Origin: a virus | Lineage: Duplodnaviria; Caudoviricetes | Virus record (IMG/VR): IMGVR_UViG_3300016472_000312 | Span: 1-35,604 of that record | Direction: 5' to 3' (one strand) | DNA: 35,604 bases | Shown here: piece after piece, positions 1 to 35,604 of the stretch | How positions within the stretch are numbered: position 1 is the stretch's first letter | How the letters are laid out: the number at the start of each line of letters is the position of its first letter | The notes under the pieces: model-generated | What the model saw: the letters and a program-made list of their open reading frames with translations, nothing else | Told to the model about the DNA's origin: nothing | Databases searched by the model: none | Position numbers and translations under genes: made by a program

Positions 1-21
1 AGCGAAATTTGGAAATCGAAA
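1..21. repeat. 21-bp terminal direct repeat (circular overlap), copy 1
   Basis: agcgaaatttggaaatcgaaa at 1-21 is identical to 35584-35604. Confidence 0.97.
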
Positions 22-233
22 AAACCGAGTTATGGTCTAAATCAAATTTGGCCGAACAAGGTTTGTCAGTAATGACCCCAGCCGAGGTTGCAAGAAAGAA
101 AGTTGTCCGCGTTGAATTGAAGATTATTGAAGATGCTCTGTGGGCTAAGGATTGCTTCGACATAAAAACCGCAACGCCAGAGCAAGCGCGTGAAATTTTG
201 GCAATTACCAGCAAACCAAAGTTTGCGCTGTAG
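1..233 (+). CDS. Hypothetical early protein, 3' part (82 aa when joined across the circular junction from ATG 35568)
   Basis: ATG ACA TAC GAA CAA AAG CGA AAT TTG... reads in frame through the junction into the 9..233 ORF; AGGA RBS upstream of 35568. Confidence 0.8.
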   Translation, partial: RNLEIEKTELWSKSNLAEQGLSVMTPAEVARKKVVRVELKIIEDALWAKDCFDIKTATPEQAREILAITSKPKFAL

Positions 234-250
234 ATTGAGGACTAACCAAG

Positions 251-436
251 ATGACTACCACTATCAGCGTCAAATTTGACGCAACACAATTACCCGAATG
301 TGCGCAACGTAATAAAAACGTTGTTGCCCTTTGCGAAAAAAATTATGAGTTTCGCTGCGAGGTATGCAGCGCAAAAAGCGAAGCGATGAAACGGCTGTGT
401 ATACGCACAGCAAACACGGCAGCAGGTGACTACTAA
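251..436 (+). CDS. Small Cys-rich hypothetical protein (possibly Zn-binding)
   Basis: 61 aa, GAGG RBS, CEVC plus further Cys residues. Confidence 0.65.
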   Translation: MTTTISVKFDATQLPECAQRNKNVVALCEKNYEFRCEVCSAKSEAMKRLCIRTANTAAGDY

Positions 437-500
437 ACAAACACCCCCCCCACGCGGCGACTAACCACAGCTTCCGCGTGAGGGGAGATAGCTCATTATA

Positions 501-860
501 ATGAACATCTCCGACCTCATCTCATACCCGCCCGCCTACGGCATCGACCTTGATAGCGATCAAGTTGAAGCCGCATTAGCCGCCGCCAATCTCGACCCGC
601 AAACATGCACTATCGACCAAGCCATCACAGCCTGCCAAGAGTTCGGGCAGCACCCCACGCGAGGCGGCAAGCGCCCCAACAGTGGTGCGCCGACTGGCAA
701 CAGCAACAGCAAAAAAGAAATCGTTAGAGATATTTCTTTGACGATGCGCCTGAGCCAAGAGGAATACGACACAATCGCCACCGCAACGGGCGATAAAAAA
801 ATAGGCACGTGGCTGCGCGAGGTAGCGCTAGCCGCTGCGCTTCATTCTTCTTTCTCCTAA
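501..860 (+). CDS. Ribbon-helix-helix DNA-binding protein with basic Gly-rich motif
   Basis: RGGKRPNSGAPTGNSNSKK followed by ISLTMRLSQEEYDTI...IGTWLREVAL (beta-alpha-alpha RHH pattern). Confidence 0.65.
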   Translation: MNISDLISYPPAYGIDLDSDQVEAALAAANLDPQTCTIDQAITACQEFGQHPTRGGKRPNSGAPTGNSNSKKEIVRDISLTMRLSQEEYDTIATATGDKKIGTWLREVALAAALHSSFS

Positions 861-1018
861 ACAGCGACCCCGCCGCCCCGTTCAGCGCGGCGGGTGATGT
901 CGCCGCCGTTTTCAATCTTGCTAATCATGGCTTGGCTGTAGCCAGCGGCAACGGCAAAACTATCTTGCGTAAACGCCTTGCGCTTGCGTTCCGCCGCTAG
1001 CCATTGCCCAAATTTCAT
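857..1018 (-). CDS. XRE/Cro-CI family HTH regulator, 53 aa (not in ORF track)
   Basis: Manual translation MKFGQWLAAERKRKAFTQDSFAVAAGYSQAMISKIENGGDITRRAERGGGVAV*; classic TQ..A...G.SQ..ISKIENG motif. Confidence 0.8.
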   Translation of the reverse strand: MKFGQWLAAERKRKAFTQDSFAVAAGYSQAMISKIENGGDITRRAERGGGVAV

Positions 1019-1024
1019 ATCATT

Positions 1025-1053
1025 ATTCTATCCCACATGATAACACTTTGCAA
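1025..1053 (-). promoter_or_regulatory. Sigma70-type promoter for the XRE gene (probably leaderless)
   Basis: Minus strand TTGCAA-17 nt-TAGAAT; predicted +1 falls at the A of ATG 1018. Confidence 0.6.
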
Positions 1054-1100
1054 ATATTTATTTATGTATATTACAAAAGTAATATAATTACAACCAGCAA

Positions 1101-1283
1101 ATGAATATGAAAAGATTTGATACTACGTTAAGCATACCTATAACAAAGGAGTTGAGAACCAAGCTTCAACGCTTGGCAGTATTGGCGACAGTCGAACGCG
1201 GCGACACCGTTACCGTTACCGAACTGACGCGAGACATCATTAGCAAATTTATTGAAAACGCAGCAGCAACGCAAACTTCTTGA
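1101..1283 (+). CDS. Small RHH-like regulator, divergent from XRE gene
   Basis: TTLSIPITKELRTKLQRLA...VTELTRDIISKFI beta-alpha-alpha pattern. Confidence 0.6.
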   Translation: MNMKRFDTTLSIPITKELRTKLQRLAVLATVERGDTVTVTELTRDIISKFIENAAATQTS

Positions 1284-1286
1284 ACT

Positions 1287-2465
1287 ATGAACACCGCCAA
1301 CATCGACGACATCAAAATACCATCGCACCGCAAAGCACGAGGCTCAATAGAGGAACTAGCAAACAGCATAAAAGAATTAGGATTATTGAATCCTATAACA
1401 ATCACCTCAGACTTTGCGCTTGTCGCTGGATATCACCGGTATCTGGCTTGTAAAAGTTTGGGGTGGAAAGAGATACCGACCGTCACGATACACGTTGACG
1501 GGCTACGGGCCGAACTTGCAGAGATAGACGAAAATCTTATACGCAACGAATTGAGCGTGATAGATAGGGGCGAGAATCTAGTAAAGCGCAAAAGGATTTA
1601 CGAAGCGCTTTATCCGCAAACAAAACGGGGAACGGCTGGGGCAATGTCGCGTTGGGGAACCGATGCAACTGCAGAATCTGCAGTTGCATCATTCAACAAA
1701 GATACCGCCACAAAGACCGGAATATCAGAACGTGGAATATTTGTAGACATTCAAATAGCCAACGACATTGCGCCCGCCGTAAAAGACATCATCCGTGATA
1801 CTGATTTAGCCGACAGGAAAACCGACCTACTCAGCATCTCGCGCCTTTCGCCCGATCACCAAATGCAAGTCGCACAAAAAATACTTTCTGGGGTGAACAC
1901 AGTATCAGAAGCAAGGCGGCAAGTATTGGTAGAGACGGCCCCACCGCCGCCGCAAATGCCATCAAATAAGTATCGCGTTATTTACGCCGACCCGCCTTGG
2001 TCATACGGCAACACTCAGCCAGATTATTTCACCGAGCAGCGCGACCACTACATGACAATGCCGCTACCGGATATATGTAACATGCCCATTAAGGCATTAG
2101 CAGAAGATAACGCTGTATTGTTTATGTGGGTAACATCCCCGATACTAGAAGAATCCTTCCAAGTTGTAAGCGCATGGGGATTTAAATATAAATCTTCGTT
2201 TGTGTGGGACAAAATTTTGCATAACATGGGTCACTACAACAGCGTAAGGCACGAGATACTTTTAGTCTGCACTCGCGGAAGCTGCCAGCCGGATATAAGG
2301 AAATTATTTGATTCGGTTTACAGCGAGGAAAGAACACAGCACAGCAAGAAGCCAGAACATTTCCGAAATGTGATCGATACGATCTACCCCAACGGGCGGC
2401 GCATCGAATTGTTTGCCCGAAATGTTACCGCTAAGGGGTGGGATGTTTATGGAAATCAAGCCTAG
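1287..2465 (+). CDS. ParB-like N-terminal domain + HTH fused to MT-A70-family N6-adenine methyltransferase
   Basis: LLNPITI...AGYHRYLA...EIDENLIR (ParB/Srx); YRVIYADPPW, LFMWVT, WGFKYK, HSKKPE, IELFAR (MT-A70). Confidence 0.9.
   Translation: MNTANIDDIKIPSHRKARGSIEELANSIKELGLLNPITITSDFALVAGYHRYLACKSLGWKEIPTVTIHVDGLRAELAEIDENLIRNELSVIDRGENLVKRKRIYEALYPQTKRGTAGAMSRWGTDATAESAVASFNKDTATKTGISERGIFVDIQIANDIAPAVKDIIRDTDLADRKTDLLSISRLSPDHQMQVAQKILSGVNTVSEARRQVLVETAPPPPQMPSNKYRVIYADPPWSYGNTQPDYFTEQRDHYMTMPLPDICNMPIKALAEDNAVLFMWVTSPILEESFQVVSAWGFKYKSSFVWDKILHNMGHYNSVRHEILLVCTRGSCQPDIRKLFDSVYSEERTQHSKKPEHFRNVIDTIYPNGRRIELFARNVTAKGWDVYGNQA
1662..1690. repeat. Perfect 14-bp inverted repeat inside the ParB-MTase gene
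   Basis: GATGCAACTGCAGA-A-TCTGCAGTTGCATC. Confidence 0.9.
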
Positions 2466-2988
2466 AGCAATTTACCCAGACGCGAAGCACATAGACGCGC
2501 TTGAAGTTGGACTTGAGTTTCAGGATTTTGTTTGTGCCGCCCTAGCAAAAGAGGGAATCATCTTGCAAAACTTATCCTCAAGGCGATACCAGCAAAACAC
2601 CGGAGAGAATTTGCAAGGATTTGAAATCAAGCTGGACAACCGATGGTCAGACACGGGCCGACTCAGCATTGAGACCGCAGAAAAAACAAGCGCAAGCCGC
2701 GAGAGTTTTGTTCGAAGTGGGATATACAGACAAGACAACACTTGGCTGTATATCCAAGGCAACTACAAAGGAATATTTATATTTGCAAAAAACACACTTC
2801 AGGGATTGCACCGAAGAACCGACAAACCATATGAAACAAAAGAAATGCCAACAATACAAACCTTTTATTTACCAGTGGCCGACTGCATTAAATACGCTGC
2901 AAAATCTATTTGGTTTTGCCAAATTACAAAACAAAAATTTATACCCATTCGTGATCTAGCCGAGACGCGAATCATGCAAAAGAATTAA
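2449..2988 (+). CDS. Putative PD-(D/E)XK nuclease-fold protein coupled to the methyltransferase
   Basis: GLEFQDFV...GFEIKLD...TGRLSIET; overlaps the MTase stop; start ATG 2443/2449 preferred over 2413. Confidence 0.5.
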   Translation: MEIKPRAIYPDAKHIDALEVGLEFQDFVCAALAKEGIILQNLSSRRYQQNTGENLQGFEIKLDNRWSDTGRLSIETAEKTSASRESFVRSGIYRQDNTWLYIQGNYKGIFIFAKNTLQGLHRRTDKPYETKEMPTIQTFYLPVADCIKYAAKSIWFCQITKQKFIPIRDLAETRIMQKN

Positions 2989-3000
2989 AGTAGTAGACAC

Positions 3001-3945
3001 ATGAAACTATCACCAGAGGCCATAGAATTAAGGGCCATCGTCGATGAGCTGGACGATGTGCAATTAACCGCCAGTCAGCTCAGACAAATGACCGACAAGA
3101 GATTCAATCTTGAGCAATGCCGTTGGGCCCTCGAGTACGCCGGTAAATTACTGCGTGTGGGCCGTTACAAAATTATGTACCCTGAGGCCGAAGCGTATGT
3201 CCGAGAGTCGCCGACCAAAATAAAAACCTCCTACATTCGCGAGAAATTCGGCATTAGCGCGTCTGCCGCATTAGGCATTTTGAAACGCCACGACCGCTTA
3301 GACCGCGTCTACACCATTAAGCCGAGGGGCGACAAACCGCTTATACTCAAGCTCGCAAACGGTCAGCAAATAACCGCCCGCGAGCTTTCGCAAAGAGCAA
3401 AAAACGCCGGGATCAATGTAGACACCAAGCTTTGCCGAAAGATTTTGCTGAACGCTGAATTATTAAAACGCGACAAGCTCGGCACTTGCAAATATCCCCA
3501 CGTTTACGATTATGTCAAAAATAGCCCGCCAATTTCAGCTGCCGATCTTGCCAAAAAATTTGGGCTATCAAACAAAGCCGCGCATAACATTTTGAGCCGC
3601 TGCAAAAAACGTGGCTACGAAAAAACAATAATTGACAAAGCCAATGAACTGCCAGAGCCAATCACCGTTAAAGAATTTCAGGAAATGACCGGATGCTTAA
3701 GAAATACAGCCTACAGCGCGCTGATTCGCGCCGGTAAATTTAAGAAAAAAACATCCAAACCCAAGCCACAAAATGCAACACCGCCGCCGCGAAGAACAAA
3801 AGTTGTCGCGGCGACAAAGCCAGTTGCAGAACCACCACCACCCCCACCACCCAAACCAAAACAACAAACTCACCCCATTGCCATATTATTTGAGGCATGG
3901 AAGGCTAAAAATGATCCCCACACTACCCAACGGTTTACCCGTTAA
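3001..3945 (+). CDS. Basic protein with about five tandem HTH-like modules and a Pro-rich C-terminal linker
   Basis: Repeated (I/L)(T/S)A.(E/D)(L/F)...FG.S...A...L...GK(L/F) units; PPPPPPPKPK. Confidence 0.6.
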   Translation: MKLSPEAIELRAIVDELDDVQLTASQLRQMTDKRFNLEQCRWALEYAGKLLRVGRYKIMYPEAEAYVRESPTKIKTSYIREKFGISASAALGILKRHDRLDRVYTIKPRGDKPLILKLANGQQITARELSQRAKNAGINVDTKLCRKILLNAELLKRDKLGTCKYPHVYDYVKNSPPISAADLAKKFGLSNKAAHNILSRCKKRGYEKTIIDKANELPEPITVKEFQEMTGCLRNTAYSALIRAGKFKKKTSKPKPQNATPPPRRTKVVAATKPVAEPPPPPPPKPKQQTHPIAILFEAWKAKNDPHTTQRFTR

Positions 3946-4207
3946 CCCAAAATTGTTTGACAATATCATCAACGGCATCGCCCAACCATCAGAACCCAAT
4001 ACCCGCGTATCTAAAATCCCTGCGCCCGTCAATTTGCCACGCCGCCTAAATTATCATTATGGCGACATCCGCCAACACGCCGCAAGACTCTCGCGCAAAT
4101 ATACCGCCGCTGAATATTGCAAACTGTATGCGCCTAACGCCAACTATCACGGCGTTAGGCGTGTATTGAAAGAGGCTGGCAAACTTCAAGAACGAGGCCA
4201 ATCATGA
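3911..4207 (+). CDS. Hypothetical protein with one HTH-like module similar to those of the upstream gene
   Basis: YTAAEYCKLYAPNANYHGVRRVLKEAGKL; ATG 3911 preferred; ATGA overlap with thyX. Confidence 0.55.
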   Translation: MIPTLPNGLPVNPKLFDNIINGIAQPSEPNTRVSKIPAPVNLPRRLNYHYGDIRQHAARLSRKYTAAEYCKLYAPNANYHGVRRVLKEAGKLQERGQS

Positions 4208-4905
4208 GCGACCTCATCGGCAAGCGCATCCCGCTATTAGACAAAGGCTGGGTCGAACTGCTCGACATCATGCCGCATCCAGCGACAGGCATCAGCCCAG
4301 AAACCGCCATTGTCAACGCCGCCCGAACTTCGTTTAATGGCGAGAGCAAAGGCGTAGTCCAAGACACAAAGCTGTTGCTTTACCTGCTCGATCATCGCCA
4401 TACATCACCCTTCGAGCAAGCCCAAATGAAATTCAGAATACACGCGCCCGTCGTCACGTGGTGGCAGTTAGTCCGCCACCGCACATTCTCGCTGAATCTG
4501 CAATCGGGACGGTATACCGAGTTCGCAGAAGATAGTTTTTACATGCCGGATGTATGGCGCAAACAATCACCATCGAACAAACAAGCTAGCCTTGGACAAC
4601 TGAGCGATGAGCAAAGCGCCGATCTAACCACGCAGTTAGTCGAACACTACGAACGCAGCTACGCCATGTATCAGAACGCACTAGCGCAAGGCGTAGCCCG
4701 CGAACAAGCGCGGCTATTTTTACCCGCTTGGGCCAGCTACTACACCGGTATTGTTAGCGTCGATGCGCATAACCTAATGCACTTTCTCAGCCTGCGCCGC
4801 GCGTCTGAGGCTCAATATGAGATACGTGTATACGCCGAAGCAATCTACGAACATTTCTTCAAACCTCACATGCCGGTAACGGCTGAATGGATGGAGTCAA
4901 AATAA
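4204..4905 (+). CDS. thyX: FAD-dependent thymidylate synthase
   Basis: ThyX signature RHRTFSLNLQSGRY; HTSPFE; AREQARLFLP; AQYEIR. Confidence 0.95.
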   Translation: MSDLIGKRIPLLDKGWVELLDIMPHPATGISPETAIVNAARTSFNGESKGVVQDTKLLLYLLDHRHTSPFEQAQMKFRIHAPVVTWWQLVRHRTFSLNLQSGRYTEFAEDSFYMPDVWRKQSPSNKQASLGQLSDEQSADLTTQLVEHYERSYAMYQNALAQGVAREQARLFLPAWASYYTGIVSVDAHNLMHFLSLRRASEAQYEIRVYAEAIYEHFFKPHMPVTAEWMESK

Positions 4906-5585
4906 TGGATACATTCTGGTTTATCGACGAGTTTGGCACAATCAAAGAAGCTGCCGACCCAACACCACCAGCCGGATTCGCACCCGTCGAATACAGCAGC
5001 AAGCCCGAAACGCTAAGGACGCAGCAGCCCCGCAAAACAGCTATCCTCAGCGGCGACGACATCCGCCGCCTGTGCCAAGGCCACAAGCCAATGATCAGCC
5101 CGTTTGGCGAGAAATTCCGCTGGCACGGCATAAGCGGAGGGCTAGATTATCACGGCTACTGTATTACGCTTAGTGATCAGTGGTCAGTGATGACCGCGCC
5201 AAGAATCGACACGGCGGACATTGGCGCATCAGACAAACACATCAAGCTAATCACCAATGACACATTCACACTCGCGCCCAATGCAAGCGTTCTTGCAGTA
5301 TCAGCCGAGCGCTTCATCATGCCGCGCAATGTCATGGCGCTATCGTATGGCAAATCGACGCTTGCACGAATTCACGTTGTGACAACAATCACGCCGATTG
5401 AAGCGGGATGGGAGGGGTATCTGACAATCGAAATCAGCAACAAAAACAAGATGTCTGAGGTCGATCTTCATGCCGGTCTGCCCATCACCCAGCTAGTATT
5501 TTTCTGGGTCACCGCTGGCAGCGGCTACGACGGCATCTATCAGCACCAGCAGCAAGCGCCAACACCGGCGTTAGGCAACAAGTGA
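4905..5585 (+). CDS. dcd: dCTP deaminase (with N-terminal extension)
   Basis: ISGGLDYHGY, GKSTLAR, TPIEAGWEGYLTIEI, QLVF, Y.G.YQ.Q. Confidence 0.88.
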   Translation: MDTFWFIDEFGTIKEAADPTPPAGFAPVEYSSKPETLRTQQPRKTAILSGDDIRRLCQGHKPMISPFGEKFRWHGISGGLDYHGYCITLSDQWSVMTAPRIDTADIGASDKHIKLITNDTFTLAPNASVLAVSAERFIMPRNVMALSYGKSTLARIHVVTTITPIEAGWEGYLTIEISNKNKMSEVDLHAGLPITQLVFFWVTAGSGYDGIYQHQQQAPTPALGNK

Positions 5586-5806
5586 TGCACCCAACCAACA
5601 CCGCCGCGCTTATCGCTCATCTTCTGCCAGTTGCCAACGGCATAGGCTGGCTGATAGCGCGAGCCAGTGAAACGAAATTAGTAATAAATTTAATTAGCGA
5701 CATGCCCGACGATGTGACATCGCACATCGCAGACGCGGCGACAATTGAATTAATTAAGTGCGAGTTGATAGAAAAGACGCGAGTTTACAGAACGAATGAG
5801 TATTGA
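5582..5806 (+). CDS. Hypothetical protein
   Basis: 74 aa ORF coupled to dcd stop, followed by terminator. Confidence 0.5.
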   Translation: MMHPTNTAALIAHLLPVANGIGWLIARASETKLVINLISDMPDDVTSHIADAATIELIKCELIEKTRVYRTNEY

Positions 5807-5808
5807 CA

Positions 5809-5834
5809 AAAAGCCCTGCAAACGCAGGGCTTTT
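5809..5834 (+). terminator. Intrinsic (bidirectional) terminator
   Basis: AAAAGCCCTGC-AAAC-GCAGGGCTTTT. Confidence 0.85.
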
Positions 5835-5857
5835 AATTTGCTTTACATTAAAATAGC

Positions 5858-5886
5858 TTGACTTTTGTAATACATCGTCATACAAT
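5858..5886 (+). promoter_or_regulatory. Sigma70-type promoter
   Basis: TTGACT-17 nt-TACAAT, ending 9 nt before ATG 5896. Confidence 0.8.
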
Positions 5887-5895
5887 GAATACATC

Positions 5896-6117
5896 ATGAG
5901 CAAGACAATAACAGTTAGAATCCCAAACAATTTACTTACCGAGATCGATATCTTGGCATCTCGCTTGTCTCCATTTCGGCCAAATGTAAGTCAAGCAATT
6001 TTATTTCTATTGCATGAGGGTTTACAGTCAAAGGCTATAAAATCCACAGAGTCATTTTGTGGGCAAGTGCAGCAACCCGACTTTCAGGAACTTGCACACT
6101 CATTGCAAAATAAATAA
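5896..6117 (+). CDS. CopG/RHH-family regulator
   Basis: KTITVRIPNNLLTEIDILA...VSQAILFLLHEGL. Confidence 0.75.
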   Translation: MSKTITVRIPNNLLTEIDILASRLSPFRPNVSQAILFLLHEGLQSKAIKSTESFCGQVQQPDFQELAHSLQNK

Positions 6118-6147
6118 GTGCGCAATGTAATTTTAATGTTTAGAGTA

Positions 6148-6176
6148 TCGACAATTGTCTTACAATGTAATACAAT
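6148..6176 (+). promoter_or_regulatory. Sigma70-type promoter with TACAATGTA direct repeats
   Basis: TCGACA-17 nt-TACAAT; TACAATGTA at 6161 and 6171; hairpin ATACCCGCT...AGCGGGTAT at 6191-6221. Confidence 0.7.
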
Positions 6177-6238
6177 GTAGACACAAATAAATACCCGCTC
6201 ATGCGACAACATAGCGGGTATAGCCGAAGGAGACCAAA

Positions 6239-6448
6239 ATGAAACAACAAAATTATAACACTCAATACAAAGCATGGGCGGCGGCCGTAGCCGCCACCAA
6301 AGCCGCGCTCATAGCGCGTGGCTATACCCCAGCCAAGGCGCAAAAATGCGCCCTCGACCGCAACAAATCATCACACCCAGCAGCACGAGCCGCCATTCGC
6401 CGCAATCTGTCGCTTAACCGCGATTACATCCAAGGCGGTGCGCAATGA
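6239..6448 (+). CDS. Small basic hypothetical protein (ends GGAQ)
   Basis: Strong AAGGAG RBS; 69 aa. Confidence 0.75.
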   Translation: MKQQNYNTQYKAWAAAVAATKAALIARGYTPAKAQKCALDRNKSSHPAARAAIRRNLSLNRDYIQGGAQ

Positions 6449-6528
6449 AGAACTTATTGCCAATCGGTTCTTTTTTAGCGTCCATTACTTCATTTTTTGA
6501 AGTAATGATCGTAGGCGGTGCGCAATGA
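6445..6528 (+). CDS. 27-aa hydrophobic peptide (ends GGAQ)
   Basis: MKNLLPIGSFLASITSFFEVMIVGGAQ*; ATGA-coupled on both sides. Confidence 0.55.
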   Translation: MKNLLPIGSFLASITSFFEVMIVGGAQ

Positions 6529-6722
6529 ACAAAAATAAATTGCTAGAACTGCTTGAGCAGTTTTACGAAACTCAAAAATGTAAGGATATTCTGGCGTGTT
6601 GCCTAGTTGATCTAGGCAAAAACAAAGGCAAGGAATATGACGAAGAAGCAATCCTAGAAGCGATTGCTAAAAGTTTCGAGTGGGCAGTTGAAAGAATCAT
6701 CGCCCAAGGCGGTGCGCAATGA
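6525..6722 (+). CDS. Small hypothetical protein (ends GGAQ)
   Basis: 65 aa, ATGA-coupled. Confidence 0.7.
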   Translation: MNKNKLLELLEQFYETQKCKDILACCLVDLGKNKGKEYDEEAILEAIAKSFEWAVERIIAQGGAQ

Positions 6723-6814
6723 ACAGAGACAAAACGGAGAACCCGCTTTATTGCGGGTGTTACGCAATTGCGTTTTGCATCCTAATTGGTATGTTAATTA
6801 TTTTTATATTTTAA
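6719..6814 (+). CDS. 31-aa single-TM peptide
   Basis: MNRDKTENPLYCGCYAIAFCILIGMLIIFIF*; starts in the repeated junction motif. Confidence 0.55.
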   Translation: MNRDKTENPLYCGCYAIAFCILIGMLIIFIF

Positions 6815-6816
6815 TC

Positions 6817-6969
6817 ATGGCATACGTAATTGCTGGGGAAATCGTCTTCGACGATCTTCCCGAATACCCCGAAGAAAACACTTACGAGGCCAATCGAATG
6901 GCTTACGAAAGCGACATTGACGACGGCATGACCGTCGAAGACATTATCAACCTTGACCTCCCATTCTGA
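6817..6969 (+). CDS. 50-aa acidic protein ending in DLPF (SSB C-tail-like)
   Basis: MAYVIAGEIVFDDLPEYPEENTYEANRMAYESDIDDGMTVEDIINLDLPF*. Confidence 0.6.
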   Translation: MAYVIAGEIVFDDLPEYPEENTYEANRMAYESDIDDGMTVEDIINLDLPF

Positions 6970-6973
6970 AATC

Positions 6974-6994
6974 GCCAGCGGCATAGCCGCTGGC
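6974..6994 (+). terminator. GC-rich hairpin (possible terminator or processing site)
   Basis: GCCAGCGGC-ATA-GCCGCTGGC followed by ACTTT. Confidence 0.5.
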
Positions 6995-7004
6995 ACTTTA
7001 AATT

Positions 7005-7841
7005 ATGAACAACGTAACCACCAACGGCAAAGCCGAAATAGCCCATCGTTCAGAGATGGAAATTAGCCGCGATCAAATTGAACTCATCAAACGAACAGTC
7101 GCAAAGGGTGTGACAGATGACGAGTTTCAGTTATTTTTGTACACCGCCAAGCGTATGGGGCTTGACCCACTCGCAAAGCAAATCCACGCGGTAAAGCGAT
7201 GGAGTAACGCGGACAACCGCGAAGTGATGAGCATTCAAACCGGCATTGACGGCTATCGTTTGATTGCCGATCGAACCGGCAACTACGCCCCGGGTAAAGC
7301 CAACTCATACGAATACGATGAGAACGGCAAAGTAATTAGCGCCACCGCCTACGCTATGAAATTCGTGCGCGGGGCATGGATGGAAACCAGCGCTACCGCC
7401 CACATGAGCGAATACGCTCAAACCAAAAAGGACGGTAGCTTTACTTCAATGTGGGCTTCAAAACCTCACATCATGTTGGGAAAATGCGCCGAAGCCTTAG
7501 CCCTTCGCCGCGCCTTTCCCGCCGAATTGTCAGGCGTTTACACCGACGACGAAATGGCACAGGCCGACAATGAAAGTGTGACAGTTAAGCAGCCCAAACA
7601 AATACCGCCACCAGCCGAAACCAACGGCGCTACGTGGGAATTAGCCTTAAGCTCGTGGAAGTTCCAAAAGGAACGCGCCCTCAAGCATGGCGGTCTCGAA
7701 GTTCAGATTGAACGCTGCAAGCCCCACGCGGACGCGGCAAAAAACAAAGATATTCAGGCGGTATTAAACGCCGCCGAGTGCCTTGGCAAAGTCGTCGATC
7801 TGGCGATTGGCACACCAGCCGATGATGTGATCGAAGCCTAA
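7005..7841 (+). CDS. bet: Single-strand annealing protein, Bet/RecT family
   Basis: GLDPLAKQIH, IQTGIDGYRLIADRTG, W..KPHIMLGKCAEALALRRAFP, GVYTDDEM. Confidence 0.93.
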   Translation: MNNVTTNGKAEIAHRSEMEISRDQIELIKRTVAKGVTDDEFQLFLYTAKRMGLDPLAKQIHAVKRWSNADNREVMSIQTGIDGYRLIADRTGNYAPGKANSYEYDENGKVISATAYAMKFVRGAWMETSATAHMSEYAQTKKDGSFTSMWASKPHIMLGKCAEALALRRAFPAELSGVYTDDEMAQADNESVTVKQPKQIPPPAETNGATWELALSSWKFQKERALKHGGLEVQIERCKPHADAAKNKDIQAVLNAAECLGKVVDLAIGTPADDVIEA

Positions 7842-7848
7842 ACCGCAA

Positions 7849-7870
7849 CGGGGCGGCGTGAGTCGCCCCG
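7849..7870 (+). other. Intergenic hairpin
   Basis: CGGGGCGGC-GTGA-GTCGCCCCG (GNRA loop, one G-U pair). Confidence 0.5.
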
Positions 7871-7894
7871 ATTAAATAACTATAGGAGGCATGT

Positions 7895-8740
7895 ATGAAA
7901 TTTGCAAAGCTAGATTCAACATTATTTGACAACCCAAAATTCAGCCGCCTTAAACCGATCACCCGCGATTTGTATTTTAGATTACTGTGCCATGCTTACA
8001 AAATTGAGAATGGCGGCGTATTTGATTTGACAATTGGCGACATCGCGTATCTATCATCGCGGCAAATGGACGAAGATGGCGTATCCAATGACCTGCAAGC
8101 CCTCACGTCAATTGGGATGCTGAACATTGACGGCGCAGGCGTTTACTCTATACCCGGTATTCGGCAGGAGCACGACAAGGTAAATGAACGCCGCGAACAA
8201 GTTGCGACCGCCCAAGCTGCATACCGAGAAAAACGGCACAAGAGTAAAAGCGAAAAAGTGAACGATTACGAATCGATTAGTAATCAAGGCGTGAACGATT
8301 ACGAATCGATTAGTAATCATACAAGACTAGACGAGACTAGACGAGACGAGACTAGACGAGACGAGACTAGACGAGACGAGACTATAGATGCTGGCAAAAA
8401 TTCAGAAAGCAAAAAACCAGCAGCAGCCGAAGATGAAATCATTAAGCTTTGGATTGAGTGGGCGAATGCCAAAAACGTAGCCCCAACTTTTAAGCAAAGA
8501 ATTCTAGAGACTGTAAACGATATTGAGGTCTGGCGCGATACGTTAACGTTTGGCGCAAAGAATAGAAAGATTGAACACACGAATACCAGTTTGGATTGGG
8601 CGCTATCAAATTACAAAACGGGCATATCTCAAAAACGCGCTCAAGCATTATTGGCAAATAAAACAAACGGCAGCAAGCCCGCCGCGCAAATGCCAAACAA
8701 AAAGATGTTACTTAACGGCGTAGAGGTCTACGTAAATTAA
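7895..8740 (+). CDS. Phage replication initiator (replisome organizer type)
   Basis: N-terminal FAKLD...F.NPKF.RL...LYFRLL winged-helix pattern, internal DNA repeats, directly upstream of helicase, AGGAGG RBS. Confidence 0.8.
   Translation: MKFAKLDSTLFDNPKFSRLKPITRDLYFRLLCHAYKIENGGVFDLTIGDIAYLSSRQMDEDGVSNDLQALTSIGMLNIDGAGVYSIPGIRQEHDKVNERREQVATAQAAYREKRHKSKSEKVNDYESISNQGVNDYESISNHTRLDETRRDETRRDETRRDETIDAGKNSESKKPAAAEDEIIKLWIEWANAKNVAPTFKQRILETVNDIEVWRDTLTFGAKNRKIEHTNTSLDWALSNYKTGISQKRAQALLANKTNGSKPAAQMPNKKMLLNGVEVYVN
8258..8383. repeat. Candidate replication origin: two 29-bp iterons plus 12 AGAC(T/G) pentamers
   Basis: GTGAACGATTACGAATCGATTAGTAATCA at 8258 and 8291; (AGACK)12 at 8324-8383. 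Confidence 0.75.
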
Positions 8741-8741
8741 C

Positions 8742-10082
8742 ATGGCAACGAACAACGTATTACCCCCCAATAATATTGAAGCCGAGGAAGCGGTGCTCGG
8801 CTCATTGATGATCGACCCAAGCGAAATCAGAAACGTTTCGACGGTTATCACCGCCACCGATTTTTACATTCTCCGTAACGGTTGGATATTCGAGGCGATT
8901 GTCGAGTGTGGCGATAGCGCAGACCTGATGACCATCTCCGAGGCGCTAACGCGCAAAAACAGGCTTGATGATGTGGGCAACGTAGGCTATTTGACGCAAA
9001 TCATGGCGGCGGTTGTATACGCTGGCAATGTTCGCAGTTACGCGGAGATTGTCAGGGAACGAAGTCAGCGCCGAAAAATGTTGCAAGCCGGTCAGCTTGC
9101 CGCCAAGGGCGCTTACAACCTTGAGCAATCGGTGCAAGTGTCGCTAGCAGAAATTGCCAACGCCATTAATGGTATTTATAGCGAGGCAAAAACCACCGGC
9201 GTAACATTTTTGGCAGCACAAGACAGCATTGCCGAGTTTTTAAATGACGAATCGCCCCGTCACCACATTGCCACCGGCATTGATAAAGCCGATGAGATTC
9301 TCAAGGGTGGTTTGCTTATTGGGTCATACGTGATTTTAGGCGGCGCACCTGGTAGCGGCAAGACAATTGCCGCGACTCAAGTGCTTTATAACGCCATGAT
9401 GAGTGGCTCACGCTGTATTTATTACTCGTTTGAAGTGCCACGTAATGCGATTATTGCCCGTCTTATTTCGCACCACATCGCCAAAACAGGCGGCAAGCCT
9501 GTGCCATACGGCGCAATGATTGACCGCCGCATGACCGATGAGCAACGCAACGCGGTAAATACCGCGTGGCTTGAATTGGTTGACAAGGTGCGCGACAACG
9601 TAATGATTAACGATGCCGCGACAATGACATCCAGCCAGCTAACAAACAGCGCAATCGCGTTTGCAATTAAAGGCGGGTGCGACCTTGTTGTGGTTGACCA
9701 GTTGCATCACATGAGCGATGACGATAAAAAATCAGACACGAAGCAGCGCATCAGCAACATTAGCCGCGAATTGTCGCGCCTTGGCAAGCGCATCCACGAA
9801 GCCACGCAACACCGAGCGCCGCTTGTGCTTGCGCTGGCGCGTCTTAATCGCGCTGGCTACATTGTGCCAGATATGGCAGCGCTCAAAGAGTCGGGCGATG
9901 CCGAGAGTGACGCAGAAATGATTATATTTTTGTACCGTGATACCGACAGGGCCACTGGCGACCCCACCGCCGCTACGCCCATCTTTTTTAAAGTTGCAAA
10001 AAACCGCAACGGCCCAACTGATTTTGCCCTCAACGCACTCATGATGGGCAGCATCAATCGGATAGGCGATGCAACAAAGTAA
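8742..10082 (+). CDS. dnaB: DnaB-like replicative helicase
   Basis: PPNNIEAEEAVLGSL N-domain; Walker A GAPGSGKT; VVVDQL; LKESGDAESDA; VAKNRNGP. Confidence 0.93.
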   Translation: MATNNVLPPNNIEAEEAVLGSLMIDPSEIRNVSTVITATDFYILRNGWIFEAIVECGDSADLMTISEALTRKNRLDDVGNVGYLTQIMAAVVYAGNVRSYAEIVRERSQRRKMLQAGQLAAKGAYNLEQSVQVSLAEIANAINGIYSEAKTTGVTFLAAQDSIAEFLNDESPRHHIATGIDKADEILKGGLLIGSYVILGGAPGSGKTIAATQVLYNAMMSGSRCIYYSFEVPRNAIIARLISHHIAKTGGKPVPYGAMIDRRMTDEQRNAVNTAWLELVDKVRDNVMINDAATMTSSQLTNSAIAFAIKGGCDLVVVDQLHHMSDDDKKSDTKQRISNISRELSRLGKRIHEATQHRAPLVLALARLNRAGYIVPDMAALKESGDAESDAEMIIFLYRDTDRATGDPTAATPIFFKVAKNRNGPTDFALNALMMGSINRIGDATK

Positions 10083-10086
10083 ATTT

Positions 10087-10446
10087 ATGAACATAAAAAT
10101 TGTCTTACCGTTTCCCGCCGCAAAGCTCAACCCCAACAGGCGCAGCGGGCACTCGTGGCAGGTCACCGCCGCCGAAAAAGTAGAGGCATGGCAAGCCGGC
10201 AAAATTGCAACGCTCAAAGCCCTCAACGGCAAAGCGTTTACTGTCGCCAATCCTGTCAAATTCTCGATCACGTTTTTTTGCCCTAACCGCCGCCGCCGTG
10301 ATCTTGACAATTTGCTTGCATCGCTCAAGCCTAGCTTGGACGGCATTGCAAATGCCGTCGACATTGATGATTCGGCGATTGAGGAAATGCAACTCATCAA
10401 ACGCTACGATGCCAACAACCCGCGAGTAGAAGTGGAAATAACATGA
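10087..10446 (+). CDS. rusA: RusA-like Holliday junction resolvase
   Basis: LPFP...LNPN, RRRDLDNLLASLKPSLDG, IDDS, PRVEVEI. Confidence 0.88.
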   Translation: MNIKIVLPFPAAKLNPNRRSGHSWQVTAAEKVEAWQAGKIATLKALNGKAFTVANPVKFSITFFCPNRRRRDLDNLLASLKPSLDGIANAVDIDDSAIEEMQLIKRYDANNPRVEVEIT

Positions 10447-10706
10447 ACGCTACAAAAAAATTCAAAACCCCGCCCAAGTTGGCATTCCTGAACGAATGCC
10501 ACACAGAGTATAAAGTTTACCTATACGATGAGAAAAGCTGGAATGAGGCTTTTGACGGAACTCACGAAACGCTAGAGGAAGCTAAAGATTTTCTGGCTAG
10601 ATGGTATCCTGAATTGCCACAATCGTATACCGCAATTGTGGCAATCAAGATAACAAAGACTGTATGCTGCTTGTTTCCAAATGCTCAGACTGTTTATTCA
10701 GTTTGA
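10443..10706 (+). CDS. Hypothetical protein
   Basis: 87 aa, ATGA-coupled to rusA. Confidence 0.6.
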   Translation: MNATKKFKTPPKLAFLNECHTEYKVYLYDEKSWNEAFDGTHETLEEAKDFLARWYPELPQSYTAIVAIKITKTVCCLFPNAQTVYSV

Positions 10707-10887
10707 GCATTTTTTTTTGCAAACTTAATCGTCTTGCCTGAAGCGCATCAATGCGCTCCAGTTCGTTTGTTGTCGATATTTCAACCGCTGCCGTTTGCGT
10801 CACACCGTAATAAGCCGCAATTGCGGCTATTTTGTCGATTGCGGATTTGTCAAAACGATAGTTGACCGATATACGTGATGTCGTCAT
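10645..10887 (-). CDS. RHH-like regulator with coiled-coil tail
   Basis: RISVNYRFDKSAIDKIAAIAAYYGVTQTAAVE; divergent from 10958 gene across an AT-rich spacer. Confidence 0.6.
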   Translation of the reverse strand: MTTSRISVNYRFDKSAIDKIAAIAAYYGVTQTAAVEISTTNELERIDALQARRLSLQKKMLKLNKQSEHLETSSIQSLLS

Positions 10888-10957
10888 ATGTAAATAATTT
10901 TACTTTACAAAAATATGTTACAATTTAGCGAGTATAGAAATTATCTATACAATTATT

Positions 10958-11278
10958 ATGATTATCGTAAATTTAACTCCTCATCCTGTCTCCGTTCGAC
11001 GTGCTGACGGCACGTTTCTCTCACTGCCAAAGTGTAATAACCCAGCCCGATGCGTAGCCGTGTTCCAGGACGTGGCTACAGTAGACGGCATTGCAGTGAA
11101 ACGTCAAATGTTTGGTGCTGTACAAGACTTACCCGACCCACAAGATGGAACATTGTATTTAGTTTCTCTTGTAGTCGCCCAAGCATCGAAGCATCGTAGC
11201 GACTTGGTAAGCCCAGGTGCAGCTATCCGAGATGCAAACGGCGTACAGATTGGGTGCGATGGTTTAAGCGTAGTGTAG
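10958..11278 (+). CDS. NLTPH-family small protein; candidate Crn4-like ring nuclease / anti-CRISPR
   Basis: IVNLTPH...LPDPQDGTLYLVS..VA...RSDLVSPG..IRD.NG..IGC motif set; Crn4 assignment from recalled family motifs. Confidence 0.6.
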   Translation: MIIVNLTPHPVSVRRADGTFLSLPKCNNPARCVAVFQDVATVDGIAVKRQMFGAVQDLPDPQDGTLYLVSLVVAQASKHRSDLVSPGAAIRDANGVQIGCDGLSVV

Positions 11279-11354
11279 ATATCAGCTTTTAGCACTTAAA
11301 ACCAATCACGCGCAAAAGCAGTTGCAAAAATATCCAATTAATTTAAAAATAAAA

Positions 11355-12413
11355 ATGGAAAAAGAAAAATTCGATCTAAAAAAGGCAATTCCCGCCGTGC
11401 TGGATGCGGTGATTGAGTTCGTTTCGCCGGCGTTTGACGCCAAATACATACCGTTCTGGCTGTCGCTGTCCGGATGCTGTCTTGTGGCACTGGCATACAA
11501 GGCGGTATACGATTTGTTCAGAAATCATATTGGGGTAAACGAAATTACCGCAGCAATGGACGCATTCGCGTCAGTCGGTATCTTAAGCGTGTTGCTTGTG
11601 GTCGTGGTCGCGGCAAAAAATAACGCGGTAAAAGGCATGGGTTATTTACTAATGTCGGGCTGGATGCTGCTTACGTTTGCACTTGTGTCGCTTGGGTCTG
11701 TGTTGGGCAATAACAAAAATCTAGAAGTGCCTGAAGCGTTGGTCGGCTTGGGCAAAGCCGTAGCGGGTCTACTACCAGCGCTGGCACTTGTGCCAGTTCT
11801 CACAATGACAATTGCCAATGCCAACAAAAACGAATTTCCCACCGCATCGGCGGCGGCTGGGCATTATTTTGGCTTTGTGCTGAAACTGGTCATGATTGGG
11901 GCGAGTATATTCTCGAACGTTTATTTCGGCCTATCTCGCAACATTGCGCCTATCGTCGCATTGCTATGCGGTGTGTTGCTCGAGTCGTTGTTTGTTTGGG
12001 CATTGTTTAAGCTAATTGATGCAACCCAACGCAAAGACCGGTTTGATGTGATTGTTTGGTCAATCATGATCGTGACCACTGGCTTCTTTTTGGCGTTTGT
12101 TGGCATTGAGACGGTATCTACGTTGTCGCGGATTCAGATACCCGCGATTGTGGCCATGCAAGAAACGGGCGCTTTGATTTACGTTAGCGCGATAGGCATC
12201 GCCTTTGCCCTAACAATCATTGCCCAATTGACGACCAGCCTTATCGACTGGCTGCCGTCCTACGAGGGTATCAAATCCGGCGCTAAGTCATTAGGCGCAA
12301 ATGTGGCAAAAGTAAAAATGCCAACTCGCAACGCATTGCCGGCCGCCGCCGTATCGTTTGCGGCTGATTCGGTTGAGACTGTGACAATTGCAGAGAACGA
12401 TTTCCCAAAATAG
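11355..12413 (+). CDS. Polytopic membrane protein (about 8 TM helices, possibly 2x4)
   Basis: Eight hydrophobic segments by eye; ends NDFPK* on a slippery sequence; ATG 11355 preferred. Confidence 0.8.
   Translation: MEKEKFDLKKAIPAVLDAVIEFVSPAFDAKYIPFWLSLSGCCLVALAYKAVYDLFRNHIGVNEITAAMDAFASVGILSVLLVVVVAAKNNAVKGMGYLLMSGWMLLTFALVSLGSVLGNNKNLEVPEALVGLGKAVAGLLPALALVPVLTMTIANANKNEFPTASAAAGHYFGFVLKLVMIGASIFSNVYFGLSRNIAPIVALLCGVLLESLFVWALFKLIDATQRKDRFDVIVWSIMIVTTGFFLAFVGIETVSTLSRIQIPAIVAMQETGALIYVSAIGIAFALTIIAQLTTSLIDWLPSYEGIKSGAKSLGANVAKVKMPTRNALPAAAVSFAADSVETVTIAENDFPK
12401..12410 (+). other. Candidate −1 ribosomal frameshift site
   Basis: Overlapping in-phase heptamers T TTC CCA and C CCA AAA immediately before TAG; −1 frame continues into ORF 12428..12781. 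Confidence 0.6.
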
Positions 12414-12427
12414 CCGGCGGGTCTACT

Positions 12428-12781
12428 GTGGAGTTTGGTAATGCTAGTGATCAAATGCCAAACTCCACAAGTGACATTAACCCGCCTGTAACACTAGATA
12501 AAGAATTTACAAAACTGTTTGGCACTGATTCGGAGGCACTACCAAACTACAATGAAGCACTACCAAGCCCACGCAAATGGCGGCGCGAAGTTGTTAAAAA
12601 AGGCGATAGGGTTGCCTATTGGATTTGGAGGCGTGGAACTGGCCCCGCCCGTCAGAGTTTGAAAGGCGGCAAATTTGGAGAATTAGATGAGCAACGAAAG
12701 GCAGAGTATGACCGCAACGTCGAGCGCAGAGCAAAAGGCAAAGCTAATCGCGAAGCCAAAAAACAAATCGCAAGCAAGTGA
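12428..12781 (+). CDS. Basic, Trp-rich putative DNA-binding domain; probably C-terminal frameshift extension of the membrane protein
   Basis: RKWRREVVKKGDRVAYWIWRRGTGPARQSLKGGK; no clear RBS, GTG start buried in a 14-bp stem. Confidence 0.6.
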   Translation: MEFGNASDQMPNSTSDINPPVTLDKEFTKLFGTDSEALPNYNEALPSPRKWRREVVKKGDRVAYWIWRRGTGPARQSLKGGKFGELDEQRKAEYDRNVERRAKGKANREAKKQIASK

Positions 12782-12980
12782 CGAACAAAACGCAGTCACA
12801 AAACAAGACGTTTTAGACATGGTCACAAGTGTTATTGGCTATTTGCGTAAGGCTGGCGTAGATGTATCAATTCGTAACCACCCCGAACTAGGCGCAATTG
12901 TGGCAATAAAAGGCGTAGGAGCTTATACCAACGATATTTTTTTACCACTACCAAACCAAAATACAGCACTACCAAACTAG
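12687..12980 (+). CDS. Hypothetical protein
   Basis: GGAG RBS 6 nt before ATG; C-terminal LPN repeats are encoded by the DNA motif. Confidence 0.6.
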   Translation: MSNERQSMTATSSAEQKAKLIAKPKNKSQASDEQNAVTKQDVLDMVTSVIGYLRKAGVDVSIRNHPELGAIVAIKGVGAYTNDIFLPLPNQNTALPN

Positions 12981-13019
12981 CAAAGCGGTTTGGTAGTGCT
13001 GCCAAATAAAAATAAAAGT

Positions 13020-13505
13020 ATGAAAATTATTTACACCAAAAAAGGAGAGGCAATAAAAGTAGATGATGAAGACTACCAAGCCCTCTCTAAACGCCCTTGG
13101 CACATTCATACTGAGGGCTATGCCAAGTCTTATTACAGACAAAACGGAAAACCGACTAGTGTTTATATGCACCGTCTTTTGATGTCGCCCCAAAAAGGCT
13201 TGGTAGTAGATCACATTAATGGCGACAAAACAGATAACCAAAAATCTAACTTGAGAATTTGCACAATAGCAGAGAATATAAGAGGCGCAAAGTTAAGTAA
13301 TAAAAATACTACGGGCTGCAAAGGCGTAACAAAAATAAGCGGTAAAAGCAAGTGGGTCGCAACGATAAGGGTAAATTTTGAAAGAATTTGCCTAGGAACA
13401 TTTGACAATTTTAACGATGCTGCAAGCGCATACAAAAGCGCATCTCTAAAATATCATGGCATTTACTCACCTTATTGCAAGCCAAACGAACTACCAAACC
13501 AATAA
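13020..13505 (+). CDS. HNH-AP2 homing-endonuclease-like protein
   Basis: VDDEDY, YMHRLLM, VDHINGDKTDNQKSNLR (HNH_3), GCKGV...KW.A.I...LG.F...AA.AY (AP2). Confidence 0.92.
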   Translation: MKIIYTKKGEAIKVDDEDYQALSKRPWHIHTEGYAKSYYRQNGKPTSVYMHRLLMSPQKGLVVDHINGDKTDNQKSNLRICTIAENIRGAKLSNKNTTGCKGVTKISGKSKWVATIRVNFERICLGTFDNFNDAASAYKSASLKYHGIYSPYCKPNELPNQ

Positions 13506-13536
13506 TTTGGCACTACCAAACTTAACGCCTTACGCC

Positions 13537-13669
13537 GTCGTTTGGACATCGTGCCAAACTTAATAGCAGTTAGTAGCAAACGTTAGCGGCAGTTAATAGC
13601 AGTTAGTAGCAAACGTTAGCGGCAGTTAATGGCCACAGATTCAACAGTCGTTTGGACATCGTGCCAAAC
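13537..13669. repeat. Two 23-bp direct repeats enclosing a 33-bp tandem duplication
   Basis: GTCGTTTGGACATCGTGCCAAAC at 13537 and 13647; TTAATAGCAGTTAGTAGCAAACGTTAGCGGCAG at 13560 and 13593. Confidence 0.9.
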
Positions 13670-13834
13670 ACCCGACGGCAAACAGGCAGTAACGCGCCAA
13701 ACCGTGCGCGATGTCCAGTTTTTTATTCTAGAGTCGTGGGGGTGGGTCAGGGCTTGCCCTCACGCGGAGAAACAATTCAGACTATCACGCTGGCAACAGG
13801 GGTGCAAGTTGCCAAACGTGGCAGAAATTAAACC

Positions 13835-13963
13835 ATGAAAAAGATAAAACTCAACAGGCGCAAACTCTTGCGCCGAGCCAAGGGGCAAACAAAAGCGAAG
13901 TGGCGCAAGCCACGATTCAGTAGTGTTAAAGCGGTGCTCTCCCAGATAGGCACAGGCCAATAA
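13835..13963 (+). CDS. 42-aa very basic peptide
   Basis: MKKIKLNRRKLLRRAKGQTKAKWRKPRFSSVKAVLSQIGTGQ*. Confidence 0.35.
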   Translation: MKKIKLNRRKLLRRAKGQTKAKWRKPRFSSVKAVLSQIGTGQ

Positions 13964-14082
13964 AACAAAAACAAGGAACAACAAAATGGAATACGTAAAG
14001 AACTTAGAGGAAATTGCGAATTATCAAACTACGGAAAAATACCGCATTCCGCATATCGCGTAGACAAAAAGTTAATCAAAAA

Positions 14083-14322
14083 ATGACACCAACTCACCGC
14101 CGCTATCACCACTACCTAACGTCTCTCCGCTGGCGCATCCGCAAAACGATCGCCAGCGTATTGCTATCACCGTTTATTGGAAGGCGTTGCATCATGTGCA
14201 ACGCCCCGCGTAGTGACTGGCATCATCGGCACTATGGGAACGTTGGCAATGAGTTGCTATTACGCGATATCGTGCCAGTGTGCCGCAGCTGTCACAAGAA
14301 ATTTCATAACAAACTAACATGA
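14083..14322 (+). CDS. Small HNH endonuclease (Zn-binding)
   Basis: Y..YL.S..W...(K) lead, CIMC, HHRHY...GNE, VCRSCHKKFH. Confidence 0.8.
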   Translation: MTPTHRRYHHYLTSLRWRIRKTIASVLLSPFIGRRCIMCNAPRSDWHHRHYGNVGNELLLRDIVPVCRSCHKKFHNKLT

Positions 14323-14554
14323 AAACCAAAACCCCCAATTACGCATATTGCCGAATCCGTTACCCGCTACCCTAGCGCTGGCTGAATGGTAATACGCCCA
14401 CTGACCCACGCCGTGATATTTCCCTGCCCGCTGGTGCATGTGATTTTGATACTACGATCACCGTGCCATTCATTAAGCGCCAGAACCGAATCGCGCAATA
14501 TGCTTGATGAAACTGCTACAACATTGAAGTAAAATTAAATTTGCAACAAAAATC

Positions 14555-14800
14555 ATGCGAAAACCTCCCCCAGCACCCAACAAACCAATCGCTGCAAAAG
14601 CAATCGAGTTTGGCGACCAAAATACGTTGTTTATTTCTGTCGCCAACATTGAACAACTAGCAGATGTAATTGATCAATGTCGAGAAATTGGAAGAATTGA
14701 GAAAATTCAAGACGCGCCAAAGGCGTTTTATTGCCACGTCTACATTAATTACACGTCCGACCAAATGCCCGATTTAATTGCATGGGTAGAGAGCATGTAG
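14555..14800 (+). CDS. Hypothetical protein, last gene of the + arm
   Basis: 81 aa ORF whose stop abuts the tail gene stop. Confidence 0.65.
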   Translation: MRKPPPAPNKPIAAKAIEFGDQNTLFISVANIEQLADVIDQCREIGRIEKIQDAPKAFYCHVYINYTSDQMPDLIAWVESM

Positions 14801-16939
14801 TTAGTCATCGCCCGCAACGGCAATCGGCTGGATGGTTAAGCGTTCCTCGGTTTTGCCAGTTATCAGCCCCTGCCCGCCAGTGCATCTAATCTCAATATCG
14901 TGATTACCGCGCCAGTCTGACATATTTTGCAGCGCGGTAATCAGCGATACGTAATATGTCCCAGCCCCGCTAACCGTGCTACCCGCAAACTGGCCAGTGT
15001 CATAATTTTTTATTTGCGTGATCTGAACGCCATTGAGCCAGATGGATACACCGCTTGGAGTAACACTATCTTCGATGACACCGAATACTATTGCATGTGT
15101 GTGGTCTGATACTGAGTGTGTGTGTGATGCAATCGTAATAGAAACGCCATGCGAATGATCATTCAAGTTTACCGAATGCGAATGAACCGGCACGGAGTGC
15201 GAATGATTCATATCTGGCACTGAATGTTGATGACCATTTGGGCCTGCAAAATGAGAATGATTGTAAAAGCCGGGCAAACCGTTGTAAATGCTAGTTGTGG
15301 CTTCAATGCCACCAGTTTTTGAATAATCGAAACCTGTAACTGTCGGCGTGACCCCCGACGACCAACTCCCAACACCAAACGTTCCACCACCCCCTACGCC
15401 CGATGTGGTTTGAGTTCCGCCTCCGGCCGCGCTTGTTGTTGTTGCCGCCTGCCCACCGCCGCTACTCGTTGTCGCGCCGCCGCCCGAAGCGGTGTTGTTG
15501 CTGGCATATGACACCAGCGGGCCAAGCCTGAACACAAATTTGACAGCGTTCAATTCCAGAACTGCTGCATCATATTTCAATTTGCAGACGTAGTTCACTC
15601 CGTTTTTGATTGCTTGCGTGTGGAATGATTTTTCTCTCAATGTCATGCTTGGGGCCGGCCTGAGCTTAAAGCGTTTTGCATCGCGTATCAACTCTGTCGT
15701 GACCTCTGTCTGTTCCGCGAATGTTTCGCCAGTTGTCGACACAGTCAATGTGGCACGTGCCAAACCGCCAATGTCGTCAAACTCACGCGAAATTTCAGAC
15801 ACGAACAAACGCATTTTGTTAAGTGCCAATTTCACTTTTCTAACACTTGCGTTATTTGCGTCTATCACTGTTGCGACATCACGATAATCCACCTCGACTA
15901 CGCTGCCACACGATACGGAGTTTGGAAGCCCTAGCACCGACAATGTATAGTTGACAAGGGGCTTACGTGATCTGAGCAGATAGGCCACCGCCGCCGAATA
16001 AAGCGCGTTACCCGCATTCAGCAAATCGGCCTTTGAATTTGTGATTGGCTTAACATCAAATTGCACCGTTGCCTCATTTAGCCCATGTTCCGCGATACTA
16101 CTAGAATCCTCAATGTAATATTCTCGCGTCTTTGCACCCGCGTCATTAGTGCCATTTGCGTTGCTGCCGTCCCAGTTGCCGCGGCTCAAAACGGGGTAAG
16201 GTGATGTTAGATCGCTGTATTTAAGCGATAATTGCGCTACGCCCAGCCCTTGGCCCAATCCGATCACGCGATTTATGATCGTGCTGCTGTCCTCGCGCAC
16301 CGTCATGCTTTCAATTGCAATATCTCTGTTCGCGGTAATTCGCCAACCCGCAGCACTGGCCACGCTGATAAATCGCGCTGCAATGCTGCCAGTCAGCCGC
16401 GAATCTAGCCATCTGCCGTATTTGATTTGCTTGTCGCCCGATAGCGCAAACCAACCAGCGTTTGAACGCCTTGCCTGCTCAATTAACTGGAAATACGACT
16501 CACCGGCAGTGTCATAAGTGAAATCGTAAAAATCACTCGAGCTATGGTCAGTCGTTGCGGTCCACCCGTTACCGTATCTTGACATAATTGCGTTCATGTC
16601 CTGAATGAACGTTAGACCGCTCAACGCCCAATTGAAGCCTACAGTTTTTCGCGTCAATTCATAAAATTGATCGTAACAGGTGACGCTTAATAAATCTCCA
16701 TCCTCGCTCAACTCGTTAGACAAATGGTAGAACGTTCCAATCAAACCATCGACATAATGATACAGCTTGTATATCTTGCCGCGCCCAATGCCGCGATCAA
16801 GTGCCACAAGTTGTGGCACAGTGAAGCGCAATTCGCCTAGCCGATTGACGCGGCTCGTGATACCAACGCCGCTAATTTGCGTAATGGTATTTAATTTTGC
16901 GCCTGCTGCGTTGTAAATATCAAGTCGAAATGCGCTCAT
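14801..16939 (-). CDS. Baseplate hub (Tal-like) protein with C-terminal HxH-repeat needle domain
   Basis: Position after Dit and tail genes; IINRVIGLGQG...YIED..SIAEHGL.E hub motif; seven HxH motifs near the C-terminus. Confidence 0.75.
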   Translation of the reverse strand: MSAFRLDIYNAAGAKLNTITQISGVGITSRVNRLGELRFTVPQLVALDRGIGRGKIYKLYHYVDGLIGTFYHLSNELSEDGDLLSVTCYDQFYELTRKTVGFNWALSGLTFIQDMNAIMSRYGNGWTATTDHSSSDFYDFTYDTAGESYFQLIEQARRSNAGWFALSGDKQIKYGRWLDSRLTGSIAARFISVASAAGWRITANRDIAIESMTVREDSSTIINRVIGLGQGLGVAQLSLKYSDLTSPYPVLSRGNWDGSNANGTNDAGAKTREYYIEDSSSIAEHGLNEATVQFDVKPITNSKADLLNAGNALYSAAVAYLLRSRKPLVNYTLSVLGLPNSVSCGSVVEVDYRDVATVIDANNASVRKVKLALNKMRLFVSEISREFDDIGGLARATLTVSTTGETFAEQTEVTTELIRDAKRFKLRPAPSMTLREKSFHTQAIKNGVNYVCKLKYDAAVLELNAVKFVFRLGPLVSYASNNTASGGGATTSSGGGQAATTTSAAGGGTQTTSGVGGGGTFGVGSWSSGVTPTVTGFDYSKTGGIEATTSIYNGLPGFYNHSHFAGPNGHQHSVPDMNHSHSVPVHSHSVNLNDHSHGVSITIASHTHSVSDHTHAIVFGVIEDSVTPSGVSIWLNGVQITQIKNYDTGQFAGSTVSGAGTYYVSLITALQNMSDWRGNHDIEIRCTGGQGLITGKTEERLTIQPIAVAGDD

Positions 16940-17685
16940 TCAGCAATAATCCTAAAAAACACATTAATAGTATTCCCGCCAACAATGAATTGCGAGTTAA
17001 CTCTGTAAATCTCGCCAGCGGCTAACGTGCCAATCTTTGGCAAAATTAATTTACCACTTGATATACTGAGCGAGCCAAACGAAGCAGTTTTAGTTACGTC
17101 TGAATTGTCGCTTTCCTTAACTATCGTTGTCGAGACAGCCGTCTTGCTCGTTCCCATGTCGGACAAAGTTTCCACAACGTAAAAAATTTGATCGTTGGCT
17201 TGCTGCCTGATTGGAGAGTCAATTAACTCACCCGATTGGCTCTCGAGTCGTCCACGCATTCTTAGTGTCACAAAATACGCTGCAACTGAGATATCCGCCT
17301 GAATTGAACCGATGCCAACGACTTGAGATGATGAAAGTTCGTGAGCAATTCTCAAAGATGCATCAATTGTGCCAACTGCATTAATACTGGAGACGAATAA
17401 ATAATTGAAATCTGCTGTAATTTGACCAGCGCTCGATAAAACTGCCGAAAATTCAGACGAGATAGTCGCCTGAATTTGGCCAACGCCCGAAATTGTTGAG
17501 TCTAATCTTGCAAAAAATGCGAGCGGGGCAACAATTGTTGCTTGTGCGCGTTGCCCCGAATACATCAAACGAACATCAGTACCCCAAAACCCCGTTCCAA
17601 TTTGAATAGAAAGAATCTGGCCAGATATGCGAGTGATCGCCGAAGGTTTGATTCGACCCGGATAGGCCCTGAATACTGCTTTCAT
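16936..17685 (-). CDS. Minor tail / virion structural protein
   Basis: Repeated G.G.I.A beta motifs; coupled to neighbours in the tail module. Confidence 0.55.
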   Translation of the reverse strand: MKAVFRAYPGRIKPSAITRISGQILSIQIGTGFWGTDVRLMYSGQRAQATIVAPLAFFARLDSTISGVGQIQATISSEFSAVLSSAGQITADFNYLFVSSINAVGTIDASLRIAHELSSSQVVGIGSIQADISVAAYFVTLRMRGRLESQSGELIDSPIRQQANDQIFYVVETLSDMGTSKTAVSTTIVKESDNSDVTKTASFGSLSISSGKLILPKIGTLAAGEIYRVNSQFIVGGNTINVFFRIIAE

Positions 17686-17688
17686 TTT

Positions 17689-18480
17689 TTATCCTTGCAC
17701 AATCTGAATAGTGCCGTGAATAATGCCCGTCGACGTGCCGCTGCATAACAGCGCCGCGCACAAATGTGCGTTTGTGTTTACGTCTGGCATACCAATTGTG
17801 AAAGTATCCATGACAGCTGCTACGTTTGTCGCGTTTAGTGGTATGTCTGCGATACGCTTAAGCAAAACTATGCCAAAACTTCCAGCAGTGCCCGTGCTTG
17901 CACTAAGCAAAACTTGTGTCGTGCTACGTACGCCCATGTCACCCGCTGCCAAAGCAAACGGTATCATTTGACCCGCTACAGTTGAGGCAGGTATAGTTGT
18001 TGTCGCTAAACGATCACTAACGCTATTGTTGTTAGTGTATGTTGTAGTTGCAGTAACCGATGTTGCGCCAATGGCAGTATAAATTTCCATCCACATCTCA
18101 ACGCCTAGACCATCAGTGTATCGAGTAAGTGACGGCTGTGTCCATGTTTGCGCCGTAGTTATCGTGCCATTTAAGCCCGAATTGTGCCACAGGCGATCAT
18201 ATAGCATGAGCGTACCCTGAACACTTCCAGCGATTACAGCCTGAGCCAGATAATTTACATTTGTACCGCTTGGCGCTGGAAAGGTGATGCCCCCCGCGGT
18301 TGTCATGATTGGTATTTCACCGTTGGTAATTGGCGGGGTGTTTCCTACGCCGGGCTGCCCCGCAACTTGCCGCAACGAGTGATACCGTCCGGCTGCTTGC
18401 GATGTGGCTGTTGTTTTCATGAACGGCAAACGATAGCCCGGGCTTGCAGATAGTAGTTGGTCTAGTGATTGTATTGCCAT
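17689..18480 (-). CDS. Putative virion structural (tail-associated) protein
   Basis: Thr/Gly/Ala-rich, LMLYDRLWHNSG; tail module position. Confidence 0.55.
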   Translation of the reverse strand: MAIQSLDQLLSASPGYRLPFMKTTATSQAAGRYHSLRQVAGQPGVGNTPPITNGEIPIMTTAGGITFPAPSGTNVNYLAQAVIAGSVQGTLMLYDRLWHNSGLNGTITTAQTWTQPSLTRYTDGLGVEMWMEIYTAIGATSVTATTTYTNNNSVSDRLATTTIPASTVAGQMIPFALAAGDMGVRSTTQVLLSASTGTAGSFGIVLLKRIADIPLNATNVAAVMDTFTIGMPDVNTNAHLCAALLCSGTSTGIIHGTIQIVQG

Positions 18481-18482
18481 TT

Positions 18483-18887
18483 TTATAATACCTTACAAAT
18501 TAATGTTCCGGACGCAAATCCTACGGGGTCGTTTGTGTTTACGACTCGTTGGGCCGATAACGCGCCATACATCCACAGGTTACCACCTGTGGCCGCGTCA
18601 TAAATCCCCACGTGCTTGACCGTTCCCCACGAACCGCCCGCTGTGCCAAAGTCAATGGTATCTGTGTTTCTAGCCTCGCCGGTAACAGAATCAGTATTCC
18701 ACTTTGCAACAATTACCTGCTTCCGCGAGTAGCCAGTTCCTGATACCTCCGTCACGCTTGAAGTTTCGCCGTCCGAAATTTCATTGAACAATGCGACATA
18801 AATACCGTCGCCCAAAGTCGATAAACTCGTGTTGCCAAAAATGGCTTTAATTATTTTGTTTTCTGCGTAATTTGTAAATGCACTCAT
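18483..18887 (-). CDS. Tail fibre-associated protein, paralog 2
   Basis: TNYAENK...YVALF...EVSGTGYSR...I.FGTA..SWGTV.H.GIYDA.TGGNL phage tail-fibre family pattern. Confidence 0.7.
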   Translation of the reverse strand: MSAFTNYAENKIIKAIFGNTSLSTLGDGIYVALFNEISDGETSSVTEVSGTGYSRKQVIVAKWNTDSVTGEARNTDTIDFGTAGGSWGTVKHVGIYDAATGGNLWMYGALSAQRVVNTNDPVGFASGTLICKVL

Positions 18888-18899
18888 TTTTTTAATTCC

Positions 18900-19490
18900 T
18901 TATGGATAATATATTGTCCCGTCTGGGTCTCCTACTGGTAATAGATCAATGGTAAGCAGGTTAAAATTTAACAACCGCAATGGATAGGTTTTGCCGACTC
19001 CAATCATCAACGTGCTTAATTCATGCGATGTCGGCTGGGTGACAATGCCTTGAATGACTGAAATATCCGTGCTGACAACCGGATCGCCTTGGTTTACGCC
19101 AAACAAAAGGGTGTTGGCATTAAAAATAACTGGATCACCATTGTTAATCGTACGCGACAACGTTAATGAGCTGACCGCCAAAAGATTTCCAGCGATCAAA
19201 GCGTCATATATGCCAATAAATGATACTATTCCCCAACTGCTGCCTGCTGTGCCAAAAGAGATATCTCGCGTGTTTCTCGCTTCTCCAATGAATGACGTGT
19301 CCCAATTGGCTGCCGGAACTTGCCGCCGCCGATAGCCTTTGCCGGAAATTTCAGTCACAATTCCAGCATCAGGATTGATAGCCGAGTTTAGCAAACCAAT
19401 ATAAATATTATTGCCAAAACCCGCAAAGCTTTGATTGCCAAAAATGGCTTTAATTATTTTATTCTCGGTGTAGTTTGTTAATGCTGACAT
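18900..19490 (-). CDS. Tail fibre-associated protein, paralog 1 (with C-terminal extension)
   Basis: Colinear similarity to 18483..18887 over about 130 aa. Confidence 0.7.
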   Translation of the reverse strand: MSALTNYTENKIIKAIFGNQSFAGFGNNIYIGLLNSAINPDAGIVTEISGKGYRRRQVPAANWDTSFIGEARNTRDISFGTAGSSWGIVSFIGIYDALIAGNLLAVSSLTLSRTINNGDPVIFNANTLLFGVNQGDPVVSTDISVIQGIVTQPTSHELSTLMIGVGKTYPLRLLNFNLLTIDLLPVGDPDGTIYYP

Positions 19491-20237
19491 TTATAACCAC
19501 GTATGATTGTATTTAATTGCACCCGTCACCGGCTGGTTGAATTGCAATTTGTTCCAACCAGATTCAAGTTTCATTAATTCTATTTGCGAGTCGGGTATAG
19601 TCATATTGCCGTATGCGTTTGCGCCATTAACCGTTACCGTGCTAGCGAAACCATCAATTATTAGCGTTTGCCCTACCGCCTTTGCTGCATCATAGGTCAA
19701 CGCATAACCGTTTCGCGCGTTTGAAATTATAAGCGGTTTTGTTATTTGGCTTGAAACCTCAATTTTTATGTTAATACATTCCGCGTTACCCGCATTTGCA
19801 CAAGACGCTTCAAGCGCGTTTGTCAAAATTCTAATTTGTTGCGTTTCCTCGCGCCAAAACTGATCACTTTCAAACTCAAACGTAATCGGTTGCGCCATGC
19901 TTGCCGTGCTTTGGTTGTTATTCTCTGCTTTGCAACTAATTAATATCGCCTCACAGCAACGAATACTACCATCGCGCATTTTTTGTCGCAATGTACTAGT
20001 TACGCCAATCATTCTCCGCAATTGATCAATATTTCGATCAACGTCATATTGATATATTTGATTGCGCAAAAATAACCCACTAGCTGTATATTTGCGCGTC
20101 TCATGTTTTGTGCCAAGAACATAACTACCAACACGACCACCAGCAACCGCTACACGTGATACGGCAGCCGAGGCCGGAATTTCGTACGCTGCCATGCGAT
20201 CAGGCAAGGCGATGCCGCCAAAATCAAGCAACTGCAT
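19491..20237 (-). CDS. Distal tail protein (Dit-like)
   Basis: Immediately after TMP; F.S.DQFW, NAGNA, L.L.SG.N.L.F pattern. Confidence 0.7.
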   Translation of the reverse strand: MQLLDFGGIALPDRMAAYEIPASAAVSRVAVAGGRVGSYVLGTKHETRKYTASGLFLRNQIYQYDVDRNIDQLRRMIGVTSTLRQKMRDGSIRCCEAILISCKAENNNQSTASMAQPITFEFESDQFWREETQQIRILTNALEASCANAGNAECINIKIEVSSQITKPLIISNARNGYALTYDAAKAVGQTLIIDGFASTVTVNGANAYGNMTIPDSQIELMKLESGWNKLQFNQPVTGAIKYNHTWL

Positions 20238-22774
20238 TAGACATACCTCCCGTTTAGCCCACTACGCCGAAGCGCGGCTGATAAACCATCCTCCACCGCA
20301 TATCTGTCAACATTGCCGCCCGTGATCGTGATGTTAATAGGCACGTTGTTCGTAATTGTTGGCTTTGGCACACTGCTGGGGCGTGGCGGTGCAATAGTCG
20401 GCTGATTTTTGAACGAGTCTTGAAACGCCTGAGACGGCGTATACGTGCCACCCGTGATACCACCCACGCCGCCCGATTGCACAAACTGTGCCAATTGGCT
20501 CGCGGTTGTGCTGATCGAATTGCCGGCCGCCGCCATTGACGCGCTAATCGCTGAGGCCATAGACTGAGCGCTGTTTTGAATGCGAATCATCACAGAATCG
20601 GCCGTATCTGCCAATTGCAGAATAGGCGTAACTGTTTGCGCAATGCGCTCAAATGCGATTTGTGAATTTGTCAATACAGTGTTTAAGCCATTATCAAACG
20701 TGTAAATTAAATCGTTTGCTACTTTTGTCGCTTCATCCACCCACAAATAAGCATTTTCCTTTACGCCAATCGCGCCACCTTTCATGAGATACGCCGCGAC
20801 ATCAATTGTTTCGTCTGACGGCGATTTAACGCCTAACGTGTTTTTGATTGCAGTTAATACCGCGTTAGCCGCCCTAATGCCTTCGTCGACTAGCCAGCCG
20901 ACTTTATCGCGGATACCCTGCACCATGCCCTCAAGCAATTGTTGGCCTATGGTGCTCATTTTGTCGCGCAAATCTCGAAATTTGCCAAGAAACGCCTCAA
21001 CCCCATTGGCAATAATTGTTTTAGCAGTTTCGATGCAGGTATTGATTGCATCTTTGATCAGCGTCATGGCGGTGTCTGTTGCCGTGCGCATCAACTGCCA
21101 GCCATTTTCCCAGCCCAACTTAAAATTGTCTACCGCTAATTTAATTACTCCCTCGATAAGCTTCATTGCGGTATCAATCACCTCCTTGATGATGTTGTTT
21201 GACGACTGAGTAATCGATTGAATGTTTTTCCATGCCGTATCCCAATCGCCGTTTATGATCGCCAATACGGTGCTAACGATGCCCTTGATGATGTTAAGCG
21301 TTTCGCCAATTGTTGTTTTTATCAAATTCCAAGCGCCTGCAAGCACAGCCTGTATTTGATCGCCGTGATTTTTGATAAACGAGGCCACCGCGCCAAACAC
21401 GGTAGTAACAACTGTCTGAATTATTGCCGCCACGCCCGACACAATCGCGCTAATGCTATTCCATGAAGTTGTGAGAAATCCTAGTATCTCGCTGCCGTGG
21501 GCATTGAGAAAAGTGCTGATTGCCCCAAAAATTTCATTTACCACCGGCGCAAGGGCATTAATGATTGTCGTCACCGTCGTAATCGCGGTTTGGATGATCG
21601 TCGTAATGGAGTTCCAAGCCGTGCTAACAAGTAGCTGAATCTCTGTGCCGTGCTGGACCAAAAATGCCGCAATGCCTGCCAGCACGGTTTGCACCACTGG
21701 CAACCACGTCTGCAAAATCGCAATAGCCGAGGTGATGACAGTCTGTATTGTGGTGCTAATCATTGTCCACGCACCTTGGCCTTGAGCCAGTGCAATGGGG
21801 ATGAGTGAACCGAATATCTGCTGTATTGATGCTCCAATGCTTGTTATTGATGGAATCAATCCAGTTAAATTTGCGCCAATAGTGGCAATAAATGGGGCAA
21901 GCGTGGAAGAAATTATGTCAAATGTTGTTTTGATTGATGTGCCAAAGCCGACAACGGCCGCCACAATTGGCGGCAATATTGCGCTTAATGAGGTGATGCC
22001 TTGCGTCAACACGCCGGCAATAGTAGCGCCTACCTGATTTAGCAATGGCGTGTTTGCTTCCAACAGCCCATTAACGCCCGCCAAACTGTTTGACATTGCG
22101 TCAAAAATTGGCTTTGTTGCCGTTGCCGCAACTCCCGCGATAGTGTCTTTAAATGTTGACCAACGTCCCTCAGCTGTATTCGCTAAATTAGAAACAAGAT
22201 CAACATCTAGCCCCATCTCTTTCATTGCGCGTTGCACAATTTCAAGATTTGGCACCCCCTCTTTTTTTAGATCGTTGATAAATTGGCGTGGCAGGTTGAA
22301 CCGCTCAATGACTGAGGTGAAGTCGCCGCTTACCGCTTCTTTAAGCGCGAATGCTGCGCCCTCAAGCCCTTGGGCGGGGTTGGACGCTGCTAGGATTTCG
22401 GCTTTCTCGAGAATACCGTTGAGACCGCCCTCCGCAGTTTTACTGGCCGGCAGCAATGCCACCGCTGCCTTTGCCATTTGGTCAAATTCAAACGGCGTTT
22501 TGGCTGCGCGTTCTCGCACAGTCTCAATGATTGCGGCGGTTTTGGCGCCGTCTTTAGTGAAAGCGTTTAGCTGCGCTGTCACTTTCTCCATCGAGTTATT
22601 GAGCGTCAATCCATCAGAAGCAAATTTTATGACACCTGCACCAAGCGCCGCAATACCGCCAAGCGCAAGCCCACCAGCAACCTTGCCTAAATTGCCCAGC
22701 GTATTGCCGATCCCGCCCAATACGCTTGAGGCGTTGTCGGTTGCTTCAATTAGGAGTTCAATTTTTTCGCTCAT
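20237..22774 (-). CDS. Tail tape measure protein
   Basis: 845 aa helical; A.DNAS start, AAKTPFE, T.EG.WST.KD, Trp-periodic repeats, LGVKSPS. Confidence 0.93.
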   Translation of the reverse strand: MSEKIELLIEATDNASSVLGGIGNTLGNLGKVAGGLALGGIAALGAGVIKFASDGLTLNNSMEKVTAQLNAFTKDGAKTAAIIETVRERAAKTPFEFDQMAKAAVALLPASKTAEGGLNGILEKAEILAASNPAQGLEGAAFALKEAVSGDFTSVIERFNLPRQFINDLKKEGVPNLEIVQRAMKEMGLDVDLVSNLANTAEGRWSTFKDTIAGVAATATKPIFDAMSNSLAGVNGLLEANTPLLNQVGATIAGVLTQGITSLSAILPPIVAAVVGFGTSIKTTFDIISSTLAPFIATIGANLTGLIPSITSIGASIQQIFGSLIPIALAQGQGAWTMISTTIQTVITSAIAILQTWLPVVQTVLAGIAAFLVQHGTEIQLLVSTAWNSITTIIQTAITTVTTIINALAPVVNEIFGAISTFLNAHGSEILGFLTTSWNSISAIVSGVAAIIQTVVTTVFGAVASFIKNHGDQIQAVLAGAWNLIKTTIGETLNIIKGIVSTVLAIINGDWDTAWKNIQSITQSSNNIIKEVIDTAMKLIEGVIKLAVDNFKLGWENGWQLMRTATDTAMTLIKDAINTCIETAKTIIANGVEAFLGKFRDLRDKMSTIGQQLLEGMVQGIRDKVGWLVDEGIRAANAVLTAIKNTLGVKSPSDETIDVAAYLMKGGAIGVKENAYLWVDEATKVANDLIYTFDNGLNTVLTNSQIAFERIAQTVTPILQLADTADSVMIRIQNSAQSMASAISASMAAAGNSISTTASQLAQFVQSGGVGGITGGTYTPSQAFQDSFKNQPTIAPPRPSSVPKPTITNNVPINITITGGNVDRYAVEDGLSAALRRSGLNGRYV

Positions 22775-23007
22775 CGTTTACTGCGTTGCTCTGCAATTTT
22801 GTTGTTCGCTGCTTCGTATTGTGTCAATAATGTCCAGACGCGCATCAAATCGCCGTAATCTTCTTTCATCAACTCGGATGGCAATTTGTGAAACCTATCG
22901 CACATCTGAGCAAATACAAGATCGTCGGGGTATTCAGTCGTTACCCCAGCGGCTAATTTTTGGAGTTGACGGGCCTCGCTACGGCTAACGCCGTAAGTGG
23001 TAAAAAA
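22771..23007 (-). CDS. −1 frameshift extension of the tail assembly chaperone (gpGT-like C-terminal part)
   Basis: Opens at T TTT TTA (23007-23001); FTTYGVSRSEARQLQKLAAG...MCDRFHKLPSELMKED...RSKR*; stop overlaps TMP ATG. Confidence 0.8.
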   Translation of the reverse strand, partial: FFTTYGVSRSEARQLQKLAAGVTTEYPDDLVFAQMCDRFHKLPSELMKEDYGDLMRVWTLLTQYEAANNKIAEQRSKR

Positions 23008-23276
23008 ATTTCATTGAAATAGGTCAGCGCTGGCATTGATATCTCAATGGGCAATTCGTTTAGCACATCGCCGCTGATTGGCAATTTCTCGCCTTGCTCA
23101 TCGACAATCGACCAATCAACGATAAGCAAAGCGAGAATATCAGCATTTTTCTTTCCGCCTGTTGACAACGCCTCAGCATCGTGCATTTTTGCACGGCGAA
23201 TATCAATCCATTCTTCACTATAGTCGCCTGTGCCAAAAATGCGCTTAACTTGCGGTTTACCGTATACGTATGCCAT
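22953..23276 (-). CDS. Tail assembly chaperone (gpG-like)
   Basis: LIVDWSIVDEQGEKLPI motif; between tail tube and TMP genes. Confidence 0.85.
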   Translation of the reverse strand: MAYVYGKPQVKRIFGTGDYSEEWIDIRRAKMHDAEALSTGGKKNADILALLIVDWSIVDEQGEKLPISGDVLNELPIEISMPALTYFNEIFLPLTALAVARPVNSKN

Positions 23277-23279
23277 AAA

Positions 23280-23711
23280 TTAGCTTTGTGTTCCGTGCGT
23301 GATTGCGCCGGTAATTTGAACTTCTACATCTGTTGCAACGGTTTCATCAAATCCAAGTGCAATTGGCGAAGCTGTCACAAAACCGTCAAACGTGTATTCT
23401 TGTTTGCCCGCCCCAACGCCTAATGGCCGAACGCGCCAAGCACGCACAACGCGGTGAATATCGCGTAAGTTCTTTTGCGGACTGGTTGACAACGTGCCGC
23501 TGTCATGATCAATCGTAAAGCTGAATTTGCCTTCACTCAGGCCGGGGATAAATCCTTTCGCGGTCTGCCCGTAATGGGTCGCTTCTACCGCGTCGGTAGA
23601 TTCATCAATAGCGCCACCACGTGCAAACGCCGTAAAATCAAAATCAAGCGTGGTTCCCCCCGCTGTTGTCATCACCTCAATAGTGACTTCATTTCCGATA
23701 AAACTTGCCAT
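23280..23711 (-). CDS. Major tail tube protein
   Basis: VEATHYGQTAKGFIPGL..G.FSF...YTFDGFVT...VQITG. Confidence 0.85.
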   Translation of the reverse strand: MASFIGNEVTIEVMTTAGGTTLDFDFTAFARGGAIDESTDAVEATHYGQTAKGFIPGLSEGKFSFTIDHDSGTLSTSPQKNLRDIHRVVRAWRVRPLGVGAGKQEYTFDGFVTASPIALGFDETVATDVEVQITGAITHGTQS

Positions 23712-23723
23712 TATAAAAATCTC

Positions 23724-24164
23724 CTATTTTCCAAATACCGTAACCTGAACTGGTATCACCTCGCGGCGATACTCAATACCGCCGATTTCTACGCTGTCGG
23801 CAATCGTGCGCTCAGTTATTACGATGTTTGCCCAATTGTTTGTAGTTGTGTTAACGCTCACCACGCCCGAAACCGCCGCCTCAATATCGTCGATGGCGTT
23901 TTCTGCGTCGTCCTCGTTCCATGACGCGCCATCCGAATAAAGCGCGAACACGTGAACATTAAAATAAAACTCGTTTTTGTCTACGCCGCGATTTTGTTTG
24001 CCACGCATACTACCAGCGCTGCTTACTGTTGCCACTGGCGATTTGCCGCCAAAATCGCTAGGCTGATATCCGTAAACCGCTTGGCACAAGTTGCCATTAA
24101 CTAGCGCTGTTTCAAGCAGTGCAGTCAATGCGGAACGGGTGTTTTTGCGGTTTGGAGTGCTCAT
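23724..24164 (-). CDS. Tail terminator / tail completion protein
   Basis: Position, size, VYGYQP...P.A.V pattern. Confidence 0.65.
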   Translation of the reverse strand: MSTPNRKNTRSALTALLETALVNGNLCQAVYGYQPSDFGGKSPVATVSSAGSMRGKQNRGVDKNEFYFNVHVFALYSDGASWNEDDAENAIDDIEAAVSGVVSVNTTTNNWANIVITERTIADSVEIGGIEYRREVIPVQVTVFGK

Positions 24165-24553
24165 TTCATTGCACCACTAATGTATGTTTTTACAGCTTTT
24201 ACGACTTCGTTGCCATATTCATTTTTTGTGCGAGTGTAAAACGCATGTGTGCCGCCTCGTGCATGTTCAACTGCCCCATAAGCCGCCGTTTTTGCGCCAG
24301 TTCGCGGATTACGCGCACTGGGGTCAATGTATATCTTTCCTTTTGTGACGTTTATTTCAATGCGATGGCTAGCGCGTAACGCACCAGTATCGACGTGAGT
24401 GATACCTAGCACGTAACGATGAATCATCAAGCCAGCGCGTTTTACCGCTTGGCCCAATGCCCCAGCAGGCTTTAGTTCGGCAATGCGTCTATTCATGGCC
24501 GCCTGAGCTTGTTGCAAGCCGCGAATATCTGCCTTAATCGTCTGTTGGCTCAT
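24161..24553 (-). CDS. HK97 gp10-like neck/tail completion protein
   Basis: THVDTGALRAS, YGAVEH..G...FY. Confidence 0.75.
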   Translation of the reverse strand: MSQQTIKADIRGLQQAQAAMNRRIAELKPAGALGQAVKRAGLMIHRYVLGITHVDTGALRASHRIEINVTKGKIYIDPSARNPRTGAKTAAYGAVEHARGGTHAFYTRTKNEYGNEVVKAVKTYISGAMK

Positions 24554-24876
24554 CGTTTAATGTCCTCTAGCACCATCACGCGAAACGTCACGCCGCGAAA
24601 ATTCGCCCAATCTTCGACTGCCCGAATTGGATAATCCTTGCCGCCCACAGTTAACACGTCACCCTCTTGCACATCGTCGGCTCCAACAAATGCCTGCAAT
24701 ACCTCGTGGGGCGTGTTAAGCGCCACGCGTTGTGATATCTCAGCGCTGACGGGGTCAAGCGCTGAACATTTGAGCGTTGATAAATACGCTGCCAACTCGC
24801 CGCGTTTGCCGTTTGACACGGCGGGCGGGCGTTTGGTAGATGCGGTCACAGTCAACAGTCGGGCGAATGAACTCAT
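24550..24876 (-). CDS. Head closure (stopper) protein
   Basis: DVQEGDVLTVGGKDYPIRAV; position. Confidence 0.7.
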   Translation of the reverse strand: MSSFARLLTVTASTKRPPAVSNGKRGELAAYLSTLKCSALDPVSAEISQRVALNTPHEVLQAFVGADDVQEGDVLTVGGKDYPIRAVEDWANFRGVTFRVMVLEDIKR

Positions 24877-25322
24877 GTCAATGTGTCAGTGGCTTTTGCC
24901 ATAAAATCGTATGCAATTACACCAGCTTCCAACGTGCCAAGCCCAAAGCCATAAAGCCGCATAATGTTTGCATGTTTGCGGTTCAAAATCTTCTCAAGCC
25001 CTGCGCGAATTTGATCGTAGCTTTCGGATCGTGGCCCCACTGAGATATCAGTTGCATCGAAATTGCCAAGGCCATTTTCAAGCGCTTTAAATTCGGCCAA
25101 ATCAAGCAATTTATCAGTGTCATCGACTGCAACCCCCGCCAAATCCGTATCTGTCACCGACCCAAACGCCGCCGGTGAATACCCAGATTGACGCATGGCC
25201 CACGCTAGCGGATCGGTCAAACTCGCGTTTGTACCGTTAACGGTTGCGCCATCAATGCCACACACAGTTAACAGTTTGCCGCAACGAGCGATTAATACGG
25301 TTTCGGCTTGAGTTCGTGTCAT
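24873..25322 (-). CDS. Head-tail adaptor protein
   Basis: Position after capsid; ISVGPRSESY. Confidence 0.65.
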   Translation of the reverse strand: MTRTQAETVLIARCGKLLTVCGIDGATVNGTNASLTDPLAWAMRQSGYSPAAFGSVTDTDLAGVAVDDTDKLLDLAEFKALENGLGNFDATDISVGPRSESYDQIRAGLEKILNRKHANIMRLYGFGLGTLEAGVIAYDFMAKATDTLT

Positions 25323-25489
25323 TTCTTTTTGGCTTTTAGTTCATCTTCAATTGCTGCCAATTTTTGAATGATGGCGGCAACTTGTGCGCTAACATCAACG
25401 CCAACAGGCTGAGGTTGTAACGTTGCAAGAGTCTCAAGCAATTGTTCCAACTTACGGTCAATGCGAATTACGGTTCGTTCTAAATCCAT
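25319..25489 (-). CDS. 56-aa coiled-coil hypothetical protein (not in ORF track)
   Basis: MDLERTVIRIDRKLEQLLETLATLQPQPVGVDVSAQVAAIIQKLAAIEDELKAKKK*; ATGA-coupled to adaptor. Confidence 0.65.
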   Translation of the reverse strand: MDLERTVIRIDRKLEQLLETLATLQPQPVGVDVSAQVAAIIQKLAAIEDELKAKKK

Positions 25490-25497
25490 GAAATTTT

Positions 25498-25517
25498 GGC
25501 GCGAGTTGCCCCGCGCC
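25498..25517 (-). other. GNRA-capped hairpin right after the capsid stop
   Basis: Minus strand GGCGCGGG-GCAA-CTCGCGCC; the T tract lies on the + strand side. Confidence 0.55.
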
Positions 25518-25524
25518 TTTTTTA

Positions 25525-26601
25525 TTAGTAGCCAGATGGAATGTCATAGCTGCCGCTGTTTTTTAGTTGCATCACAACACCATTTAAACGATTGCCTACA
25601 CCAAAGCCAAAACGATTTTCCCAAAAACTTGTTTTGAACGGATGTTCTTCATCTTCAACGACAAGCGTTAACCCGCGTGGCAAATTGGTGCTTGCTGGGT
25701 CAACCCGCATTTTTAGCGGCGGGGGCGCGTCTAGCACAATGCCGATCATGTAGTCGGATGGCAACCAGCGCCATTCGCTAACAGTCACGCCGCTATCAGT
25801 GCGTCCCAAAATTCGCCCCGGCAATTGTGGCATTCCGGTCACCTGATCGGTATTAGCACCGGGAATAATCATACGATCAGTCACGCGGTTAAATTCGGTC
25901 AAGTCGGTAATCTTGGATGTCTGAGCCGATGAAATCAATACCGCCAAATTGCTGCCGCCCGTTGGCGCTCCGAAATGCTCTTCGAGCTCATCGCGGATTG
26001 TTTTGAGCGGGTTGTTGGTGTCGCTAATTGATGCCGCAGCGTAACCGCTCACCAAATAATGATCGTCCGTGGCTTCTGATTCAGTCCCAAGCGCGGGCGG
26101 ATATAGGACACTATCGCCGTTTGCCAGTGGCTGAACCGACAATGAGCCGTTATGGGGATCGCTAAACGTTCGCGCCGTGTTATTCAGCAATGCCTTTAAC
26201 ATCTCATAACGCCGCGTGTTGGTGTCTTGAATTGTCACTGTTTGTATGTGGCGATCAAGATCTGCCACAGTCATATACGCATAATCAATGCGCCCAGCGG
26301 CAATTGCGCCCGAGAAACTCTCGAGCGGATACGCCACGTCCCATTGGCCAGTTGCTTTAATTGCACCGGGTTGGGATTGCGTTCCTAGGCGCTGCAAGCG
26401 CCCACCACCGGGTAATTTGTAACGCTCCTTAAAGTTTTCAGTTGGCGCACCTTCAACAAAAACGCGCATTTGCGCGGCAACGTCTGCGTTATAACGGGCA
26501 ACGAGTTGCGAGATTGCATCGTAAACAACCCTTTGCCCAAGAGTATTAATGAATACTCTATCGGTATCGTTTACGCCTAAAGCTCCATAAATTCCACTCA
26601 T
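25525..26601 (-). CDS. Major capsid protein
   Basis: 358 aa, GGAG RBS, follows scaffold and decoration genes, C-terminal RFGFGV.NR. Confidence 0.8.
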   Translation of the reverse strand: MSGIYGALGVNDTDRVFINTLGQRVVYDAISQLVARYNADVAAQMRVFVEGAPTENFKERYKLPGGGRLQRLGTQSQPGAIKATGQWDVAYPLESFSGAIAAGRIDYAYMTVADLDRHIQTVTIQDTNTRRYEMLKALLNNTARTFSDPHNGSLSVQPLANGDSVLYPPALGTESEATDDHYLVSGYAAASISDTNNPLKTIRDELEEHFGAPTGGSNLAVLISSAQTSKITDLTEFNRVTDRMIIPGANTDQVTGMPQLPGRILGRTDSGVTVSEWRWLPSDYMIGIVLDAPPPLKMRVDPASTNLPRGLTLVVEDEEHPFKTSFWENRFGFGVGNRLNGVVMQLKNSGSYDIPSGY

Positions 26602-26613
26602 TTTTATTTACTC

Positions 26614-27027
26614 CTATGCAAAGACCGATGTCCACGAAAGATCGACATAAAGCGCTTTGCTCAATGCCGAATCTGACAATGCCACAATTCGACCAACTGC
26701 CGCCGAAACCGTGCCGGCTGCATCGGCTAACGCCCCTGCGTTGTCGCTCAAATAAACCAGCGTGTTGTATGTGCCAAGCGTAAACCCTGCCACATGACCG
26801 CGTTTAACCACGTCCACTGCTTGCCCTGCGCCTGCGCCATTTAGCGCAATGCCACGAACCTGTTGCTTACCCGATGCATTAGCATCTGCAACCCCCGCTT
26901 TTCCCGCTGATGTGAAGTAAACCGCTTGCCCCGCCGTGATAGTTTCGGCGGCGATAAACGAATAGACTTCAGCAGTGTGAGGAAATAAAACCGCTACTTG
27001 CGCGGCTGTTACTGCAATATCTGCCAT
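26614..27027 (-). CDS. Capsid decoration / cement protein
   Basis: A.ETITAGQAVY...A.A.A...GIAL...AGQAV.VV..G.V...VYLS..AG.L. Confidence 0.75.
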   Translation of the reverse strand: MADIAVTAAQVAVLFPHTAEVYSFIAAETITAGQAVYFTSAGKAGVADANASGKQQVRGIALNGAGAGQAVDVVKRGHVAGFTLGTYNTLVYLSDNAGALADAAGTVSAAVGRIVALSDSALSKALYVDLSWTSVFA

Positions 27028-27030
27028 TTT

Positions 27031-27582
27031 TTAAATCCTTGTTATGTAACCTGTTACCGGAGTTGTGACTGTCGTGCCGCTTGTGCGCTGTGCCGGTTTG
27101 CTTGGGCTGCCTACGCTGCCGCCCGTCTGCTGTTTGAGCAAATAGGGCTTGGCCTTGGACAATGCCTCGAGCGCCTCTTTTACGCCCGTTACGTTTTTGC
27201 CGTCAATGCTGATTGCCTTGCGATCAATCATCACCGCTGCATCGCTTGGATCAGTGAATCCAAGTCGCACCGCTTCGCGTTCAATCGCCGTCAAGATTTT
27301 TGTCTCTGCCAATTCAGCAACTGTTGCATTTAATTGCGCTTCCAATTCCTTCGCCTTTGCCGCCGCTTTTTCTGTTTCGCTCATCGCGGCTTCGGCCCGT
27401 GCTTTCTCTGCGCTTTCTAGCGCGTCCAATCGTTTGCGCCGATCAGCAGCCTCTCTATTTGCCTCTTTCAGGGCCGCCGCCATGCGTTCACGCTCGGCTA
27501 ACAATTCATCAACTGTCGGTGTTTTTTTGACTTCTGCCGCTGGCGCATCCGCGACCGCTGGCTTTTCTAGCTGTTGTTCCAT
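27031..27582 (-). CDS. Capsid scaffolding protein
   Basis: Coiled coil, ANREAADRR, MSETEK, GF.DP.DA, KPYL; ATG 27582 preferred. Confidence 0.85.
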   Translation of the reverse strand: MEQQLEKPAVADAPAAEVKKTPTVDELLAERERMAAALKEANREAADRRKRLDALESAEKARAEAAMSETEKAAAKAKELEAQLNATVAELAETKILTAIEREAVRLGFTDPSDAAVMIDRKAISIDGKNVTGVKEALEALSKAKPYLLKQQTGGSVGSPSKPAQRTSGTTVTTPVTGYITRI

Positions 27583-27610
27583 CTCGAAACCTTGCCCCGC
27601 ATCCGCAGGG

Positions 27611-27659
27611 AAATAAAAAAACGCCCGCTCAACTGCCATTTCTGGCGGTCAAGCGGGCG
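27611..27659 (-). terminator. Long hairpin plus U tract upstream of scaffold gene
   Basis: Minus strand CGCCCGCTTGACCGCCA-GAAA-TGGCAGTTGAGCGGGCG-TTTTTTT. Confidence 0.7.
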
Positions 27660-27672
27660 CTATTAACGACTG

Positions 27673-27897
27673 CTACTTACTGATGTGGATTATATCAGTA
27701 TCTATTTTACTGTTTATCTTTGGCCGCTTGATTTCGTATTTCCATTCAATATGCTGAACAATAATAACCAGCACCGCTTCTATGGCTATTGCCAAATCAC
27801 CAAGCGCTGCCCGATTGCGCCCGATGTGGGCATTCACCATAAGCGCGGCTTGCCGAATGACCATCATGAACTCGCGTTCTGCGTTGTTGTCTATCAT
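27673..27897 (-). CDS. Hypothetical protein
   Basis: 74 aa, ATGA-coupled to minor head gene. Confidence 0.6.
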   Translation of the reverse strand: MIDNNAEREFMMVIRQAALMVNAHIGRNRAALGDLAIAIEAVLVIIVQHIEWKYEIKRPKINSKIDTDIIHISK

Positions 27898-28814
27898 GAT
27901 CGCCCCGACTTCGAATCAGCCGGATTAATTGTGGCGCGGCTGCCGTCCTCACGCGCTTTTATTTCAGCAATTGACGCTTTTTTCATGTCGCTTGTCATTC
28001 TGTCGTCAATGTCATCCTCATGCACCAGAGCGACCGAGGTGCGACAATAATCATGAAATGGCGGATCGGCCATTTTGTCGGCATAGCGCGGCGTGCCAGT
28101 AAGACGAAACAATTCATCAACGCCCACCACCTGACCATTGACGCGCAAACAGCAATCAGTTGTGCGTTCATCAATCGCGGCAATGGCTTGGCGTTTATAC
28201 ACCTCGGTTTTTGCTGCCATGTTCGCGTCTGGCAGAATTAAACCGCCAATATCGCCAAACCCGCCAGAAAACGCCGCCTTTAAGCGTTGGTCACGTGCCG
28301 ATGACACCATCTCCGCCACAATTCGTTTGCCGATTTTTAGTAGCGATGAAGGCGACAACAACCCAACGCGCCCGCTATCGCCAATGATTGAAACGGGGTC
28401 GCGTCCCATTGCCAACTGCGCGTAAACCGCATTTATTTGCGCGTCAATTGCCGCCGAGATTGCATCACGTGCCGGCTGTGTCAATTGTGACAAAATTGGG
28501 TCAGGCAATAACGCGCTATTTTCAACAATATCATTTCGCGCAATGTCACGCTCTGCACGGTTTGCGCCAACAACTGCGGCCTGCTCGAACACTTGAGTAA
28601 ATGCAACCGTTAGCCGTGTTTTAAACGTGCGCAACATTTCGCGCACTACGGGCGGGTTGTCCAAATGCGGCTCAACTTCACGCAAAAATGAGCGATACAG
28701 CGCCATGATCACGCCGCGTGGATGATCAGCGCTACCGAGTTTATCAAATAGCGCGTTGATATCGTCGCCCGTGTCCAGCGCGTTTTGTATCGCCCGCTCG
28801 TGCGCTTTGCTCAT
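27894..28814 (-). CDS. Minor head protein (SPP1 gp7 / Mu F-like)
   Basis: AAIDERTTDCCLRVNGQ...PPFHDYCRT. Confidence 0.88.
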   Translation of the reverse strand: MSKAHERAIQNALDTGDDINALFDKLGSADHPRGVIMALYRSFLREVEPHLDNPPVVREMLRTFKTRLTVAFTQVFEQAAVVGANRAERDIARNDIVENSALLPDPILSQLTQPARDAISAAIDAQINAVYAQLAMGRDPVSIIGDSGRVGLLSPSSLLKIGKRIVAEMVSSARDQRLKAAFSGGFGDIGGLILPDANMAAKTEVYKRQAIAAIDERTTDCCLRVNGQVVGVDELFRLTGTPRYADKMADPPFHDYCRTSVALVHEDDIDDRMTSDMKKASIAEIKAREDGSRATINPADSKSGRS

Positions 28815-30361
28815 TTTGGCTGATTGCCTCCAAGATCACCAAGCAACGCTAAGCGCGATGTGTATTCAACTGACTGCGTAATCTCTGTAATTTCCTTGTC
28901 GCTCCAACCCTCACGTTTTAGGTAAACGACTAACGGCACACCGGTCTTAATTGCCGTGTTTGCGGTTTCCCAAAAAAGTTTGGATTCCTCAAGTTTTTCG
29001 AATCTGTCGACTTCAAATACTGGCCTGTTGCCAATGTGAAATTCAAGATCGCCGCGCTTATAGCTGTCGAGCCCAAAATCTTTATAGCCCTCATACCCGC
29101 GATAACCGCCGATGCTGATCGCCATTTGCATAGCGCGGGTCAGCGCATCGTCATATGAGGGCCGCCGCTCAAACACCTTTTGGGTTACTCGCTGCCGTGC
29201 CAATCGTAGCGCCCTACCGCTTGTGTCGCCGCCGCTGTTCCAAATGTCCATTTGCAGCTCTGGAAATTCGCGTTCAAGCTCAATATTAATATTATTAATG
29301 TGTTGCAATGCGCTTGCAATGTCGAGCGGGGCCACAAGCGGCATAGCTTTGGCTTGTGGGTCAGTCGCATATAAGGCGGGTGTTTCCTCGCGCCCTGACT
29401 CCGGTCTATCCGCCGTGCTGCTTCGCCCCATCATGGTCGCAACGTTATCGGGCTTTTTGACACCACTAAATAACCATCCACTGTCTACCATTTTGCGTAT
29501 TTGGTCACTGACTTTGCTGGCGACATCATCAACCTCACGAATTTTTGATAAAGCCGGATGAATTTCTGACCAGCCCCAATCCAGACCAACATTGTTATGT
29601 TTGGCAATCACTAATGGAATAAATCCGTATGGCTCGCGCCACTCTGCTACTGGCGCACCGTTTAACGTATTTTCTGGATAGGCATACACCGCACCGTTTA
29701 AACGTGTCGTGTATACAACGTCCTCGCCGTCTCGCGTTGCGGTTTCGTTATAAATTATTGTGCTTGTTGGGTTGCGTGGGTCAATGCGTTTGTATTCAAT
29801 CTCATAGCCCTTGACGTTGTTGGCACTGTCCACCGTCACGTTTTTAATTGTTGACGGTTTGATCGCTTGCATGAACACTTTGCCGCGTGATGGATCGTCG
29901 ATAATCCGAATTGCAACATCGCCATAGATTGCGCCATCCTGCGCTACGATGCCCTTTTCGCTTGCCCAATTGCTACTGCGCCACAACGCGCCAATGGCAA
30001 GCCTGATATTGTCGTTGTCAGTAACAATTGGTATTGCATTTGGTGCGATTCGGCCATCACCCGCTGCGTAATCCAGCGCACCGCCCCAAATGTGTGCGCG
30101 ATAAAATGACACAATTCGATATGTTGGATTGTAGATATTACGAGTGTAACGATACAGCCCGTAATCAGATTTCATTTTGACGGCCCAATTGTGTATATCA
30201 CGATAAGCATTATTTTCGTAATAACTCCAATTCATTGCATACCGCAATTGTCGAGCCTCAACGCTGCCAAACGAATTAATGCCAGTTGCATCGCCGCCAC
30301 TGTTTACCCAAGCTTCACGAAACGCCTTAACACCATTCATAAATTTATCAAATACTCCCAT
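28811..30361 (-). CDS. Portal protein
   Basis: 516 aa directly after terminase; YGFIPLV, SGRALR. Confidence 0.88.
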   Translation of the reverse strand: MGVFDKFMNGVKAFREAWVNSGGDATGINSFGSVEARQLRYAMNWSYYENNAYRDIHNWAVKMKSDYGLYRYTRNIYNPTYRIVSFYRAHIWGGALDYAAGDGRIAPNAIPIVTDNDNIRLAIGALWRSSNWASEKGIVAQDGAIYGDVAIRIIDDPSRGKVFMQAIKPSTIKNVTVDSANNVKGYEIEYKRIDPRNPTSTIIYNETATRDGEDVVYTTRLNGAVYAYPENTLNGAPVAEWREPYGFIPLVIAKHNNVGLDWGWSEIHPALSKIREVDDVASKVSDQIRKMVDSGWLFSGVKKPDNVATMMGRSSTADRPESGREETPALYATDPQAKAMPLVAPLDIASALQHINNINIELEREFPELQMDIWNSGGDTSGRALRLARQRVTQKVFERRPSYDDALTRAMQMAISIGGYRGYEGYKDFGLDSYKRGDLEFHIGNRPVFEVDRFEKLEESKLFWETANTAIKTGVPLVVYLKREGWSDKEITEITQSVEYTSRLALLGDLGGNQPK

Positions 30362-30362
30362 T

Positions 30363-31706
30363 TTAGCCTCTGTAGCCCGTAAGCGGACTATTGCCGCGCT
30401 CTACCGCGTTCTCATCATCGCCCATTAATTCGGTAACTGCCCAAACTAGCGCATCCATTCGATCGGGCGAATCGCTGTTAGTTGCTGGCACGTATTCGCA
30501 CATTTGATCTTCAAGTTCTGCGAACATGCCGACATGATGAACTAAACCGCGCTCATAAAGCGCCGCTACCGGTTCGGCTCGTGTCATTTTGCCGCGACTT
30601 GCTCGAACACTTAAATACGATACGTTTTTACCAGCTTGCCGGATAATTGTTTCGACCAAATCGCCGCCGTTATTAATTTCGCCGATTACACGATCAGCTT
30701 TAAATTGATAGTATGCAGTTACAACCTGATCTGCCCACGTCATCGGCGAAGCTTTTAATGAGTTGTCGCCCAATACGTAAAAATGGCCGTCCGCATCAAT
30801 ACCAACCGTAACGATACCAGTATCCGCGCTATCTTCGCCGCTTGTTACCGCAGGGTCAACGCCAACCACAATGCGCACCAGATTTGGCGTTCTGTTAACG
30901 CGCCCATCATCAATAACCTTTCGCGTCCACAAAGCGCCCGGGTTATCGCCCAATATTTCGCCGTTTAACTCTTGCCGACCTAATCGAGTGCCTTCGTATT
31001 TTCTTTGCACTTGCTCAATAAATCGCGAAGCCAAATTAGCTGCATTCTCGTAGGTGTTGCCGCGTGTTACTGTTGTTGTTGAATCGGCAACCAATTCCTT
31101 TACAAATTTTGTCGGCAATGGCGTGCCAGTAGCAACACATTGCGGCATATTGCCAAGCCGTAATCCTAGCGTCATATTGCTGAAACACTCCGCCGGATAG
31201 CGCCATTTTTGCGGCTCGTCACACCATACACTGTCATGTTGTGGGCCGCGCAATTGATCAGGCGTATCACCGCTATAACATTTTGCAATAGCGCCATTAG
31301 GCCAAACAATTTCGCGCTGAGATGGCACATATTTTGGCATTTCGCTAGGATGATGAACCGCCAATAAACCGCTTTCACCTTTTACCATTACATCGCGCAC
31401 ATCTGCCGCCGTTTTGCCAATTAACGCGATGCGCCTAAAGCCCTGGTGCACTCTCATGCGCACCCACTCCGCGCCCGTTCGCGTTTTACCAAACCCGCGA
31501 CCAGCCAATACAAACCACACAAACCAATCACCGCTTGGCGGTAATTGGTTTTGACGTGCCCAGAACATCCAATCATATTGCAGATGTTGAAGCTCGTCAT
31601 CGGTCAACGTAGCAAGAAATAAATCACGCTTGTGTTCTGGCTGCGAACTCAGCCAACTTACGTGATACCTCGCTCCGTGCGCTATTTGGTTCATATTGTT
31701 TTGCAT
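30363..31706 (-). CDS. terL: Terminase large subunit
   Basis: Walker A AGRGFGKT, LRGPQ...WCDE, VGVDPA, SPDRMDA. Confidence 0.95.
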   Translation of the reverse strand: MQNNMNQIAHGARYHVSWLSSQPEHKRDLFLATLTDDELQHLQYDWMFWARQNQLPPSGDWFVWFVLAGRGFGKTRTGAEWVRMRVHQGFRRIALIGKTAADVRDVMVKGESGLLAVHHPSEMPKYVPSQREIVWPNGAIAKCYSGDTPDQLRGPQHDSVWCDEPQKWRYPAECFSNMTLGLRLGNMPQCVATGTPLPTKFVKELVADSTTTVTRGNTYENAANLASRFIEQVQRKYEGTRLGRQELNGEILGDNPGALWTRKVIDDGRVNRTPNLVRIVVGVDPAVTSGEDSADTGIVTVGIDADGHFYVLGDNSLKASPMTWADQVVTAYYQFKADRVIGEINNGGDLVETIIRQAGKNVSYLSVRASRGKMTRAEPVAALYERGLVHHVGMFAELEDQMCEYVPATNSDSPDRMDALVWAVTELMGDDENAVERGNSPLTGYRG

Positions 31707-32187
31707 TCTCTATTTTTTCGGTGAATAGCTTATGATGCTTGCCCAATAGCGATAATGCCGATTGAGCATCGTATAAATCAATCTCTATTGTGGTTTCAGG
31801 CGTTTTTTCTTCGCCAACTAACCGCGTAATAGTTTTTGCCTTGCTGATCAATCGCAATTTGCCTTTTTTCTTGGCTTTATCTAAATCTATTTTAAAATCG
31901 CCACTTTCGCCAATGGTTAAAAAATCGCCAAAATCACCCCGCGCATGTTCGGCTAGTCTCAACAAAACCTCGTCGGCGCTCATCGCGATTTGGGAGATTT
32001 TTGCTTGTATCGCCTCGGCGATGTGAGGTTTTGTTAGATTCTCGCAACCGCTTTCTCGTGCGCTTTTAGCGCTATACCCTGCTAGCCGTGCTGCTTTTGC
32101 CGCGTTCCAATGAATGAGGTAATGCTCGACAAACAGACGTTCTCTGTTTGTTAGTCGTTTTTTCTTTGCCGCATCATCCGCACTCAT
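31624..32187 (-). CDS. terS: Terminase small subunit
   Basis: LT.RE.LFVEHYL..WNA..AA..AGYS.KSA...G.ENL.KP.I; AL.LLGKH..LF. Confidence 0.92.
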   Translation of the reverse strand: MSADDAAKKKRLTNRERLFVEHYLIHWNAAKAARLAGYSAKSARESGCENLTKPHIAEAIQAKISQIAMSADEVLLRLAEHARGDFGDFLTIGESGDFKIDLDKAKKKGKLRLISKAKTITRLVGEEKTPETTIEIDLYDAQSALSLLGKHHKLFTEKIENAKQYEPNSARSEVSRKLAEFAARTQA

Positions 32188-32225
32188 TCTTAATTTTCTA
32201 TCGTAAATCCTACCAACTGCCTAAC

Positions 32226-32468
32226 TCATGCGCCCAAAACCCCGCTATTGTGGTGATCATCGCTTAATTTTATTTTGATACCGTGATTTTTGAGCGTGTT
32301 GATCAAAATCAACACGCCTTCTGCTACGGTCTCAACATTTAGGCCAAATTCTGACATTTGCGCCTTTAGCGCTAATTCCCATGACACTGACGCTTCGCAA
32401 TAGTTAGTCGAACTGATTATTAAAGGTTTGATTCCAATATCGTGTAACATGATTTTTAAACAATACAA
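32226..32468 (-). CDS. Hypothetical protein
   Basis: 80 aa ORF in operon context; start uncertain. Confidence 0.45.
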   Translation of the reverse strand: MYCLKIMLHDIGIKPLIISSTNYCEASVSWELALKAQMSEFGLNVETVAEGVLILINTLKNHGIKIKLSDDHHNSGVLGA

Positions 32469-33061
32469 ATAAATACTTCATTGTGACCCCACTCGCGCCC
32501 AGCCGCCCAGACATACATCTCGAGCTTGTATAGCCCACGCGCTAGCCTGTTCGCATTAAACGAATAGCTGCCACTCTCGCCAACCCTCAGCCGAAAGCCG
32601 CCCTGGCCAGTGCCAATATTGCGCGTTCCGCAACTCGCTATACCGTTGTTGTTCTCAAGCCGCAACTCATACCACTCAGCGCCGTAAAAATCCCACGCAA
32701 CAGTAAGCCATTCACCCGAACCCGCATAACGATATTGAACGCTTGCGCCTTGTCCAGCCCAGCCCATGTCACGCGCTACACAGAACGGATACCCACCACT
32801 GCCGCGCCAGTCCGCGCTACTGCTATTACATCGCCGCCCTAATTCTTTCGTTGCTATTGCTGTAGGCATTGGCTGAGGTTGCACCGTTGGTAGTATTGCA
32901 GGCGTTGCTGTTCGCGTTGCAGTCGGCAATGGCTTAGGCGTTGGCGTTCGCGTTGGGTCAATTTTGACAAACGGCAAATACGAGTTATACACCTCGTTTT
33001 CTGGCACGACCACAAATAATGATATTGCAACTGCCAACACCAGCGCGGCTTCAATCCTCAT
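32456..33061 (-). CDS. Exported / membrane-anchored protein with YLPFV motif and Pro/Thr linker
   Basis: N-terminal hydrophobic helix, YLPFV, PTRTPTPKPLPTATRTATP, Cys-containing beta domain. Confidence 0.7.
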   Translation of the reverse strand: MRIEAALVLAVAISLFVVVPENEVYNSYLPFVKIDPTRTPTPKPLPTATRTATPAILPTVQPQPMPTAIATKELGRRCNSSSADWRGSGGYPFCVARDMGWAGQGASVQYRYAGSGEWLTVAWDFYGAEWYELRLENNNGIASCGTRNIGTGQGGFRLRVGESGSYSFNANRLARGLYKLEMYVWAAGREWGHNEVFICIV

Positions 33062-33140
33062 TTTTGTTTTCCACCAAATCGACGCAAGCCGCCACCATCA
33101 CTATGATTGTGACCATAATCACGACAAACTGAGCTAACAT
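33051..33140 (-). CDS. 29-aa single-TM peptide
   Basis: MLAQFVVIMVTIIVMVAACVDLVENKNED*. Confidence 0.4.
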   Translation of the reverse strand: MLAQFVVIMVTIIVMVAACVDLVENKNED

Positions 33141-33147
33141 CAATAAA

Positions 33148-33447
33148 TCAAACAAAACTTATACCCTCCGTTTCGCCTAAAACTTTTGCAACGTCTGGGT
33201 TTAGTTTTGCTAATTCGTTGATTGCCTTTCTAAGCCGAAAAGTTAACAGTTTATTTTCGGATTCTAGATGCTCGATCCTCCTTTCGCGTTCTTGTTCCCG
33301 ACGCTCAAGCGTTGCCACACGCGAGTTTAATTGCGTGATATATGCCTTTTGGTGCGCGATTGCTTCGCGCATCCAAAAAGCAATCATGCCCAAAATGCCG
33401 CTGATTACGGTGCTAACAATCGCAAGAAGCGCTTGTGTATCAGTCAT
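33148..33447 (-). CDS. Single-TM + coiled-coil lysis-module protein
   Basis: ALLAIVSTVISGILGMIAFW then coiled coil; follows holin. Confidence 0.65.
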   Translation of the reverse strand: MTDTQALLAIVSTVISGILGMIAFWMREAIAHQKAYITQLNSRVATLERREQERERRIEHLESENKLLTFRLRKAINELAKLNPDVAKVLGETEGISFV

Positions 33448-33730
33448 TTTTCTTTGGGGTAAGCAAAAACATGGCCTGATTAGCCACGAGTGCATCTATG
33501 ACCGAGCGAATAACGCCAACCATGCCCGGCTGATCGCACGTTACATAATTTGTTAAACCCGCGCATCCAAGCGCAAATGACGCAAGGCCAACGCCAATAA
33601 TACAGATGCCCATCACGGCCCTTTTTTGGTTGGGGTTCAACGTTTCAAATTTGTCACGCACCACCGGCGCGTACGAAAAAACCAACGATAAAATCATTCC
33701 AGCAGTAGTCGATAAAGTCTCACTTGTCAT
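33440..33730 (-). CDS. Putative holin
   Basis: 96 aa, 2-3 hydrophobic segments, charged C-terminus, coupled to endolysin. Confidence 0.7.
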   Translation of the reverse strand: MTSETLSTTAGMILSLVFSYAPVVRDKFETLNPNQKRAVMGICIIGVGLASFALGCAGLTNYVTCDQPGMVGVIRSVIDALVANQAMFLLTPKKND

Positions 33731-35409
33731 CTAAACACCTCATATTCATCTGTTTTAAACGGCAGCCACCGTTTATCACCGTTCTCACCCAAACAAAACA
33801 CTGCGCCCCCGACAAACGGGCTGGGCTGTCCGTTTATTGGTTGAGATTGTAGCGCCTTGTATCTAATTATCCAATCGTTTATTTGCGCTTGCGTTGCACC
33901 AACACCGACAAACCCGCGCCCCTGCCCATCATCTACACCCGTCTCACCACTATAGATACGCGATGTTGAGCCGACATCAAACCCGCATTTGTCAAATAGC
34001 CATTGCCAACGCCGCGCATACCACGCGTCAAATCCGCTTGTCAGGCTTGGGGTGTAGCTGTGATAGTCGATACTGAGCAAGCCAATGTTGTAGTGTGGTG
34101 CATAAAATTGGCGCACCGCTTCACAAATTCCAGAATCGATATAGTTGGGAGTGCCTACACTAAATGTTCCAGCCGCGTAAACTGATCGCGGTGAACGTTC
34201 TCTAATACGTTGGGCCACTGCCACATCAAGCGCTGCGCGTTCCCGCAATTGTTCAACTGTGCCATAGCATAGCCAATCGCACTCATTGAGGCCAGTAAAT
34301 ACAAGCTCATCATCCAATGATGGAGATAGCGCCCTCACGATATCGTCAGCTGTCACCCGCTGCGAGTGATACCAGCGCACCATCACCACCGCGTCTGGGT
34401 ATTTGCGTTTGATCTGCCGCGCCACGCCAATATCTTGCAGCATGAAAAACCGACAACCCGCGTCCGCTTTGCTCATGGCTAGCCCTGCGTTAAGCACGTT
34501 GTAGCCCAGCTTAATCGGCTGTTGCATTGGGGGTTGAGGCGTCACCGGCGGCTGAGGTGTCACCGGCGGCTCAGGCTTTGGGTCTACGCTAAATTTTAGT
34601 TGACGTATTGGCATCCAAGCTCTTAACGAGGTCATGCTCGTCAGTGCAAATTGCTTGGTATCGTCAATGTCATGGATAGTAACATCAACGTTTTCGATAT
34701 CGGCGCTATAGAGCGTGTCGGCAGATTCAGAGGGCCGGCGATATCCGCTTGCCGGCGCGATTGTTTTGGCGCTGGTCGGGAACACAGTAGGTAAGTTAAC
34801 GATTGGCGCATTTAGCAGAATTGCATCATTGTTCAAAATTTTGTTGCAATCAACCCCGCCAATAATGCCATTCACCGTTCCGCCATCAGTATATTGCCAC
34901 ATGGCTGCCGCTTTCCACCCAATCGGCAACGCGCCCAACTGCTGTGCATACTGCGCCACCCACAGCGGATAGCGTGAATAATCGCCGCCATCAGTCACCG
35001 CATTCCACCACCAAGACGCGGTGTAAATGATTGGGACAATGCCGCTAATTGACTCAAACTCGCGCACAAGACGCATGTGAAAATTAAAATGCGCTCGTGT
35101 CTGTCCTTTCATCGGATATTCAACGTCAATAACTGGCCGATACTCGCCAATGTCATTTTTTATGCTGTTCCAAAATAGCCGAGCCTGCGTTGCAGGGTCT
35201 TTGCCGTTGTGGTCGCTAAACCAATAAGCGCCACGCTTAACGCCCACGCGCTTGGCCTCCGACCAGTTGCGCCTAAACGCCGGATCGAGATAGTCGAGTT
35301 GGCCGCATTTGATGAACGCTGCTTGGACTGGCAATCCGTCAGCAAGCCCAGCCCTTACCGCGTCCCAATTGATGACGCCTTGATATTTGCTTACGTCGAT
35401 TGCTCTCAT
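33727..35409 (-). CDS. Modular endolysin: GH25 muramidase, linker domain, second glycoside-hydrolase-like barrel
   Basis: IDVSKYQG.I.W, GAYWF, IDVE, PIIYT, LWVAQY, WQYT...V.GI...VD.N; PPVTPQ linker; GLNE and GETG motifs in the C-domain. Confidence 0.88.
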   Translation of the reverse strand: MRAIDVSKYQGVINWDAVRAGLADGLPVQAAFIKCGQLDYLDPAFRRNWSEAKRVGVKRGAYWFSDHNGKDPATQARLFWNSIKNDIGEYRPVIDVEYPMKGQTRAHFNFHMRLVREFESISGIVPIIYTASWWWNAVTDGGDYSRYPLWVAQYAQQLGALPIGWKAAAMWQYTDGGTVNGIIGGVDCNKILNNDAILLNAPIVNLPTVFPTSAKTIAPASGYRRPSESADTLYSADIENVDVTIHDIDDTKQFALTSMTSLRAWMPIRQLKFSVDPKPEPPVTPQPPVTPQPPMQQPIKLGYNVLNAGLAMSKADAGCRFFMLQDIGVARQIKRKYPDAVVMVRWYHSQRVTADDIVRALSPSLDDELVFTGLNECDWLCYGTVEQLRERAALDVAVAQRIRERSPRSVYAAGTFSVGTPNYIDSGICEAVRQFYAPHYNIGLLSIDYHSYTPSLTSGFDAWYARRWQWLFDKCGFDVGSTSRIYSGETGVDDGQGRGFVGVGATQAQINDWIIRYKALQSQPINGQPSPFVGGAVFCLGENGDKRWLPFKTDEYEVFR

Positions 35410-35459
35410 GTGTCGCCTCGTTGCTTGACGCTATGCGTATAGCGATGTCTTTAAGTGCA

Positions 35460-35468
35460 ATTATATCA
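35460..35468 (-). promoter_or_regulatory. Extended −10 promoter for the late (lysis/structural) arm
   Basis: Minus strand TGATATAAT about 50 nt upstream of the lysin ATG. Confidence 0.55.
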
Positions 35469-35484
35469 AATTTAATTTGCCTAC

Positions 35485-35521
35485 TTGACATTTTGATTGA
35501 TTCGTATTACGATTCAATCAA
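35485..35521 (+). promoter_or_regulatory. Early sigma70 promoter overlapped by a 29-bp palindromic operator
   Basis: TTGACA-17 nt-TACGAT; TTGATTGATTCGTA-T-TACGATTCAATCAA (one mismatch) at 35493-35521. Confidence 0.8.
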
Positions 35522-35567
35522 TCGGGGGCAATAAGGCAACTGATAACAAACAAAAGGACTAACCAAA

Positions 35568-35604
35568 ATGACATACGAACAAAAGCGAAATTTGGAAATC
35601 GAAA
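35568..35604 (+). CDS. 5' part of the junction-spanning early gene
   Basis: MTYEQKRNLEIE continues at position 1. Confidence 0.8.
   Translation, partial: MTYEQKRNLEIE
35584..35604. repeat. 21-bp terminal direct repeat, copy 2
   Basis: Identical to 1-21. Confidence 0.97.

What the first reader, a model, noticed from the sequence alone, without database searches (positions are those of the whole stretch)
11355..12781. 8-TM membrane protein fused by a hidden −1 frameshift to a basic putative DNA-binding domain
Seen: the membrane ORF ends GAT TTC CCA AAA TAG, with two overlapping in-phase X XXY YYZ heptamers (T TTC CCA, C CCA AAA) right before the stop. The −1 frame opens only at 12377 (TGA at 12374) and runs CCC AAA ATA GCC GGC GGG TCT ACT GTG... 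into ORF 12428..12781. That ORF has no clear RBS, and its GTG is buried in a 14-bp stem (12427-12469). Known: such heptamers with an adjacent stop or stem drive programmed frameshifts, which in phages occur mostly in structural genes. Inference: two products (about 352 aa and about 475 aa) form a membrane oligomer in which a minority of subunits carry a cytoplasmic K/R/W-rich DNA-binding domain. The stem starts 16 nt after the heptamer, farther than the usual 5-9 nt.
Basis: partly seen in the sequence, partly recalled or inferred. Interest (0 to 1): 0.85.

Follow-up and report, generated by a model that had tools for sequence, protein, structure and literature searches.

The report
Frameshift bolts tail onto membrane protein
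A freshwater phage's membrane-protein gene ends on a slippery sequence followed by a predicted RNA hairpin, a layout repeated behind unrelated membrane genes in other phages and mobile elements, so some ribosomes very likely slip back one base and add a small basic tail that probably binds DNA and would tie the phage's DNA to the host membrane.

Summary
The -1 frameshift is very probably real; the tail's function is inferred. ORF 11355-12413 (352 aa, about 8 TM) ends C CCA AAA TAG. A hairpin starts 5 nt later (12416-12486, -35.9 kcal/mol, z -5.4), not 16 nt, so the spacing is canonical. The -1 frame adds 123 aa (475 aa total). Contigs from independent studies show no indel there. Of 25 loci with the W-rich tail domain, 23 have a multi-TM gene upstream in the -1 relation, with an in-phase slippery heptamer 0-24 nt before its stop (21 non-redundant; 1.1 expected by chance; five different heptamers). 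Hairpins covary, and two loci have no start codon for the tail. Two unrelated membrane superfamilies use the cassette, and a zinc finger can replace the tail, by frameshift or in frame. Hosts are likely Chloroflexota. DNA binding, oligomerisation and product ratio are untested; no fold match was found. One locus has the tail in +1, unexplained. This scan noted similar layouts before on other DNA; my paper searches found no description.

The parts
11355..12413 (+). Membrane protein gene, 352 aa, about 8 predicted TM helices, possibly two 4-TM repeats (family A); zero-frame product
   Evidence: 59 relatives; no Pfam or PHROG family
12404..12410 (+). Slippery heptamer C CCA AAA, in phase, directly before the stop
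   Evidence: sequence; same heptamer in 9 of 21 loci, other X XXY YYZ heptamers in the other 12; PK in the last 12 aa of 43 of 60 full-length relatives
12401..12407 (+). Overlapping heptamer T TTC CCA; incidental, lost in close relatives
12411..12413 (+). Zero-frame stop TAG
12416..12486 (+). Predicted stimulatory hairpin, 5 nt after the heptamer; buries GTG 12428 and its SD-like sequence
   Evidence: covariation in relatives
12377..12781 (+). Open -1 frame; 12410-12781 would be read after the shift (123 aa: variable acidic linker, then the W domain)
12578..12781 (+). W domain (WRxEV..GKYWQWRRG..R.YGGKF..L..ER..Y): basic, predicted three strands plus one helix
12687..12980 (+). Third gene, 97 aa, own SD (-6.4 kcal/mol), overlaps the end of the W frame by 95 nt in the membrane gene's frame; travels with the W domain
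   Evidence: profile hit in 21 of 25 W loci, 9 of which built the profile

Best explanation
The gene very likely makes two proteins by programmed -1 ribosomal frameshifting: a 352-aa membrane protein, and a 475-aa form with a linker and a small basic domain that is predicted to bind DNA and would tether phage DNA to the host membrane. Shown in the sequence: heptamer, adjacent stop, open -1 frame, conserved layout. Inferred: ribosomes pause at the hairpin 5 nt downstream, the Pro and Lys tRNAs slip from CCA AAA to CCC AAA, and they bypass the stop. Inferred with less support: short and long forms co-assemble, so a fixed fraction of subunits carries the tail, with the third gene as a helper; the likely purpose is to anchor the element's DNA during replication. 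The cassette (heptamer, stop, hairpin) acts as a junction at which tails and membrane domains are exchanged. My odds: frameshift 0.9; nucleic-acid-binding tail 0.6; replication anchor as the specific role 0.3.
For: Of 25 loci with the W domain, 23 have a multi-TM ORF upstream in the -1 relation with an in-phase X XXY YYZ 0-24 nt before its stop. In 21 non-redundant loci 1.1 such cases were expected from a background of 22 in 6421 codons; five heptamers occur: CCCAAAA 9, CCCAAAC 6, AAACCCT 4, AAAAAAA 1, AAAAAAC 1. Hairpin z <= -2 in 19 of 21. L002 against L004: 24 of 24 pairs kept, 9 by change on both sides, 2 of 500 shuffles as high. No ATG ahead of the W core in 8 of 21 loci, no ATG/GTG/TTG at all in 2. 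43 of 60 full-length family A proteins end near PK, about 2 expected; 4 of the other 17 carry an in-frame C-terminal zinc finger. L027 reaches a zinc finger through C CCA AAC and the -1 frame. The upstream genes fall into 5 BLAST groups: one 8-TM family and a loosely related set of 4-TM families, with no detectable link between the two. No indel at the site in contigs of other studies, and alleles diverge 3 nt after the stop. The same phage has a G/GT-type -1 site in its tail chaperone. A 5-9 nt spacer and stem-loop are the textbook signal (PMC7618472, passages); C_CCA_AAG is highly shift-prone in E. coli (PMC5009743, passages). Context: downstream of RecT, initiator, DnaB and RusA here; near primase and integrase genes in several chromosomal copies.
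Against: No ribosome, reporter, RNA or peptide data; all read evidence is assembled DNA contigs, and no independent contig has 31 letters on both sides of the heptamer. The 21 loci are not independent (5 groups; window, L005 and L039 are 83-95% identical). L037 and L040 lack a stable hairpin (z 0.0 and 0.1); the L027 fold is weak (-19.2 kcal/mol, no shuffle control). L008 has CCCAAAA out of phase and its W-like tail in the +1 frame. L044 has lost the membrane body and L045 is uninformative. In the window GTG 12428 has an SD-like element. C CCA AAA has Y = C in its alternative forms and ends in AAA, which in an A_AAA context shifts less than AAG in E. coli, so efficiency may be low. The arm-domain link is below Pfam's cut-off (best E 0.0014). 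No in-frame membrane-W fusion was among 10 longer hits.
Confidence: 0.72

Rival explanations
1. No frameshift: the W ORF is a separate small protein started at GTG 12428 (or ATG 12455) by translational coupling, when ribosomes stopping at 12411 melt the hairpin that hides the start.
For: SD-like GGCGGG before GTG 12428, -5.5 kcal/mol, both paired in the stem; 19 of 21 loci have some ATG/GTG/TTG ahead of the core; the domain survives without a membrane body in L044.
Against: Coupling needs neither a fixed -1 relation (23 of 25) nor an in-phase heptamer (21 of 21, 1.1 expected); no start at all in L015 and L023; start position and SD are not conserved; L044 still keeps C CCA AAA and the last codons of a membrane gene.
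Confidence: 0.07
2. Frameshift real; the complex is a spreading channel like Streptomyces SpdB2, moving the element's DNA across cross-walls of a filamentous host, the tail gripping the DNA.
For: SpdB2 is an oligomeric 4-TM pore-forming protein that binds dsDNA, with homologues on actinophages (PMC4447253, section 13 and passages). The module here is built of 4-TM units and sits on prophages and on small non-virion elements, one beside relaxase-like genes. Many Chloroflexota are filamentous (recalled).
Against: No DUF2637 match in 60 family A members or 5 family B members; no FtsK/TraB among 111 neighbouring ORFs of 6 loci or the 30 window ORFs scanned.
Confidence: 0.18
3. Frameshift real; the tail is a membrane-tethered regulator of transcription or of integration and excision, related to integrase arm-binding domains.
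For: Arm-DNA-bind_3 is the most frequent weak Pfam match (4 of 45); the module lies directly upstream of a large serine recombinase in L053, L054, L055 and L044.
Against: No integrase among the 30 window ORFs scanned (not all ORFs were scanned); in the other contexts the neighbours are replication or packaging genes.
Confidence: 0.17
4. Frameshift real; the tail binds a protein or RNA rather than DNA, for instance the product of the overlapping third gene.
For: The third gene accompanies the W domain in 21 of 25 loci and was not found behind the zinc-finger tail of L027.
Against: Strong positive charge with surface aromatics, fusion behind a T5orf172/GIY-YIG-like domain and interchange with a zinc finger fit nucleic-acid binding better.
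Confidence: 0.2
5. Assembly error, broken gene, or transcriptional slippage.
For: All read evidence is contigs; the source run cannot count as independent; L002 has an A7 run.
Against: Overlapping contigs of other studies cover the site without gaps; the same break recurs in 23 loci with different sequences; 20 of 21 heptamers are not homopolymers, and a 3' hairpin at ribosomal spacing is kept.
Confidence: 0.03

Closest known systems
Lambda gpG/gpGT tail-assembly-chaperone -1 frameshift (PMC5009743, passages)
   Same: Heptamer near the 3' end of a phage gene; short and C-terminally extended products from one gene, setting a ratio.
   Different: Here the gene is a multi-TM membrane protein in the early/replication region, with a strong 3' hairpin and exchangeable tails; this phage's own G/GT site lies elsewhere (23007).
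dnaX tau/gamma and IS3-family -1 frameshifts (stem-loop stimulators: PMC7618472, PMC5009743, passages)
   Same: Bacterial -1 shift on Lys codons with a 3' stem-loop.
   Different: Unrelated proteins. The shift extends the protein (in E. coli dnaX it truncates; recalled). No upstream SD stimulator in the window (-2.9 kcal/mol; present in some loci).
Streptomyces SpdB2 spread proteins (PMC4447253, section 13)
   Same: 4-TM integral membrane protein with dsDNA binding on mobile elements and some phages.
   Different: No sequence match to DUF2637 (the DUF2637 label for SpdB2 is recalled); no TraB nearby; no frameshift mentioned in the passages read.
phi29 p16.7 (PMC4974454, passages)
   Same: Phage membrane protein that recruits viral DNA to the membrane during replication.
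   Different: Functional analogy only; no homology tested; no recoding mentioned in the passages read.
Integrase arm-type DNA-binding domain, Pfam PF13356
   Same: Three strands plus helix, basic, similar aromatic pattern; weak match in 4 of 45 members.
   Different: Below the curated cut-off; not attached to an integrase.

Membership tests
Programmed -1 ribosomal frameshift | In-phase X XXY YYZ heptamer | tested here: met
   C CCA AAA 12404-12410; 21 of 21 non-redundant loci
Programmed -1 ribosomal frameshift | 3' stimulatory structure 5-9 nt downstream | tested here: met
   stem from 12416, z -5.4; z <= -2 in 19 of 21; covariation; predicted, not probed
Programmed -1 ribosomal frameshift | Conserved coding -1 frame overlapping the zero-frame end | tested here: met
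   23 of 25 W-domain loci; L008 is a +1 exception outside that count
Programmed -1 ribosomal frameshift | Transframe product made, dependent on heptamer and stem | not testable with these tools
   needs reporter, ribosome profiling or mass spectrometry
Lambda G/GT tail chaperone frameshift | Gene between major tail and tape-measure genes | tested here: not met
   finding lies in the + strand early region; the chaperone is 22953-23276 on the - strand
SpdB2 / DUF2637 spread proteins | Sequence match to DUF2637 | tested here: not met
   0 of 60 and 0 of 5 members at E <= 0.1 and 0.5
SpdB2 / DUF2637 spread proteins | TraB/FtsK translocase on the element | tested here: inconclusive
   none among 111 ORFs of 130 aa or more in six 20-kb loci or 30 window ORFs; elements not fully covered
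SpdB2 / DUF2637 spread proteins | Oligomeric pore, dsDNA binding | not testable with these tools
   bench assays
Arm-type DNA-binding domain (PF13356) | Profile match above cut-off | tested here: not met
   best 19.2 bits against cut-off 27
Arm-type DNA-binding domain (PF13356) | Three-stranded sheet plus helix fold | tested here: inconclusive
   model has that topology (pTM 0.50); fold searches gave no confident match to anything

The most novel reading that the evidence does not exclude
A portable frameshift cassette with which phages and integrative elements of Chloroflexota build mixed membrane oligomers: many plain subunits form a channel or platform, and a set fraction carry an exchangeable DNA-gripping tail (W domain or zinc finger) that moves the element's DNA along the membrane or across septa of a filamentous host. 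In one lineage (L008) the same CCCAAAA run may be read in the opposite (+1) direction.
Probability: 0.15. Interest if true: 0.9.

Novelty: new variant of a known kind. Interest (0 to 1): 0.68.

Why it matters
Here the same device recurs in a non-structural membrane module, behind unrelated membrane families and in front of exchangeable tails, which suggests selection on a subunit ratio rather than on one protein. Gene callers split such loci into two hypothetical proteins, so the real product is missing from databases. The set also offers natural, uncommon shift sites (C CCA AAA, C CCA AAC, A AAC CCU) with covarying hairpins that are easy to assay, and it points to an unstudied way for phages of Chloroflexota to handle their DNA at the membrane.

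Tried and rejected
Pfam and PHROG: no family for either part. Annotated phage genomes: no tblastn match. PDB by sequence: nothing better than E 0.016. Fold searches: W domain best Z 3.6, no Foldseek match at E <= 0.001 in PDB or BFVD; membrane domain best Z 8.2 (rmsd 6.5, 113 aligned), ordinary for helical bundles. These absences show neither a new fold nor unrelatedness. W profile against three arm-binding domains: probability 0.3% (shallow template). ESM Atlas: best score 0.81, unnamed cluster, a lead only; no answer for the W domain. Complex prediction of W domain with the third protein: no answer, score 0.01, not used as evidence. The membrane profile A2 found only the centre genome among 401 of the phylum. 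Dropped before counts: L001 (false hit); L003, L009, L010, L024-L026, L029, L030 (same contigs fetched twice); L028 (identical to L027); 8 of 13 pattern hits without a W-profile match; L035 (weak hit with a stop, looks like chance); L033 and L034 (near copies of L032) for the 21-locus statistics. The heptamer T TTC CCA was rejected as the working site. Paper searches that found no description of this module; the library lacks most subscription papers and I read no supplements, so large recoding catalogues could list it.

Full report
Setting. The window is a tailed-phage contig whose first 21 nt recur at its end, so it is probably a whole genome. Virion genes lie on the - strand; MT-A70, Thy1, RecT, an initiator, DnaB and RusA lie on the + strand. 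The finding sits near the end of this + strand block. The DNA occurs in freshwater, aquaculture, estuary and wetland metagenomes. The host is likely a Chloroflexota bacterium: a member of the same 90% protein cluster is named from a Chloroflexi genome, fragments lie in a Thermoflexales genome, and a 94.6% identical copy lies in a genome of that order (L039). These short contigs could be binned phage; L034, L036 and L046 lie in multi-megabase chromosomes.

The observation. ORF 11355-12413 (352 aa) ends GAT TTC CCA AAA TAG. The -1 frame is open from 12377 to 12781; a shift at C CCA AAA gives 475 aa. The spacer is 5 nt, within the usual 5-9 (PMC7618472, passages). Controls temper this: 5 of 1778 genome windows fold as well and 8 of 47 genes have a heptamer in their last 60 nt. 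The case rests on conservation.

Not an artefact. Run X1, a possible source, spans the stretch with no difference; contigs of three other studies cover 12384/12393 onward without gaps (two rows of its indel table were not shown). In four further runs the only indel listed in 12300-12560 is an in-frame +3 at 12341. These are contigs, and none from an independent study has 31 letters on both sides of the heptamer; overlapping ones cover it. Several contigs end at 12416, where summed depth falls from 164 to 33 (X6) and 203 to 26 (X10), and a loose end there matches the L039 allele. So strains share the membrane gene through the stop and differ from 3 nt after it. The window, L005/L039 and L006 alleles have different linkers, yet each folds into a stem that starts 5-7 nt after the heptamer.

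The membrane family. Searches gave 12 and 59 relatives. Of 60 full-length ones, 43 have PK in their last 12 residues, about 2 expected; 4 of the other 17 end in an in-frame CxxC..CxxxC zinc finger. Where DNA was available the ends read A AAA AAA TAG (L002, 38% identity), C CCA AAA CCG TAG (L004), C CCA AAA TAA (L005), C CCA AAA TAG (L006) and C CCA AAA GGC GCG TAG (L007, contig ends), each with an open -1 frame leading, where complete, to the same W-rich domain. The model of residues 1-312 has 10 helices at pLDDT 89; the two halves show a weak repeat (E 7.6e-4, probability 25%).

The tail family. The W profile found 48 proteins. A motif scan of viral contigs and profile searches of genomes (5 of 401, 4 of 50, 5 of 13, 6 of 401 with overlaps) gave further loci. 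Of 25 distinct loci with the domain, 23 have a multi-TM ORF upstream in the -1 relation and an in-phase heptamer 0-24 nt before its stop; upstream ORFs in the +1 relation were also sought and the three found have no TM segment. Among 21 non-redundant loci the chance expectation is 1.1; five heptamers are used; 19 have a hairpin at z <= -2 (60 shuffles each); 8 have no ATG and 2 no start codon of any common kind ahead of the core. In L043 and L037 the -1 frame opens at the heptamer itself. The L002 and L004 hairpins keep 24 of 24 pairs, 9 by double change (two sequences only, structure derived from them); L005 and L039 keep 19 of 19, 2 by double change. The upstream proteins form 5 BLAST groups. 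The 4-TM groups are loosely related (95% and 85% by hhalign), and none is detectably related to the 8-TM family. L027, a 4-TM member, shifts at C CCA AAC into a zinc finger instead. The loci are not independent, so the computed 10^-29 overstates the odds, but different heptamers behind unrelated genes do not come from shared descent of one sequence alone.

Exceptions. L044 keeps the last codons of a membrane gene with C CCA AAA and the W domain, but not the membrane body; L045 is low-complexity at a contig end. L037 and L040 lack a stable hairpin. L008, a 606-nt low-coverage contig, has CCCAAAA starting at codon position 1 and a W-like tail in the +1 frame; another protein ends with the same residues (P0044), so the zero frame looks genuine. 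This is either a +1 variant, a decayed copy or an error.

The third gene. 12687-12980 has its own SD and overlaps the W frame. Its profile hits 21 of the 25 W loci, 9 of which built it; where read, it lies in the membrane gene's frame and usually starts inside the W coding region.

Function. The W domain is basic (22 K/R, 9 D/E, 3 W in 68 aa) and is modelled as three strands and a helix. The commonest weak Pfam match is the integrase arm-binding domain (4 of 45, best E 0.0014, below cut-off). One protein has it behind a T5orf172 domain. A zinc finger takes its place either in frame or by the same shift. Together these make nucleic-acid binding likely, not shown. Six chromosomal contexts are prophages with virion genes, small elements with primase and integrases, and one with relaxase-like genes; in four loci a serine recombinase follows directly; no FtsK was seen in 111 ORFs. 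The module is therefore not virion-specific. I favour a membrane anchor for the element's DNA, by analogy with phi29 p16.7 (PMC4974454, passages). SpdB2-like spreading (PMC4447253, passages and section 13) and a tethered regulator are the main rivals. Oligomerisation and the ratio of products are untested.

Novelty. The mechanism is known; its use in this module was not found in seven paper searches. PMC3711429 (passages) does not mention it in the places seen; its supplements were not read. Four earlier notes of this scan describe membrane proteins with frameshifted DNA-binding-like tails on other DNA; none matched this sequence and I did not test them. I class it as a new variant of a known kind, interest 0.68.

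Noticed in passing
window 22953-23276 (-), heptamer at 23007-23001: Tail-chaperone gene with in-phase T TTT TTA; the -1 frame runs 78 aa to the start of the tape-measure gene: a classic G/GT-type frameshift in the same phage.
   Followed up: partly
window 1-21 and 35584-35604: The first 21 nt recur at the end, so the contig is probably a complete circular assembly.
   Followed up: no
L008:420-606: CCCAAAA out of phase, with the W-like tail in the +1 frame; possible reverse use of the same slippery run, or an error.
   Followed up: partly
window 11279-11354: A-rich leader with no SD before the membrane gene's ATG; relatives in runs X4 and X8 lack 48-76 nt of it.
   Followed up: no
window 12938-12998: In-phase T TTT TTA near the end of the third gene, followed by an inverted repeat; alleles diverge at 12966. 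The -1 frame gives only 23 aa.
   Followed up: no
window 10645-10887 (-): Small ORF against the operon direction with a weak Rv0623-like transcription-factor match (E 2e-4); similar opposite-strand small ORFs lie near the module in L004 and L005.
   Followed up: no
window 1287-2465 (+): ParB-like domain fused to an MT-A70 methyltransferase.
   Followed up: no
L053, L054, L055, L044: The module sits directly upstream of a large serine recombinase in small integrated elements with primase and tyrosine integrase genes.
   Followed up: partly
L051:13195-19818: A type III-B CRISPR Cmr operon lies a few kb from the prophage copy of the module.
   Followed up: no
P0128: W domain fused at the C-terminus of a T5orf172/MUG113 protein.
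   Followed up: partly
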